DNA of 64,000 nucleotides, from positions 19,158,001 to 19,222,000 of the forward strand of contig NC_087451.1 in NCBI RefSeq assembly GCF_036321535.1, written 5' to 3'. Below the pieces are notes generated by a model. That model did not search any database. It saw nothing but the letters and a program-made list of their open reading frames with translations, and had not been told where the DNA came from. Origin of the DNA: Camelus dromedarius. Taxonomy: Eukaryota. How positions within the stretch are numbered: the stretch's first letter is position 1; each line of letters begins with the position of its first letter. The translations under genes and the position numbers were made by a program. This document shows, one piece after another, positions 1 through 64,000 of the stretch.

Positions 1-585
1 GGACAATATGTTTTAGTATTTTAGCCGCATTCCTGACCCATGAGAATCCCACTCCCACTGGGCCAAGCTTCAAGGCTATAGAAGATACAGATGGTCAGGG
101 CATAAAAGAAAGCCCTGAAAGGGTAGGGTTAAGTGTTTGAGTCTGGGCCAGGGACAGTCCTGAATAAGATACAGAGGAGACCTGTCCTTGGAGAGAGAAG
201 ACTCGGGAAGCTTGCCTAGTTGCTCGGAAGCAGGGAATAAAGGATCAGCGGACTCTTGGGCATTGCTCAGCCCTATGCAGGGAAGTGATGGAAAGCCTTG
301 GAAGTCAGATGGAGGAATTTAATGTGATCTGCAGGGGATGGAAGATTGGGTCAGAGGAGAGGAATAGTAAAAGTTGTTTGGGAAAGTCACCTTGTATGAA
401 TGTGGTATGATTTAGAGTAGGAAGAACTAGGCCTTCTCACCCACCTCCAGACAACCCAGGGCTTCCTCTGAGGGCATGTCAAGGTCTTAAGGAGCACTTC
501 AAGCCTTAGGCCTGAGCTCCCTCCTGGAAACCTTAGCCTGGCTTCCAGAGGTCTCCTTTCTATTTATCCCTTTTTGTCTTATCAG

Positions 586-2168
586 TTCCCTGCCTCAAGA
601 TTCTCCTCAGCAAAGGCCTGGGGCTGGGCATTGTGGCTGGGTCACTTCTGGGTATGTATTTTATCTTCCTTCCCTCATGTTGGGAGGTGGGTGGAATGCT
701 AAGATACCATAAACTAAATGGGTCCCTTACCCAGAAGTGGGGTTAATATGCCCCCCCCCCCCAGTCCACTCTGTAGCTGTTGTGTTGTGTTCCCAAGGGA
801 TGTCAGCTCAACTGTGTCTTTCTCTTCCTTTCTCCAGTAAAACTGCCCCAAGTGTTTAAACTCCTGAGAGCCAAGAGTTCCGAAGGGTTGAGTTACCAGT
901 CCATAATGCTAGAGTTAGTAGCATTGACTGGGACCATGGTCTACAGCATCACCAGAAACTTCCCCTTCAGGTGAGGGGCCCCACCCTTTATCTCCAAGGG
1001 TAAATGCTTGCAACTCTAGTTGGGGGTTAGGGTGAGGGAGGTAAAAGGGCAGGAAAAGCTTAAGCCCTTCTGATACTTTAGCCATCATCTGTGGTGATCA
1101 TGAGAGGTGAGCATTTCAAGAATGCCCACAATCCAATCCTGAGTCAGTCAGGTGGGGGCTGCTGGGAGGCAGGAGGTAAGGAACCACTAGCATTGTGGAG
1201 GACAGGAAGTAATCAGAGAATTGTGTCCCCAAGATGTATGGGGCTATGGAGGCTTTCCCTGCCTCTTTCCAGGCCTGCCTTTCTTCCTCCCAACTCTTGA
1301 CTCCGCAGCTCTTGGGGTGAAGCCTTGTTCCTGATGCTCCAGACAATCACCATCGCCTTCCTGGTCCTGCACTACAGAGGACAAACTGTGAAAGGTGCTG
1401 AGGATTTACCCCAAGAGCTGGCTGCACTCCTGAGAGCCCTGCTGGGAACGCAGGCCTGGGGAAGCCAGAGGACTCAGAAGTTGATAAGGACTTCTTGTCT
1501 CCCTGTCCCCCAGGTGTCGCTTTCCTAGTGTGCTATGCCCTGAGCCTGCTGGTGCTGCTTTCACCACTGACACCTGTGGCTGTAGTCACCCTCCTCCAAG
1601 CCTTCAACATGCCTGCTGTGGTGGTGGGAAGGGTGGGTGCTGGGAACAAAGGAGAGGATGTTGGGAGGGGGGACTGGGTGAGGGGCAGAGCAGAAACCCA
1701 AAGTGTGGGAATGTTGGACTGGGAAATGTGGAAATATCAGGGGAACATGGGAAGAGTTCAGATCACAGAATGAAGGGTTTCAACTCCTCCCTTAGCTGCT
1801 CCAGGCAGCCACCAACTATCGCAACGGGCACACTGGCCAGCTCTCAGCAATCACAGTCTTTCTGCTCTTTGGAGGGTCCCTGGCTCGAATCTTCACCTCC
1901 ATTCAGGTGAGTGCACCTCCTTCCCTCTAGAGGGCACTATAACCTCATCTTACCTCTCCTGAGCTGAGGACTTAAAAGCTGCCCCTTCTCGGGAACTCTT
2001 TTTGGCTGTGCTGAAGAGTGACCCTAGCTGTGTCTCACCCAGGAAACTGGAGACCTCCTCATGGCTGGAACTTTTATAGTCTCTTCTCTCTGCAATGGCC
2101 TCATCGCTGCCCAGCTCCTCTACTACTGGAATGCAAAAGCTCCCCACAGGAAGAAAAAGGAACAGTAA
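586..2168 (+). CDS. MPDU1: Mannose-P-dolichol utilization defect 1 (PQ-loop protein), exons 2-7; exon 1 lies upstream of the window
   Basis: Exons 586-651, 838-970, 1309-1394, 1514-1632, 1796-1906, 2043-2168(TAA), all AG/GT-bounded and phase-compatible. Translation ...[29 protein letters not shown]...[17 protein letters not shown]...[12 protein letters not shown] matches MPDU1 as recalled. Confidence 0.97.
1924..1937 (+). promoter_or_regulatory. Candidate CTCF site in MPDU1 intron 6
   Basis: CCTCTAGAGGGCAC fits the CTCF core consensus; motif match only. Confidence 0.55.
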
Positions 2169-2744
2169 AGTTGAGCTGGCTACTGAAAGTACATTCCATG
2201 TTTCATTCACCCACCCAACCTCAGGGCCCTTCTCATCTTAACCAGCCTGCTGGTGTGACCATTCCCCATCCTTCTGCAGTTGCAACTTTAGTAGAAATGC
2301 TTGGTTGTCCCAAATCCTTAGGATAGGAGTAGAGATTTTCAGGCTGACATTTTGACATCTATTGTGTGCTGTCCGGTGTATTACTATTGACTTGTTAAGT
2401 CATTTGGCTGAGATTCTTCCTTTAGTAGAAGTTTATAGCTACTTAACTATTCCAGGCAAAAGTCTTACCCTGTCCTCCCATCTCCCCACTTCCCTTCTGG
2501 CCCTAGAGGACAGAGCCTGGACAGTGGAAGGGACTAGGCATTTGTGGCTGCCTCCCTTCCCCAGCCCAACCCAGACTGTCTCCTGGACCCTGGTGTAGGG
2601 TTCGGGGGCAGGGGGAGGGGGACAGAAAAATGACTCAGGCAGGGCCCCAGGGTTGGGTGAGGAGGTTCCTGCTCTGGCAGGTCCAGGCAGAAGGGAGTGG
2701 AAACCATGCTGGTTCCTGCTGCAGTGAAGAGGAACAGATGGGAC

Positions 2745-2750
2745 AATAAA
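2745..2750 (+). terminator. MPDU1 polyadenylation signal AATAAA
   Basis: AATAAA about 580 nt after the stop, with GU-rich tracts at 2781-2815 downstream. Confidence 0.8.
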
Positions 2751-2765
2751 GACTCAGAGACATGG

Positions 2766-2771
2766 TTTAAT
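2766..2771 (-). terminator. SOX15 polyadenylation signal ATTAAA
   Basis: tttaat on + is ATTAAA on -, about 200 nt after the SOX15 stop, with a U-rich tract downstream on -. Confidence 0.7.
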
Positions 2772-2967
2772 CATACAAAACTGTGTTTGGCCTACAAAAA
2801 TATAAGTGTTGTGTTCCCCTGGAGTTTGGGGGTTTGAGGGGGTACTGCCCACCTCCTCTGGACTGTGGTCAACAGTTCTAAAAAAGGGTTTGCAGCCTGG
2901 GGTGGAGGGTGGTTCTGGGTGGAAAAGGAGGATGGAAACCTTTCTGGGAGGCCCATGTCCATGAGGG

Positions 2968-4320
2968 TTAGAGGTGGGTTAGGGGCGTGGGGGCCCCTGT
3001 GAGGGGAGGGTTGTACAGAGTGGGAGAGCCTGGGGGTAGGTAGGGGTTGTAGGTGGGGAGCAGCTCCCCCTGGAGCCTAGGGTTACTCTGAGGGAGAGAG
3101 CACGGCGAGGGGGCCTCCGGTTTACAGTGGGAAGAGCTGCAAAGAGAAATACTAGGGTTAGAAGGTTCTTGCTTCTTTGGGTGGGAGGTGCCAAGCAGGG
3201 TCCCCAACTCTCATGTTGGGGTGGGTCTGACCAGTTCTGTGCAGAGGCAGAACCTGTCACCCATTTACATATCCCTGGCTATCCGGGCCCTACTGGGTAC
3301 CGCAGGTCGGGAACCGGATCTCAGGATGGCTTAAAGCAGCCCTGCCACGGCCGTGTTCGGGCACGCTCAACAGCGAGCTTGCGTGCTGCGCGCCTGTTTT
3401 CCTCTTTTGGGGCGGCAGGCCAGGAAGGGGCAGAGTTGGGCTTGGCCTGTCCTTGCCCCGGGGGCTGGGAGAGGAAGCGGGGTCACACGAGGGCCAGAAA
3501 GGGGGTTGGGGGGTGGATTCAGGTAACTAGAACACGTCACATCCAGGGGGCTGTGGTCTGCTCCTGCGGGGCCAACACTGCCCAACTGAGATGAAAACCT
3601 CCTGGCCCCCTGGAGCCCTCCCACTCTCCACAGGTCGTCCCCTAAACGCCTCCGGGATCACCCGTTGCTTGGGTAGGCTCAGGGCCTCTGCCAGCCAGGC
3701 CCTCTGGTATTCCCCCCCACCCCGGCTCCAGGAGGTGGGGGGCGCGGCGCACAAGCGCCTCCGTCCTCATCCCACGCCCTGGGCACTTACCTGTAACCGC
3801 CAGGCAGGTAAGCTGTCGAGTAGTTGGGGGGTTGGTACCCAAAGCCTCTGCTCCCCTGCGTGGTCGCGTACCCGGTCGCCCAGACGGGCCCGCCACCAGC
3901 CACGCTGCCGCTTCCCTGATCGAAGTAGGGGGACCTGGCGCACGAGCTCTTGGTCTTGCGCCGGGGCCGGTATTTGTAGTCGGGGTAGTCGCGCAGGTGC
4001 CGGGCCCGGAGCCGTTTAGCTTCTTCCACGAAGGGCCGCTTCTCTTCCTCGCCCAGCAGCTTCCACTGCGCGCCCAGGCGCTTGGAGATCTCCGAGTTGT
4101 GCATCTTCGGGTTCTGCTGCGCCATCTGGCGGCGCTGGGCGGAGCTCCACACCATGAACGCGTTCATGGGTCGCTTCACCTTCTCCAAGGGAAGCCCCCG
4201 GGATACTATCGGGCTCCCGGCGCTCTCCTGCTCCTGGGAGCCCGAGGACAAGGAGGTAGGGGCCGTGGGAGCGGGAGGTTCCAGGCTCCAGGCCTGGTCC
4301 TGTGAGCCAGGTAGCGCCAT
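2968..4320 (-). CDS. SOX15: SRY-box transcription factor 15 (2 exons, 232 aa)
   Basis: Exon 1 4320-3791 (ATG to AG|GTAAGT), exon 2 3136-2968 (ttgcag| to TAA); 699 nt. Intact HMG box [14 protein letters not shown]...YKYRPRRK; C-terminus ...GAPTPLTHL. Confidence 0.98.
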
Positions 4321-5927
4321 GAGGAGGGTGGAGGGAAGCTTTAAGAGGGCGTCCTACACGCCCTCCCCTACAAAGTGAAACGTCGATTCCCAAACCCACT
4401 ATCCTTAAAATGGAAGTGCCTCCTAGTCCGGAGTCGTTACAGAGAAACTCGTCTTCTTATAAAGTATATATATCGTCCCCTAGTTCAGAGTCCTTATAAC
4501 CGAGCCCCTGCGCCCAAACGACCCGACACCCTTTTGGGAAGTCGAGCGCAAAATCCGCTGTCTAGTACCCGGTCCTGGGCAGGTGTGCTCTCCTTTCCTT
4601 GTTGCCACTGGATCTCCGACCCAGACCGGCTGCCCCTACCTGCTGCCGGCCACCGGCCCGGCCTTCGGTGGAGGCAGTAAACCTTCACGCTGCCTGGAGT
4701 CCCGCAGCCGCCGGAGTCCCTGCAGCCACCAGTAGGCAAATGCCACAAGCGCTTTCTCACCTGGCCTCGGCGTCTGCGGCGGCGGGTGAGCCAGGCCCGG
4801 GAACAGCTTTTAAAGACTGACTCCTCCCACTCCCTCCCAGTCAACCGCGCCTCCTTAAGGGCGCCAACATCCCCCTCCCTTAGGCAAACTCAGATGTCCT
4901 GTTCCTCCCAGCCCCCAACGCTCCTCCTAGGGGCACCACGCCCCCTCCCCACCCAAGACCCAGAAGTCAGGCCTTCCAGCCCCAGTAGCTCTGAGCAGTT
5001 TCCCCTCCCTTCTTAAGCGTCGGCAATTTAAAGTCAATGACTTTGCACAACGGGATCAAGCACAAGGGGATCAAAAGCCCTCAGGGTCTGAGTTGTGCTG
5101 GGAGGAAGATGGGAACACCCAAACCCCCAACCCAATCCGTTTTTTGCTGCCTAAAGCTCTTCAAACCCCCCACCTACCCCAGGGCAAAAAGTCAGGCAGT
5201 CAGAGGGAGGTAGGCAGGCCATTTTTGTTTCCTGAGTCATCCCAACAGGTGCTTGGGTGGTGATTCAACCCCTTTCCAGGTGAGAAAATTTAAACCCTCC
5301 TAACTACAGCCCCTAAACCTAGGTTTCTCCACCACAAAAGGTTTTATCTCCAAACCTTACAGTCAGGAGGAGGCAGGGAGCAAGGAACCCCAGGGTAACT
5401 CCTGAGGCTGAGAGGTCAGTGATGCAGCTGCTGGAGAAAAGGCCTGGATCCAGAGCAGAGAACCAGCAGGAATGAGGGCTGGACACCTACATCCCAGGGG
5501 CTGTCGTGAGGGAACCCTGCTCCCCACTCTGCCCAAGGCCCAGCCCAAGCCCCAGGCCTCAGGTAATCGGATTAAGCTGCCTGCCTTGGCTCTCAGCACT
5601 TAGCAGGAACAGGTCCAGCTTCAAGCAGTCCTACCAACACTGCTGTGACTCAGGGTATAGGAGTGGCCCAGCTCCCTCTACCAGCAAACCTGGGGGAGGG
5701 GAGAAGCAACAAGGCACAAGCCACTCTCCTCTAGACCAGGCAGGTACCTGTACCTGGGGAATTTAGGAATGTCAGAAATTCCCACAAGTAGACCATCTCA
5801 GGAATGCTAAAGAAGCCAGGTATGGAGATACAGGAAAAAAGGGCCAGGGCAGGTCAGTCCTACAGAAACAGATGGGGCACACTGGGCACAAGGAAGGTGC
5901 AGGAACCAGAAAGCCATTTGGATTTTT

Positions 5928-5933
5928 TTTATT
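5928..5933 (-). terminator. FXR2 polyadenylation signal AATAAA
   Basis: tttatt on +, at the end of the FXR2 3'UTR. Confidence 0.75.
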
Positions 5934-6297
5934 CTCTTTTTAAATACTGTACAGTGAAAAATAAATACGCCTTCTCATCCACCAGACAAGGTTGGTCCCC
6001 CCTCCCCTGGGGGACCTTGTCACCCCCCTTCATACACACCCCTGGTTCTACTCCAAAACCTTCCCCATGCCTCCCACCCACTTATACCCTTACTATCCCC
6101 GTCTTCCACAGTGATGAGGCCCCAGAAATGGGGGGTACAGGACGGGAGGAGGGATAGCAGGGGAGCCCCCCTGAACTGTCAAATCTGGGTGGATCAAGGA
6201 GCACCCCGCACCAACAGGCGGAGAATGGGGGTGTTCAGAGAGAGATTGGGGCATTAGAGGATAAAGGCACATCCAGTCTGATGGGGAAGGAGAGAGG

Positions 6298-6510
6298 NNN
6301 NNNNNNNNNNNNNNNNNNNNNNNNNNNNNNNNNNNNNNNNNNNNNNNNNNNNNNNNNNNNNNNNNNNNNNNNNNNNNNNNNNNNNNNNNNNNNNNNNNNN
6401 NNNNNNNNNNNNNNNNNNNNNNNNNNNNNNNNNNNNNNNNNNNNNNNNNNNNNNNNNNNNNNNNNNNNNNNNNNNNNNNNNNNNNNNNNNNNNNNNNNNN
6501 NNNNNNNNNN
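6298..6510. other. Assembly gap (213 N) in the FXR2 3'UTR
   Basis: N run seen directly. Confidence 0.99.
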
Positions 6511-6518
6511 TGGAGGGT

Positions 6519-9500
6519 TTATGAAACCCCATTCACCAAACCACCCAACTCCAGAGGGGCAGAGAGCTCCCCATTCTCTGAGGGGCCCTTAGGAAGCTTG
6601 CTGACAGAGTCACCCTGAGAGGGAAGTGGGAAAGAAAATGGAGAGGAACAAAAGAAAATGATCAGTAGAAATTCAGGTAATGACATTCCCTACCACCTAG
6701 GTGCTCTAAGGCATCTGGTCATCCAGGGGTTAGTCCCCTGATGTGACTAGTCACTTTTACTGGAATCCAGAAAATATGAACCAAACTTTCCTTTCTCTTC
6801 TATTCAGACTTTCCACTATTCTAAATGCAGTCTAAAACTCCATCGGACATGCCCTCTCTGCAATTTCATAAGAGATTTCTTTGGGAATTTTCTTACGTCC
6901 CCTGCCCCAGAATAACAAAAAAGGCGTTGAGGTAAACTACATATTGCTTTCCTACCTTCTGTCCTGAAAGAGAGTCCTCTGAAGGTTTAGTGCGTTCTAG
7001 GGGTGGCCGCTGGCGGCTCTGAGACTCTGCTCGGGAGATATAGTCAGCCACAGTCACTGGAAAAGGCAGAGGACCAAGAGTTTCAGAAGGAACCCAGGTA
7101 TCCAGCCCCTAGACACTCACTGAACCCCAACCCCTAGTTTTCACAGGATAGGAAGCATCCTGTTCTCTGAGGAAGGACGCTGACATCCAGTGTTAGCTGA
7201 CCTGGTTGACGGTCTCCACTGATAGAACCATCAGTCCGATTACCACGGTTACGGCGGCGGCGGCTCCGATTACGACGCTGGGGTCTTGACTCATCTTCTG
7301 TGGGGCAGGGAAAAACGAGAGCTGTGCATCAATCTCCCATCCCTCAATTCTTGCCCAACTCTAATTTTTCAGACCCAGGTACACCCTTTACCCAGGCCAT
7401 TCTCTGTCATGCTGGGCCCGTCAGATTCCAGGCCTCCGTCCATGACAGTTCTGTCTTCATCAGTGCGGCGGCGGCGGGAGCGACGACGCCTGGCACTTGC
7501 TGGGGGGGGTTCCCCAGGCTCTGAATCAACTGGGGGCTCTGGTTCAGACGTGTCCAGTAGGCTGTAGGGATTACTGTCTGGATCCTTCAGCACTGGTCAG
7601 AGGAAGAAGAGGAGGTGGGAGTCAGGTGTCCATCATCTTTCCTTTTACCCCACATTTATGAACCCAGCTGTCTGCTTCTGGTACCTGAGCTAATAGATGA
7701 AGAGTTGTATCTTGAGGTGGGCCGGGGGGCAGGTGGGGGTCCCCTACCCCGGCCCCCAATCGGCCGCCTACGGCTTTCTTCCCCCCGAGTCGGGGGATCC
7801 CGGTCGCCAGGCCCAGCTCTGTTGGGCTCCTCCCTCTTCTCTGACTCGGTCTCAGAAGCTGTGGATGGGTCTGAGCTGGGGCCTGAAGAACACAGTGAGG
7901 GTCAATCAGAGTCACTCACCCTACCCCAGGATCCATCACAGCCCCCGAACTGGAAGACTCTCCCCTTCACTCCTAAGTCCCCCCCCCCAATCACTTCTTC
8001 ATCAACTACATCACCCTTTCCACAGTATTCCACCCAGACCTCTGCCTCCCACACACCACACCACTGCTCGCCTCCCCTTTCCACAGCTCTCACCATAGGC
8101 AGGACCACCTGTCCTCCGGCCCCGGCCGCGGCCCCCATAGCTGCCCCCATAGGTTCGCGTGGTGTGGAGGGAGGAGGAGGAGCTCTCATCAGTGGTATAT
8201 CCAGCCTTGTCACTGCTACCGCTGCCCCGCCCACTCCCAGGAGGACGGAAGCCCAGCCCAATCTGCCGAAGCTGTTCATCAATTTGCAGCCTCTCCAAGC
8301 GAAGCTGCTCCACCTCCTGGTGGGGCAGAAGATGGAGAAAGACATGGAAGGAGGAATAAATATAAGATCAATGAACAGTCTCTTTTCATGAGTCTCTGCC
8401 CTGACTGTCCCTACATATCTGAACTCTCAAGAATACAAGACTTAAAACAGAAAATTCTGGGATCCAACCCCACAGCCCCAGATTTCCACCCAATGGTTTC
8501 TATTCTACTCAGAGACACAAACTGGGAACCACCACTTTTAACTCTATCCAACAGCATTCTTAGTCCCCTTGTACACGCGGATCTTTCCTATTTCAGGCTT
8601 TCAGCGTGGGTACCTGCAGGTAGGAGAGGTGATATTCCAGCAGAGCCTGAGCATTGCTGATATTCTCTCGGGTGCCAACAAATATGAAAGGAACCATTCC
8701 CTGGAAAGCAGAGGGAAGGACAGATGGATTAGAAGAAGTCAAAGGAAGTATTAGGCCCACCCTTTCTCCTACAGAAGCCCACCCAAATGGGATCTTTCTG
8801 GTTTCTACATCTACCAGGGGAAACCAAAGTGACCATGCCCCAACCCCTAGGAATCCCAGCCCTCAGAAAATGGCTTGGAGAATAAGCCCATCTACTTCTG
8901 GAAACCAATCTCTAGGTGTTTATGTCTCATACCTCCTCCCTGGGGTTCTTCTTATCATTGTCACCTTCTACTCGAACCCTCACCACACCAGATTTATCCA
9001 CAATCTCCTGGATCACTTTCCCATTCTTTCCAATCACTTTGCCTGAATGGGTAAAGGAGGAATTAGGCCTTTTAGAAGAAAGAGAGAAGAGTAAAAACAG
9101 ACAAGATAAACAGTCTTCCAGCTTCTATATAAGGATTCTGTTAAATGAGTCTCCTGCCTCCAGGCTTCTGATGTGTTCTCACAGGACAAAATATTACAGT
9201 CCCTAGAAATTTGTTCTCCCATTTTTGTCACTCCTACTTCAGACTCTGTCCTTATGAAAATGGAAGTTTGCAGGGAGGTGTCAAGCCCAGAATCACTTTA
9301 GAGAATCTCACATCTGCCCCCCAACTGTATTCTCCTATATACATACACATCCTCAACTCACCAACCAGGTTCCTGGGCACTTGCACAGAGTCCTCAGAAA
9401 ACTCAAGGTAGCTCCGGGCCTGTCGGCATGCCTCGGGAGTCTAAGAGAAGAGGAGTGGGGAGTCATTAATAAAACAAAAGGACCTGGATCTTAAATAGTG

Positions 9501-12500
9501 ATCTTCCTGCCACTCTGTCTTTGGGAAAACGTGCTACCACCAAAGTCAGGGAGGGAGGCCAACATGACAGATTTCCTTCCTACTTTATACTCTCTTCTCT
9601 CTACCCCTAAGAGACCTAGACAACAGTTATCTTTTGCTGACCTCCCCATAGATGCGGAAAGTGCAGGTCTCTTCACCCAATTCAATGGCAGTCACACCAG
9701 GTACTTTCCGGGCCTGCTGGATGTTGGCACCATGAGTCCCGATTGCCAGTCCCATCAGGTCCTCTCGCACTGTGAACTCCTCTTGGAAAGCTGCCGCCAG
9801 CTGCTTACTTGTCTGAAAGAAAAAGGCACTGGACTGGAGGAATCATGGTGGTGAAATCTCAGAACACTGTCCCAGGTACCTGATGTGTAACTTCAAGAAG
9901 AAAAAAATGTGTGAAAGAAAGCCAGAACTACCTGGCTGACCTAGAGTCTGATGACCACTATGACCCGTGTGGAGAGTTCAGGAACTTTTCTCTCCAACCT
10001 TCCAAATACCAATGGCTTGGTGGGGAGAGGAGGAAATGAGGTAGAGTTTGGGCTGGCAGCCACCAAAGCTCCAGATTTGGCTTTAATACAATCTGGTTGT
10101 GTGATCCCAAACAAAACACACTCTCTGTGCCTCTGTTCTGTCAGGTGCTAAATGATGACACCTGACCTACCCCATCCCAGGCTATCAAGAGGATTAAATA
10201 AGGTTGGTGCGGAAGAAAAAACTTTTCACAAGGCAAATGCAAGTGTAAGGAATTATTTACCTTTATCAAACTAATATCAACTCCCAAAATAAAACCTGAA
10301 AAGTTGAGTAGAAAGCAAGGAGTTAAGAAAAGCATATAAGGAAGTTACAGAACCCCATACCACCACTGTTTCTCAACCAGTCCTTAGAGGGATACCTGAG
10401 TACAAGAGCAGGAAAAGGGAAAGGTTCTCGAAAAGTGAGTCCTAGGTAGGAAGCATTAAATAGGAAAATTATCTGAAAGGGGACATTGCCAGATCGCAAT
10501 TCACTACTTTCTACTTCCAAGATGGATGGGGCTGAGCTAGGCAAGAAGAAAAAGCTGGAAAAAGGAACTATGTTGAGTGTTCAAAATAACTGAGGGAGGG
10601 CGGGGAGAGGATCTAGAATGATTTACAAATGTCTTCTAGAGAAATTTGCCAAGAGTTTTCTTTCTTAAACTGCATGATGGGTACAAAGGTGACTTGTACC
10701 CAACTTGTACCCATATCCCTATTCTTAAAACTTTGCATCTGTGGTTACTTTAGTTCTCTGGGATTCTTTACCACACAGATCAATACAGCCAAGTCGTAGG
10801 AGAGAATACTCTACATCATCAAGAAATCTGCTTGTTGGGAACTGGAGCAGATTATCTGGGAGTAATGGTGAATTTTTAACTGCCAGTGCCCTGAATAGCA
10901 TCCCTGGAGAAGTGAGAGATTACCATGGTTCAGAATTTGCACAGGCTCCCAAAAAGATCAGTTCACTTAAAAAGGAACTGGATGTTCAAATACACACACA
11001 TACACACACACCCTACGCATTTAGAATGGTATAATACCTACAGAAATCTGACCATCATAAGATGTCAGAACTCAGAAAGATCTTGTAGAGACATTCTAGT
11101 TTAACTAGCTCATTGTCACAGATAAAGAAGAGAAAGTTCAGTGAAATCAGATTATTTGCCAAGGTCAATTATTTGATAAAGGAAGATTTAGGATTTCAAG
11201 TTCAGTGGTCTTTCCAATGTATAAATGATTCTCAAATATATCCACAAAGCGGCTTGGTTCCCAGAGGTAATTTGGGGGAGGCTAGTGGAGGTAAGAGCCA
11301 CACCTTCTTCCACTTTTAGACAGAGCTGCTCTGACTGATCCGTTTTATGCATTGTGCTTTCAAGTAAAATTTCACTTGATCAAAGGGTCCTACAGCTAAA
11401 AAAAAAAAAAAAGTGTATACTAAAACATGATGGAGCTCTGCCATCTGGAGTCGAGGAGTCTGGAATAAAATAGCAGACCTAGGTTTAATGGCCCCCAAAG
11501 ATCTTAACCCCTTTGTTCTGTAAAGACAAGAGCATGGGTAGAGGATGGGGTAGGAGGGAAGGAGGACAATTCTATTCAGCAGTAAAAAGTGGACCCAAAA
11601 CTTACCTCTAGGTGCTTGGTAGCTTCTTCATTGCGGGACATGAGTAACAGTTTGGTGCGCAGGCTTCGGAAATGCATGTCACCCAGCAGGGATGCCCGTT
11701 TCACAGGGGCTTCTGTGGTTGACTGGGATGAAACCAATGGAAAAGTCATTAAAACTGATAGACTATTTATTGGAGAAGAGCCAGGAACTAGGAATCAGGA
11801 TGCCTGAGTGTCTGGAAAAGGGTGGGAGTTAAGAAACATAACTGAGGAAAATAATTGTCAGTTTCACAAGGGCCTAACTAGGTGCCTAAGGGAAGTGATT
11901 TTAAGCAGCAAGCACAGACAACAATCATACTGTCTGTTTTTGAGAGCCCAAATACACAAGGGAAGGTCCCCAGCCCAGACTGCAACGTGATGGTCAGGTT
12001 AAAAAATAATTAAGGTCATACATGAGGAAAATTAAGGAAAGGCAGGGCTGACCTGAGTCTACAGGGGTCAGGAGCAATAAAGTCCTCTTTGACAAATAAA
12101 TATAAGCACATTTTAGCTCCTCCCTTCCTGCAAAGTAGTTAACAAGAGACAAGGGTTTAGGTGAAATTCAGGCAGAATACACTCACCGGGGCGGAGGGTG
12201 TGGTTCAGTGGAAAAGTGCCTGCATAGCATGCACGAGGTCCTGAGTTCAATTCTCAGTACCTCCGTTAAAAATAAATAAATGAACTTAATTACCTCCTCC
12301 CCCCCTAAAAAAGCCCATGTGTAAACTCACCAGAATGAAGAGCTCACTATTTGTGAAGTTGAGAAAGATGCAGTTTGCTCCCAATGCTTTCTTGAACTCT
12401 TTATGGACATTTTCATTGGAGCAGCTGCAAAGAAAGAGAACAGTGCTCAGAGGGCAGCTGAAGATTCAGGGGAGAGACAGACTGAGAAAAATAAGAAAAG

Positions 12501-13507
12501 TGGAAGGACTACAGTAAAAGAACAGGGATGAGGAAACAGAGGAACTGGGAGCAAAAAGGACTCTAGAGGGCTAAGGGAACAGCACAGTACACTGAACCTG
12601 GGAGCGGGGCCTGGGAGAAACGGGTAGAAATGAGGTCGGGAGGACAACTCCCGACATCCCAAACACTCACGCCTCTCTCAGATCCTCAGGCACAGCCATG
12701 GTAACCTTGAAGAAGCTGCCTTTGGTTGCAAGGGGATTGGGGTTAACTGGCCGAAGCCGTTCCAGGGTGACAATCTCATTGTAAGTGGCATCACAGGCAG
12801 CATATTCAATGACATAGAACTGGCAGAAGGAAAAAAAAGGAGAAGCTGTGGATGACTTGAGCTTCTATCTCCCGCCTTTCTATGACTAAAATGTGTTTCA
12901 GTTCTCCAAAGGCCTTCACAATCACTCACATCTCCCTTCATCATCCGCACCCGGGCCAGCCACCAGCCACAAGGTTCTTGTTCATTGGCTCGAGAATAAA
13001 CCTGAGAAGTTGAAAATAAAAGAGATATTGAGGACCATCCAAAAACATCAAGAATGGAATAAGCACTAAGACACCTGGGAAGTATCCTAAGCCAAGATTT
13101 AAAAAAGTGGGGAAGAGCTGTTAAATAAAATCAGAGGGCACTGGATTTTAGATACTATCATCATAAATGGAAGAAAAGTGAATCCCTGAAACTGGGAAGC
13201 TCCCTGAGAGTCTGGATGATCCCAACAGTGATGGACAGAGAACTGCTGCATTTCACTCTTCCACAGGCTGCCTGGATGAAGGGAGTAACTTAGCTTGGGA
13301 AGGAAGGACAGTGAACCAACCAGTGAGGAGCCTAGGATGCTGGTATAACGGTAAGGGAGATGCAGACTCCTGGGAAACGTGACATTTATAAAGGGTGGAC
13401 TCCATGCCCTTACCTCCACCTCATCCCCTTCTGTGATCTCCTTATTATAGTCAGCTGGAGGTGGGAGCCGGACATCCCCAAAAGGAATCTGTCTCTCACT
13501 CTGCCAG
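6519..13507 (-). CDS. FXR2: FMR1 autosomal homolog 2 (Agenet, KH and RGG RNA-binding protein), visible exons 3-17; exons 1 and 2 fall in N gaps
   Basis: Exons 13507-13414, 13001-12930, 12819-12671, 12424-12331, 11722-11606, 9812-9642, 9440-9362, 9042-8933, 8700-8614, 8316-8094, 7882-7685, 7592-7392, 7297-7202, 7056-6956, 6614-6519(TAA); all GT-AG with matching phases. The 1888 visible nt plus the expected 81 and 53 nt give 673 aa, the human length as recalled. Confidence 0.97.
11045..11210 (-). mobile_element. MIR-type SINE fragment
   Basis: Degenerate MIR core recognised by eye (cattgtcacagataaagaagaga...gccaaggtca). Confidence 0.5.
12188..12312 (+). mobile_element. tRNA-derived camelid-type SINE in FXR2 intron 6
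   Basis: A box (tggttcagtgg), B box (gagttcaattc), tacctcc, A-rich linker, taattacctcc...cccc and A tail; same structure as four other copies in the window. Confidence 0.9.
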
Positions 13508-13773
13508 CTGCAAGGGAAACAGTGATATGAAAGCTATTCAGCTTATGTGGTTGCCCATTTCTTCAGGAAGAGGTTACTTTCTCTACTGGGCATTTTCTCC
13601 CTTCCCTGGTGATTAGAAGCTAAACCCCAGGCCCTGCTCCATAGTGGTGTCATCTATCTCTTGCTTGCATCTAAATACTGGATCAAATGTCCCCTACCTG
13701 CACCAAATTTCAGCCCTTTCCTCTCCTGGGATCCCACCCAAACCCCTGTCTCTCCCCGACCTATTACATGCCT

Positions 13774-13937
13774 NNNNNNNNNNNNNNNNNNNNNNNNNNN
13801 NNNNNNNNNNNNNNNNNNNNNNNNNNNNNNNNNNNNNNNNNNNNNNNNNNNNNNNNNNNNNNNNNNNNNNNNNNNNNNNNNNNNNNNNNNNNNNNNNNNN
13901 NNNNNNNNNNNNNNNNNNNNNNNNNNNNNNNNNNNNN
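13774..13937 (-). other. FXR2: Assembly gap (164 N) inferred to contain FXR2 exon 2 (53 nt)
   Basis: Exon 2 (GFVKDVHEDSVTIFFEN) is found nowhere else between exon 3 and the promoter. On the minus strand a pyrimidine tract (tcactttct) runs into the gap. Confidence 0.8.
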
Positions 13938-14744
13938 AGAAAGTGACAATTTACCACCACTGCAGCCATCAAGGGAACAGAGACTTCTGGAGGGCCTTAA
14001 ATACTCTTGAGTTTTAGATGGGGACACAAGCAATCTCAAAACAGCCAGACAAAGCTGTACTGGGGAAAGAAAACCAATGTTGAGGTAGCAAGAAAGGAAA
14101 TATTTATTGGCTTGGAAAGGGATGTGGCAAAATCCTGAAATGAGATAGAAATTAAGTTGAAGGGAGAAACATCACCTGCATCAGAATAGCCTGGAAACTA
14201 GTGGTCTCCTATGGCTCCCACAGGGACCTCCCTATCTGTCTGCCTCCTGCTGTGCTGAGCAGCTTGCCAGAGTTCAATTAAAATACCAACAACATTCAGC
14301 AAAGCTAAGAATATCCCATGAGACAGTGTGAGACTGTCCCGGAGCACCTAGAGGACATCAGGATCTGCCAAGACAGAAAAGGGTCTGGCTTCTTAATACA
14401 GCAAGAGCCCTGAGCAAACATGGTGCCGGGGTGCCTGGTCCTAAGAAAATAATCAGAACACTGGAGAAGTTCAAAACTTCGAACACAATTCACAGAAGGA
14501 AAAATTGGGATTTAAAAGATGTGAGATTTCTAAATGTTAGACTAGGATACTGCTGAGATTTTGGAAAGGAAAATAAAATTTGTGGAAGACCCCAATCTTG
14601 AGATCTTGACAAAGAGGAACAGGGAAGATTAAATAGCTGGTCTACCTATTTCCTACATCCTCACTGAGGAAGCCAAGGCTATGTGTTCAATCCTTTGCTC
14701 CCAATTTTTCTATCTTCTCTCGCTATTTTTGACATATTCAAAAT

Positions 14745-15040
14745 CAGGGGTTGCTAAGTTTGATAAAGTCCAATTTATCAATTTGTCTGTTTGTAACTGA
14801 GCTTTTGGTTTCCTTTCTAAGAAATCCAAAGCCACAAAGGTTTTCCCCTATGTCTTCTAGCAATCTTATAGTTTTAATTTTACATTTAGGTCTATGATCC
14901 ATTTTGAGTTGAATTTTGTATATGGTGCAAGATATGATCAAAGTTAATTTTTACCTATGGATATCCAGTTCTTTCAACACCATTTGTTGAAAGACTATCC
15001 TTTCTCTACTGAATTACCTTCCACTTCTGTCAAAAATCAG
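14745..15040 (-). mobile_element. Old LINE-1 ORF2 C-terminal fragment
   Basis: ORF 14744-14941 (KIQLKMDHRPKCKIKTIRLLEDIGENL...QIDKLDFIK) resembles the L1 ORF2p C-terminus. Confidence 0.8.
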
Positions 15041-18000
15041 AAAATACAAATTAATGTATAACAGAAAGCAGGTTGGTGGTTGGCAGTTGGCAGAAGACTT
15101 TTGGGAGGGATAGAAATGTTCATTATCTTGATTATGGTTTGTTTTATATGTATGTCAAAACTTAACAAATTGTACACTTTAAATATGTGTACTTCACTAT
15201 ATATCAATTATGCCTCATTAAAGCTTTAAAAAAATTTAGTGGTTTCAAAAAGCTAACATACAGGAACTATTCCTGAGCTTTGCAAGTAGGAACAAAATAT
15301 GAGCTTAGGAGAGAAAACACCAAAAACGTATACTTGTGTCACTCCCACCTCAGAGAACTAGTCAATCATAAACACTACATTGCTGTTTCCTTACGGTGGG
15401 AAAATCTAAAAAATCTCACTCTTGATACAGATCTTGCTATGGAGTCTTACTACTTAGAGCCTTACTACTCCCCAAGGCATTAACACTCCTGCCTGGCCCC
15501 TTCATGCTTTAGCTTTCTCAGCCATTCCCTTCCTCGGAAATGTTTTTCCCACTCTTCATTCAGCTCCATCAATACCCATTCCTACTATTCTCCATTCAAG
15601 TCTTCTGAGGCATCTACTCCCCACTATTTGCCTAAGTCCCTCCTCCCTTTTGGGTTCTTCCCTTAGTTCCTTCCTCCCCTCCTTTTTTTTCTTTAGCTCT
15701 TTTCTCAGTGTCCTCTTCCCCTCCTCCCACAACCACTATCATCTCTCTTGCCTCTTCTTTTCACCCTTTATAAGGGTCTGTCTGAATTTCTATAAACATT
15801 TCAACCAGCCTCTTCAGCTGACTTTATCCAACTCACTATACAAAATGTCTATCTCTAAGCTTTAGAAACAGTTTATCAACAGAGAGTTAGCTATTTTCAA
15901 AACATTTCAGGGATGAAATAAAACACAGTGGAAGACACAGAAGGAGAAAAGAATCACTTGCCTGCCTCTTTGGTGAACAGATTCCCACTCCTAGGTATAT
16001 ATACACATTCACAAAGGATATGCCTAAAGCTCCAATCCAATCCTCCTCCAACGTGTCAAGGTTGGACCTCAGGGAGAGGCAGCAATACTACCTGGTTTTT
16101 CTAGCTACCATGATCCCAAAGCAGAAATTCAAAGCTCAGAATGGAGTTTTCCCTCACATTACTCAGCAGTACAATGAAGCGTCACTCATACTTCTAGGGT
16201 CCTTTTCCTTCAGATTCTCCAAAACAAGCTTTCTCCTCAACTTCATATTCCAATTCAGTCTCTGCTCCTTAATTCCACCCACACCACCCCAGTTTTTTTC
16301 CTCCAAAGATACCAGTGATAGAAAGAGAGCTCCCAGTTCTGCTCAGTCCATGATCATTGGGAAGTTAAGCAGATGAAGGCAAGAGCAGTTGAATAAATCT
16401 CTAGAAAGCTACCTACATCCAAAGGATAACTCGATTCAGTGGCCATGGTATATAGGATTTTGGCTTATAGGGCCTAGGACTGGAGAGAGGAAGAGACAGC
16501 CTTAGTTTCCTAAGTACTTCAGTTTCCTCAAATTACAAGACATAAAATTAGTTCCCACCTTCAACCTATCTTCTAGTCCTGGACTCTCAAAATAAAGGAA
16601 GGAGTTCTAGGAGAAAAGCAGGAAAGGGTCTGGATAAAAACCACATGTTGAAGCTGAGGATGCCATATTCTTTAACAAAAGAACAGGAATTAGGATATCC
16701 AGGTAAGGTCTGGAGAGCTGGATAACTGTGTCCTGGAAGTTGAACAGATACTTCATTTAGGAGAGTACAATTTAAAGAATAAAACACATTAAGTTCTGAC
16801 AGAAAAGAAAGAACTGATGGGATAGCTACAAGATAACTTAGACCCCAGATCTGACATTTGCAGTTCTACCCTGGAAGATCAACAACAGGACCCAATTCTG
16901 AGAGGGATGAAAGGAACCTTCCCAAATTTATAGTTCTGGAAGCAATGTAAACACTCCTTGACCCACACTGAAGTTTGCTGAGTCATGAATATTAAATCAG
17001 TAGCAAGGTCAGATTGGGTAAGTATCTATATGGCACTGAAAGCTGAAGAAAGATTAGTCTGAATTTAAGGACTGATCGTTATTTTCAACTGAGGCATGGG
17101 GCAGAAAATGCTAAAGTGACCAGAACACAAAATCCACATTACCTGGCTTTCAGCTCAACTCCAAATTTTACTCTCTGATTTAAAGCATCCCATCCCCAAT
17201 TCACTCAATCAAGTATATCACTGCCACAGCCCACAGGAGAAAAGGGAAAGATTCAGAGTCTTTGTTAGACACTCATATGTGGAAAGGGAAATTTCCCTTC
17301 CCAGCCGGCGTACACCGTTAATTTGAACTGGATACCAATCTTTCCCAGCTGTGCTTGGCTTCCCTGCTTCCTAGAACAAAAGCAAACATCATATCTTGAT
17401 CTCAGACTCAATTTAAGAATCACTTTTCTTGGGGGTGGGAAGGATCTAGATGAAGGACAAGATACTGTGGGAAATTAGGCTAAACTCTTATGAGGAAAGG
17501 TATTTCAACAAAGGTAATGCAAGTCTGGGGAAAAGGGATTTAAGAGACAAATGTACTCTATCAGAACCAGAAAGGAATTAAAAGAGACTCTGCCAAAGAA
17601 AACAGAAATGCTATGGAGGCAGCTAGAAGAAAAAAGTCTCATGAGTTAGGAAAGTATGCACAAAAAAATGACAGACGGGATCAGCTGGGAGCTTCCTTCT
17701 CCCATCTCAGCTGGGTAATAGAATAAGGCCGTTTCCGGGGATTACACAGGAATACAGAAATATTAGGACAAAAAGGCAAAGACTTAAACTGAGAGGATAA
17801 GATCGATGTGGGTACCCACAGGCACTGAATATAAAGAAATCTGGTGAGGGAAGTAAGGCAGAAATGAATAGGCATTTAGAGTGGGTAAAAAATCACTATA
17901 CTGAATTTATCATTTGAAGCTGGGGCAGAAACCTTCTACTCCAAGGACAAATATGAGACCCTTTCTAGTTACAGTTATAGCAAGATATGCTTCACAGGGA

Positions 18001-19305
18001 AGGAGATGGAGAAAGTCATTTCCAAGGGCACTAAGGCGAACAGGTCTACTATGGGAGGCTTGAGGGGAAGTGGAGGAAAGGGGCCTCTTCTCACAAGTGA
18101 TGTTATGAGAAAATATCTCTGCTCTTGCTCCTTAGGATAAAACAAGAGAATGAGACAGAAATTAGGAAAGTCTCTGAGACAATTTCAGGCATAAAGTCCA
18201 AAGAGTTCAAAGTAACAACAGTCACATAAAGAAAAATTCCTGAGAGACAAGAGGGGTCTCCCTCTGGCTTAATCTAAATTTAGTGTCCTAAAAAATAGCT
18301 TCAGAACAGATAAAGAAGGCAATAAAAGTAGTTCTAAAAAACCAAATCCTGGGCAAGGAGGGAGCTGAAGTAAACAAGGATCTTTTAAAGATAGTCCCCT
18401 TCTTCTTAAAAAAAAAGAAAAAGAAAAAAAAAAGCCTATCGGATTCCCAAATTGGGCAGCCTGGTCAAAAGTCTTCTAGAAGTGGATATCTTTTAAGATA
18501 AACATAGGGAATCCTAATGAGATCCCCTTTTAGAGATCACAATATGAAGCTTACACTCCTCAAGATGAAGAAAGTATATGAATGATCTAAATGTATCTGA
18601 GGTCAAAGTGAGATGATAAATACAAAACCATCCCTGGGTAGAATGGTAGACTAGCTAGTCTTGGGATAAAGGGGTGGGGTAAGAGACTTGTGAAAAGATG
18701 CCACCTTATGGCTAGGAGGTAACTTGACTGGTACAGCCCAGAGTTCCTGAGGTCAAAAACACGAAATGTCATAAACAGACTTCGACCGTTTCTCCTTGGG
18801 TTAGAAACAGAAATACAAGATGAAAGTGGGGTGAGTCTTTCCGAGCCAGCAGGCAGAGGCCTCTCGGAGAAAGATGAAAGGATCTAATATGGGACGGCCT
18901 TCCCAAGGGGTTAACAGGGGAGAATAAAGAGAATTCTCCATGTGCGTAGACTGTAGGGAAGATGTGATTAAGGTCTAAGGTAAGTCTTCCACTAGGAAAC
19001 AGGAAAAGTCAATGACACGCTGGGTAAATGGGGTCTCTTCTGGGGTGTTGGGGTGGGGGGCGCTGATCCAAGCACAATAATGCCCTGATATTCATGCTCT
19101 CTGAGATGCGGGTAAAAGCAGGTATAATTAAAGGGGCCAAAAATAAGAGGAAAGGGTTAACTTCCAGAGGTCTCCTCAGGAGGGCCGCGGGTGGGAGCGT
19201 GAGTCTAAGGTTCTAAGGGTCAGGACTTAGCTCCAGAACCTCGATCCCGCCCCACTCTCTGCTCTGGCTGGAGGGAAGTGGCTGAAGACCGTGTCCCCGG
19301 CCAGC

Positions 19306-19741
19306 NNNNNNNNNNNNNNNNNNNNNNNNNNNNNNNNNNNNNNNNNNNNNNNNNNNNNNNNNNNNNNNNNNNNNNNNNNNNNNNNNNNNNNNNNNNNNNN
19401 NNNNNNNNNNNNNNNNNNNNNNNNNNNNNNNNNNNNNNNNNNNNNNNNNNNNNCGGGNNNNNNNNNNNNNNNNNNNNNNNNNNNNNNNNNNNNNNNNNNN
19501 NNNNNNNNNNNNNNNNNNNNNNNNNNNNNNNNNNNNNNNNNNNNNNNNNNNNNNNNNNNNNNNNNNNNNNNNNNNNNNNNNNNNNNNNNNNNNNNNNNNN
19601 NNNNNNNNNNNNNNNNNNNNNNNNNNNNNNNNNNNNNNNNNNNNNNNNNNNNNNNNNNNNNNNNNNNNNNNNNNNNNNNNNNNNNNNNNNNNNNNNNNNN
19701 NNNNNNNNNNNNNNNNNNNNNNNNNNNNNNNNNNNNNNNNN
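19306..19741 (-). other. FXR2: Assembly gap (436 nt, N except a 4-nt cggg island at 19454-19457) inferred to contain the FXR2 5'UTR and coding exon 1
   Basis: The minus-strand flank GCAGTAGGCGGTGGCGGCAG resembles the start of the FXR2 mRNA; GC-rich sequence on both sides. Confidence 0.85.
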
Positions 19742-20260
19742 CCCTGCCGCCACCGCCTACTGCGCAGGCGCACCGAGCACCCGCCCGCCGCGCGCGGGTC
19801 CCAAGGGCCACTGCGCAGGCGTCGAAGCTGGCGACCCAGCTCGCGCTCGCCAGCGCATCAGGGCTTCTACACTCCTCTTCACTCTCTCACGCCCTCTCCT
19901 GGTCGCTTTTTTGCGCTTGCGCAGAATGAGACTGGCGCTCTTTCTTCGCCACCCCACCACTCCACCGTCCCCATCTCTTCCTTTCCCCGCCCCACAACAC
20001 TGAGAGCTAACCAATCATGGGGAGGGAGGGGCCAAGCTCACTCAGTCGGATTGGGTTTCTGCTGCTCCTGGTCAGACCACACCCACTTCACCCTGAGAGC
20101 TCCACCAGGCTTGGGCAAGTTAGGGATGGGCATGCGCCTGAATGATTGCTTGGTCACTTTCCCCACCTTTGTCTTCCTTGATGCGCACGCTCCAAAGAAA
20201 AAAAAGAGGAGTCAAAAGGAAAAAGGAGGGGCTGGTGCGCATGCGCTGAGCTTTAATGTC
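19742..20260 (-). promoter_or_regulatory. FXR2 CpG promoter with NRF1 and CCAAT (NF-Y) motifs
   Basis: NRF1-type TGCGCAGGCGCA 19761-19772, TGCGCAGGCG 19812-19821, TGCGCTTGCGCA 19912-19923, TGCGCATGCGC 20236-20246; CCAAT 20011-20015, ATTGG 20050-20054. Confidence 0.8.
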
Positions 20261-20574
20261 TACAGTCCCGTATAGGCTCTTTTGATCATCTGTAACTCTT
20301 GTGAGAGGTTTACGAGTCATGTTCTTGCCTTGAGAAGATTCTGATCATGCGTATATTGAAAGGTTAAAAAAGAATGTCAAGGCAGTACCAAAAGGCAAAT
20401 GCAACTTAGATTAGCACAAGATTTGATATCTAAATGCTGAGAAAATTCAAAATAGGAAAAATTACTATGGAAAAAGGATAGCAGATGGAAAACTTAGGAT
20501 TCTTAAACTAAAATAATTAAGAAGTTTAGGTATAAGTGAATAAAATCGTACACAGATTAGAATCATGTGTTGTG

Positions 20575-21450
20575 CAGTTAATCATTTAGCAAATATTTAG
20601 CCCTCACTCTGTTCCAATCACTATAAGTGGTAAGGATACAAAGGCAAGATGTGGGCCCAAAGACAAGACTTTCACAATGTGTTGGGGAAGGGACAGACAA
20701 TTAAACAGATTTAAACAAACAAGTCAACAAATAAGTGCATGGCTTTAAATTGAAGACAGAAATAAGAACTAGGCATAGAGGGAAATCCAGGGAGGCAAAC
20801 AATGGTCAATTGTTCTTCAGAGTGATCCAGGAAGACCTCTGCAGGGGAGGTGGTGCAAACTGAGATTTGAGGTATGAGTAGGAGTTTGCTAGAGGAAAAG
20901 TGCAGTAAGAGTATTCTTGAGAGAACAGAGTACAACGGTGCAAAGGAGCAGAAAGAGTTTGTCCTTTGGGGAACCACAACTAGTTTAAACAGCATTTGGC
21001 TTTAAGTAGGGAAGCTGAATTGTGAAGGACTTACAAATCAGAATAAGGAAAATGGCCTTCACTTTATCAATACTGAAGAGCCATTGAAAGATTTTAAACA
21101 GTAGTATAAAGTGATAGGATTTACAGTTTACAACGGTGGAGAATAGATTCAAGAGTAAGGACATTCCCTAAGGTGGTGAGACCTATGAGGAGCAGGTGAT
21201 ACTGAGGACATTTCAGACAGGGTAATGACATGTGCAGAAGGCTCAGAAAGGAGTGTACGGTGCATCTGAGGTACTGAAAAGAGTCAAACGTGGTCAGAAC
21301 TTGAAGAGGAAACATGGCTGGAATAATATTTCAGATAACGGAGGTTTGGGCCAGATCCTGGAGGGACTGACCAGAAGCTTTGAGTGCTGAAAGCAGTGGC
21401 AGGATTTTCAGTAGACTTGCCTTTAGATGAGATTACTCTAGCTGGACTAT
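20575..21450 (-). mobile_element. LINE-2 fragments
   Basis: Reverse complement of the L2 3' end (catttagcaaatattt...ggatacaaag) followed by purine-rich L2 body; boundaries approximate. Confidence 0.65.
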
Positions 21451-21899
21451 AAACAGTGTGCAAACAGAATGTCCCAGCTCACCTTAGGACTTCTAAATAC
21501 ACAGACTAGGCAGGAGACAGATTGATGGCTGGACGGTTAGATAGATACTAAAAATGGGGATTAAACGAAAGTTTACAGATTGAATGTTGAGACTTGCCCC
21601 AGACTCCCTCTTCACCCAGCTCTGAGATTACCTACAGCCTGTCTTATACCCTGCAAGTGGGAGTCTGGAAGTCTTCTCTGGGAAATCTGACCAGACAAAG
21701 AAAAAGATCTAATGGTATTGATACCAGTGGTTCCTCAAGGAAATGGCCTCTTGGATCACCCTATAGTGAAGATCACAGTCAACATGCCTCCCTACCTCTC
21801 ACATAGATGCACACAGAACTTCCAAGCAGTACCTTAGTGTACCTCAATTTTAAATATGAGCAGACAATTGAGGATTACCAGTCACTTGAGGAAAGCTTC

Positions 21900-23710
21900 T
21901 AAAATGAAAGACAAAGGCCAAAACAAATAGAGAAAGAAAGAAAGAAAGAAAAAGTTGTAGCAGAAATACAGATTACACAATGGAAAAAAAACATTTTAAA
22001 AAAATCACAAATATTCTCAGTTAAGAAAAGAATATATATCCATGAAATAAAACCAGAACTTTTTAAAATGCAGAGAATAAAAGAGAACTCTTAGAAATTA
22101 AAAACCTGAAAGCAGAAATAAAAATTCAATAGGAGGTATATAATATACAACATGATAGATATAATTAACACTGCTGTATGTTATATATGAAAATTGTTGC
22201 GTTCTCATCACAAGAAAATTTTTTTCTCTACTTCTTTAATTTTGTACTATATGAAATGATGGATGGTAACTAAAGTTATTGTGATAATCATTTTGCAATG
22301 TATGTAAATCAAATCATTATGCTGCATATCTTAAACTTACACAGTACTGAAATTATATCTTTTTAAAACTGAAAGAAAAATAGATAAAATTCATTAGTGG
22401 ATAAAAAAATTCAATAGAAGGGTTGGAAAATAACATTAAAGAAATCTCCTGGAAGATAGAGGGGGAAAAAAAGGAAAGAAAATAATTTTGAAAGTAAAAG
22501 ACTAGTCCATGGAATTTAACATCTGAATAACAAAAGTTCCAGAAAGAGCTCATAGAGATAATGTAGGGGAGGAAATTACCCAAAAAATAATAATAATTTT
22601 TTTAAATGTTTTCATAACTGAAAGACATGAGTTTCCAGATTGCAAAAACCCACTAAGACCACACATTTGTATGTAAGATCTCAGGATGCTAAGATAAAGA
22701 AAAGATCTTAAAACTGTGGTTGGGGAAAGAGGGAAGGAAAATAAAAATAGGCTTCATACAAAGGATTCAGAATAAGATTTCAGACTTCTTATCAGCAATA
22801 CCAGAAGCTAGAAGGCAATGGAGAAATGCCTTAAAAATTCTCAGGGTAAATTATTTCCAAACTAATATTTGCTACCCATCCACACTGTCAATTATGTACA
22901 ACAGTAAAATAGACATTTTCAGATTTTTAAGATCCCAACAAATTTACCTCCCAGGCATCCTTTCTGAAGAAGCTTCATCAAAATAAACCAAGAAAGATGA
23001 GTACATAGGTTCTGGGAAACAGGCTATGAACCCAAGACAGAGGAAAAGGGAGTCCCGAGGATGGATGTGAAGGGAGATACCAACAGTGTTGCCTAAAGAT
23101 CAGACTCTGTGCTGAAGCAGGTCTAAAGGCTCTGTGAGAAAGTTCTTCAAAATGAAATAAATAAAATTCCTTAGGTGTTTATGTATTCTGAGAAAAGACT
23201 GACACAACTAAGGGAGAATTGGGGGATAAATAAGAGTATACAGAAAATTAAGGAAAATAAAGAAGACAAGGCAAGTGTTGATTCCAAGGAAAACAAAAAT
23301 GGTGCAAGAGAAGAAAAAAACAACCATCCACATGGCTCAACTGTAAAGAGCATTTGCATAATCATAACGAAACACAGATTCAACCAGAGTTATGATATAA
23401 TATTGGAAGGATGGGAGGATGAGAAGTGCAGGTGGGGTGATGGGGAAGTTGGAAAAGAGAGTTAGCAGTGGAAGGTCCATATTCATGCCTGAAACAGAAA
23501 CATCAAAAAGTAGCAGTATTTGTATGCTATTTTGAGTTTGAGATATGAAGGTAAATTGAAAAAAAATAACAATTTAAAAACTCATTTGAAAGTGATTGAC
23601 TTTGAAGAGTGAAGGGAATTGGGAGACTACTTCTTTCAATATATAGACCTTATAGAAATATTTGATTCTTTAAATAATATATTGTATATCTTTGATAAAA
23701 ATAAATAAAT
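21900..23710 (+). mobile_element. Old LINE-1 (ORF1 region and 3' fragments)
   Basis: ORF 22720-22986 (DFLSAIPEARRQWRNALKILRVNYFQTNICYPSTLS) resembles the L1 ORF1p C-terminal domain; A-rich; boundaries approximate. Confidence 0.75.
22137..22405 (+). mobile_element. Younger L1 3'-end fragment nested in the older L1
   Basis: L1MA-like 3'UTR flanked by aaaattcaataggagg (22121-22136) and aaaattcaatagaagg (22406-22421), a 15/16 target-site duplication. Confidence 0.7.
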
Positions 23711-24609
23711 AACCCAGTTACAGGAAGGAATTAGGGAGTCTGGGAGATCAGTTAAGAGGCTATGGCAACTTTCAAAGAGAGATGATAGCGGAAGTAGGGA
23801 TAGGGATGTGGACAGATTTGACAGATATTTTAACTAAGTTTTCTCTATTTTCCCTTTAAAAACCCCTTACCCTAAATGCCCTTCCCTCTGTTCTCCCTGG
23901 AACGGAGAATGGCCAGACCCCAGGTGCTTATCATTCCATACCAGTCAGCCCCAACATCTAAGGCTCAAAAATTGGCATTACTCTGGAAGAATATGGGCCC
24001 CTGAACTGTTCTTTGACTAAATATTTTTTAATTTGAATCTTTTAAGATGGATTCTTCAACTCTCCATATGCCATAGATCCTGTTTCTTACAATTTACACA
24101 TTTGTTACCTACTTTTCAGTGTCTAAATTATGACCATTTAACCAATGGTTCATCTACAAAAGGAATAATATGCCAGCATGGATGGCAGATGACAGATGAG
24201 TTTAATACTATGGGAAGATTTTCTGATTTATTGTTAAATGAAAAAAACAGGTCACAAAAGAGTACAATCCCATAAACGCCAACACACTTAACTAGTTATA
24301 TGTATACATTTACGCTGAAAAAAACTAAAGAATTGATACCAAAGGGTTAATAATTATGTAAGTAAGGCTATGGATTCTATACTTCAAATATTTCTTCAAC
24401 AAACCTGTATTACTTGTGCAATAAAATGTTATGAAAGTGGGGAATTAGTTTGTTTCCCTTCTTACCTTCATGAGCCCTTAAAGTTTGTTCCAGTTTTGCA
24501 GAACCGAAAATAAAGGCTTTGTGACTTTTGAAAAAGAAAAATCACTAAATAGCTGAGCGGATTTTTTAAAGTCGGGGCAAGTAAAATGCCCTGTGCCCCT
24601 GAAAAGCCA

Positions 24610-24623
24610 CCACTAGGTGGCAG
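24610..24623 (+). promoter_or_regulatory. Candidate CTCF site between FXR2 and SAT2
   Basis: CCACTAGGTGGCAG is a near-perfect CTCF core motif. Confidence 0.7.
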
Positions 24624-24948
24624 CCTGCTCCATCTGTTGAGTCCGTGGGCTAGCCTCAGTCATGGATTCTGCACAGCCCAGTCCACACACTGTACGCCTT
24701 TGTCTGGGTCCCAAACGTGACCTACAAGCCTGATGTGAAAGATGGCCCCTTGCTCTTCTTTTCTCTATATTCTACAGGCCAGAGCCAAGACTCTGGTCCA
24801 TTGAGAGCGAAAGTCATCTTAGGCCCACCTTTACCCCCAGGAGCAACATCCACTGACCAGAACACTGAGGAAGGGTTGTAAAGTGGCTGAAGCTTATCAC
24901 ATGCTCAATCTCTCCTCCCAACACCACATCAGCACATAGGAATTCTCA

Positions 24949-24954
24949 TTTATT
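24949..24954 (-). terminator. SAT2 polyadenylation signal AATAAA
   Basis: tttatt on +, about 200 nt after the SAT2 stop. Confidence 0.75.
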
Positions 24955-25148
24955 TTTCACCCTTAACAAGAAGGTGGGAAGGCCTTTTCCATGCTTCTGC
25001 TCTTTCCATTTGGGAATATTCACCCCCAATCCTCCTTCCTTCAGGAAGGCCTTTGTCGGTGGAGACTATCTCTGGGGTGATAGTCTCTAAGGAGTGCTTG
25101 AGCTGGTGGGCATGGAGAAGCTGAGATAGAGATTCTCAAGGGATGGGA

Positions 25149-26462
<1,314 letters not shown>

Positions 26463-26850
26463 CCCGATCCCCACCGTCTGAGACTGAAGTCCAGGGCCCT
26501 CACTTCCGTTCTGCAGGATCGAGCAAAGAGCAACTGGGACCCTTTAAGGGGCCTACAAATTCGGATCGCGGAAAGCCGCGGGAGCTGGGGGAGCGAGGCT
26601 GTGGGGACGCCGCGAGCTGGGAAGCCGAAGCCCAATTCCGGCTACTGCGGGGCCGAGAAAGTGGTCGGGCGAGTGCGCTTCATAGCCCAGTAGCCCCTAA
26701 ATTCTGCCTCCGCCGGCGCTCAACCACCAGCCAATCAGCTTGCAGAGCAGGCATGTCCCCGCCCCCCGGTCCTACCCATCGAGGCCCGGTCTCGTGACCG
26801 CGCCCCTGGTCAGGGGTCAAGGCTGGACTGCCGAGGCTTCCTCGCTGTTG
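26463..26850 (-). promoter_or_regulatory. SAT2 5'UTR and CpG promoter
   Basis: CpG-dense; CCAAT at 26731-26735; GC box cccgcccc at 26758-26765. Confidence 0.65.
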
Positions 26851-27244
26851 TTACGTGGGTGTTCCAGCCTCCACTGGAGAAATCCCACGGCCCAAAGACA
26901 CCTCCTTCTTTAACTGAAGTGTGCAGTGATTACCTGCTCTACCCTTCACTCAAACTCACCCATTCCAGCCCACCCAGACCCTGGATGAGCCCCAAGACCT
27001 CCAGCTCATTCCTACTGGCTCAAAGTGTTACTTCTCTTGTATTTTAAATGGGTCGGGGGAGAGGGTGATGAATTTCTATTGGTAAATTGCTAGGCCTTGT
27101 CATAAACAATTAAGAGGAGATAACCGGGAGTTGGGAGGGGCGGGTTTCTTAGTATCTACTGACTGTCACTCAGAGACAATACCTCCCTATGAGAAAAGCC
27201 TCAGAGGCCTGGGAAAATACTGCGAGAGGAGCTCAGAGCAGATA

Positions 27245-27410
27245 CCAGGCACCATGCCTGCATTATCTCGATTCATCCTCATTCACAGAAACCCCATAAA
27301 GTAGGTATTATTTTTCAAGTTTTACAGACAAGGACACTAAAGCACACTGGGGGGTGACTTGCCCACAGTCACTCAGCTAGTATTTGGGATTCTGAGTCTC
27401 AGCTGTAGGC
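27245..27410 (-). mobile_element. MIR SINE
   Basis: Reverse MIR core (cattatctc...gtaggtattatt...ttttacagacaaggacact...gacttgcccacagtcac). Confidence 0.7.
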
Positions 27411-27631
27411 CTCGCGGAGGATGCTACTTGGGGAGCCCAGCAGGACTGTTCCTGTTGGTAGATCTCTTGATTGTCATCAAGGCAGCCTCCGCAGGTGGGC
27501 AGAAGGCTTGGAAGACACAGGTCAGGCTCTAGAGGAAGGGAAGAGGGAAGTCCTCTCCCAGCTCATAACTTTCTCAGCAGTGGGGGAGGGTAGTGGAGGA
27601 ACTCTGTCCCTTTCTCCATTTGTCCTCAGAG

Positions 27632-27700
27632 GGGCCAAAGGGTCAGTGGCCCTGTCTCCTGCCTTCCTTCTTACCCCTGAGGCAACCTTTAACCCTCCAC
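27632..27700 (+). promoter_or_regulatory. SHBG proximal promoter nuclear-receptor elements (HNF4A/COUP-TF-type FP3 and FP1 homologues)
   Basis: GGGCCAAAGGGTCA 27632-27645; CAACCTTTAACCC 27683-27695 (reverse GGGTTA-A-AGGTTG, a DR1) in the TATA-less position recalled from human SHBG. Confidence 0.65.
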
Positions 27701-27777
27701 CAACCATGTGTGAGGCTGCCTGCCCCCATGCTTTCTCCCCAGAGCTGTCTGAGGCACAGAGAGGACCAAGGCTGATA

Positions 27778-30617
27778 ATGGAGAGCAGAGGTCCACTGGC
27801 CACATGGCATGGGCTGCTGCTGCTGCTGCCGCTGATGCCTCCTAGCCACGCAGGAAGGGCCCTGAGACACACTGTCCCCAGCCAGGTGCAGGGGCAGGAC
27901 AGGGTGCTCAGCCCCATCTGTGTTTAAATGAGCTACTCTTTGGCTCTGCCCTGTTCCTTTCTTTCCTCCCCTGGCCTTGTAGCAGTGCCTCTCCTTCCCT
28001 CCCTCTGTCTCCGGCATGTCCTTATTTCAGCTTGTTTGTTTTCTATCTCTGACAGAGGACTCAGGACCCTCCTGCTCTACACCTCAGCAATGGCCCAGGA
28101 CAAGAGCCTGTCACCATAATGACCTTCAACCTCACCAAGATCACAAAGTATGGGGTTGACCTAATTCCTTGACCTAGTCCCCTGACCTCACCCTCTCTCC
28201 ATCATCTCCTTTCTTTTCCATTTCTCCCTGCCCTTCTCTCTCCCTGAAGTCCACCTCCCTCAACCTCACATCTACCATCAAAGGGCACACCCCATACCCA
28301 GTCCTTCTGTGTCCTTCCAGAACCTCCTCTTCCTATGAGTTTCGCACCTGGGATCCAGAGGGAGTGATTTTTTATGGTGATACCAACCCAAAGGATGACT
28401 GGTTTGTGCTGGGACTTTGGGATGGCAGGCCTGAGGTCCAGCTTCACAATCACTGGGCCCAGCTTACAGTGGTCACCGGACCCTGGCTGGATGATGGGAG
28501 GTGGCACCAGGTAAGCCAGATCTAGTCCTGAGAGAGGGGTGTCTTGAGCTGGTCTGCGGAAGGGAACAGAACCAAGTTACTGGGTATCCTTTTACCATTG
28601 TCATCTCATTGAATCCACATAAAAGCCCCAAGGAGCTGCTATTCTTGTCCCCATTTTTTTCAAAGAGGAATTCTGAGGCTTAGTATGTAAGTGACAAGTC
28701 CCAAGTGAGCTAGTGATGTTAGCTGACTCGTCAAGTACGTGTTCTTTCTGCCATACAAAGCTGCCTCTGAAGAAAGTGGTGAAGGCAGGCCTCAGGGGTC
28801 CTGGTTCTGCTTCTCTTTTCCTTCCTGCAGTTAGAAGTGAAGATCCATGGAGACTCTGTGCTGCTGGGGTGGATGGGGAGGAGGTGCTGCCTGCGTCTGA
28901 GACAGGTCTCTGGGCCTCTGGCCAACAAACCCCAGCCCATCATGAGGATTGCGGTGGGGAGGCTGTTGTTCCCTGCCTCCAACCTCTGGTTACCGGTAAC
29001 TGCATCACAGGGGTAACCAAAGCTGGTAAAGCTCTGCTGGCAGGGTGGCCATGGGGGTCTAAGTCCACACTTCACGGAGAGGGGATGGGGTGAGTGCTGC
29101 ATGGGGGGAGGCCAAATACTTGTGTCTTGGAGGGGAATAAGCTGAGGGTGGAGAGGCTGGGACTAGGGCTCAGATGTCCTGATTCCAGCATCCCCACATC
29201 TTCCCTTTCCCCCATGGGCTCCAACTGGTCCCTGCCCTGGATGGCTGCCTGCGCCAGCATGACTGGCTGGACCAACAGGCCCAGAGCTCAGCATCTGTCC
29301 CCACTGGCCTCAGAAGCTGCTCCGTAGAGTCCCAACCTGGGATATTCTTCCCTCCAGGGACTGGTGCAGAACGCAGTCTTCAAGGTAAAGGCCATCTTTC
29401 TCTCCATGACCAGCTTGTGTCCATTTCCCTCCACCACTAGCCTCTTCCGTCCACAAATACCCAACCTTGAGACCTCAGGAAGATCATTTCTCCCCCACCC
29501 CCAGACATTCCCCAGCCTCATGTAGAGCCCTGGGCCTTCTCCCTGGACCTGGGACTCCAGCTAGCAGCAGGCTCAGGCCCTCTCCTTGCCATTGGGACCC
29601 CAGAAAACCCTACTCGGCTCAGCCTTCACCTCCAAGATCAAGTAAGAGAGGGATGCTTCCTGTATATGCTGGAGCCTGGAAGCAATGGGAGAAAAGGGGA
29701 CTCCAAGAAGTCAGTACTAGGAAAGCTTAAGGGTAGGGGTTGGGGGATGGGGGGCCTGCAGAGACACATGTTGAAGCTGCCTACACCAAGCAAATGGCTT
29801 TTACTTAAGATTGTATATTTACTTGGGACTTGGGGTGGGTGTGGTTTTATAGAAGGCCAAGCCAGGAGAATGGAGGCAGGATCGAGGTGGTGGGAATGGC
29901 CAGTAATTAGACTGTGTGGCTAAGAGGCAGAATTGAGGCAGCCAGAGTGGGACCACAAGGTTCACTCTTTCCTTCCCAACTTGTGTCCCTTCCAATATAC
30001 TCTGCATAAGGTGGTACTGTCTTCTGGGTCGGGGCCAGGGCTGGACCTGCCCCTGGTCTTGGGACTCCCTCTTCAGCTGAATCTGACTGTGTCCAGGGTG
30101 GTTTTGAGCCAGGGGCCAAAGAAGGAGATGCTTACTCTGCCTCCTGTGGGTCCTGGCTCCCTCTTCAACCTTTGGGCCCAGCTGCAGGGGCATCTCTTCC
30201 TGGGGGCTTTGCCAGGTAAGAAAGTGATGTCCACGTTTCTCAGCACACCACTGGAAACAGCTAAGGGGAGGGGAGAAGATGGGAAGGGGTGCATTTTTAG
30301 GGGAAGGAAACCTCTGGGAGGGAAGAGGAAAAGGCTACAAGAAGAGAGAGGGTAAGCGGGCAGTGGGAGGAAATGCGTTCAAAAATTTAGGTTGGAGAAC
30401 TGGAAAAGCAGGGAGGAGCTTCTGGATCCAAGCCACCCTAATGTCCCCTCAATGCTACCTCCCTCTAGGAGAGGCCTCTTCTGCCTCCTTTTGCTTGGAT
30501 GGCCTTTGGGCACAAGGCCAGAGGCTGGACATGGACCGGGCCTTGAGCAGAAACCAGGACATCTGGACTCACAGCTGTCCTCAGAGCCCAAGCAATGGCA
30601 CTGACACCACCTATTAA
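27778..30617 (+). CDS. SHBG: Sex hormone-binding globulin, 8 exons, with lesions (possible incipient pseudogene or remodelled protein)
   Basis: Exons 27778-27885, 28056-28147, 28321-28510, 28831-28995, 29225-29384, 29505-29641, 30008-30215, 30469-30617(TAA). Laminin-G motifs [21 protein letters not shown] and HSCPQSP are present. Acceptors of exons 5 and 7 are non-AG, and exon 4 has a compensated frameshift. Confidence 0.93.
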
Positions 30618-30618
30618 A
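30613..30618 (+). terminator. SHBG ATTAAA polyadenylation signal overlapping the stop codon
   Basis: TAT TAA A; no other hexamer nearby. Confidence 0.55.
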
Positions 30619-30649
30619 TCCCTACCTAAGAACCCCCTTTGAACATCAC

Positions 30650-32290
30650 TCATTCATTTATTCAACAAATATTTACTGTGCATCTGTAATGTACCAGGTG
30701 CTGTGCCAAGCACTGGGTTATACTGATGAGCGACATTAACTCTGCTTCCTGCCCTCTTGGTGCTCACGGTCCCCTGGGGGAGGCAGGCATCCATCAAAGC
30801 CTAACAAGTGAGTGGATAATTGGAAACTCTGATAAGCATCATAAAGGAGCAGTCAGGGAGCTGAGAGAGCTTGGAGGCCAGCTGCCTTGACCTGGGTTGG
30901 GGGGGAGTCAAGGAGGGCTTTCTGAGGAAGTGATGATAGCACCCACAGATACATACACCCCCACCTCCTTCCCCAGCAGCTACTCCTTTGGGACTTTAGC
31001 TTCCTCCCTCTGAGGCTGGTCCCCAGAAACCAGGAGGGAAGGGAAGAAGAGATGGGATTTTGTTGTCCTTTAGACTAGCCACTGCTATGCGAGAAAGCAG
31101 CAGCAGGGGGCGTGAGTGGGTCATAGAACGATGAGGGCAGGGGTTCTGGGAAAAGGGGTGGAGGCAGCAGGGAGAAAATAAAAGGGAGGAGAGCAGAGGG
31201 AGAAAGCTGCCTGTCTCTCCTAGCCTCGGTGTACTTGCTGTGTTCCCACAGGAATTTGTCTTTACTCCATTAAACAAGAATTGGCTTGTGCTAGTCCCAG
31301 CTGGAAAGGACAGATTCAGGAATATCTCTGCCCTCAAAGAATATATGGTGACCCAGCCCTCGGCTCCCAGACCTCTGCAGAATCCTGGTGCCCCAGCTCC
31401 TCCCTGGGGCACCCTTTTGCCCCAGCCCTCAGCTCCCTGGGAAACTTCATGCCCAACCCCCCAACCCCTAGCTCCCAGCTCTCAGCCCTCTTGCAAATCC
31501 TTACATCCTAGCCCGAAGCTCCCAGCCCCCTAGGGAACTCCAGCCGTCAGTCCCCACCTCTCAGTCCTCATCCCTCTTAGGAACTGTTAACCTAGCCCCC
31601 ATCTCCAGACCCCATGGGGATCCTAGTGTCCCAGCTTCCCAGGTGATGAGGATCTTCCTACCAGTAACCCAGGCAACAGGGTGAGTCACTCACTGGACCT
31701 TCTGTCCCCTTGTTGCAGGGATCAGCCAGGACCTAAATGGCTCCAGGGTAAGGAGACTTCCAGAGAGTCTCTGGGTTGGAAGACACAAATCCTAGGCCCC
31801 TCCTTGGACCCTCTTGATCTCAAGTTTGCAAGATCTATAGCTGCCTCCATCCAGTCAGAGTGTTTTGCAGGAAAGTCTTCAGCATGGCGAGGGAGCCCCA
31901 ATTCAACTCTGGTCCCTGGGCAATGTTCAAGGTCAGCCTGGGCCACTTGGACATGTCCATTCAACTGACATTTCCTGAGCACCTACTGTGTACCAGGCAC
32001 TGTTCTAGACACAGAGAATGCATTGATGAAAAGGATAGACACAATCCCTGCCCCTATGAAGCAAGCTCACAATATAAGGGAGGCAATGGCCAGACAGCTC
32101 ATAAACAAAAATAAATAAGCAAGGCCATTTCCGATAGTGGGCATCTCCAGAAAGGGAACAGAATCCTATAGTAGAAGCAAGGGTGGTAGGGGAGGAGTGA
32201 CATTAGCCAAGTGGTCAGGGAAGGCCTCCCTGAGTCAGTGTCACTTGAGCAGAGACCTGAATAATGAAAAGAAACCAGTCCTATGGGGCC
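30650..32290 (-). mobile_element. LINE-2 fragments (about 30650-30930 and 31955-32290)
   Basis: tcattcatttattcaacaaatatttactg...gtgccaagcactggg and cattcaactgacatttcctgagcacctactgtgtaccaggcactg, the reverse complement of L2 3' ends; unique sequence lies between them. Confidence 0.7.
31100..31113 (+). promoter_or_regulatory. Candidate CTCF site downstream of SHBG
   Basis: GCAGCAGGGGGCGT, 12/14 to CCAGCAGGGGGCGC. Confidence 0.45.
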
Positions 32291-32766
32291 TCGGGTATTG
32301 GCTAGTGGGGAGAGAGGTTAAAGGGCCTCAACACACCTGGGATCGCACCAAGGGGGTTGTTCTGCGTTGTAACTTCCTGGCCTTGAGGAATCTCCCAGGG
32401 GCTAGCTTTTCTCTCCTTCCTCCACTCCATCCTGTCCAGGACACCGTGCCCCCAACCTCTCTTTCTCCAGCCTGCCCTAGATTCCAGGATTCCTGATTAC
32501 CATCCAGAGCTGTCTACACTCTTTCATTAAGGCCCACCCCCCAACCCTGCTTTGACACAGACTCTGCCAGGACCCACCAAGGGCACCTACGATGCCTGCC
32601 CAGTGTCCTGTGCCTCCCCCACACCCCTGAAACCTTTCCAGAGCTTGGCACCATATGCTGCAGCCTTCAGGCCTGGTCTGCCCACTCACTCTACCCAATG
32701 TATTATCACTCTCTTCCCTTCCCCCACCTTCCCTTCCTCTCCACCCCCCTCTACTCCTTTCTCTCC

Positions 32767-32916
32767 TTTCTTTTCTTTTTTTCTTTTTTTCTTTTTTTTA
32801 GTGGGGGAGGTAATTAGGTTTGTTTGTTTGTTTATTTTTGATGGAGGTACAGGGGATTGAACCCAGGACGTCATGCATGCTAAGCAGGCACTCTGCCACT
32901 GAGTCATACCCTCCCC
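32767..32916 (-). mobile_element. Camelid-type SINE with T-rich (antisense A) tail
   Basis: gtgggggaggtaattaggttt...ggtacaggggattgaacccagg...ccactgagtcataccctcccc. Confidence 0.9.
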
Positions 32917-33481
32917 TCTCTTTTCCTTTCTTTCAGCTAACATTTATTGGCTCCTGACAGTATGCCAAGCACTATGTTAGGTAGTCCACGGGGACTCCAG
33001 GGATGAGCTAGAGTTGGTCCTGGCCCTGGAGAACCAGGGTCTAGGGAGAGAGACACATAAAATGCATTAATAGGGATCTCTAGGAAGTGCCAGGAACTTG
33101 AACAAATAATTAACATCTTTAACATTCAGTTTCCCCAGCTACAAAATGGGCCAGTTACCCTACTCATAGGATTACTGGGTTTGGTGAAATCATGTATCAA
33201 ATGCCTAGCATGGTGCTCGGCATATAAAAAGCGCCCAGTATATGAGGGATGTTACTCTTGTTGATATCATTAGCCTTGTGCAGAGTTCCTGAAATATGTC
33301 TGAGCCTGCCACATACAGAAGATAAGGAAGGGTGTGTGATGTGTCTGAAGCAGGGACAGGCTGAGATAGAATGAGGGCAGACTGGGGAGGCTCCTTCAGC
33401 CATGGGCTCAGAGGTCTTATATGTCCTGTTGCGGAGTTGGGGCTTGATCTGGTCAGCAGAGGAACATCTGTGTTTCTTTCC

Positions 33482-33618
33482 TTTTTTTTTAAATTGTAGT
33501 AAAAGACACATAACATAATCTTAACCATTTTTAAGTGTCCAGTTTGGTGGCATTAAGCTTCACAGTGTTGTAAAATCATCACCACTGTCCATCTTCAGAA
33601 CTCTTCATCTTGTAAAAC
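33482..33618 (-). mobile_element. L1 3'-end fragment
   Basis: ttttttaaattgtagtaaaagacacataacat...aaccatttttaagtgt is the reverse complement of an L1MA/MB 3' terminus. Confidence 0.7.
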
Positions 33619-34138
33619 TCCCTTTGTCCTACAATGACCTGTATGACCTCTGGCACATCACTATGGTTTTTTTCTGCATAATATTAACATTATTAAATTT
33701 TTTGCTTGTTTTGTTTATTGGAATGGGATCCCCAGGAGCACAGGGACCAGAACAGAGCCTGGCTCTGAGCAAATGCTTATTAGATACATGTTGAATGAAT
33801 GAATGGAAGTTCGGGTTGGACTCTAAAGGGTGGGCAGTCTTCCAGGACGAGGAAATGAAATGGACAAAGGTGTTAAGTCAGGAATAAGCACAGCCTGTCC
33901 CAGGAGTGGCCAGCTCAGCTCCAGTGGAGGGCTAGTTAGGGCCTAGTGGCAAAGGAGGCTGGGGGACACAGACTGGGTCTAGGCTGTGGAGTACCCTGAA
34001 GGTTAGACTGAAGAATCCAGACTATATCCTGCAGGATCACAGGAAGCCACTGAAGACCTTTGAGGTGAGGGGTGACCTAATTAAAACTGTATTTTGAGAA
34101 AAATAATAATCCTGAACCTGCCGTGGAAGGGACTGAAG

Positions 34139-35068
34139 TAGGGCCAGCTGCAGAATTTGTGGGACCCAGTGCAAAATGAAAATGTGGAATCTCTTGTTCA
34201 AAAAGCAGGAAAAGAGTGACGTTCCAGGTACTAAAGTAGAACTTTTTTCCATCATCCTTCTCTTGACTTGTCATGATATTTATTTAATGTTATTCTAAAT
34301 GAAGCAAATAACATTGTTAAACCTTCAGCTTACTGATCAGTACAGAAGGACTGAAAGGAAAGAGAATTATGGGTTGCCTCAGCTTTCCCTTTCTTTCCAT
34401 GTCATCACTGCCAGCAGAAGCAGTTGCCTAAATCAGGGAAGTGACATGACTGAGAAAGCATGTGATAGGATACCTCGATCACCTATGTCCCCTGGAATGC
34501 CATTGCCTTCTTTCTGTGTTCAAAGCAATTTCTGTTTATAAAGGAAAGTGTGGTCTCTCAGCTGTCAGCACTCCCGCTTATTCAGGTGTAGACATGATAT
34601 GCTTACCTTACTTACTCTGAGTCTTGCTGAACCCCCACACATGGTGGGTCCACCTGAGATCTGTGCTCATGGACCATCACGGATGGCATGTTAGACTTAT
34701 CTCCTCTGCTCACACCCATGCTCCATTGTCCCACTGGACTTCACTGACAAAGCACAGGTTTGAAGATAAAATTATTAAGAAATTCAAGATGAGGGGAGGG
34801 TATAGCTCAAGTGGTAGAGTGCTTTCTTAGCATCCACAAGGTCCTGGGTTCAATCCCCAGTACCTCTTCTTAAAAAAAATAAATGAGTAAACCCAATTAC
34901 CTCCCCCATACACACACACAAAATCAAAAAAAAAAAAAAAAAAAAGAAAAAGAAAGAAAGAAAAGAAAGAAATTCAAGATGGTCACCGCAGAGCACTAAA
35001 TCAAGCACAAGTCCACTCCAAGCACCGGCCTTGTTTGAGCACATCCCAAGCCCATGAAGCCTGCCCTG
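34139..35068 (-). mobile_element. Complete non-autonomous hAT DNA transposon (MER45-like MITE) containing a nested SINE
   Basis: Terminal inverted repeats TAGGGCCAGCT / CAGGGCAGGCT; 8-bp TSD gactgaag (34131-34138) / gactggag (35069-35076). Termini resemble the MER45 consensus as recalled. Confidence 0.8.
34792..34966 (+). mobile_element. Young camelid-type SINE
   Basis: ggggagggtatagctcaagtggtagag...gggttcaatccccagtacctc, long A tail, perfect 15-bp TSD aagaaattcaagatg (34777-34791 / 34967-34981). Confidence 0.95.
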
Positions 35069-35959
35069 GACTGGAGGGAGAGCTTGAGCGGGAGAGTGGT
35101 AAGTCAGAATGGGAGTTCGTGAGGAATAGAGCCAAGGATTTAAAGTGAGAGCTGAAAGAAGAAAAACCTCTCCAGGGAAAAGCAACAAGATTTGAAGAGA
35201 GATGAAAAGACATGGATAATGATTCTTAACACGAGGTCGGTGAAGGCCCTTGTACCACCCTGTACTAGACTGTGGTTCTCTGGAGCCCTGTGAGAGCTGC
35301 GACTTTACCTCCCCAGTGCGAGATTGCACAAGGTCTCCAGTAGGTGCTCAATAAATGTTTGTTGATCCAAATGGGCAAATGAGGAGGGGATTTCAGACAT
35401 AGGGTTGGGAGGAGGCAGCACATCCAAGAAGATGGGGCTCCAGGGCTGAGGTCCCAGGGCAACGCTGGGGACTGGGAATGTGCTGTTGGGAGGCTTCATC
35501 AAGGGGTATGGTGGGAAGGCAGGGAGTCCCCAGGCTTGGGGAGAACCAGGTGGTGGGAGAAGGGGCTGTGGGAACAGAGACGGTGGTGTTGGGGGGATTG
35601 GTAGCAGCTCCTACAAGGGGTATTTCCCTCCTGCGGTGGCCTTTATCCATCTCTGTGTGGCCTGTTCTAGCTCCCATCCCGGCTGGTATAGCACCCCGGC
35701 TGGTCTCTTCGATCCGTTTTTCTTGTCTCTGGCCCTTTCTCTATTCATCTCAACATTCTGCCCAGTCTCCTGGATCTTAGTCTCTAACTCTCTGCCTGGG
35801 GCCCCATCTCAGCATATATCTGCTTTCCTCTCCGTCTTCTGTGTCTCTCTCGGGTTATCTTTTCCTCTACTGAGCCCGGCACGCCCTCTATTCTCTCCAC
35901 CCACCCGGATCCAGCCCAGTACCTGCGGTGGGGGTAGGGAAGAGACCTCTTGGTCTGAA

Positions 35960-36120
35960 GAGGAGTCAGGGGGCGGGCCCAAGCCCTTCCTCCAAATTTG
36001 CATATGCATGAGGTCGCCCTGGCCAGCCGCGAGGAGGCGGGGCTTTTGGGGGTGGGAAGGGGGCGGGCACCCCTGGAGCCGCCGAGTATAAAGACTGCGC
36101 GTCGCCACTGACGGCCCCGC
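35960..36120 (+). promoter_or_regulatory. ATP1B2 core promoter (TATA box, GC boxes, octamer)
   Basis: TATAAAG 36087-36093; GC boxes near 35970, 36035 and 36060; ATTTGCATATGCAT 35996-36009; CpG island extends to about 37200. Confidence 0.75.
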
Positions 36121-36702
36121 ACTGCTGAGGAGCGAAGCCTTGCTCTGGGGACCCCCTCATCCCCGCCTGTCCCCCAACTGCGCGTCCCCGCCTCACCCCC
36201 GCGTCCAAGCCACCGCTGGTGTGGCGGTCTCCGCTCGGCGGAAGAGCCTTGAGCGGTCACCCAACCCCTCTCCACAGCCTCTTTGCATCTCGGATTTCGG
36301 GGCGGCCCCTTCCCCCACTTCTCCCTGCCTCACTGCACCCCAATTTTTTCTGCGCTTCGCCCTGGTTTTGCAGCCGTCTATTTTTGCATCCCTTTTCGTT
36401 TTACTTCTGGGAGGCTTGGGGGTGAAGCTGCGATCGCACCCCTTTCCCTTTTTATCTTCCCCTGCTCCGACAACCTCCCTTTTCATCGCAGTCGGGGGGC
36501 CTAGAATCTGTGCATCCTACGCTGTGCCGCCAGCACCCCGTGGCGCGTGGTCCTGCACCCCGGAATTTGCAGCAGCTGTATATCTGAGGGGGGTCTCCCT
36601 CGCCACCCTTGCCTTTGCTCCCCGCGCGTTAGAGTACGTGGGGAGGCTTCATCGCGCAGCACCCCGGCTTCTCCGCAGCCCCCCGCCCCGCGCGGGACTC
36701 GC

Positions 36703-36842
36703 NNNNNNNNNNNNNNNNNNNNNNNNNNNNNNNNNNNNNNNNNNNNNNNNNNNNNNNNNNNNNNNNNNNNNNNNNNNNNNNNNNNNNNNNNNNNNNNNNN
36801 NNNNNNNNNNNNNNNNNNNNNNNNNNNNNNNNNNNNNNNNNN
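36703..36842 (+). other. ATP1B2: Assembly gap (140 N) inferred to contain the ATP1B2 start codon and coding exon 1 (112 nt)
   Basis: Left flank is the GC-rich end of the 5'UTR. Gap size fits 112 nt plus margins, and MVIQKEKKSCGQ is absent elsewhere. Confidence 0.85.
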
Positions 36843-38634
36843 CCGCGCGAGGGGAGGGGGTCCGCCAGGCGACGCCCCGGGGGCACCAGGTCTCGTCGGT
36901 CCAGCCCCAGCTCCCTTCCCGGGTCCCCGGTGTCCAGCCCCGCTGCCGGGCTCTGGGCTGGGAGGGGGCCGAATCGCAGGTCTAATCTCCCTGGCTGGCC
37001 GCTGCGGAGGCGGAGAAAGTAGGTCACTGCCGCCTTCCTGCCCCCCGCGGAGCCCCCTCGCGCGGGGGGTCGCGGGCTCTGCGCGCCTGTCCGCGCCGCG
37101 GCGCTCGCGCTCCCTGTCGGGGCCGGTCAGCGCCACACGGTCGTCCCCCCTTCCCCAGAATAGCGCCCCTTCCCTCCCTCTGGCTCTCCCTAGCTAGCCA
37201 ACCCCTTCTATTTTTAGCTCGTGCCCACCCCTTGGACCCTGGGAACATTCATGAGAGGGCGGGTCTTGGAGAGGTGGGGTGTGTATAGGAGGGGGTTCTT
37301 CACAGCGGAAGTTGTCTGTATCCTACTGCCGAGTATTTTGGAGCCTTTTGTGGCTGCTTTGTGGGTGGGAGGGTTGTTGGCCAGGGGTGCCACTGTGAGG
37401 TTTTCGAGGTTAGATGTTTGGCTCTGATGTCGCAGGCAGAGGGAGTGGTCACTAGTGCTGAGATGCGTACATCATCTGGCCCAGTGTGTCTGTGGGCTTG
37501 GGGTGGCCTGGCACCTTCCCCACCTTCCCCACCCATACCTTGGTGGGACTCACGAGGTGTGGAGGGAGTTGTGTCTGGTTGAGGGTTTGGTGCTGGACAT
37601 AGGTGCCGGTGACAGGTGGAATTCTTCCAAAAGGGATTTTCAAGCTGGGAAGTCGAAGCACATGGACGTTGTGTGACACACTTTACAGTTCATCCACACT
37701 GATTGAAGCTATCCCCGTTAGCCCACCCACCTAGGGGCCCTTGAGGTGGGTCTGATGCAGTCCTTGCTGCAGGAAACTTGCAGTTCAGCCCCTGGGACTG
37801 GAGGGGTCCATGAGTTCTTGGGAGAATCTGAGGCAGCTTCATGGGGTATGTGTCTTCTGAGATGGAAGAACTGAGGGTCTGGGGTAGTGGAAACAGCAGG
37901 TACTCACACTAGGCTGAGGAGTGACGGACGGAGTGATGAGTCAGATCCACCAAGGACCAGCTCTTTGCCTGGAAGGCTATGTGAGATCTACCTTTACTCC
38001 CAGCTCTGCCCTGGGTGCTGTGTGTGAGTTGGGAGTGGATGACACTTGAAGGTTCTGGTCAGCTGTCTCTGAGAGACTCTGCAGCTTGACAGGAGCCTCA
38101 TTCAAGGTTTGGCTTTTGTGGGGCTCCAAGAGAGAGAAGATTTTGCTGTTTGAGGGTGAGGGTCCACACTCTCGGGGATGGGATGAGAGTTTGGTTGTGA
38201 AGCCAGGCCAGTGCCAGCTTAAAAAGTCATTGTGCTGGACAGCTTCAAGCATGAGTACCGATACAGTGGAAACAGATGTGCCTTTTTAGGGTCATGAAAG
38301 TTGAGAAGTTAGAAATGTAATTTGAGGCAAAATGATTGCGGCCTGTTCTAGAGGTTGTCCCAGCAATGAGAGTTTAGGTCTCTTGTGGCCTCCACAAGGT
38401 TGGGCCTCACTGTCCTGTAGGACTAGTTGGGGCTGGGGAGTCATGGCTGGAAGCCAGACACAACTGTCTTTTTCCAGCTGGTCCCCTTTTGCTCCCAGGG
38501 GAAGGCTCCAAGATGTTCCTGAGGCTCTTCGACCTATTCCTGTGTAGAACTCTGAACGGGAGTGGGGTGTGTGGGAATAGGTGAGGTCATCAAGGAAGAC
38601 CTGGTGCCTGCTGACCCTGTTTCCTCCTCCATAG

Positions 38635-40953
38635 CCTTTATCCTCCTCTTTTACCTCGTCTTCTATGGCTTCCTCACCGCCATGTTCACCCTCACCATGT
38701 GGGTGATGCTGCAGACTGTCTCTGACCATACCCCCAAGTACCAGGACCGACTGGCCACGCCGGGTGAGTGATGCAGCTCCCCCCACCAGCCACTCTATCT
38801 TGTGCCCCCATGCCTCCAAGAGGAACTCACAGGACGAGAACTCACAGTTCTTCTCAGAGGTTTGGTTCTGATGATCCAGTCGCCGTGTGCTGGGAAGTTC
38901 TTCTTGAAGTCTGCCTTCCCATTTCCCACAGCAGAGAGCTATGTGATCTGGGGAGGTGGCAGATGTTCACAGGAGATCTTCCTCCAGTGGAGATGATCTC
39001 AGATCTTCACCCTATCCCTCACCCTGGTTTGTTCATCGTCTTCCCTCTGTGTGTGGTCCCTCGTCTTATATATGCTTCTCACTCTTGCCTTTATTGGCTA
39101 GGCTTGATGATTCGCCCTAAGACTGAGAACCTTGATGTCATTGTCAACGTGAGTGACACTGAAAGCTGGGACCAGCATGTTCAGAAGCTCAACAAGTTCT
39201 TGGAGCGTGAGTGTGGTTCTGATGATATGGCTGTGCAGGACCTCCGGAAGGGAACTGGGGACCCTGGGATCGGAACATTAGGCCCATGACTCTCTCTCCC
39301 CCACCTCCTTAGCTTACAACGACTCCATCCAAGCCCAAAAGAATGACGTCTGCCGCCCTGGGCGCTATTATGAACAACCAGATAACGGAGTCCTCAACTA
39401 CCCAAAACGTGCCTGCCAGTTCAACCGGACCCAGCTGGGCGACTGCTCGGGCATTGGGGACCCCACCCACTATGGTTATAGCACTGGACAGCCCTGTGTC
39501 TTCATCAAGATGAACCGGGTACCCAGGACCTTAGTTCCCAGGGAGAACGGAGGAGGGATCTGGGACCACCATCTGCTGGCAGTTGCTTCCTTTCACTGGG
39601 GCTCATGGGCTTTGGGAGATTTTTAGATGTTTGAGTGGCTGAGAGAACAAGAGAGATGGGGCCATTGATGGCTGAGAGCATGGCTGGAAAGCTGGATACT
39701 TATGTCTTTGACAACTTCTTTCTCTAATCCTCACCACTCTTTCTCCTAACTCCAGGTCATCAACTTCTATGCAGGAGCGAACCAGAGCATGAATGTTACC
39801 TGCATGGGGAAGGTGAGTTTGTTGGGCCTTGTCCACCTGCCCTCCTGTTTGTCCTTCAAGGTTTCCCTGTCATTCACTCATCTCTCCCTATCTCCTTTGC
39901 TCCCAGAGGCCCCATCACCATAGGGACAAGGGGGTAAGAGTGGACTCCAGTATGGCTCCAACTCCAAGGGGCTCCCACCCCTCTTGCTTCTCTCTAGGAT
40001 ACAGAAGCTTGCTCTTTGGTGTGGATAGATACCCCCTTCCTGACTCTACCTACCACCTTCTCGCCCTAACCCTTCCATCTTCTCTATTCCCTGACCATGC
40101 TTTTCCCTCTCCCTCCCATATCTCTCCTGCCCCTCTATTCTTTTTAAGTATCTAGTAGCTGCTGATCTGTAAATGCCACCTGCCACCACTAAGTTGTCCT
40201 TGGAACCCTGGACCCCCACCTCTGTCCTCTCTAGGAACTTTATGCTCCTCTTCAGTCAACCCCCTCTTTCCTTCCTACTGAGTCCTTACTCATTTATCTG
40301 TTCTCTCTTGGCTCTGCTCCAGAAACCGATTCCTGAGGATGGGGTAAGAATTTGGGGTGGGAGGGCAGTAGGAGGCTTCAGGCTCATTAGTGCCCTTCAG
40401 GACTTCCCAGTCCGATGAGAGACGGGACACCCCTCCTGCGCACACGCAAACCCACCCGGACTCAGCTCAGGGGAAACGGATTTGAGACAGACTAATTTGG
40501 GGTGAAGGAAGAACAGAGGACAGTCTGGAGAGCTTCTGGGTTCCTGCCATCCCTAATATGCTCTCCCCCACCCTCCTGCGCCCCCACAGCGAGATGAAGA
40601 TGCCGAGAATCTCGGCAGCTTCGTCATGTTCCCGGCGAACGGCAACATCGACCTCATGTACTTCCCCTACTACGGCAAAAAGTTCCACGTAAGTCCCGTG
40701 GGAGGCGGGGGGCCCCAGGGGAGCGGGGTCCTGGGGAGGAGGCCTCGTTGCCGCGGGTCTGCACCCTCGCTCTCCTCCCCTGGCCCAGGTGAACTACACG
40801 CAGCCCCTCGTGGCCGTGAAGTTCCTGAATGTGACCCCTAACGTGGAGGTGAACGTGGAATGCCGCATCAATGCCGCCAACATCGCCACCGACGACGAGC
40901 GCGACAAGTTCGCAGGGCGCGTGGCCTTCAAACTCCGCATCAACAAAACCTGA
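38635..40953 (+). CDS. ATP1B2: Na,K-ATPase beta-2 subunit (AMOG), exons 2-7
   Basis: Exons 38635-38763, 39102-39206, 39313-39518, 39756-39812, 40590-40688, 40789-40953(TGA); 761 nt plus 112 gives 290 aa. [18 protein letters not shown]...[11 protein letters not shown]. Confidence 0.97.
39907..39933 (+). CDS. ATP1B2: Candidate alternative microexon A of ATP1B2 (27 nt, RPHHHRDKG)
   Basis: Long pyrimidine tract, TGC at 39898-39900, cccAG acceptor, GGG|GTAAGA donor; phase 0-0, no stop. Confidence 0.7.
40323..40343 (+). CDS. ATP1B2: Candidate alternative microexon B of ATP1B2 (21 nt, KPIPEDG)
   Basis: Long pyrimidine tract, TGC at 40315-40317, ccAG acceptor, GGG|GTAAGA donor; phase 0-0, no stop. 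Confidence 0.7.
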
Positions 40954-41318
40954 GACCCCTTCCTCCCGCCCCCACCTCTTTTCCTATGGATGCTTCTGGA
41001 ATGTCCGCTACCTTGCCTGAGCCCTCCCTCACCCACCCCAAAGGTATTTTTTATAACAGAGCTATGGCTTGTCTGAGCCTCGTGCCCCTTTCCTTTACTT
41101 CTGAGTGCATTGTGATTCCCTGGCTACACACATTCTCCACCACCTTCTTCCCATCCTAGCTCAGTCAGAGACAGGGAGACAAGACCCCAAGATGGTCACA
41201 GAGGAAGTAGGAGCCTTTCTAGTTCTGGCATAGCAGTGAGTGGGGCATCCTCCCAGCTACCCACCTTCCTGCCCTCTTGTCCTGAGTGAAGGTGCCCACT
41301 CTCCCATCCACCCACCTT

Positions 41319-41320
<2 letters not shown>

Positions 41321-41372
<52 letters not shown>
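41321..41372 (+). repeat. (CA)26 microsatellite in the ATP1B2 3'UTR
   Basis: Counted directly. Confidence 0.97.
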
Positions 41373-41376
<4 letters not shown>

Positions 41377-41419
41377 TCATTTCACCCCTTAGCTTCCAGA
41401 CATGAATGTGGCATCCTTC

Positions 41420-41522
41420 TTTTTTTTTTAAACTGAAGTATGGTTGACCTATAACACTACCTTAGTTCCAGGTGCACAGCATAGTGATTTAATATTTCTG
41501 TACATTACAAACTGGTCACCAC
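41420..41522 (-). mobile_element. Short L1 3'-end insertion in the ATP1B2 3'UTR
   Basis: Poly-T then aaactgaagtatggttgacctataacact...ggtgcacagcatagtgatt, the reverse of a laurasiatherian-type L1 terminus; degenerate TSD. Confidence 0.75.
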
Positions 41523-42548
41523 TGTGGCCCTCCATCCTTCCATTCACTCTGCCACTGTCACCTTCCTCTGTCTCCCACGCCTTCTGCCTTGTCTACGACA
41601 GTCACTGTCTCGGTGGCTTTTGTCTTGTCTGGCTCCTCTGGCTGCTCTTCCCCTACTTCTCCATTCCTATTCCCTCCACTGAAAGGGGACCGCTTGTGAC
41701 TGAGGACAAGGTGGCTCAGTGGCCTTTTCTCTTTCCTGGCACATCCAGCTTCTGACTGCATGTTGACTGCGTGAGCTGGGAATGAAGGTCTGGAAGAGAA
41801 GTCCGTGTTGGTTCTTGAAAGTTCTCTTCCTGGTCCTTCTTGTCACCCAACTAGGCACTCCTCAGAGGGGCGGGGTTGACCTAGGCTGAATATCCACTTT
41901 GTTTTTTCCGACGGCTCCCTTCCCCCTGTTCCCTTTCCCAGAATATCCTTCAAGTTCTACTTCCCAGGCGCCCTGGGGGAGGGGCAGCCATTTTGGCTGG
42001 GTCCCCAGTGGCCACCTTGGAAACGTCAGCTGGCGACGGGAGGACTCTTCCACCTTATTCCCCTGCGCCCAGATCTGCCCCCACGATCCTCCCTCTGGCT
42101 TCTCTTAACAAGTTATCAACTAATCACTAACTCCTTCCCTTTCCTCCGCATGCCAGCCTGAAAATTGCAAACACCTCCTCAATCTGAGGCTCTGAGTTTC
42201 TTGGCCCTGTCTCCCTCAGACCCCTTTGCCTTTTTAAACAACCCCCTAGTGCCCACAGAATGTTAAATGAGGGACCGCCTGTGTTCTTGAATTAGAGAGG
42301 GATTTTAACTCTTTCTTCCCCCACACCCTTCACTTCGTCACCTCCCACTTCCCCTCCTTTTTTTTTTTTTGATGCTGCAGCTTCCACACCCCACCCACAG
42401 ATGGACCCTTCCTGTTTTTACTCTTGCTGGATCTGAGTCTCTTCCCTTTGGGTCCCCATATTTCCCTGCTCTCCCCTCTCCCCAGTGGTCTCTCTCTGCA
42501 GTTATTTAATGCCTGTGTCAGATCTACTGTAAAAAGAGGATAAAGTAC

Positions 42549-42554
42549 AATAAA
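42549..42554 (+). terminator. ATP1B2 polyadenylation signal AATAAA
   Basis: AATAAA about 1.6 kb after the stop, followed by an AT-rich tract. Confidence 0.75.
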
Positions 42555-43409
42555 ATGAGAGCAATTATATATATATAAATATATATCATACATGGACCCC
42601 TGCGTGTGGGTTGTTCCTTTCTGAGCATTTGGAAGATTTCCAGGAAGTGGGCGGAGGGTGGAATTGGGTGACCCGGGGTTACCTAGGCCTTGGGGAGGCT
42701 GTTTTCCAGCTTTGACCTCTTCCGTCCAGTGTCCCAAGCATCTGCCTCCTAGCTCACTCCATCACCTGTACTATCTTGAGATCACCCAACAGAGAGGCAG
42801 GAAGTCTGCATCCCTCTGTACAGCGATACTTATAAAGTGCCTACTCTGTGCATTCTAGGCACCATGAGGACATACTTATGAGAGAGGCAGAGTTTTTGCC
42901 CCCAAGGAGCTCCCCAGTTTAACAGGAGAGGGGAGGAGCACACAAGAAACTCTCAAACCAGGTAGACCTAAACCTACTTCCAGGTGGGGATAAAGCTGGT
43001 GAGGACAAAACTTGGAGTGATCAACCATTTTTCAGTCTTGGCTTTGAAGGGATTTCTTTCTTAGAGGTTTAAAGGATGGAGTGGTTTTGGAGGAGAGAAT
43101 AGCATCAGTAAATGCCTACAGACAGATGAGGGAAACTGACTAGAAGCAAGAGATCTCAAAACAGTATGAACCATAGCATCCCAGTTTGGTATGTGAAAAA
43201 AAAGTACACACACAAGCATAGCAAAAAAGGATGGATGCGTCTACACAACGTTTATTGTAGTATATGGAGATGGGTTTATAGCTAATTTTTGTTTCCTTGG
43301 GGCTTATTTTTGTTTGCAATGAGTTGGTCTTAGCATTTGCCTTGTAAAAATAGCTTTATTATGCATACATATACACACAATTTTATTATGAATGCATAGT
43401 ACACATGGG

Positions 43410-43412
<3 letters not shown>

Positions 43413-43442
<30 letters not shown>
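43413..43442 (+). repeat. (AC)15 microsatellite
   Basis: Counted directly. Confidence 0.95.
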
Positions 43443-43444
<2 letters not shown>

Positions 43445-44270
43445 CACTGGGTTTTGGTCAGTCATACCAAAACTGGATATTATACACAGTTTGCATCTTA
43501 CTGTTCACACAATTCCACCTGGCCTGCTAGAGCTCCTATTCATTTAAAAAAAATGATTGCATAATATTTTTTCGTCCTTCCTTTGTTAATTTATTAGCGC
43601 TCCTTGACAGTTGCGGGTATAAACTATTTTCTGCATTGTAAAATTTACTCCAACTGATTTTACTGTTTATAGTTTTTTTTTAATGTTAAAAAGGGGTTTG
43701 TTTTTTCATACCATCAAATATGCTTAGTTATTCTTTTGCAGTCTCTGGTGTTCCAGTCAGTAAGGTATATTCTTATCACTTTTAAAAAATCCATAATTTA
43801 GTCCCATTGAATTGAAATGCCAACTTTGGCCATATAGTACATTTTCCTGTATGCTAAAATCTACTTCTGGATTCACTACTTGCTGCCTGTGGCTTGTTTA
43901 CCACTCCATACATACACCAAGCCGTATTGATCTGATTCCAGTTTTATAGTATGTTTTGATATCTAGCAAGGCAAGTAGGTTTCCCATCCCCCGCACCTTG
44001 CTTGGTTTTTTGTTTTTTTTTTTTAAACTGTTGGCTATCCTTGGGCACTCACTATTCTCTATAAATTTATAACAAATGTATCCAATTTACAAAAACAAAA
44101 GCCATCAACACTTGGGCTTCTAATTGGAATTGCAATGACTCTTTATTTCAGGAGAATTGAACTTTTTTAGGATATTAAGTTTTCCCACCTAAAAACAGGT
44201 TCTCTTTCCTTTTGTTTGCAGCTTGGTTAATGTCCTTAAATAGATTCTATAGTTTTCTTCATATGGGTTC

Positions 44271-44320
<50 letters not shown>
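44271..44320 (+). repeat. (TG)n microsatellite, 22 uninterrupted units
   Basis: tgtgcg followed by (TG)22. Confidence 0.95.
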
Positions 44321-44323
<3 letters not shown>

Positions 44324-46804
44324 CTTAAGAAACTTACTACTCATCTGAATGGAATATTTTTCATTCTTTTTTTCTCAGTGCTTTTGCAATAAGATAAAAT
44401 ATTTTCTCCTATTCATTTATTTTAATTCCATCAGCTCTCTATTATTAACTAAGAAGTCAGTTTTCAGGTACACATTCATATGATCAAAAAGGCAAAGATT
44501 TTAAATATATAAAATATATATACTTTACCAATTTTTAAAAATCCTCTTGAGTGCTCTAAAACCGTTGTTAGTGGGCATCCCTGTATAGTTCTTAACATAT
44601 TGAAAATTGAAATTATCTTAGGGTAATACTGGCATTCCATTACTATTTCAACTAATGTTTGGTTTTTTTAAAGGGATGGCTGCTGAAATTTAATCAAATT
44701 CCTTTCAGCATCTCTTGATATGATCATATTTTTCTTTCTTAACTTGTTAATATAATGAATTATGTTGACAGATTCTCTATTAAATCAACTTTATGCTCCT
44801 GGAACAAACCCTACTTGGTTAAAAAGATTCATCAGTGTGTTCTGATACTATTCAGATATTTTGCTTCTCTCTCTATAAGTTAATTTGGCTTCTAGTTTTT
44901 TAGTATCTTGATCAGGTTTTATTAGTGAAACCACAATAACTTTACATGAAGTGGAGATTTCACTTTTCCTATGGTCCAGAATAGTTTAGATAACGTTGGA
45001 TCAATTGTCCTTACTTGTTCTTTTTCCCTCCATCAAGCTCTTGAGTTTTTCTTTTCTTTTTAAAATTTATCTTTTTTAAAGCCCTGCTTTTGAATTTATC
45101 CTTTCAAGCAAGTTTGCTTTCTCTCTCAATAATTTATACCTTTAATTTTTAGGATGTATGCTAGGTTCCTTTATTCTTTTTAAATAAGGAAAGTATTTAT
45201 GGTTTACATTTTCTTCATTGTACAACTTTTGCTGGCTGTTACAGATCTGGGGACCCTGTGTTCCTGAAATCAGTTAGATAAATTTTTAAAAATTATTCCA
45301 AACTTTAGTGGGACAGGATTTGGGTTCTTCAAGTTTGAGGGCAGAGGCTATGTCTGCCATGGGCCCCCATGGCCTAGAACAGTGCTGGGCACAAGTAAGG
45401 TACCAACCAATATCTGCTGGCTAGATTGTCAGAGGAATGAACACAACCAGAGGGAAGGAAGTGAGCAGGTGACCAGAGAGGTCAGGGACTCGTTGGAGGT
45501 CACACAGCTTAGTAGAGCTGGCCTGAAAACCCAGGACTAATAGTTCTCAGCCCAGTAATCTATCAGCTCACAAAGGGATCGGCAGAGCCAGAATGGACCT
45601 GCTTTGCAAAGGAGTACAGCAGAAATAAAGTGCTAAAGACATACTCTAGAGAAATGTTGAGAGTAGGGGGTGCTGGATGCGGGCCAGAAAGAGAGCGTCA
45701 AGGTGACCTGTCTACAGGAGTGAGGCTAGGGAATGAGTTTCAAGTGCTCTGGTTTGCCAAGGGCCTGGCTGGTGGAGAGAAATGGCGAAGTTAAAGATCT
45801 CTGACAGAGGTGGTTCTGGGTCTCCTGGGGAGAGTGTTTGGCATTCCCCAGCAAGAGAAAGAAAGGTGGTTTTGAGGTCAAGAAGCTTGGTGGCTTTACA
45901 GCTGTCTGGGATCTTCAGGGCATGCCAAGGGACTCCCATGAGCACTTTAAGTCAGGTTGAGAGACAGTGGCCCCAGAAGCCCCTTTGGACCTTACTCCCC
46001 TCTCTCTGCCTCCAAGGAGGAGGCAGGATGAGCCATGTCCCCGCTGTCTGGCCATCCCTCCAAGCACTAGCTCAGGCAGCTGGGGGCGATGGGGCAGAGC
46101 TTGCCCCCAGCCCCCCTCCCTGGGAGCTGGCAGCACTGAGGAACAGAACGGTGGGGGGTGCTGGACTCCCCAGGCTCGGCTCTCCTCCCTACCCCAAGAA
46201 GCCCTTTGAAAGGTTTTCCTGGCAGAGTTTAAAGCTTCAATTCATTCAACTGGCTGGCATGAGGCCCGGATGAGGGGATGCTGGGAAGGCCCCAGCCCCA
46301 CATCTCGGCCCTCACCTTAGCCGCCCCCAGCCACCCCCTACTCTCTCTCCTCATCCAATAGCAGCACCCCCCCTCCCCTTGGGAACCCAGGTATCCTGCC
46401 CCTTTCCCGCAGAGCAGATGGCCACCCCAGAGGCTCAGGCTTGCTAAATCAGACATTTAAATCCCGTAATCCTTGGTGAGAGGCTGAGAGCGGGTAGCAG
46501 CCCAATCCTAGAAGCAGGAGCAGGAGAAGACCTTGTGCCAGCCCTGGCAGGAGGGGAGGGGGACAGTTGGTTGCTGAGTTATGAATGGAGTCACCCCTTC
46601 CCTTATTGTCATGCAGCCTGCAGACTGACCCAGTCTCCAGCTTTTGTTCTCCTCCCGGAACCCGGGCGTTGGCCCCCCCAAACCCACTCCCAGAAGACTC
46701 AGGTGGCTGCCTCCCAACCTCACCTCCTCCTTCATCCCTGCCCCGTGCACCCCAGGTACCCTGCAATGGCACCAATCCCTCAGACGCACTGATGGTAGCA
46801 AAGT

Positions 46805-46810
46805 TTTATT
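46805..46810 (-). terminator. TP53 polyadenylation signal AATAAA
   Basis: Minus strand ttttacAATAAAacttttgctacca matches the TP53 3' end context as recalled. Confidence 0.9.
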
Positions 46811-47194
46811 GTAAAATAAACTGATATAAAAATGGGATATAAAAAGGGAAGGGAAGGGGTGCGGGTGATAAATGCAGATGTGCCCTGCAGCGTACAAAAG
46901 AAATCTGCCTCAGAATTTGGGGGAAGTAAAACAGATCTTGATAGATACACCAGAGGTGGAATCCTCCAGGGTGTGGGATGGGGGTGAGACCTCCTCGTAG
47001 GTGCTGAGGTTCACCAAGAGGTTAGACAGGATTTGGCAGGGCCAACAGAGAAGGACCTTAGACATCCCCTCCCCTTAACCAGCTGCTCAGTCAGTCACAG
47101 AAACTCTCAACCCATCCACTAAAGGGGACATACAACCAGTGCCCACGAGGGCACTAAGTTCTAGACATCATGTAATAGAAGGTGGCTTTGGGGC

Positions 47195-47330
47195 CAGACA
47201 CACATTATTTCATTAATCCTCACAACAAACCCCGTGAGGTAGGTATGATTACCAGCATTTTATAAGTGTCGACAATGAAGTTGGAGAAACTCAACAACTT
47301 AATATAGTTTCCCTAGCTAGTATGGTGGAG
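47195..47330 (-). mobile_element. MIR fragment in the TP53 3'UTR
   Basis: tttcattaatcctcacaacaaaccccgtgaggtaggtatgatt is the reverse MIR core. Confidence 0.75.
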
Positions 47331-47649
47331 AACGGGGCTTCCTACGCCCGTATACGGCCGGTTGGAAAACGTTCCTTCCATGCAGGAACACCTTCCTACC
47401 TCTCCCAAAGTTCTGCACAGTAAAAACCTTATAAGCTAAGCTGTAAAGCCTCAGCACCCGCTACATCCCCCTAAAACCACCAGTGCAGGTCAACTTCTTT
47501 AGCAGAGCCCGGGCCAAGTAAATGGAAGAATTCCAGAATGTCTGAGGCACATCTGCACTAAGCAAAGGTCTTAGCACCTGAGTCCCAAAAAATGCCAGGG
47601 GAGGGGGATGAGGGCAGGGGTGTCAACAGGGGAAAGGAAGCAGAAGACG

Positions 47650-51019
<3,370 letters not shown>

Positions 51020-51379
51020 GTCAGCTCCTCAGAAGGCAGTGTGGCCGCTGTGTGGAGAAATGTGGGGATCTAGCCCAAGATACACGCAACCTGGGTCACC
51101 TGGCCCTGAGGCAGGAGGGACTCCCTCCACCCCCTGACTTCCAGAGGAGCAGGGCTGCTCCTTCATAACTCAGGCTGCGCCTAACCCTCACCACACACTC
51201 CCTTGACGGAAAAAGACAACCAGAGAGGAACTTCCAACCTCCCACCATGGAATCCACAAGCGCTCCTCAATGTGTACTCTGTTTCTGCACTCCTTTGCTG
51301 TCATCAAGATGAAGCAACTCTCAGCCCACTCACTCCATCTGGGGGAAGATACCTCCCTTGACCCCCACATTCTCCACCC

Positions 51380-51880
51380 TGTCCTTTAGGACGGCTCCTC
51401 ATCCCTGCCTTACAAACCCCTCAACCCAGCCCGTCTACCTCTTTGATCTCACTTTCTAGCACCCTCTCCCTTCTCTGATGCTTGGGCCCCAATGGCTGCC
51501 CTTCCCTGCTCATCATACACTCCCCCAGTTCACTTAACTGGTGCTTCCCTCTACTGGGAACATGGGTCCTGCCATCGCCACAGGCTAAGCTCCTTCTCAC
51601 TGAGACTTCATTGTCAGTGTCACACCTCAGCCAGGATGTCTTCCCAGACCTCTCAGTCAAAGCCAGCCAGCCAAACTCTGTCACATTATTTTAGTTCAGG
51701 TCACCCGGCTTTAATTCTCAGAGTACATACACTACCTGATACCTTTTCTTGCTCATTTTGTCAGTTTCCTCCACTGGAATATACACTTCCTCAGGGCAGG
51801 GAATTTGTCTTGTTCACCACAGTTACTAGCATAATGCCCTGCACCTGGTCAGGCTCAGTAACTGTGGTAAATAAGTGAAT
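51380..51880 (+). mobile_element. LINE-2 fragment in TP53 intron 1
   Basis: ccactggaatatacacttcctcagggcagggaatttgtcttgttcacc...taaataagtgaat, an L2 3' end. Confidence 0.65.
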
Positions 51881-52083
51881 TGTTGTCCAGGCTGTGAGCT
51901 GGTTATGAGCAGTCAGGGGAGCAAGGGGGATGGAGGGGTGGCTGCGGCCTGGGCCAGGGCCCCGCACTGGGCTATGCCACCACCGTCTCATCTCCTAGGC
52001 CATTTTTCTTGACGCCAAATTTGTCATCAGCTTTGCTCAAAAACATGCATGCTGCAAAAGTCCATGTTCGTAATACTTACGGG

Positions 52084-52207
52084 TTTTTTTTTTGGTGGGG
52101 GGAGGTAAATAGGTTTGTTTTTATTTATTTATTTACAGAGGTACTGGGGATTGAACCTAGGACCTCCTGCATGGTAAGCAAACTGTACCACTGAGCTATA
52201 CCTGCCC
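52084..52207 (-). mobile_element. Camelid-type SINE in TP53 intron 1
   Basis: ggggggaggtaaataggttt...gaggtactggggattgaacctagg...ccactgagctatacc. Confidence 0.9.
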
Positions 52208-52914
52208 ACCAACTTTTTTGTCTCAGTGGCATTGACAGACATCCCCCCGGCGAGCAGCTCTTTTCTAATCGCCCTTAACATTTCACCTGCACCTTTACCT
52301 CGATATAGGGCCTGCCTTCTTATGTACTTAGAGTTTGCAAAATCCTTTCATGTGGGTTATCTTATCTGTCCCGATAACCAGATAACCACTCTTGCCTCTT
52401 GACAGGTGAGTCTCAGAGAAGTTAAGTGACTGGCACGTGGTACACACAGTTGAGTGAAGGCGCTTTTACGAAAAATGACTGTTCAAATGTCTAGGATTAA
52501 GACGCTTACTTCATCACAGACTACTCTGCAGAGCTCTCTTTTGTAATCAGTTAAGCGTGGAGGTGCAGATTTTAGCTGATGTAAGTCTGCCAACTGAGAG
52601 GCTGGCAGAGGGCCACTTATCACAGCTCCCAACGCTGAGGGAGGATGGACTATGATTGTGTATGGAGGAAGGCTAGAGGGGATAGCAGGGGGACCCCAAA
52701 CATTTGCCTTGGGGTCAAGGACCAGGGGTCCCCGACCCGCAAGACTGATGATCAAAATAACTTTTAAGACTTTTATGGAAGGGAGACTCGTGTAAACAGA
52801 CAGGGCTCAGAAGTCAAGCGCCCTGGGTTGGATGCTGTATTGTCATTTTTTGGTTTGTTTTTGTATTGCCATTGAAATTTGCTGCATAACCTCACTTATC
52901 TTGAAGCTCCCCTG

Positions 52915-53720
52915 CAGAACACTGGCTCTGGAGCAGATAGGCTAGGTCTGCATCCCAAGTTTACCAACTATAATAGCTGTGTAACTTTGGGAGGTTGCTT
53001 AACCTCTCTGTGCCTTAGTGTCCTTTGCTCTAAAATAGTGCCCTACTTATGAGAAATATCAAGATTTGAGAAGACTGCCTAGCACATACTAAGAGCTCAA
53101 TAAATGCTTCTCTTTACATGATCATTTCAGTTTTGTTTATTCTGTAATATTATTCCAGAGTGAGAACTTTGTGAGCGGGTGGGGCTTTTGTGGTCCTGCC
53201 TGGGGTTAGTGCTGGTTCGCCTCCCTCAGGCAACTCTGTTCAGTACACATGCCAGGAGGGAGACAGCTCCTCATTCTTTGGTTAGCAGCTAAATTCTCAA
53301 TGTTTCTTTCTCTAGGAAACCTTTTCAGAGCAGGTACTTCCCATGGGTACGAACATCCAGGGATCATGATGCTAAATTGTCAGAAGCTGAACCAGACCCT
53401 CCAAATGGTTGGGGAGGCAGAACATTTACACAGGCAGTCCTTGTGGGAAGGCAACAAATTCAGCTGGGACTCGCAGGAGGGGCAGGTTTGACCACTATCA
53501 TAACAATGGCTGCTGTTTATATAGATCCTAACCGTGCCCTCAGCTTTCAGCGGCTTATCTCATTAATCCTCTCAAAAAGTCAGTATGGTAGGTACTATCA
53601 TCAGAGGAGAGAACTGAGGTTAAAAGAATTAAGTCACTTACCCAGGCTCAGAAAGCCCCCAAGGGGCAGGGCCAAAGATGTGCACCTGGGCTGTCTGAAG
53701 CCACACCCAAGTTCTAAATA
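52915..53720. mobile_element. Two MIR elements (about 52915-53110 on +, about 53510-53720 on -)
   Basis: MIR core motifs ctggctctggagcag...ttaacctctctgtgccttagt and cttatctcattaatcctc...gaactgaggtt. Confidence 0.7.
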
Positions 53721-54699
53721 ATTGTGCTTGACTGACTTCACCCAGAGTCTGGTGTTTAAAAAAAAATTTTTTTTGGGGGGGGTGCTGAAAACTATGTGAT
53801 TGGGAAAGAAAAATTGATTCTGGGAAGAAATAAGGCAGCGTCTGGTAACACTGAAAACACATCTTACTACTCAGCAAAACCACTTCTAGGTGGACTCCTT
53901 AGAAAAAAGGTTGCATGGGCAGCAAGAGTTGCACGAAAACGTTCATGTCATAGTTGCTCTTAAGGGAGGATGACAAGAAACCACCTTACTATTCCCTTCA
54001 GTAGGGAATAGGTAAACGACACGTGGTGTAGTCACTTACAAGAGAAATTTACTACAGCAGTTTCAGGAAATGAATTTATATGTGTATGTGTAAGCAGATG
54101 TAGCTCAGAAATGTTGGGTGAAAATATAATTCGCAAGAAACAAAGCAAAACACAATAATAGAAGTAGGTTATGGAAATTAAAAATATAAAACGACGATTG
54201 CTTATTAATTTACACACACACACACACGAGTATGGCAGATAGGCAAGAAGAATAAAAATTCACAAAACCTATGGTAGTGATGGTCCAGGGACAGGAGGGG
54301 ATGTCTGCTTATGGCACTGGGGATCTAATCAAAGAGTTTTTAGCTTTATTAACAAAGAAAAACTTAAAAACTATTTGGTGGGGATATATGTTATGTTACT
54401 ATTGCACCTGTTTGTACCTGTTTATTTTCTTAAAATAAAAAAAAAATCTAAGAAGGTAAAATAAAAATTATGGAACATTTTAACCATATAAAAAGGTAAA
54501 GAGAATAACGTATCCCCAGATACCCATGACACAGCTTCCAGAATAATCAACATTCCGCCTTTATTATCTCATGCATAACTTGAGCCACTCCCCACGACCC
54601 CACCAATGTTTCTGAGGTAAAACACACACACGGTGAAATGCTATCATACCATTTTTGATGACAAAATGTGACAAATTTTGATGCAGCTCTGTAACCCAC

Positions 54700-56040
54700 C
54701 CCTACCAAGACAAAGACATTTTCCTGTATTTTCTTCTCAAAAGTTTTATGTTTAGGTCTATTAACCACCTCAAGTTAACTATTGTGTATGATGTGAGGTG
54801 GGGGTAAAAGTTCATTTTTCAGCTCCAGATGTTTCAGGGCCATTTGTTAAAAAGCTTCCCTCTCCCTGCTGATTCACTTTGGTGCCTTCGGAGACAATCA
54901 TTTGTCAACGAACTATATTCATTGGTTGTTGTTCTACCATAGCTTTATAGAATCTTAAGTATTTTAAGATCTCCAACTTTCTACTACTCTCTTCATTTTG
55001 GAATCAATTTGTCAGTTCCCACAAACAAGGCTGGTAGGATTTTTGACTGGGATTGAATTAAATAATTCTGATGAGGACTGACACCTCTTGAGTTTCTGAT
55101 CTACAAGTATGGTATCTCTCCATTATTTAAATCTTCCTTAAATTCTCTCAGCAGTATTTTGTAGTTTTCAATACAGAGCTCTTGTCCAACTTTGGTTAAA
55201 TTTATCCCTGAGTATGCCATGTTATTGGATGCTATTGTAACAGCATTGTTTTTAAAATTCATTTTTTGATTTCAGATTCAAAGTCGCTATTATATAAAAA
55301 TACAATTTATGTATATAGCCTTTGAAATTTGTAACCTTGCTATAATCACTTATTAGTTCTAATAGTGTTAAATGAATTTTCTATTAGGACTTTTTATGTA
55401 CACAAAAAGCAGCTTTATTTCTTCTTTTCCAACTGTTACATTGATTTCTTTTTCTTGCCTCCAGTTTACAGTGCTGAAGTGGTGAGAGTTGAATCCTTTT
55501 CTAGTTCTTGATCTTAGAGGAAAAGCAATCAACCTGTCACTACTATGTATGTTCATGGTAACTTGATTGCCGGTGCCCTTTATTAAAATGAGTAAGTCTC
55601 CCTTTTCCTAGTTTGCTAGGAGGTTGGTTTTTCTTTTCTTTCTTTTTAAAATCATGAATAGGTGTTGCATATTGTCAACTGCTTTTTATGCATTGATTGA
55701 AACTGATCATCTAATTTTTACCCTTTCATCTGTCAGTGTGGCAAATTACATTTATTTTTCAATGTGAAAATGTTGCAGTCCAGGGACAAATTCCACTTGG
55801 GCAAGACATATTTATCATTTTTATATTTTACTAGGCTTGATTTGCTAAAATTTGTCATATTTTTGTATATATATGCTAAAAGGAATACTGGTCCAAATTT
55901 CCTTCTCTTGTAATATGCCCTTGTTTGGTTTTGGTAAAAGGATTATTTTGGCCTCATAAAATGAATTGGGCAGTGTTACTTCCCCTATATCTTGGAAGAG
56001 TTTATGTGAGATTCCTATCATTTCTTCCTCAGATGTTTGA
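54700..56040 (-). mobile_element. Old L1 ORF2 (reverse transcriptase to C-terminal region)
   Basis: ORF 55845-56144 includes KLFQDIGEVTLPNSFYEAKIILLPKP, resembling L1 ORF2p TLPNSFYEASITLIPKP. Confidence 0.85.
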
Positions 56041-56044
56041 AGAG

Positions 56045-57245
56045 AAGAACAAAGGAGACACACAGCAAATAGCACTAAGACAGCAGATTTAAACCTAAAC
56101 CTAACAATAACTCCATGAAATATTAATGAACCAATCAAAAGCAACTCAGTAAGGGAAAGCTATTTCAACAAGTGGAGCTAGAACAACTGGATATCTATAA
56201 GAAAAAAATTATCTTGATGTCACATCATAAAAAAAACTTTTAATCAATCAATCAGTCAATCAAGGCTCATAGACCTAAGCGTAAAACCTAAAACTACAAA
56301 GGTTCTAGATGAAAATATACGAGAAAGTACTAGAGAATATCCTTGGGACTTTGGGATATGATTTCCTAAAGAGGTCACAGCAAATAGTTAAAAGAAAAAA
56401 GATGAATCTTCTGCTCCTCTTAAGAGCTGTTAAATAGGCAAGCAAGAAGTCAGGAGAAAACTCACATATCTGACAAAAGAGACTCCTATTCAGAATATAC
56501 AAATAACTCCAAAACTCAATAATACAGAAAGCAAATAAACCAATTTTAAAAATGGGGAAAAGACTTGAATAGCCATTTCACATATGGCACAGACATGGCC
56601 AACAAGCACATGCAAACTGTTTCAGGTAGTTAACAAAGAAACTGCAAATTAAAACCACAATGAGATACCACATGAGTAAAATCGACAAACCAAATAATGA
56701 GACAGGATGTTATCTTGCTGGTAGAACTGTAAAATGGTACAACCGCTTTGAAAAATTAGAACTTTTTAATAGAGTTAAAAAAATACATAGATCTACTTCT
56801 CACTCTGACCTAGCAATTCCATTCCTAAGAATTTATCCAAGAAACATAGAAACATATGACCACAAAAATAATTTTACAAGAAAGTTAATAACAGCTTTAT
56901 TTAAAATAATCCCAAACGGTAAACAACTCAAACCTCCATCAAAAAGAGAATGGCTAAACAATCGATGGTTTATTCATCCAATGGGATATATTAACTGAAA
57001 AGAGCAAAGTGCGGATAAGCCGCTGATACATGCAATAAAACGGGTGAAATTTCAGGTATTATGCTGATGGAAAGAAGCCCGACACAAAGGAGCACATACT
57101 GTGTAATTCCATTTATGTGAAGTTCTCCAACAGACAAACCTAACCCTTGGAGACATAAATCTAAATTAGGTGGGGGTCGGGTCAGATACAGACTGGGAAG
57201 CAGCATGAGAAATTTGTATTTTGATAGTCGGTGGTTGTAAACGCT
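56045..57245 (+). mobile_element. Old L1 (ORF2 C-terminus and 3' region), opposite orientation to the adjacent element
   Basis: ORF 56660-56998 (MRYHMSK...GRTVKWYNRFEK...DLAIPFLRIYPRNIETY) resembles the L1 ORF2p C-terminus. Confidence 0.85.
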
Positions 57246-57570
57246 ACCGCAGTGTAGAAAAACGCTCGTAAGTATCGCGAATAGTGTCCGGTTCGGAGCA
57301 GGTGCGTGGTACGTGACCGCGCCCTAAACGATGAGGATGCGGGAGAAACCGATTGGGGTTAGACATCGCGCGGGGCCAGCCGCCCCCAGCAGGCAAGAAC
57401 TAGCTGGGACCGGAGGCCAGCACTCAAGACCTCGGGCCACGCCCCTCTCCAAGGCCCGCCCCTTCCGCTTTCACGACGTTCACTCTGCGTCCGAAATGGG
57501 GATGGCTCAACCCAAAGCCGGATACAGAAGAAACTGCTTCTCCGCCACGACAAATGGCCCATCGTTATAC
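57240..57570. promoter_or_regulatory. CpG-rich internal promoter in TP53 intron 1
   Basis: High CpG density; ATTGG 57352-57356, KLF/SP boxes 57437-57445 and 57455-57462, TACGTG 57310-57315; ETS CCGGAAGT at 58132-58139 nearby. Confidence 0.6.
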
Positions 57571-58579
57571 TCTTTTATCGTTTAATTCTCAGATGTACTC
57601 ATTCTTGAGTACCCAGGGTTTGCCCTCTGACACCTAAAAAAAAAAAAACAAAAACCGTCCCACGCAATGGTAGTGTCCACTAGGACAGCCCTCCACCGGG
57701 ATGGAGCACACCATTCAAACGGGGGGGAAGGATTGCGGTTTGCATCAAAACAAACCCCTCTTCCTTTCCGAAAGAGGTAACTAAGTACTTCAGGAAGGAA
57801 AAAAAAGAAAGAGGTTAGCAGCCCCCCTCCTCAAGTAATAGGAACCCGTCTGGAAGACTTTTCCTCTACTTCCCTTACATCGGGTGACTAGTGGGCTGCT
57901 CCGAAAAAAAGAAACCGGAAATGCTCTTGCAAGCGGCATAAATGTAAAAGTAGAGGCAAACAATAACAAGGCTCCCTGGCCTTTTCAGGCCGGTTTAGTC
58001 CTTCTGGGCTTCGCGGGCAAACCTGTTGTTTAGCACGTCCAATTTCCACAACATATAGTGTTTAATTGGCTTTTCTCCATCTAGCGGAGCCTGGGGCCAG
58101 TTGGAAAGATCACTCCAGGAAGGACAAAGGTCCGGAAGTAATGGGACCTTAGCAGCCTGGACTTCCCGGATCACCTCGAATAACCACTTCGGAATGGAAC
58201 CCGAGGTCCCACTGGGATTCCATAGGCTTTAAAATCTAGAGCCATGAAACCCGAAAGTTCCGAGATCTGAAAATCTCAGACCCTGATGCTCTGTGCGTCT
58301 TATTTCGGGGTCCCCCACACCAGCCCTGGGATGGGGGTGATGGTGGCGGTTGGGGTAAGAACCCCCTAGGCCGGCTCAAGATTCCCCAAAGCCCTTCTCC
58401 CTGGTCCAGATGTTCAGCTTTGAGTTCGGCTGGTCCTAACACCCCCATCATCTGCACGCAGGCCTCCTAACATTGCATTCCTTGGCTGGTGCGGCTAGCG
58501 AAGCTTCCATTCCCTCCAAAATCGCTAAGACCCCAATGCCCCACCCCCAGCCCCCTCTATTTCACCGAGCTGAAAATTC

Positions 58580-58859
58580 ACGGAGCGGAAATCTCGTGAC
58601 TCAGAGAGGACTCATCAGGCTCAGTGAAGAGCTTACCCGAAGCTCAGGGGAGCGTGTCACCGTCCTGGGATGCACGCTCCGAGACCGGACGCCAGGTGAC
58701 CCCGGAGCCCAGAGGCTACCTGCGAACACGATGGTGGCTCTGGACTTTTGAGGAGCTCAAAACTTTTAGCGCCAGTCCGGAGCACATGGGAGGGGGAAAT
58801 CCCAATCCCAGCAACCCTCGCGAGGCTCCTGGCACAAAGCTGGACAGTCGCCATGACAA
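58580..58859 (+). other. WRAP53: WRAP53 exon 1-alpha homologue (antisense to TP53 exon 1); 5' boundary uncertain
   Basis: Plus-strand donor GCCATGACAA|GTAAGG at 58859/58860, in the position recalled from human. Confidence 0.6.
58637..58810 (-). other. TP53: TP53 non-coding exon 1 and P1 promoter core
   Basis: Minus strand GGGATTGGGATTTCCCCCTCCCATGTGCTCCGGACTGGCGCTAAAAGTTTTGAGCT...TTCGG|GTAAGC; NF-kB site 58794-58803 and E-box 58783-58788. Splices to the exon 2 acceptor at 51047. Confidence 0.92.
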
Positions 58860-59084
58860 GTAAGGGCAAGTAATTACCCTGAGGGCGGAGGCGATGGGAA
58901 CGGAGAGTAGGAGAGGAGGGTGTGGGGAGAGTCAGGACTCTCGCCTTATTGGTACGGTAGCTACAGACCGGGATGGGTAAGTTCGACAAACCAGAGCCAG
59001 GAGGGCAGAATTGGTGGAAACCATCTTGGAAGACTTCTGCCAGTGTGTCAAATAGAAGATAAAAGGAAGAAAGCCTTTGCACTT

Positions 59085-59395
59085 GATATTCCCTCTGCCT
59101 GGAACACTCCTAGATAGCTAGAGAGTTTTTACTCATCAGCTAAAATGTCATCTTATAGGAAGGTCTTCCTTAATGTCCCAGTCTAACTTACACTCCTAGA
59201 TACGCTATATCACACTATCTTATTTAATTTCCTTCACAGCCCTTATCGTTTTCTGAAATGATTTGTTCTTTGCCTTAAGTACACAGGGATCTTATATACT
59301 ATCTTACTTGTTGTTGTGTTTCCCAGTGCCTAGTACAGTACTGGGTAGCAAGTAAGAGCTCAATAATAAGTACTTACTGAATGAATGAAAAGAGA
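59085..59395 (+). mobile_element. LINE-2 3' fragment inside the TP53/WRAP53 promoter region
   Basis: ctttgcacttgatattccctctgcctggaacac...cccagtgcctagtacagta...tgaatgaatgaa. Confidence 0.75.
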
Positions 59396-59450
59396 TGAAA
59401 GTCTGAGGAATTTAGCGAATGAGATGCAAGAGTCAAAACCTGTAAAATGA

Positions 59451-59582
59451 AATATGGCGCTAGCGCCCTCTGCAGGTTGGGGATGGGAGTAGATGCTTTC
59501 AGAATGACCGCACAAGACGGCAGGGGGAGCGCAGGCACTTCTCGCCCAAACAGAAGCTTTCGGACTACGACTCCCAGCAGCC
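59451..59582. promoter_or_regulatory. YY1, CTCF and ZNF143/THAP11 motif cluster upstream of TP53 and at the WRAP53-beta promoter
   Basis: AATATGGCG 59451-59459; GCGCCCTCTGCAGG 59463-59476 (reverse CTCF); ACTACGACTCCCA 59564-59576. Confidence 0.6.
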
Positions 59583-59983
59583 ACTAGGAGCCCCGGGGCT
59601 TGATGGGAACGATACCCCGTGATCTGGTACGCCCCTGCCCCGCCCCTCCGTGGGTGGCCCGCGAAATCTGATCCGGGATACCGAGGTCCAATCGAAAGAT
59701 GGGCCCAAATCCCGCGAGAGCAGGTGGTGCGTAGCGACCCACAGGGCTGAGGAACGTTGTGCTTTCCATTAATTGCTGCACGCTTGTTAGCCTAGTCTTC
59801 CGGGGAAGGGGGTATCTTCTGGCCCCCTCCCGGGAACAGAAGGAAGGCACAGGTGGGTTTCTCCAGTTATGCGTCCCGATCCTTGCGAACTTTGAAGCAG
59901 TCTCGGCCTTGCCGGGCAGCTGGTAGCCGGCAGGAAGAGAGTTGCCTGGCCGCGGCCAATGTCTGCCGCGCTTTCTCTGCAGT

Positions 59984-61001
<1,018 letters not shown>

Positions 61002-61229
61002 GTAAGGGTAGGGGCTAACTGCCCCTTCATCAGGCACTGCACATTTAAGACCTTCCTGGGGGTGGAGAAAGTACAGTCCACATGTTTCCTGTTCACAGGC
61101 AGGATGTTTCTTCACCATGAGTTTCCCCAGGTAGCATTTTCTGCCCTGAATTCTAAAATGATTTAAAGAGATGTTTGTCGTTCTTTAGTAAGGAATATGT
61201 GTTTTCTGTAAAAGAGTAGTGGATTTCTC

Positions 61230-64000
61230 ACTGTAGTTTTTAATTAACTTGCAGATATTTATTGAATGACTACCAGTAGGTTAGTTACTGTGTTTGGTGT
61301 TGGGATAAAGTGATACATGAGACAGATGAAGAGCTGGTTTGCTTTCTTGGGTGGGAGATAGACAGCAAACATGTAAACGAATGAGTAATGAAGTTCACTA
61401 TGGATTGTAAGACATGCTGTGAAGGAAACAGAATGAGAAGAGGTTACCTAGAGGATCCCACTTTAGATAAAGTGGTCAGGGAGGGGCTCTCTGAAAAGGA
61501 GACATTTGAGCTGAGATGTGAGGAATGACGAGGTCAGTCATATGAAGAGCTGTAGAGAGAGCTTTCCAGGAAGAGGCAAAGATGCTACAAAGACCCAGAG
61601 CTGGGAAAGAGTTTTGTGTATTCAAGGAACAGAAAGAAGGCCAATATGCCTGGACTGAGGCCAGTGGGCGGAAAGTGTGGTCAGGATGGAGAAGTGGATC
61701 TTGTGGGTAGGGCATTTGGAGTGCTTTGGGAAGCCATGGGAGAGTTTTAAAAAAGAAAAGTGAAATGATGGCTGAAGTTGAGAGAATGGATTGTGAGTGG
61801 GCAAGAGTGGAGACTCATTAGGATGCACTTATGGGCCAGGCGAGAAATGATGTTGGCGTGGGCTAGAGTGGTGTCAGGAGAGAGAGATGTGGGTGGATTT
61901 GAAGTATATTTCATAGGACTTGGAAATCAATGGGGTGGATGGGGGTGCATTTTACTCACAGGATATGAAGAGGTATTGAGACAGAAGTCAAAGGTTTTTA
62001 GGTCCCTTAAATGTGGAATGTAAAGCTGAGGGGAGACTTTGAGAAGGGCGCTAGGGATATACTTTGGAAGTGGGAGAGCATGTTGATGGTGTCTTGTCGA
62101 TGGTGTCTTGTCAATCTCACGAGAGGGTAGATGGATGAGGAAAGGCTTGTGCAGAGCCTGGAGCGCCCCAGCCTGTGGAGGTGGATGCTGGAGAAATCAC
62201 AAAAGTGGAGGCAAAGAGTCATGTCTGACACTGTTAAGAGTGAGGGCAAATTTAGAGAATGACCCAAGAAGATCTCAGTGACCTCGACAAGAGCACTTTG
62301 AAAGAAGGGACGGAGGCAGAAGTCGATTAGAGTGGGTGGAGGAAACAATTCCTTAAAAGTGTTTTCCTGTGAAAGGGAGCTGAGAAATGGAATGGTGACC
62401 AGAGGGAATGTGGGGCTAAAGAAAGACTAACGGGATGCTCCTGTGAGGTCAGGAATAACCCAGTAGAGAGGGAAGAATTACTGCTGGAGGAGAGAGGTGG
62501 GGGTGAAAGTCTCTGTGGCTGGGTGAAGATGGTCCAGAGCACATTGGTGGACTGGACTTTAATAGGGGCAGAATCCTTCCTCGCGGTAGGAGGGAGGGCA
62601 GAGGATGCAGTCAGAGCCAGCAATTTGGTTGTTGGAAGACTGGGGTATCTCTGTCTCTTGGCTGCTCATTGGAGCAGAAAGGGAAGTTACCAGCTGAAGG
62701 AAGAGGTTTGCAGGGAGAGAGCAGATGTGAAACGATCAGTCCTGGGGAGGAGAAAATCAAAACCACCATGGAATGTGGTAGTATGGCTATTCTTTGCTCA
62801 GTGCCCACTGGAAATTTGTGTCAGCCACTTAAAGTGAGACTGGTGGGCATGGCTGTGCATCTTTCCCCAACAGCTGACTATGGTTTCTCTTTTTTACGAT
62901 GAGGAGGATAATAGGACCCACCTCAGAGCTGTGCTGAGAATGAGAAGAATTAGTGTAAAGTCTTATAACAGTGCTTGGCCTGTAGTAAGTGTGCAGTACA
63001 CACTGGTTGTCCTTGGTGTTAGTTGAGTGCAAGCTTGGGCTGGGAGGTCTGGCTGGGGTTTGCTGGGAGAGAAAGACCTGGGGGGTTTTGAGGGTGTTTA
63101 CGGGGGTGTGCCTGTCATGGTTGATCAGAATGTAAAATGAGTGGGAAAACCGACTGTAAATGGGTTTTTGATGGAGTTGGACAATTGTTGTGGTAGATAC
63201 AGCAGAGCAAGGGAGCTGAGTGGATTGGGGGTTGTGGTGATGACTCGATTGTGGGAGGGGGCGGCGGGTGCAGAGTGAAGGCCACTGCTGTGAGTGCTGA
63301 GGAAGCCAAAGGATGGCAGAGGCCAGGGTGTGGGATGTTTTCATTCATTCTCTCATTGATTCATTCATTTGACACATTTTCCTTGAGCCTGTTCTATGTG
63401 CCAGGCCTGTTTTAGGTGCTGGGGATCAGTCGGGAGCAAAACAGACACAAGTCCCTGTCCTCATGAAGCTTCTGTTCTAGTGTGGGAAACAGGCAATAAA
63501 GAAATAACAAAGTAAAATATCTGTCTGACAAGTGCCATGGAGAACAATGAAGCAGAGAGGAGGACTGGGGGAATTAATTGCAACTTTAAAAAGGGGGTGG
63601 TCGGAGAAGGCTTCACTACTAAGGTGACATTGGAGCAGAGAGACCTGAGAAAGTCAGGGAGTGAGCCAGCCTGATATTTGGACGAAGAATATGATGGGTA
63701 GAGAGAACAGCAAGTTCAAAGTCAGCAGGAATAACAGGAATATCAGTGTGGGCAGTGAGACAGTGCCCAGGAGAGAAAGTCTCAGTGACTGAGGGAGAGA
63801 GACAAAAGGGAGGAGCTAGTCTGACTGGCAGAACTGCAGAGGAGGTAGAGTTGGGGAGGTGGAAGGATTTGGAAATGCTAGTAAGGAACAAGTGGTTGAC
63901 ATCCACTCACCTCCAGTCCTTGAGGTTTGTACTGGGGAGAGGAGTGAGAATTAAAGGCATTTCAGCTTGAGAAGGCCACAGGGTCAGCGAGGGTTGGTCA
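61230..64000 (-). mobile_element. Long LINE-2 remnants (with a MIR near 62890-63000) in a WRAP53 intron
   Basis: Reverse L2 3' ends at about 61250 and 63345 (cattcatttgacacattttccttgagcctgttctatgtgccagg), purine-rich L2 body; boundaries approximate. Confidence 0.75.

Follow-up and report, generated by a model that had tools for sequence, protein, structure and literature searches.

The SHBG gene of the dromedary raises the question of whether camelids still make the canonical plasma protein. SHBG carries sex hormones in the blood, in its canonical form as a secreted homodimer with nanomolar affinity for DHT and testosterone, and to our knowledge it is made by all mammals. The original prediction, made from the letters of a 64,000 nucleotide stretch of Camelus dromedarius DNA (the window), had described an SHBG gene that appeared to be decaying or remodelled, every lesion of which kept the reading frame open. 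In the current analysis this locus has been compared with the corresponding loci of Camelus ferus, Camelus bactrianus and Vicugna pacos (alpaca) and with those of five outgroups, namely minke whale, dolphin (Delphinus), oryx (Oryx), bat (Rhinolophus) and fox (Vulpes). No account of SHBG lesions in camelids was found in the literature searched.

Identity and organisation of the locus

An eight-exon SHBG gene, the single-copy camelid ortholog, is located at positions 27778-30617 of the forward strand of the window (Table 1). The spliced exons comprise 1206 nt, which encode 401 residues followed by the stop codon. Internal stops are absent, as had been claimed for the eight exons, and so are Ns. 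The translation is identical to SHBG isoform X1 of Camelus dromedarius at NCBI (P0164 / XP_010994818.1), on which both laminin-G domains, PF00054 and PF02210, are recorded. The top matches of this protein are all named SHBG, and exon 3 alone matches SHBG in the PDB with an E-value of 3e-36. The product name assigned by NCBI is plain SHBG and the entry carries no quality flag.

In the camelid, oryx, dolphin and fox loci SHBG is preceded by an acetyltransferase gene (SAT2) of opposite orientation. The neighbouring genes had been described as clean; this stands for SAT2, the sole neighbour checked, which has full gene models in three other camelid loci. The proximal promoter includes a direct-repeat element, GGCAACCTTTAACCC, which may correspond to the HNF4 site of the human promoter.

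In its overall organisation the camelid gene resembles those of other mammalian SHBG or androgen-binding proteins (human structures 1D2S, 1KDK, 1LHN and 6PYA). It is the orthologous locus adjoining SAT2, has eight coding exons and two laminin-G domains, encodes all the steroid-contact, calcium-site and disulphide residues, and its product shares 75-84% identity with other laurasiatherian SHBGs. It differs from them in a rewritten hairpin at residues 115-122, an exon 5 acceptor without AG, the absence of one lysine at the start of exon 7 and the substitutions R72W (Camelus only), F206R and G145R, and the alpaca differs further in having no usable signal-peptide exon.

Table 1. Features of the SHBG locus in the window (residues in mature numbering).
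Feature	Positions	Strand	Remarks
Proximal promoter / 5' region	27520-27777	+	conserved in nine species, including the GGCAACCTTTAACCC direct-repeat element
Exon 1	27778-27885	+	start codon and signal peptide, intact in the window
Exon 2	28056-28147	+	holds the internal Met (mature Met30) at which the NCBI alpaca models start
Exon 3	28321-28510	+	core of the first laminin-G domain (LG1), steroid and calcium contacts; F44Y, R72W, R94W
F44Y	28334-28336	+	F44 invariant in 62 other mammals
R72W	28418-28420	+	R72 invariant in 62 other mammals; Camelus only
R94W	28484-28486	+	Camelus only
Exon 4	28831-28995	+	compensated frameshift, G145R, R154W
Compensated frameshift	28866-28894	+	-1 in G run (28866-28869), +4 CTGC copy (28887-28894)
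G145R codon (AGG)	28960-28962	+	all camelids; G in 55/60 other mammals; VGRLL for LGGLL
R154W codon (TGG)	28987-28989	+	all camelids; convergently in Delphinus
Candidate replacement acceptors, exon 5	29187-29284	+	AG at 29187-29188 (-36), 29256-29257 (+33), 29277-29278 (+54), 29283-29284 (+60); all in frame
Dead exon 5 acceptor	29223-29224	+	AA in 4/4 camelids, AG in 5/5 outgroups
Exon 5 (NCBI model X1)	29225-29384	+	
F206R	29372-29374	+	F206 invariant in 62 other mammals
Exon 6	29505-29641	+	
Exon 7 acceptor	30006-30010	+	ancestral tandem CAG/AAG now CATAAG/ (slash, exon boundary); AG at 30006-30007 changed to AT, next AG at 30009-30010; 4/4 camelids
Exon 7	30011-30215	+	
Exon 8 and stop codon	30469-30617	+	

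Authenticity and age of the lesions

Loss of one base from a G run and gain of a short tandem copy of four are changes in error-prone contexts, a point in favour of reading the lesions as artefacts of assembly or sequencing. Against this, the 303 31-mers sampled across the gene are all present (100%) in each of a minimum of 14 DNA runs, which carry one species label and come from 8 or more studies, and the same is true of one further run with a second species label. The four camelid assemblies, which represent four species and were built independently, are moreover identical at the sites of the stem lesions. The artefact reading has a negligible probability and is excluded for practical purposes.

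The -1/+4 frameshift pair, the AA at exon 5, the AT at exon 7, G145R and R154W are common to all four camelids and are found in none of the five outgroups. These lesions therefore arose on the stem of Camelidae, before the split between the camels and the llama-alpaca lineage. R72W and R94W are confined to Camelus, since the alpaca retains CGG at both codons. The stem lesions predicted for the dromedary thus recur in the other camelid genomes. The suggestion of a lineage-wide condition holds good for the family as far as the stem lesions go; two of the three Arg to Trp changes are restricted to Camelus, and the alpaca carries a lesion of its own that lay beyond the view of a reader of the dromedary window. 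The changes in camelid SHBG are a real, family-wide and gene-specific remodelling.

The compensated frameshift of exon 4

The compensated frameshift that had been reported in exon 4 is present, and has been seen in all four camelids. A run of five G residues has contracted to four and a CTGC has been tandemly duplicated a short distance downstream, with the result that the nine codons at 28867-28893 are rewritten to G-W-M-G-R-R-C-C-L. In comparison with human SHBG of the PDB, EVDGEEVL has been replaced by GWMGRRCC and one extra residue. The rewritten hairpin (LG1 residues 115-122) has lost D117, has its local charge reversed and has gained two adjacent cysteines. The replaced V116 and D117 (V116W, D117M) are near-invariant among 62 other mammalian SHBGs. 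In the AlphaFold model of the whale protein the corresponding stretch is part of a strand-turn-strand hairpin with a pLDDT of about 80. D50, E52 and A160 are known to make up the calcium site, H101 and D117 a zinc site near the dimer interface, and C164-C188 the disulphide of LG1 (PMC8804615, Table 1); both dimerisation and the binding of steroid are suspected to require calcium (PMC5064763).

On its own the -1 change leads to a stop nine codons on, and the +4 insertion sits just ahead of that stop. The chance that a compensating indel would fall within this 27-nt target over the whole stem is about 0.03 or less, as estimated from the indel rate of camelid introns and flanks. Because this chance is low, SHBG was probably under selection when the compensation arose, and the selection at that time was probably for the downstream frame. 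Among the lesions said to keep the frame open, the compensation of the frameshift is the only one that is statistically telling. Compensated frameshifts in intact genes, as encountered by gene-loss pipelines, likewise consist of two nearby indels that sum to a multiple of three and restore the frame; the SHBG case differs from them in that it lies in a structured beta-hairpin of the ligand-binding domain and is accompanied by the loss of a splice site.

A contrast between AlphaFold2 models was considered as further evidence of a lesion and was rejected. With the same 47-sequence alignment the mean pLDDT is 38 for camel X1 and 65.5 for minke whale, and both are shallow-alignment models. The camel model has been set aside altogether, since its second domain, which has no lesion, is also poorly modelled.

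Splice acceptors of exons 5 and 7

The loss of two acceptors had also been proposed, and both changes, AG to AA at exon 5 and AG to AT at exon 7, have been confirmed. As a consequence not every one of the seven introns of the gene follows the GT-AG rule: in all four camelids exon 5 is preceded by AA and the acceptor of exon 7 has moved by 3 nt. The change at exon 5 is the loss of an essential splice site, a mark of unitary pseudogenes, and skipping of this exon leads to a stop at residue 192.

The four AGs nearest to the start of exon 5 are located at -36, +33, +54 and +60, counted from the ancestral exon start. The annotated routes past the dead acceptor are only two, namely splicing at the AA itself, which model X1 needs, and a cryptic acceptor located 54 nt into the exon. 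The latter site is implied by the NCBI models X2 of dromedary (P0263) and X1 of alpaca (P0234). The first 54 nt of exon 5 encode 18 residues that include the calcium ligand A160 and Cys164, and these residues are absent from both models owing to the use of the +54 acceptor. A160 and C164 would be absent in the same way if the acceptor at +33 or +60 were used. The -36 site would add 12 residues with A160 and C164 retained; it is situated upstream of the pyrimidine tract.

At exon 7 the ancestral sequence is a CAGAAG tandem acceptor, so the rescue was built in. Splicing 3 nt further on removes one lysine, and judged from the sequence the change appears to be a harmless shift within the tandem acceptor. 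It is similar to the NAGNAG class, in which loss of the first AG moves splicing by 3 nt and takes away one residue. It is distinct from that class in that the shift is fixed, in place of the alternative use of two sites, with usage read from the DNA.

The in-frame position of all the cryptic acceptors was considered as a mark of selection and rejected. The AGs at +33, +54 and +60 belong to in-frame glutamine (CAG) codons, hence their phase is no sign of selection, and the rescue at exon 7 comes from the ancestral tandem acceptor. The statement that every lesion keeps the frame open is therefore meaningful with respect to the frameshift compensation and loses its force with respect to exons 5 and 7.

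Amino acid substitutions and retained residues

Three Arg to Trp changes that had been listed are evident against the human PDB chains as GLRDG to GLWDG (R72W), GPRLD to GPWLD (R94W) and NLRLP to NLWLP (R154W), and all of them are CGG to TGG changes. Position 94 is R in 48 and position 154 in 53 of 62 mammals, the dolphin also having W at the latter. G145R was likewise correctly read, with an AGG codon in all camelids. Among alignment columns with a conservation of 95% or more, 8 carry a change unique to the camel, compared with a median of 3, which places the camel at rank 6 of 63; two of these changes derive from the frameshift.

S42, D50, E52, D65, F67, N82, M139 and the four cysteines had been described as retained, and the alignment of the X1 reading bears this out, the cysteines being C164, C188, C333 and C361. 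A signal peptide with only five consecutive leucines had been counted among the lesions. The feature exists, and as a lesion it has been rejected: on inspection of the sequence the hydrophobic core in Camelus looks like that of oryx, and the signal peptide is unremarkable beside those of oryx and dolphin.

A deletion in exon 1 of alpaca

Exon 1 of the alpaca (L001; one assembly) has a 32-nt deletion that removes the leucine core of the signal peptide and leads to a stop after 11 codons. This explains why the NCBI alpaca models start at the internal Met of exon 2. The exon 1 frameshift of alpaca is a newly reported lesion. Premature stops and uncompensated frameshifts, likewise marks of a unitary pseudogene, are absent from the window and from the other two Camelus species and occur in exon 1 of alpaca only, and the frame from the exon 2 Met to the stop codon is open in all four camelids.

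Selection and expression

Selection has been assessed with a GY94-F3x4 branch model on 9 taxa and 400 codons, in which the frameshifted codons of the camelids and the exon 7 lysine were masked. The background omega is 0.48. The camelid stem has an omega of 0.50 (profile CI about 0.28-0.90), for which a value of 1 is rejected. The crown has an omega of 0.56 (CI about 0.27-1.19) in an underpowered test, in which neither 1 (p=0.13) nor the background (p=0.69) is rejected. For all camelid branches taken together omega is 0.52, with p=0.006 against 1 and p=0.74 against background. Relaxed selection toward loss, or selection for an altered protein, had been offered as the two explanations of the locus, with branch dN/dS as a means of checking. 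Neither has been borne out by the estimates: the camelid omega equals the background and is below 1, which points neither to a measurable relaxation nor to positive selection. The power of the crown test is low, since SHBG has an omega of about 0.5 throughout.

By parsimony the camelid crown has accumulated 16 nonsynonymous and 13 synonymous changes, a ratio for which background constraint is a better fit than neutrality by a factor of about 2.9. The rough neutral chance of finding no stop and no net frameshift in three Camelus species since the crown split is about 0.35-0.4. The divergence between dromedary and alpaca is 1.96% in exons and 2.08% in introns. This near equality was considered as evidence of neutrality and rejected; between minke and dolphin, taken as a control, the two values stand in the same proportion (4.4% against 4.3%), which makes it uninformative.

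RNA runs labelled reproductive system contain a fraction of 0.17-0.32 of the sampled 31-mers, against an expectation of about 0.34 for exons that are fully spliced. No camelid SHBG fragments were found among Logan-derived assembled proteins with camel residues 120-290 as the query.

Possible erosion or rebuilding of camelid SHBG

Canonical plasma SHBG may be eroding in camelids and may be at an early and slow stage of the process, a reading towards which we lean slightly over that of a rebuilt protein and to which we give somewhat less than an even chance. The secreted, calcium-stabilised, steroid-binding protein would no longer be made normally, the compensation of the frameshift would date from an earlier time, when selection still acted on the gene, and SHBG transcripts would persist. 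As SHBG is weakly constrained, with an omega of about 0.5 in every mammal tested, erosion since the late stem would leave both omega and the open frame looking normal, which is what is seen. Several observations argue for erosion. The exon 5 acceptor is dead in all camelids, skipping gives a stop at residue 192, and the annotated bypass deletes A160 together with Cys164 of the C164-C188 disulphide. The LG1 hairpin is rewritten with removal of D117 of the dimer-side zinc site, the alpaca has lost its frame and signal-peptide core in exon 1, and changes have occurred at invariant (R72W, F206R, F44Y) and near-invariant (V116W, D117M) positions. The camel is at rank 6 of 63 in unique changes, the crown omega of 0.56 is compatible with 1, and birds lack SHBG altogether (bioRxiv 10.1101/2020.07.02.184432), from which it follows that a vertebrate lineage can tolerate its loss. 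SHBG is dispensable in birds as it might be in camelids, but birds have no gene whereas camelids keep one that is probably transcribed, open and conserved-looking. Erosion has to be reconciled with a stem omega of 0.50 for which 1 is rejected, a camelid omega of 0.52 (p=0.006 against 1), the 16:13 ratio of the crown, the absence of stops and net frameshifts from three Camelus species and the compensation within 27 nt. The ligand, calcium and cysteine residues are kept, the promoter is conserved, the RNA share is near the level of spliced exons, and the alpaca deletion comes from one assembly.

These last points are to a large extent those which suggest a working, rebuilt SHBG under purifying selection, an explanation that is credible, with a probability appreciably short of one half. 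According to it the compensation was selected, the change at exon 7 is neutral and splicing to exon 5 makes use of a substitute acceptor, at -36 or downstream; the product would be a steroid binder with a re-charged dimer-side hairpin and new cysteines, and the alpaca would have lost the secreted form secondarily. The omega values of the stem and camelid branches, a compensation placed directly before the induced stop, the open frame in three species of Camelus, the retained contact, calcium and cysteine residues, the conserved promoter and RNA runs with about the exonic share of 31-mers are all consistent with it, and the load of unique changes in the camel is ordinary apart from the frameshift. 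It is opposed by a family-wide AA acceptor whose replacements are only candidates, by an annotated bypass at the cost of a calcium ligand and a disulphide cysteine, and by the position of the -36 AG ahead of the pyrimidine tract. The hairpin also replaces the near-invariant V116 and D117, the alpaca has a frameshift in exon 1, and the crown omega is not significantly below 1. A third explanation, that plasma SHBG has been lost and only a non-secreted product is kept, is improbable. In human testis a germ-cell form of SHBG transcripts has been described, and a form of this kind could start at the internal Met of exon 2, where the NCBI alpaca models begin and from which the frame is open to the stop in four camelids; moreover, the RNA runs in which 31-mers of the gene occur carry a reproductive system label. 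The problem of the exon 5 acceptor applies equally to such a form, for which no function is established in any species.

Significance for camelid biology

The proposition that Camelidae is the first placental family without canonical plasma SHBG is, in our estimate, evenly balanced. What the family has in its place would be either the relic of a gene in slow erosion or a rebuilt protein. The latter would have a dimer-side hairpin of reversed charge that bears cysteines, a shortened C-terminus of LG1, and a steroid binding or oligomer state unlike that of all other mammals. The gene may serve as a test case for gene-loss pipelines, being a fast-evolving gene in which omega fails to separate early loss from function, and an exception or rebuild across the family would amount to an experiment of nature in which the dimer interface, calcium site and C164-C188 disulphide of SHBG have been altered. 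In either case the levels of 'free' sex steroids in camels, llamas and alpacas would need reinterpretation. Such a finding would be of relevance to the reproductive endocrinology of camelids, including calculations of free testosterone and free estradiol and seasonal breeding.

Predicted isoforms and start codons of SHBG

An isoform of SHBG of 286 residues has been predicted by NCBI in the dromedary, the wild Bactrian camel and the alpaca (P0267, P0268 and P0269). It starts out of frame within exon 3, from where it is spliced straight to the rewritten segment of exon 4, which carries the compensated frameshift, giving the junction ...SLQW|CCLRLRQ. This isoform may either be backed by RNA or be the predictor's way round the frameshift in exon 4. 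An in-frame ATG located 24 codons upstream of the SHBG start codon serves as the start in two models of 425 residues, encoded in C. bactrianus (P0266) and in the oryx (P0163). The window contains 949 N in five runs and SHBG is free of them.

Features of the window: SHBG models and N runs
Feature	Position	Remark
In-frame ATG	27706-27708	5' of SHBG start codon
Predicted 286-residue isoform	~28466-28880	NCBI models
N run	6298-6510	
N run	13774-13937	
N run	19306-19453	
N run	19458-19741	
N run	36703-36842	

Comparison with other cetartiodactyls

AlphaFold2 was run with an identical alignment of 47 sequences for the dromedary isoform X1 and minke whale SHBG, which have a mean pLDDT of 38 (five models spanning 31-38) and 65.5 (models spanning 44-65.5) respectively. 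The drop in the camel protein extends to the second laminin-G domain, which is unlesioned, and the gap was therefore rejected as a signal and treated as noise from the shallow alignment.

Full-length SHBG of Sus scrofa was not found among the 120 matches listed in either homolog search. The sole entry of this species among them is a fragment of 182 residues (P0288, UniRef 'Uncharacterized protein'), in which intron 4 sequence is read through into exons 5-6.

In the SHBG locus of the dolphin Delphinus delphis (L006), a shift of 1 nt near the 3' end, in exon 8, replaces the last residues and lengthens the protein to 409 residues. Exon 4 of this locus also encodes R154W (KLWLR), the same change as in camelids, and further odd substitutions such as GLRAQ and IPWPH are observed in the protein. 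SHBG may be undergoing loosening in more than one lineage of cetartiodactyls.

Follow-up and report, generated by a model that had tools for sequence, protein, structure and literature searches.

A compensated pair of indels in SHBG exon 4 of camels and alpaca, and splice acceptor changes in the same gene

The window analysed here is a 64,000 nt stretch of the dromedary genome (Camelus dromedarius, contig NC_087451.1, positions 19,158,001 to 19,222,000). It carries the SHBG gene, for which the features discussed below are collected in Table 1. The spliced coding sequence, when translated, corresponds letter-for-letter to XP_010994818.1 (isoform X1), which confirms the gene assignment made in a previous reading of the letters alone (referred to as the sequence-only reading). 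The C. ferus locus is colinear with positions 24775-33617 of the window (99.5% identity), and at the camelid loci a gene with an Acetyltransf_1 domain (SAT2-type) is encoded on the minus strand 1.3-2.6 kb upstream of SHBG. Based on this colinearity, the upstream gene, and the identity with XP_010994818.1, the window evidently carries the orthologous SHBG locus.

SHBG comprises two laminin G-like domains in tandem, the N-terminal of which binds steroid and dimerises. Camel SHBG shows 75-84% sequence identity to SHBG from whale, bat, and bovids. Its N-terminal domain is matched by PF00054 (86 bits, cut-off 24) and PF02210 (36.7 bits). Exon 4 (with borders cag|TTAGAAG at 28831 and TTACCG|gtaac at 28995) aligns to residues 103-156 of human SHBG with an E-value of 7e-15 and a one-residue insertion in a search against PDB sequences.

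Table 1. Features of the SHBG gene, with coordinates in the window
Feature	Position	Strand	Comment
SHBG coding span	27778..30617	+	8 exons; spliced translation equals XP_010994818.1
SHBG exons	27778-27885, 28056-28147, 28321-28510, 28831-28995, 29225-29384, 29505-29641, 30011-30215, 30469-30617	+
Exon-1 stretch (signal-peptide core) deleted in alpaca	27808..27839	+	32 nt, frameshifting; intact in the window
TGG (W) at human position 72	28418..28420	+	Camelus-specific; Arg in alpaca and five outgroups
Second Camelus-specific Arg>Trp, position 94	28484-28486	+
SHBG exon 4	28831..28995	+	165 nt; residues 103-156 (human numbering) and one extra residue
G4 run, site of 1-nt deletion	28866..28869	+	from the alignment of camelids, whale, and oryx
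Seven shifted-frame codons	28870..28890	+	TGG ATG GGG AGG AGG TGC TGC (W-M-G-R-R-C-C), replacing V-D-G-E-E-V
CTGC-CTGC tandem duplication, frame-restoring +4	28887..28894	+	in 4/4 camelids; none in whale and oryx
TGG at position 154 (R154W)	28987-28989	+	common to all camelids
In-frame AGs near the exon-5 acceptor	29187-29188 (+36 nt), 29256-29257 (-33 nt), 29277-29278 (-54 nt)	+
Exon-5 acceptor, AA instead of AG	29223..29224	+	ccaa in 4 camelids; ccag in whale, oryx, fox, bat, and dolphin
Exon-7 acceptor, ancestral cag changed to cat	30005..30010	+	ctgcataag|GTG in 4 camelids; the next AG (30009-30010) is used

Orthologous loci from Vicugna pacos (alpaca), C. ferus, C. bactrianus, minke whale, oryx, arctic fox, greater horseshoe bat, and common dolphin were used for comparison. 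Exon 4 has a length of 162 nt in minke whale, oryx, greater horseshoe bat, and common dolphin, and of 165 nt in camel. It is also 165 nt long in arctic fox, which is due to an unrelated insertion of 3 nt at another site of the exon. The camel sequence at the site of interest is ctgctggggtggatggggaggaggtgctgcctgcgtctg. A run of five G in the whale has been shortened to four, and a CTGC, which occurs as a single copy in whale and oryx, is present as two directly adjoining copies (28887-28890 and 28891-28894). Neither the deletion (-1) nor the duplication (+4) is divisible by three, so that each alone shifts the reading frame, but together they restore it, with a net gain of 3 nt. The bases between the two indels match the whale at 21 of 21 positions, and the peptide VDGEEV can still be read from these letters in the +2 frame. 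The missing G, the ctgc duplication, their description as a compensated pair which extends exon 4 from 162 to 165 nt, and the persistence of human-type codons in the shifted frame had all been put forward in the sequence-only reading and were borne out by the ortholog comparison.

That reading had proposed to trace the phylogenetic order of the indels among camelids. In the DNA alignment, both are found in all four species (the C. dromedarius window, C. ferus, C. bactrianus, and V. pacos), which are represented by four independent assemblies. The fact that the same two indels occur in the assemblies of four species excludes chance and sequencing error. Homopolymer runs and short repeats are error-prone, and an artefact of assembly or sequencing might thus be suspected in such a G-rich stretch. 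However, no difference in this sequence is seen between the four assemblies, which come from different projects and represent four species, and the two changes offset each other exactly; we give an artefact practically no chance. As judged from this distribution, the indel pair predates the split between camels and alpaca and is an ancient fixed change rather than an assembly error. A scan of metagenome contigs for the exact motif revealed no additional camelid copies.

Both indels belong to ordinary slippage types, the first being a homopolymer contraction and the second a 4-nt tandem duplication. The -1 deletion on its own runs into a TGA ten codons further on, and a restoring indel must therefore fall within about 30 nt, and must be of suitable length as well.

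At the protein level, the rewrite amounts to V116W, D117M, E119R, E120R, and V121C, with Gly118 being kept and one extra Cys being added (new peptide GWMGRRCC). Three acidic residues are lost. According to the sequence-only reading, these had become basic or aromatic; the number is correct and two are indeed replaced by Arg, but the third is replaced by Met. That reading also used EVDGEEV as comparison peptide, which is the sequence of human SHBG; whale and bat read G-V-D-G-E-E-V (GGG GTG GAT), and position 115 varies widely across mammals. Column counts were obtained from 68 full-length non-camelid mammalian SHBGs. In these, a variable first position (W, G, S, R, E, K) is followed by V (63/66), D (64), G (55), E or K, E (60), one of V/M/I/L, and L. 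Neither the camelid peptide nor any insertion in this segment was detected among the 68 sequences, an outcome on which the interpretation in the sequence-only reading hinged, and the camelid peptide was also not encountered among the representatives of the protein library.

For the placement of the rewritten residues, a structure prediction was made, as the sequence-only reading had suggested. An AF2 model of the full-length protein (47 orthologues) was discarded because its mean pLDDT was only 40. The AF2 model of the N-terminal domain (92 sequences; pLDDT 57, pTM 0.58) is of low confidence and was used only to place the hairpin, after Foldseek had confirmed the SHBG fold; it is silent on stability. 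It aligns to human SHBG (1LHO) with a TM-score of 0.77 by target, and predicts an SHBG-like sandwich in which the hairpin is kept, with a strand, a five-residue loop (M-G-R-R-C), and another strand at the rewritten place. A disordered lid loop sits between beta10 and beta11 (PMC10687090). Together with the model, this numbering assigns the rewritten residues to the conserved V-D-G hairpin which precedes beta10 and to the first residue of beta10. The claim that a strand has been rewritten thus holds for this first beta10 residue but not for a whole strand, as the remainder would form the hairpin turn between strands (by the low-confidence model and the numbering of PMC10687090). Owing to the G-rich sequence, the new frame happens to retain the turn glycine as well as alternating hydrophobic and charged residues, which may explain why the rewrite was tolerated.

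As had been noted before, two cysteines are added next to Leu122, the shifted frame reading C-C immediately ahead of this residue. We take Leu122 and Leu124 to be part of the SHBG homodimer interface, a role which was reportedly described by Avvakumov and colleagues in 2001. The connection to the dimer, raised in the sequence-only reading, gains support from Asp117, which is a ligand of zinc site III, 'close to the dimer interface' (PMC8804615). In camel, the conserved V-D-G with this zinc ligand is replaced by W-M-G.

The indel pair is not the only unusual feature of the gene. Canonical GT-AG borders are not found throughout the eight exons, because two of the seven acceptors are altered (AA at exon 5; cat/aag at exon 7). 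At exon 5, three in-frame AGs are available nearby. The upstream one would add 12 residues and remove none. With the downstream ones, 11-18 residues would be lost, Cys164 and Ala160 among them; Leu171, presumably a steroid contact, is lost only with the 18-residue choice. This latter site (-54) is used in dromedary isoform X2 and in alpaca isoform X1 as annotated by RefSeq, which thus lack Leu157-Gln174 and hence Cys164, Ala160, and Leu171. Cys164 forms a disulfide with Cys188, and Ala160 is a calcium-site residue (PMC8804615). RefSeq lists the gene as an ordinary protein-coding SHBG, one isoform model running through the non-AG acceptor, a point of which users of these models need to be aware.

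At exon 7, the five outgroups have ctgcag|AAG/AAA GTG. The shift to the next AG makes a conserved Lys codon (AAG) intronic, and this Lys is missing from the camelid proteins in the alignment. In alpaca, exon 1 is in addition reduced from 108 to 76 nt. DNA alignment and the break in the blastn match agree on the deletion, which is seen in one assembly only and lies within a CTG repeat. In contrast, the 401-codon frame is unbroken in three Camelus species (the window, C. ferus, and C. bactrianus), with neither an uncompensated frameshift nor a premature stop. When features typical of unitary pseudogenes are considered, an uncompensated frameshift or stop is thus restricted to alpaca exon 1, and loss of an essential splice site (AG>AA at exon 5) is found in all camelids.

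Several substitutions affect conserved positions. G145R and R154W are common to all camelids, as are several radical changes in the C-terminal domain; the radical changes at conserved sites comprise G145R, R154W, F>R, and W>R, and additionally R72W and R94W in Camelus. A column which is conserved in at least 97% of the sequences is broken by R100W (precursor numbering). The Laminin_G_1 score is 86 bits in camel and 107-113 bits in whale, oryx, and bat, thus being lower by 21-27 bits, and the Laminin_G_2 match to the camel N-terminal domain stops exactly at the rewritten segment. Steroid-contact and calcium-site residues outside the hairpin are kept. When ranked for departures among the 68 SHBGs, camel is 3rd for columns with at least 97% conservation, 5th for 90%, and 11th for 80%. 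Departures at conserved sites thus appear elevated but not extreme, and by themselves would not settle the question of function.

Selection was analysed with a GY94/F3x4 model by pruning likelihood, the seven shifted codons being masked. This implementation reproduces lnL and omega from IQ-TREE, which gave an omega of 0.476 across nine taxa, 0.64 when restricted to the four camelids, and 0.43-0.46 for non-camelids. Results for branch models are listed in Table 2.

Table 2. Branch models for SHBG
Model	omega	lnL
One-ratio	0.474	-3927.217
Background vs camelid clade	0.458 vs 0.545	-3927.033
Camelid clade fixed at 1	1	-3930.299
Background / stem / crown	0.465 / 0.509 / 0.618	-3926.960
Crown fixed at 1	1	-3927.774
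Stem fixed at 1	1	-3929.415

The camelid clade does not differ from the background (p=0.54), and a clade omega of 1 is rejected (p=0.011). Neutrality is also rejected for the stem (p=0.027). For the crown, the estimate is neither significantly different from neutrality (p=0.20) nor from the background. Crown changes in exons 2-8 comprise 16 nonsynonymous and 11 synonymous ones, and 7 nonsynonymous and 1 synonymous differences are found within Camelus. Camel and alpaca diverge by 2.0% in the coding sequence of exons 2-8 and by 2.1% in introns, where a single indel is found in 1634 nt. According to these values, SHBG is under weak constraint in all lineages, and constraint also acted on the gene during most of the camelid stem. 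The time since the lesions is too short for a separation of constraint from neutrality. At the depth of the crown, neutral decay would be expected to have roughly the outcome seen here, with the frame intact in one lineage and shifted in the other.

These data bear on the question whether SHBG was already dead when the indels occurred, with the second one reopening the frame of a pseudogene by chance. Such a course of events would be in line with the accumulation of several lesions on the same branch, and with the indels being of the commonest slippage types. However, the stem omega is significantly below 1, and the stem shows no stop and no other uncompensated indel. Moreover, the probability that a frame-restoring indel falls by chance within the window of about 30 nt is a few percent at most over the whole stem, as roughly estimated from the one intron indel event. 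We thus consider it improbable that the gene had died before.

Because a chance repair is improbable, the repair was most likely selected, which would imply that SHBG still mattered at that time. A stem omega below 1 indicates that constraint persisted over most of the stem and fits a selected repair. We favour, with slightly more confidence than doubt, the explanation that the compensated frameshift was fixed by selection and that the classical carrier function was later relaxed or lost. Exon 4 was struck by two indels of slippage type, separated by 21 nt, in the common ancestor of camels and alpacas. The pair would have been fixed because selection still favoured an open SHBG frame. Later on, or more or less simultaneously, the exon-5 acceptor probably lost its AG and the exon-7 acceptor shifted. 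With AA at exon 5, splicing is predicted to move onto a cryptic AG, the downstream choices shortening the protein as described above. The classical secreted steroid carrier would thereby have been impaired or lost in camelids, with the gene now drifting, its frame being open in Camelus and broken in exon 1 of alpaca. To judge from the gene sequences, such impairment or loss of the carrier is most likely: a normal N-terminal domain is much more difficult to square with the AG>AA change, and the frameshift in alpaca points in the same direction.

Several observations argue against loss. Three Camelus species have kept an intact frame, and all lesions which are common to camelids preserve it. Omega for the camelid clade is below 1 and like that of the background, and the steroid-contact and calcium-site residues are kept. 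The upstream in-frame AG at exon 5 offers a choice which would add 12 residues, and the alpaca deletion is supported by a single assembly and falls in a CTG repeat. The open frame, the frame-preserving lesions, the clade omega, and the kept residues also speak for an alternative in which SHBG of camelids continues to work as a secreted steroid carrier or has taken on a modified role, the hairpin being either tolerated or adaptively remodelled. In that case, the protein would have a reversed charge at the hairpin, would lack zinc site III, and would carry a vicinal Cys-Cys beside the dimer strand, and the acceptor changes would be bypassed by rare use of AA or by the upstream in-frame AG. Retention of Gly118 and of the hydrophobic/charged pattern in the new frame is compatible with a working protein, as is the SHBG-like sandwich with its hairpin in the low-confidence domain model. 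However, AA can rarely serve as the acceptor of a constitutive exon, and the annotated alternative deletes Cys164, Ala160, and Leu171. Further points against a working carrier are the radical changes at conserved sites, the frameshift in alpaca, a crown omega that is indistinguishable from 1, and the reduced Pfam score. Overall, we regard a working camelid SHBG as possible but rather doubtful. Given two common splice acceptor lesions in the same gene, functional remodelling is one of two live readings.

A specific version assumes that camelid SHBG is made and secreted, and that the hairpin from the shifted frame alters dimerisation or steroid handling, for example by allowing a dimer which is disulfide-linked or independent of metal. 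This proposal is more speculative still. If correct, a frameshift would have generated, in nature, a new working surface in a hormone carrier, and four successive lesions which all preserve the frame would be explained by selection for the part of the protein that lies downstream.

Together with the common acceptor lesions, the indel pair raises the question whether camelids lack functional plasma SHBG. Such a lack would bear on the reading of free testosterone and oestradiol in camel and alpaca reproduction, and would add a mammalian case to the precedent from birds which is described below. We did not find a relevant paper in the literature on camel, dromedary, or alpaca SHBG. Protein searches did not return a transcript-derived camelid SHBG protein but only predicted RefSeq models.

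Among known systems, the closest is the N-terminal laminin G-like domain of human SHBG (1D2S, 1KDK, 1LHN, and 6PYA, among others), to which the camel domain is orthologous, with exon 4 aligning to residues 103-156. Camel SHBG retains the steroid-contact, calcium-site, and disulfide residues of the human domain (PMC8804615). Unlike in human SHBG, residues 116-121 are replaced by a shifted-frame peptide which is longer by one residue, Asp117 of zinc site III is absent, two cysteines are added, and the acceptors of exons 5 and 7 are damaged.

A genome-wide screen in vertebrates, in which only indels of 1-2 nt were considered, kept five high-confidence compensatory frameshift pairs that occur in multiple species (PMC8935012). 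As in those cases, the camelid pair consists of two nearby indels with lengths that are not a multiple of three, the frame is regained after about 20-30 nt, and the change was inherited by several species; its spacing is similar to that in RASSF4 (26 nt) and NCR3LG1 (32 nt). In contrast to them, a -1/+4 pair falls outside a screen for 1-2 nt indels, and SHBG is absent from that paper. Also, the structural motif affected by the camelid pair is strongly conserved, and splice-site lesions are present alongside. We thus consider the camelid pair to be a well-supported new case of a described class, the peptide itself being already public in predicted RefSeq proteins. Compensated frameshifts in multiple species are rare, and this one is located in the best-conserved hairpin of a hormone-binding domain. 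Since the structure of that domain has been solved, the effect of the rewrite is directly testable.

A precedent for a vertebrate lineage devoid of SHBG is provided by birds, as Shbga is reportedly conserved in all vertebrates except these (bioRxiv 10.1101/2020.07.02.184432). In birds, the gene is absent, whereas in camelids the locus, the gene order, and the full open frame remain. Any loss in camelids would therefore be recent, partial, or only functional.

The arctic fox SHBG exon 4 (L006:2040-2204, in the orthologous locus fetched for this species) also has a length of 165 nt, which results from a separate in-frame 3-nt insertion farther downstream (GPPATNKPQ). As this insertion is unrelated to the compensated frameshift of camelids, exon length by itself is no marker of the camelid event.

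In the predicted 286-aa SHBG isoforms from RefSeq, translation begins in exon 3 with an ATG that is out of frame, and the splice leads from within this exon to an AG inside exon 4, located exactly at the duplicated CTGC (..LQW|CCLRLRQ..). Comparable predicted models of 285-294 aa are present for many mammals.

SHBG is free of N runs, with none of those in the window being inside the gene (see the table below). In alpaca, the frame of SHBG exon 1 is shifted by a deletion, and the current RefSeq models for this species take an internal Met of exon 2 as their first residue. For C. bactrianus, the RefSeq model P0134 (425 aa) uses an in-frame ATG farther upstream as its start, so that 24 additional residues (window 27706-27777) precede the usual Met. 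A similar N-terminal extension is found in the oryx model, and the extended N-terminus of the C. bactrianus model is probably an annotation choice.

Coordinates of N runs and of SHBG features in dromedary and alpaca
Feature	Coordinates	Remarks
N runs	window 6298-6510, 13774-13937, 19306-19453, 19458-19741, 36703-36842	949 bases in total
Alpaca SHBG exon 1 deletion, 32 nt	L001:3692-3767 (alpaca locus), corresponding to window 27808-27839	CTG-repeat core of the signal peptide
RefSeq 286-aa SHBG isoforms P0135, P0136, P0137	window 28374-28514 and 28885 onward	predicted

The sole pig match among those listed is P0158 (Sus scrofa, 182 aa, annotated as "uncharacterized protein"), whose sequence continues through intron 4, takes in exons 5-6 and then runs on into intron 6; a full-length pig SHBG is not among the listed matches.

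In the common dolphin (Delphinus), SHBG exon 8 (L008:5264-5411, dolphin locus) is 1 nt shorter and the usual stop is gone, with the C-terminus having gained a short extension (..TTI(T/K)SPPKNLL; also Lipotes protein P0142). Dolphin SHBG carries R154W, the replacement common to all camelids, together with further unusual replacements. The constraint on SHBG may thus be relaxed in toothed whales as well.

Follow-up and report, generated by a model that had tools for sequence, protein, structure and literature searches.

How is an SHBG transcript spliced when one of its introns ends in AA at the position where AG is required? The question is raised by the dromedary SHBG gene, which lies on the forward strand of the window (the whole stretch of 64,000 nucleotides that was analysed; Table 1). 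The proportion of testosterone and oestradiol that is free in blood is set by SHBG, which is also active in testis as androgen-binding protein. A G to A change in position -1 of an acceptor normally prevents the second step of splicing.

Identity of the gene and structure of exon 5

Exons 1 and 2 were read by eye, and the translation of exons 3-8 was exactly identical to residues 68-401 of the RefSeq dromedary SHBG X1 model (P0164), for which PF00054 and PF02210 are recorded. Human SHBG chains in the PDB were matched by exon 4 (E 7e-15) and exon 5 (E 2e-20). By its two laminin G-like (LG) domains and exon identity the dromedary gene is an SHBG orthologue, and the gene identity, exon number, coordinates and frames given in the original prediction were all correct. 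Both members of the conserved Cys164-Cys188 pair in the first LG domain are encoded, as C193 and C217 in P0164 numbering, and each stands in an invariant column. Across 37 mammalian SHBGs, the first 18 codons of exon 5 hold 5 invariant columns (P188, D191, C193, W199 and L200) and 3 nearly invariant ones.

Table 1. Features of the SHBG locus in window coordinates (a slash marks an exon boundary)
Feature	Position	Strand	Support or remark
SHBG, start to stop codon, 8 coding exons	27779..30617	+	RefSeq and PDB matches
Exon 4, 165 nt, camelid -1/+4 compensated frameshift	28831..28995	+	Alignment
Exon 4 indels	-1 after 28865; +4 at 28887-28890	+	Four camelids; absent in whale, oryx and bat
Intron 4, 229 nt, donor GTAACT, final dinucleotide AA where AG is required	28996..29224	+
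In-frame TAA if intron 4 is retained; product 191 aa, stop after six codons	29014..29016	+
CTGAT, sole YTNAY branch-point-like motif in the last 125 nt of intron 4, A at 29182	29179..29183	+
Upstream in-frame AG (-36); +12 residues, 413 aa	29187..29188	+
Ancestral acceptor's polypyrimidine tract, 15 consecutive pyrimidines	29199..29213	+	Kept in outgroups
Former acceptor dinucleotide, now AA; G to A at intron position -1	29223..29224	+
Exon 5 (phase 0 to 1, 160 nt); codes for the last part of the first LG domain, including Cys193 and Cys217 (P0164 numbering)	29225..29384	+
Downstream in-frame AG (+33); -11 residues, 390 aa	29256..29257	+	Absent from public models
Downstream in-frame AG (+54, CAG/G); -18 residues, 383 aa	29277..29278	+	RefSeq models
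Exon 7 acceptor, ancestral cAG/AAR changed to cAT AAG/	30006..30010	+	Alignment

Loss of the intron 4 acceptor throughout the camelids

The letters at the boundary are cccccatgggctccAA on the intron side and CTGGTCCCTGCC on the exon side, with AA at 29223-29224. The original prediction had read the same AA and named an AG in raw reads as the observation that would speak against it, a concern answered by the presence of AA in orthologous alignments of 4/4 camelid assemblies (dromedary, C. bactrianus, C. ferus and alpaca). Furthermore, DNA-type runs of two organisms contained every 31-mer sampled from 29159-29330 (100%), and six runs contained 100% of the sampled words of 27700-30700. Because AG stands at this position in 3/3 outgroups (minke whale, oryx and horseshoe bat), the G to A change is, judging from the assemblies, fixed and older than the split between camels and alpaca.

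The GT 5' end of intron 4 (GTAACT at 28996) was kept in 7/7 species, and the camelid intron lacks the AG 3' end of a canonical U2-type GT-AG intron. The CTGAT motif, common to camelids, whale and oryx in the alignment, is a putative branch point. U12-type introns, which tolerate unusual end dinucleotides, have RTATCCTT as donor consensus and, close to the 3' end, a branch site resembling TCCTTAAC; intron 4 was rejected as a member of this class, its donor being GTAACTGC and its only branch-like motif, CTGAT, lying 42 nt from the intron end.

Predicted products of the available splice sites

The product of each splice option was computed, and the sites were compared by their pyrimidine counts. 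Translation bore out the original prediction that the nearest upstream AG adds 36 nt with no stop codon, that the nearest downstream AG removes 33 nt including a disulfide Cys (aligned with human Cys164), and that skipping the 160-nt exon 5 shifts the frame, with a stop computed after six out-of-frame codons. While the options listed there were right, the list lacked the third AG at +54 and retention of the 229-nt intron 4. The distance from the putative branch A to the AG at -36 is 5 nt, and the pyrimidine tract of this AG is weak (12/20). A coding sequence with exon 5 starting at 29279 is identical to the RefSeq dromedary X2 model (P0263), and the same +54 junction occurs in Bactrian X2 (P0271) and alpaca X1 (P0234).

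The first Cys of the conserved pair (C193) is absent from the computed +33 and +54 products. If the AA is not used, no splice outcome yields a wild-type first LG domain; the earlier statement that the splice choice decides whether any folded protein exists therefore holds for that domain, but 'any folded protein' overstated the case, since the second LG domain is not affected. For the 401-aa and 383-aa forms, AlphaFold2 models made from 37-sequence alignments were too poor and were set aside (mean pLDDT 44.6 and 52.1, respectively).

Indirect evidence for RNA joining the 3' end of intron 4 to exon 5

To evaluate splicing at the boundary we used the shares of sampled words present in each run, a measure distinct from junction reads. 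In transcriptomic runs of one study, 14/14, 12/14, 11/14 and 10/14 of the sampled words of 29159-29330 were present, and run X3 of the same study contained none of them. Shares of at least 10/14 had a probability of P = 4e-6 under splicing to the +54 AG alone and 0.0018 under splicing to the +33 AG alone. Splicing to downstream AGs only is thus excluded for the runs containing the region, and the +33 AG as sole form is disfavoured (P about 0.002). The 14/14 share in run X6 had P = 1.6e-4 under AA-only splicing, and because this run contained 15% of the whole-gene words against 100% of those of the boundary region, the boundary sequence is not a rare by-product there. In run X1, in which the whole mRNA is present, the 10/14 share gave P 0.84 under use of the -36 AG and P 0.14 under use of the AA.

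Taken indirectly, these shares indicate RNA in which the 3' end of intron 4 is joined to exon 5, via retention or via the -36 AG. Retention together with the -36 AG fits the word shares best; the shares do not separate either of these from the other or from ordinary unspliced pre-mRNA. Expression itself has not been lost in the manner of a unitary pseudogene, as transcriptomic runs contained up to 34% of the gene words, about the exonic share. A pig model (P0284) also begins inside intron 4, so that SHBG RNA containing intron 4 occurs in another artiodactyl as well, which counts against decay of the camelid gene. No camel fragment was found among run-assembly proteins with the queries P0164:131-401 and P0164:150-260.

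Further lesions and apparently relaxed constraint

Two further changes accompany the lost acceptor. At the exon 4 indels, the dromedary sequence reads GWMGRRCC where human SHBG has EVDGEE-V; the compensation of the frameshift suggests that selection was active at that time, and in this respect counts against decay. At exon 7, loss of the upstream AG shifts the splice by 3 nt and drops one Lys, and LQDQ/VVLSS is found in all camelid protein models.

Codon analyses were carried out without exon 2, and DNA comparisons began at position 28300. The maximum-likelihood (ML) codon omega was 0.74 within camelids versus 0.38 in outgroups; for the camelids, omega = 1 was not rejected (p 0.47), and the same held for omega = 0.38 (p 0.10). 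A Nei-Gojobori ratio of 0.32 for dromedary versus alpaca, which suggested constraint, was set aside in favour of the ML value because it misleads when transitions make up almost all of the changes (kappa 14.5). The ratio of exon to intron divergence was 0.8-1.0 (0.81-0.97) inside camelids versus 0.53-0.61 outside (P 0.016-0.05), the camelid stem carried 28 nonsynonymous and 12 synonymous changes against a background of 92:85, and CpG decay was observed at nearly invariant Arg codons in Camelus. On these sequence comparisons, the constraint on camelid SHBG looks relaxed.

With the RefSeq exon joins the reading frame is open in 4/4 camelids, and the gene therefore does not show the broken frame of a pseudogene. 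It does carry the clade-wide fixed lesion of a unitary pseudogene, one whose full disabling effect depends on the use of cryptic sites. Low divergence among camelids makes an open frame not very surprising under neutrality and leaves these tests weak; with one intron indel among camelids, the indel test was without power. The dromedary protein breaks 5 of about 120 highly conserved positions compared with a median of 3, and is no outlier.

A proposed dead acceptor in a decaying gene, and the alternatives

We put at about an even chance the explanation that the old acceptor is dead and that SHBG is transcribed but decaying or functionally crippled, and is not a normal steroid carrier; camels and alpacas are probably unable to make the standard SHBG carrier. 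The exon 4 frameshift patch and the relaxed constraint also argue for this explanation. The substitution of A for G in the final base of intron 4 arose in the common ancestor of camels and alpaca and became fixed; on this explanation the spliceosome would no longer be able to finish at the old site, and the join between exon 4 and exon 5 would be poor or absent. In a large share of transcripts, exon 5 would then still be directly preceded by the 3' end of intron 4. Under full retention, translation would stop six codons into the intron (191 aa) and nonsense-mediated decay would be expected; the AG 36 nt upstream, with an insertion of 12 residues, may be an alternative source of such transcripts. 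In-frame AGs within exon 5, chiefly that at +54, could serve as further outlets, and their use would remove the most conserved strand and one disulfide Cys of the LG domain that binds steroids. In none of these forms would the first LG domain be normal.

Rather than dying, the gene may have been remodelled, one of the cryptic AGs (+54, -36 or +33) being efficient and the resulting variant secreted and selected, which we consider unlikely. Every lesion keeps the frame (the exon 4 -1/+4 pair, the 3-nt shift at exon 7 and the AGs at -36/+33/+54), the frame is open in four species and few conserved sites are violated, but the camelid constraint is indistinguishable from neutrality. The +54 form was modelled by RefSeq in three species, although the XP models are predictions and not RNA evidence, and alpaca carries 3 substitutions in the 54 nt that this form skips, including G192D and R195H (P 0.02), as expected if this piece is no longer translated there. 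However, the +54 and +33 forms lose the invariant P188, D191, C193, W199 and L200, and Cys217 is then without its partner; a folded LG domain is difficult to square with these losses, and splicing to downstream AGs alone is the very outcome that the word shares exclude for the runs containing the region. The -36 AG accords well with the share in run X1 (10/14, P 0.84), but it lies only 5 nt from the sole branch-like motif and has a poor pyrimidine tract.

It is quite improbable, in our judgement, that the AA site is still used, through leaky non-canonical GT-AA splicing or A-to-I editing at 29224, and that the 401-aa protein of RefSeq X1 is made. Exon 4 is joined to 29225 in the X1 models of dromedary, wild and Bactrian camel and in alpaca X2 (P0282), but the X1 models may be homology-driven. 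A precedent is provided by human ADARB1, NRK, HOOK3 and COG8, in which A-to-I editing makes GT-AA introns usable (Parada et al. 2014, PMC4176328); these are U2-type introns with a GT 5' end and a genomic AA 3' end, as in camelid SHBG, but they are marked by double-stranded RNA and by A>G in reads. No such duplex was found at the camelid site, as folding of 29100-29350 gave z = -0.29 and 29224 lies under no inverted repeat in the span 28300-30700. Camelus retains the strong pyrimidine tract, as well as every invariant residue encoded by the first 18 codons, and the 10/14 share in run X1 is compatible with AA use (P 0.14), but the 14/14 share in run X6 is not expected if the AA were the sole junction (P = 1.6e-4), the donor GTAACT is not of the U12 type and, as is well established, the -1 G to A change normally blocks the second step. 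That the AA has been a working acceptor for more than 11 million years across the family, by editing at 29224 or another non-canonical route giving the 401-aa protein, we hold to be very improbable. An assembly error, or an allele private to or polymorphic in the sequenced animal with the species truly AG, has a negligible probability, given AA in four independent assemblies of four species and all sampled words of the region in DNA-type runs from several studies and two organisms, and no point in its support was found.

Relation to known systems and implications

Fixation of a lost splice site in a gene whose constraint is relaxed is a familiar kind of event, and the literature searched contained nothing relevant on the camelid SHBG acceptor loss and its related lesions. 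Human disease mutations of the acceptor -1 G>A type involve the same base change with the same outcomes (cryptic AG, skipping and retention); those alleles are rare and pathogenic, whereas the camelid change is fixed family-wide and more than 11 million years old, and the nearby cryptic AGs of camelid SHBG are all in frame. To our knowledge, only birds have so far been known to do without an SHBG gene. Avian loss of Shbga has been described (bioRxiv 10.1101/2020.07.02.184432); there the classical gene is absent, whereas in camelids it is present and transcribed with an open frame, and the loss would be one of function.

The RefSeq models XP_010994818.1 (X1), XP_064351257.1 (X2) and XP_072796504.1 (alpaca X1) represent the same gene, X1 being the window exons with the AA junction and X2 the same with the +54 junction. 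They are presented as ordinary protein-coding SHBG, and neither the absent AG nor the frameshifted stretch nor the exon 7 shift is flagged; one model silently splices at a non-AG site, and the public camelid annotation needs a flag. If the whole camelid family is without normal SHBG, assays of hormones and calculations of 'free hormone' taken over from other livestock would be inapplicable to camels, llamas and alpacas, and the family would offer a natural knock-down among mammals in which the roles that require SHBG could be studied. If instead the AA works, it would be a non-canonical splice site conserved family-wide in the gene of a major secreted protein.

Camelid exon 7 resembles the NAGNAG tandem acceptors, having lost the upstream AG of a cAG-AAG pair and using the downstream one. 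Exon 5 is unlike them, with no AG within 3 nt and the nearest ones 36 nt upstream and 33 nt downstream.

The SHBG gene and its exon 5 acceptor

The translations of exons 4 and 5 match human SHBG chains in the PDB (E-values of 7e-15 and 2e-20, respectively), with the cysteine of the exon 5 LDGC motif aligning to Cys164 of the human chain. Mammalian SHBG proteins, including the camelid RefSeq models, were gathered with an exon 3 query followed by a full-length orthologue query. Window exons 3-8, with exon 5 taken from 29225, correspond exactly to residues 68-401 of the dromedary isoform X1 (P0164, XP_010994818.1), and the Bactrian and wild-camel proteins depart from the window's at several residues, together indicating that the gene is dromedary SHBG. 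There are also five N runs in the window, totalling 949 bases (6298-6510, 13774-13937, 19306-19741, 36703-36842).

The intron 4/exon 5 boundary was found to be ...ccccc atgggctcc AA / CTGGTCCCTGCC, in agreement with the original prediction that this acceptor reads AA. A scan for AG dinucleotides returned the same two nearest in-frame sites that had been proposed, at -36 and +33 relative to the old exon 5 start, and added an in-frame site at +54 that the earlier list lacked. Products were computed from the window exons for each splice outcome; the claim that exon 5 skipping breaks the frame held.

Features of the SHBG gene and the product computed for each splice outcome (/, exon boundary)
Feature	Position	Strand	Description	Computed product
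Exon 4 compensated frameshift	28865-28890	+	one G lost from G5 run after 28865; CTGC inserted 28887-28890	
Intron 4	28996-29224	+	229 nt; donor GTAACT, normal	retention: 191 aa, TAA at 29014-16
Upstream AG (-36)	29187-88	+	nearest 5' AG, 36 nt ahead of exon 5, in frame	413 aa, 12 residues inserted
Boundary AA	29223-29224	+		401 aa, sequence as RefSeq X1
Exon 5	29225-29384	+	160 nt	skipping: 191 aa, frameshift
Downstream AG (+33)	29256-57	+	nearest 3' AG, 33 nt inside exon 5, in frame	390 aa, 11 residues lost
Third AG (+54)	29277-78	+	54 nt inside exon 5, in frame	383 aa, 18 residues lost
Exon 7 acceptor	30006-30010	+	camelids cAT AAG/; oryx and bat cAG/AAG; whale cAG/AAA	

The segment removed by the +54 form covers five columns that are invariant across 37 aligned mammalian SHBGs (P188, D191, C193, W199, L200) and three that are nearly so; use of the downstream cryptic AGs would thus excise the most strongly conserved strand of the steroid-binding LG domain, with its partner cysteine left without a pair. 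The camelid RefSeq models are predictions and were excluded from the RNA evidence. The join of exon 4 to 29225, and hence a splice at the AA itself, is modelled in X1 of dromedary, wild and Bactrian camel and in alpaca X2 (P0282), the +54 AG is adopted by dromedary X2 (P0263), Bactrian X2 (P0271) and the newest alpaca X1 (P0234), and the -36 and +33 AGs are used by none of the camelid RefSeq SHBG models.

Age of the acceptor loss and accompanying lesions

The SHBG loci of Camelus bactrianus, C. ferus and alpaca were compared with those of minke whale, oryx and horseshoe bat as outgroups. Intron 4 ends in ...GGGCTCCAA/ in all four camelids, the dromedary included, and in ...GGCTCCAG/ in all three outgroups. 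Every sampled 31-mer of the acceptor region also occurs in DNA-type runs that come from several studies and represent two coded organisms; with AA in four camelid assemblies, a private allele or an error of assembly is therefore ruled out for practical purposes. By this comparison the substitution predates the camel/alpaca split. Most estimates place that split at 15-25 million years. One source gives more than 11 million years (PMC13751797). The loss of the exon 5 acceptor is thus confirmed, and extended to an ancient, family-wide event. Fixed splice-acceptor loss is a known kind of event; as a fact of camelid endocrinology this one is apparently unreported in the literature searched.

It is one of three frame-preserving SHBG lesions. 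The -1/+4 patch in exon 4, found in 4/4 camelids and absent from whale, oryx and bat, rewrites about eight residues (GWMGRRCC). At exon 7 camelids have lost the 5' AG of a former NAGNAG pair, with the splice shifted by 3 nt and one Lys dropped. Three 286-aa RefSeq models (P0267, P0268, P0269) start in another exon 3 frame and enter exon 4 just past the frameshifted stretch, as if the annotation had been made to bypass the exon 4 lesion. In alpaca, at the orthologue of window ~29495, about six extra C extend the poly-C run directly 5' of the exon 6 acceptor, the sole camelid indel in 1.3 kb of SHBG introns.

RNA across the intron 4/exon 5 boundary

RNA was assessed by the share of words from 29159-29330 found in sequencing runs (142 words, 14 sampled). 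Retention or unspliced RNA predicts a share of 1.00, the -36 AG 0.79, the AA junction 0.54, the +33 AG 0.30 and the +54 AG 0.15. In one study ('reproductive system'), transcriptomic runs contained 14/14 (run X6), 12/14 (run X4), 11/14 (run X25) and 10/14 (run X1) words, and another run of that study (X3) contained 0. Ten or more of 14 words would be expected with P=4e-6 under +54 use only and P=0.0018 under +33 use only, and 14/14 with P=1.6e-4 under the AA junction only. Run X6 contains only 15% of whole-gene words yet all sampled boundary words; in that run the boundary is thus no less abundant than the exons, unlike trace pre-mRNA. RNA joining the 3' end of intron 4 contiguously to exon 5 is therefore common in these samples, from a single study and by a measure that pools retention, -36 use and slow splicing. 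In a second study, run X2 showed a share of 1.00 and may be DNA. The pig SHBG model (P0284) likewise begins within intron 4, so intron-4-containing SHBG RNA is not confined to camelids.

Probable consequences for splicing, and selection on SHBG

Intron 4 keeps an intact, conserved pyrimidine tract (29199-29213), as it does its sole branch-like motif (CTGAT, A at 29182), so early spliceosome assembly plausibly proceeds; the second step would then find no correctly placed AG. Measured from the putative branch A, the -36 AG is just 5 nt away, and the following AGs come at 74 and 95 nt on the 3' side. Such spacing would favour inefficient splicing, retention and a mix of weak alternatives in the second step, an outcome consistent with the word shares. 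With roughly even confidence, we consider the acceptor dead and SHBG transcribed but crippled or decaying; an in-frame rescued variant maintained by selection appears unlikely.

Counted against decay are the open reading frame in 4/4 camelids, the compensated exon 4 frameshift and a dromedary protein violating only 5 of ~120 highly conserved positions; an intact frame is unsurprising under neutrality at ~1% divergence per lineage, with a chance of ~15% by rough estimate. The Nei-Gojobori dN/dS between dromedary and alpaca was 0.32 (10 synonymous and 10 nonsynonymous changes), a method biased here as nearly all changes are transitions. A maximum-likelihood codon model gave an omega of 0.74 within camelids (kappa 14.5) versus 0.38 in whale, oryx and bat; for camelids, omega=1 could not be rejected (P=0.47), and the same was true of omega=0.38 (P=0.10). 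Parsimony counts of synonymous/nonsynonymous changes were 12/28 on the camelid stem, 10/15 in the crown and 85/92 in the background (Fisher's test P~0.05), and exon/intron divergence ratios were 0.81-0.97 inside camelids versus 0.53-0.61 for outgroup pairs (P=0.016-0.05). Two exon 3 codons (28418-28420 and 28484-28486; W100 and W122 of P0164) changed from Arg to Trp by CGG>TGG CpG transitions at sites conserved in other mammals, R100 being nearly invariant; the changes occur in Camelus and not alpaca, and so postdate their split. In alpaca, G192 and R195, both inside the 54-nt segment, are altered. On balance, the evidence leans towards relaxed constraint, with loss unproven.

Use of the AA itself is improbable: GT-AA introns made usable by A-to-I editing have precedent (PMC4176328), but predicted folding of the acceptor region is no stronger than that of shuffled controls (z=-0.29), no inverted repeat over 29224 was found in 28300-30700 and the intron 4 donor is not U12-like, leaving editing rescue unsupported at the sequence level.

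SHBG is tagged LOW QUALITY PROTEIN in RefSeq for two-toed sloth, sperm whale, Mus pahari and gundi (P0172, P0195, P0235, P0239), and therefore frame problems, or assembly errors, may affect SHBG of other mammals too.

What the first reader, a model, noticed from the sequence alone, without database searches (positions are those of the whole stretch)
40290..40395. ATP1B2 microexon B (21 nt) encoding KPIPEDG, a tandem partner of microexon A
Seen: the same architecture as A (pyrimidine tract, UGC at 40315-40317, identical GGG|GTAAGA donor), with UAG motifs downstream (40369-40371, 40388-40390) of the kind Musashi proteins bind. A and B together add 16 aa ([16 protein letters not shown]) and allow four frame-preserving isoforms. 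Inference: a cell-type-specific splice code for the beta-2 ectodomain.
Basis: partly seen in the sequence, partly recalled or inferred. Interest (0 to 1): 0.7.

Follow-up and report, generated by a model that had tools for sequence, protein, structure and literature searches.

The report
Known photoreceptor microexon of ATP1B2
This 21-base mini-exon in the camel sodium-pump beta-2 gene is real and strongly conserved, but in mouse and human it is already published as an exon spliced in almost only in rod and cone cells of the eye, so it is an ordinary, known feature.

Summary
At 40323-40343 lies a 21-nt, phase-0, stop-free cassette (KPIPEDG). It has a pyrimidine tract, UGC at 40315-40317, an AG acceptor and a GTAAGA donor. 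It sits 389 nt downstream of a 27-nt partner (39907-39933, RPHHHRDKG), in the 777-nt ATP1B2 intron between exon VINFYAG...CMGK and exon RDEDAEN.

It is not chance. In a camel/lemming/titi monkey/mouse alignment, the 30 nt upstream of B are 97% invariant, against 45% for the whole intron. Frame and splice sites are intact in all four.

Annotated proteins of lemming, cats, chinchilla, chimpanzee and a bat carry both inserts.

It is already known. The mouse orthologues (mm10 chr11:69601924-69601944 and 69602304-69602330) are photoreceptor-specific:
- Murphy 2016: B has PSI about 0.8 in wild-type retina and about 0 in photoreceptor-less retina.
- ASCOT 2020: PSI is 95.5 in rods and below 3 in every other tissue or cell type listed.
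- ASCOT 2020: Msi1 knockdown abolishes inclusion.
- Ling 2022: a photoreceptor-specific ATP1B2 exon drives a photoreceptor-specific AAV switch; the held text does not say which exon.

What the 16-aa insert does to the protein remains unstudied in the literature I could search.

The parts
39756..39812 (+). ATP1B2 constitutive exon ([19 protein letters not shown], 57 nt), ends in phase 0; donor GTGAGT at 39813
   Evidence: Orthologous to mouse mm10 chr11:69602425-69602481.
39907..39933 (+). Microexon A, 27 nt, RPHHHRDKG; UGC at -9 from the acceptor; donor GTAAGAGTG
   Evidence: 74% invariant in 4 species. Present in annotated proteins P0017, P0028, P0035, P0040, P0054, P0055 and P0056. The mouse orthologue has PSI about 0.84 versus 0.17 in wild-type versus Aipl1-/- retina, and falls in the Msi1/2 double knockout.
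39981..40005 (+). Conserved CU-rich block with an invariant UAG (CTCTTGCTTCTCTCTAGGATACAGA) downstream of A; candidate PTBP/Musashi element
   Evidence: 72% invariant window; alignment. The function is inferred.
40215..40239 (+). Second conserved ...CTCTCTAGGAA block between A and B
   Evidence: 68% invariant window. The function is inferred.
40293..40322 (+). Upstream intronic element of B: TTTATCTG, a CU tract (TTCTCTCTT), GGCTCTGCTCCAG with UGC at 40315-40317 and the AG acceptor at 40321-40322
   Evidence: 96.7% invariant across camel, lemming, titi monkey and mouse. It contains the most conserved window of the intron.
40323..40343 (+). Microexon B, 21 nt, KPIPEDG, phase 0-0
   Evidence: Orthologues: mouse RLIPKDG, lemming RPIPKDG, titi KLIPEDG. 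Annotated in proteins of felids (KPIAETG), lemming, chinchilla, chimpanzee and the bat Artibeus. The mouse orthologue mm10 chr11:69601924-69601944 has PSI 0.83/0.35/0.83/0.82 in wild-type retina and 0/0.03/0/0.01 in Aipl1-/- retina.
40344..40363 (+). Donor of B (GTAAGAATTTGGGG) and proximal downstream intron
   Evidence: GTAAGAA and the GGGG run are invariant in 4 species; 59% invariant over 20 nt.
40369..40390 (+).
   Evidence: Present. Not enriched over composition, and only loosely conserved in position.
40590..40688 (+). ATP1B2 constitutive exon ([18 protein letters not shown]...KKFH, 99 nt), starts in phase 0
   Evidence: Orthologous to mouse mm10 chr11:69601525-69601623.

Best explanation
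40323-40343 is the camelid orthologue of the known photoreceptor-specific 21-nt microexon of ATP1B2 (Na,K-ATPase beta-2 / AMOG). With the 27-nt microexon A upstream, it is spliced in as a pair in rods and cones and skipped in glia, neurons and other tissues.

Proposed regulation:
- Outside photoreceptors the tiny exon is not defined. The conserved CU-rich tract upstream probably binds PTBP1.
- In photoreceptors PTBP1 is low and Musashi is very high. Musashi binding to intronic UAGs near the exons promotes inclusion.
- SRRM3 may also act, on the invariant UGC 8 nt before the acceptor.

Product: a beta-2 subunit with 16 extra residues (RPHHHRDKG+KPIPEDG) between K203 and R204, three residues after Cys200 of the C200-C261 disulfide. 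The insert forms a flexible, charged loop on the ectodomain.

Shown here: the sequence, the conservation, orthology to the mouse exons, and presence in annotated proteins of other mammals.
Shown in the literature, in mouse and human: photoreceptor specificity and Msi1 dependence.
Inferred: inclusion in camel retina, direct factor binding at B, and any effect on the protein.
For: Sequence and frame.

Conservation: a four-species intron alignment shows B's upstream 30 nt 96.7% invariant, against 45% overall, with splice sites and frame intact.

Annotated isoforms carrying A+B exactly between ...C.GK and RDEDAEN: lemming P0035, felids P0040, chinchilla P0054, chimpanzee P0055 and bat P0056.

Orthology to the published exons: the mouse intron layout 94/27/359/21/300 nt equals the mm10 coordinates in the Murphy 2016 S3 table.

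Specificity: B has PSI about 0.8 in wild-type retina and about 0 in Aipl1-/- retina. The ASCOT A+B unit has PSI 95.5 in rods, 0.5 in brain and 0 in astrocytes. ASCOT reports the rod-specific splicing as shared between mouse and human. A photoreceptor-specific ATP1B2 exon drives the photoreceptor-restricted SLED.RAB reporter; the held text does not say which exon.

Regulation: Msi1 shRNA abolishes Atp1b2 rod splicing. Msi1/2 double knockout lowers exon A from about 0.45 to about 0.21. ASCOT finds CU/UC repeats upstream of, and UAG enrichment downstream of, rod-specific exons in general.

Loop: in an AF2 model of the insert-bearing ectodomain, pLDDT is below 50 at model residues 142-156, against an insert at 140-155.
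Against: The UAG count downstream of B is no higher than composition predicts.

The held knockout tables show Musashi dependence for exon A and for the A+B unit, not for B alone.

No held paper tests SRRM3/4 on this exon.

The low pLDDT of the insert partly reflects how few aligned sequences contain it.
Confidence: 0.92

Rival explanations
1. B is mainly an SRRM3/SRRM4 (eMIC-domain) dependent microexon. The UGC just upstream of the acceptor is the key enhancer and Musashi plays only a supporting role.
For: UGC lies at -8 from the acceptor of B and -9 from that of A, and is invariant in four species within the most conserved block of the intron. The gar 27-nt exon and the first turtle microexon also carry a UGC about 9-10 nt before the AG. 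From established knowledge, SRRM3 drives retina-enriched microexons (Ciampi 2022, PMC9303857, title and abstract seen).
Against: ATP1B2 does not occur in the main text of the SRRM3 paper, and its supplements are not held. Msi1 shRNA alone abolishes the Atp1b2 rod splicing. ASCOT shows essentially no inclusion in SRRM4-expressing neurons (PSI 0-0.2), so an SRRM4-type signal alone is not sufficient.
Confidence: 0.3
2. In camelids the block is kept only as an intronic regulatory element, or the exon is no longer used, so the camel protein never carries KPIPEDG.
Against: The open frame, AG acceptor, GTAAGA donor and upstream element are all intact and nearly identical to species where the exon is used or annotated. 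Substitutions within B across species keep the length and frame and give related peptides, [KR]-[PL]-[IV]-[PA]-[EK]-[DT]-G.
Confidence: 0.04
3. It is a chance AG...GT-flanked open triplet run in an intron, with no biological role.
For: Short in-frame segments with splice-like edges are common in introns.
Against: It sits in the most conserved block of the intron, is annotated in five other mammalian lineages, and its mouse orthologue has measured photoreceptor-specific inclusion.
Confidence: 0.01

Closest known systems
Mouse/human Atp1b2 rod-photoreceptor-specific exons (Murphy et al. 2016 PLoS Genet, PMC4991804; Ling et al. 2020 ASCOT, PMC6952364; Ling et al. 2022 SLED.RAB, PMC9526712)
   Same: The intron is the same. 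Exon lengths (27 + 21 nt) and phase are the same. The splice-site sequences and the 30-nt element upstream of B are nearly identical. The spacing is the same: 94 nt from exon 5 to A in both camel and mouse.
   Different: Only the species and a few codons differ (camel KPIPEDG versus mouse RLIPKDG). Inclusion in camel retina has not been measured.
Musashi-dependent photoreceptor microexons (Ttc8 exon 2A, Cep290, Cc2d2a, Cacna2d4, Prom1)
   Same: A tiny frame-preserving cassette, high flanking-intron conservation, photoreceptor-restricted inclusion, and loss on Msi1 knockdown (mouse).
   Different: Here two microexons sit in tandem in one short intron and behave as one unit. They encode an extracellular loop of an ion-pump subunit rather than a ciliary or cytoplasmic protein. 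In the library searched I found no knockout of these exons reported.
SRRM3/SRRM4 (eMIC) neuronal and retinal microexon programme
   Same: Length of 27 nt or less, a UGC close to the 3' splice site preceded by a CU-rich tract, and strong intronic conservation.
   Different: The exon is not included in SRRM4-expressing neurons (ASCOT PSI about 0). SRRM3 dependence is untested in the material available.
Alternative inserts at the same site in other vertebrate atp1b2 genes (gar, teleost and catfish RYKVGKDEW; shark 8 aa; lizards 10 aa; softshell turtle 8+8 aa)
   Same: The insertion point after ...C-x-x-K is identical. The gar exon is 27 nt, starts AGG, ends GG|GTAAGA and has a UGC about 10 nt before the AG, like exon A. 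The turtle has two microexons, the first 95 nt after exon 5.
   Different: The peptide sequences are not alignable with B. Sequence-level homology of B outside placental mammals could not be shown, because cross-control alignments scored as high as the orthologous pair.

Membership tests
Orthologue of the published mouse Atp1b2 21-nt photoreceptor exon (mm10 chr11:69601924-69601944) | Aligns base-for-base to that exon, in the same intron and at the same spacing | tested here: met
   The alignment places the exon between exon 5 and exon 6. The mouse layout of 94/27/359/21/300 nt computed from L003 equals the coordinates in the Murphy S3 table.
Orthologue of the published mouse Atp1b2 21-nt photoreceptor exon (mm10 chr11:69601924-69601944) | Intact AG acceptor, GT donor, open frame, length a multiple of 3 | tested here: met
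Photoreceptor-specific, Musashi-dependent microexons | Included in photoreceptors and skipped elsewhere, in this organism | not testable with these tools
Specificity is shown only for mouse and human in the literature.
Photoreceptor-specific, Musashi-dependent microexons | UAG motifs enriched in the proximal downstream intron | tested here: inconclusive
   There are 2 TAG in 200 nt downstream of B in camel, against about 3 expected from composition. One TAG around +22 to +29 recurs in 4 species. Better-conserved UAG blocks lie between A and B.
Photoreceptor-specific, Musashi-dependent microexons | Loss of inclusion when Musashi is removed | not testable with these tools
   Literature only. Msi1 shRNA abolishes Atp1b2 rod splicing. 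Exon A drops in the Msi1/2 double knockout. No separate row for B appears in the held, truncated tables.
SRRM3/4 (eMIC)-dependent microexons | UGC within about 20 nt upstream of the 3' splice site, after a CU-rich tract | tested here: met
   UGC at -8 (40315-40317), invariant in 4 species. The CU tract TTCTCTCTT lies upstream.
SRRM3/4 (eMIC)-dependent microexons | Inclusion depends on SRRM3 or SRRM4 | not tested
   No data in the held papers. The absence of inclusion in neurons argues that SRRM4 alone is not sufficient.

The most novel reading that the evidence does not exclude
The 16-residue photoreceptor insert lies between the two sequence segments (VTCA 198-201 and NFVMFPANG 213-221) that Ploessl et al. 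2019 place in the predicted membrane-distal 'patch I' of ATP1B2. It could therefore retune what the beta-2 ectodomain binds in photoreceptors: retinoschisin anchoring, trans-adhesion, or Kv2.1/Kv8.2 partners. The one retinoschisin-binding study I read in full (Ploessl 2019) numbers residues as in the 290-aa form and never mentions splicing. Alternative inserts at exactly this site occur from sharks to mammals, so this would be an ancient, tunable loop. B would be the later-added second module in amniotes or mammals.
Probability: 0.2. Interest if true: 0.5.

Novelty: already known. Interest (0 to 1): 0.15.

Why it matters
As a discovery it adds little. The exon pair has been published since 2016 and has even been exploited as a photoreceptor-specific gene-therapy switch.

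What this check adds:
- The pair, with its regulatory flank, is intact in a camelid.
- The flank upstream of B is the most constrained part of the intron across boreoeutherian mammals.
- The same insertion point carries annotated alternative microexons in reptiles, bony fishes and sharks.

The practical point is that about 95% of rod ATP1B2 mRNA encodes the +16-aa protein. The retinoschisin binding-site study I read works with residue numbering of the 290-aa form and does not mention splicing.

Tried and rejected
Later queries used window:38768-39286, parts of database proteins starting at residue 65 or 120, or ids of database proteins of other species. Scripts read the window only from 38651 on.
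2. The look-up of encoding contigs gave nothing for the felid isoforms P0040 and P0028, the cetacean P0013 and the bat P0052, because only the longest product is on record. It gave no DNA for wallaby because the file was too large. No laurasiatherian genome other than camel, and no marsupial genome, could therefore be aligned.
3. The Dromiciops 'ATP1B2-like' hit is an intronless retrocopy and is uninformative for the intron.
4. Supplements of Ciampi 2022 (SRRM3) are not held. Friedrich 2011, which ASCOT cites as an earlier report on Atp1b2, is not held, so I could not see what it showed.
5. Sequence homology of B with the second turtle microexon, and of A with B (a possible tandem duplication): local alignments scored z = 5.2 and z = 2.2. 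Cross-controls between non-orthologous pairs scored z = 2.8-4.4, so CU-rich composition explains most of the signal and neither claim is made.
7. The PDB holds no close beta-2 structure. Beta-3 and beta-1 chains align on both sides, and the alignment breaks exactly at the insert.

Full report
**What is in the sequence.** The window carries ATP1B2 on the + strand.
- The exon encoding [19 protein letters not shown] occupies 39756-39812 and ends in phase 0.
- The next constitutive exon ([11 protein letters not shown]...KKFH) occupies 40590-40688 and starts in phase 0.
- The intron between them is 777 nt.
- Candidate microexon A is at 39907-39933: 27 nt, RPHHHRDKG, acceptor ...TTTGCTCCCAG, donor GTAAGAGTG.
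- Candidate microexon B is at 40323-40343: 21 nt, KPIPEDG, acceptor ...TTCTCTCTTGGCTCTGCTCCAG, donor GTAAGAATT.

**Is it more than chance?** I obtained the orthologous genes of Norway lemming (L001), coppery titi monkey (L002) and mouse (L003) through proteins found with an exon-3 query. I then aligned the four introns (coordinates corrected).

| Region | Invariant columns |
|---|---|
| Whole intron | 45% |
| 30 nt upstream of B (40293-40322) | 96.7% |
| Exon B | 76% |
| Exon A | 74% |
| Best 25-nt window of the intron (40299-40323) | 96% |

Acceptor, donor, length and frame of both exons are intact in all four species. The peptides are:
- Mouse: A = RPQHYRDKG, B = RLIPKDG.
- Titi monkey: B = KLIPEDG.
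- Lemming: B = RPIPKDG.

This pattern, an ultra-conserved upstream flank and a tiny frame-preserving exon, is what regulated microexons look like.

**Annotated proteins.** Database proteins carry the inserts precisely between ...C.GK and RDEDAEN.
- Both A and B: lemming P0035 (306 aa), felid isoform X4 P0040 (RPRHSRDKG+KPIAETG), chinchilla P0054 and chimpanzee 'ATP1B2 isoform 2' P0055 (RPHHHRNKG+KLIPEDG).
- A plus an extended form of B, made from an upstream acceptor: bat Artibeus P0056.
- A alone: felid X2 P0028 and titi monkey P0017.

**It is already published.** The Murphy et al. 2016 S3 table compares wild-type mouse retina with Aipl1-/- retina, which has lost its photoreceptors (PMC4991804). 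It lists two Atp1b2 cassette exons on chr11 minus strand (mm10).

| Exon (rMATS 0-based start) | Length | Inclusion, wild type | Inclusion, Aipl1-/- |
|---|---|---|---|
| 69601923-69601944 | 21 nt | 0.825 / 0.345 / 0.83 / 0.824 | 0 / 0.028 / 0 / 0.014 |
| 69602303-69602330 | 27 nt | about 0.84 | about 0.17 |

The flanking exons are 69601524-69601623 and 69602424-69602481. The implied layout of 94/27/359/21/300 nt equals what I measured in the mouse locus. These are therefore the orthologues of B and A.

Further published data:
- ASCOT (Ling et al. 2020, PMC6952364) lists the combined unit chr11:69601924-69602330. PSI is 95.5 in P28 rods, 0.5 in brain, 0 in astrocytes and below 3 in every other tissue or cell type listed.
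- ASCOT counts it among 31 rod-specific events shared between mouse and human, and marks it as previously reported.
- In the photoreceptor Msi1/Msi2 double knockout, exon A falls from 0.40-0.47 to 0.17-0.24 (PMC9509328).
- Ling et al. [quoted passage not shown] This AAV splicing switch is on in rods and cones and off in other retinal cells, HEK293, HepG2 and N2a. The held text does not say which of the two exons the construct contains.

**How it most likely works.**

Shown, in mouse: the pair is nearly constitutive in photoreceptors and skipped elsewhere, and Musashi is required.

Inferred, for camel and for the cis-elements:
- The invariant CU tract upstream of B fits PTBP1 repression outside photoreceptors. 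[quoted passage not shown]
- The invariant UGC at -8 (and -9 for A) fits an SRRM3/4-type enhancer. The exon is silent in SRRM4-positive neurons, however, so that signal cannot suffice.
- Better-conserved UAG-containing blocks lie between A and B, at 39981-40005 and 40215-40239.

**Protein consequence.**
- The 16 residues enter after K203, three residues past Cys200.
- An AF2 model of the insert-bearing lemming ectodomain has pLDDT below 50 over model residues 142-156. The insert is 140-155, between a strand and a short helix. This suggests a flexible surface loop. The shallow coverage of the insert in the alignment also lowers confidence there.
- Ploessl et al. 2019 (PMC6497308) assign residues 198-201 and 213-221, which flank the site, to a predicted membrane-distal 'patch I'.
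- Their retinoschisin-binding work never mentions splicing.
- No beta-2 structure close to the mammalian protein is in the PDB.

**Wider evolution, noted in passing.** Annotated alternative isoforms with inserts at the same point exist in several lineages:
- Gar, several teleosts and catfish: 9 aa, RYKVGKDEW-like.
- A shark: 8 aa.
- Lizards: 10 aa.
- A softshell turtle: 16 aa.

The gar exon is 27 nt, starts AGG, ends TGG|GTAAGA and has a UGC about 10 nt before the AG. The turtle insert comes from two 24-nt microexons, the first 95 nt after exon 5 and the second 305 nt before exon 6. Sequence homology of B beyond placentals could not be demonstrated, because control alignments scored similarly.

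**Limits.**
I have no camelid RNA evidence.
- The SRRM3 supplements and Friedrich 2011 are not held.

**Verdict.** It is already known, so interest is low.

Noticed in passing
window 36703-36842: A 140-nt N run sits where ATP1B2 exon 1 should be; the MVIQKEK start was not found in the window.
   Followed up: no
window 39981-40005, 40150-40175 and 40215-40239: Three conserved blocks lie between microexons A and B. Two are near-repeats of CTCTCTAGGA (CU tract plus UAG) and one is TCTAGTAGCTGCTGATC. They are better conserved than the UAGs downstream of B and are candidate PTBP/Musashi elements or decoy 3' splice sites.
   Followed up: partly
window 40173-40415: The frame of B is open for 81 codons, including 50 codons upstream of the exon. 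The bat Artibeus isoform X2 (P0056) uses an upstream acceptor and adds about 30 such residues (…[20 protein letters not shown]), so an extended form of B has been annotated at least once.
   Followed up: partly
L008 (spotted gar) about 16912-16938; L007 (softshell turtle) intron between INFFAG...CAAK and KEEDAQ: Alternative microexons occur at exactly the same protein position in gar, teleosts, catfish, shark, lizards and turtle. The gar 27-nt exon resembles exon A at its ends (AGG..., ...GG|GTAAGA, UGC upstream). The turtle has two 24-nt exons.
   Followed up: partly
L006 (Dromiciops gliroides) 301-924: An intronless ATP1B2-like retrocopy (207 aa, no microexon insert) lies on the opposite strand inside a gene for a 5206-aa protein with laminin-G, EGF and fn3 domains (usherin-like).
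   Followed up: no
P0018 (horse), P0022 (Weddell seal): These database proteins read through from exon 5 or from exon A into the intron (retained-intron models). In horse, the 5'-most intron segment is open and in frame with A.
   Followed up: no
window about 41290-41345: A (GT)n/(CA)n microsatellite lies in the ATP1B2 3' UTR. It was seen only as CVCVCV and HTHTHT runs in ORF translations.
   Followed up: no
window 39870-39885 and 40286-40296: A shared motif TYACTCAT sits about 30-40 nt upstream of the acceptors of both A and B (and of the second turtle microexon), resembling a strong branch point. It is not conserved in rodents upstream of B, where TTTATC is the invariant candidate.
   Followed up: partly
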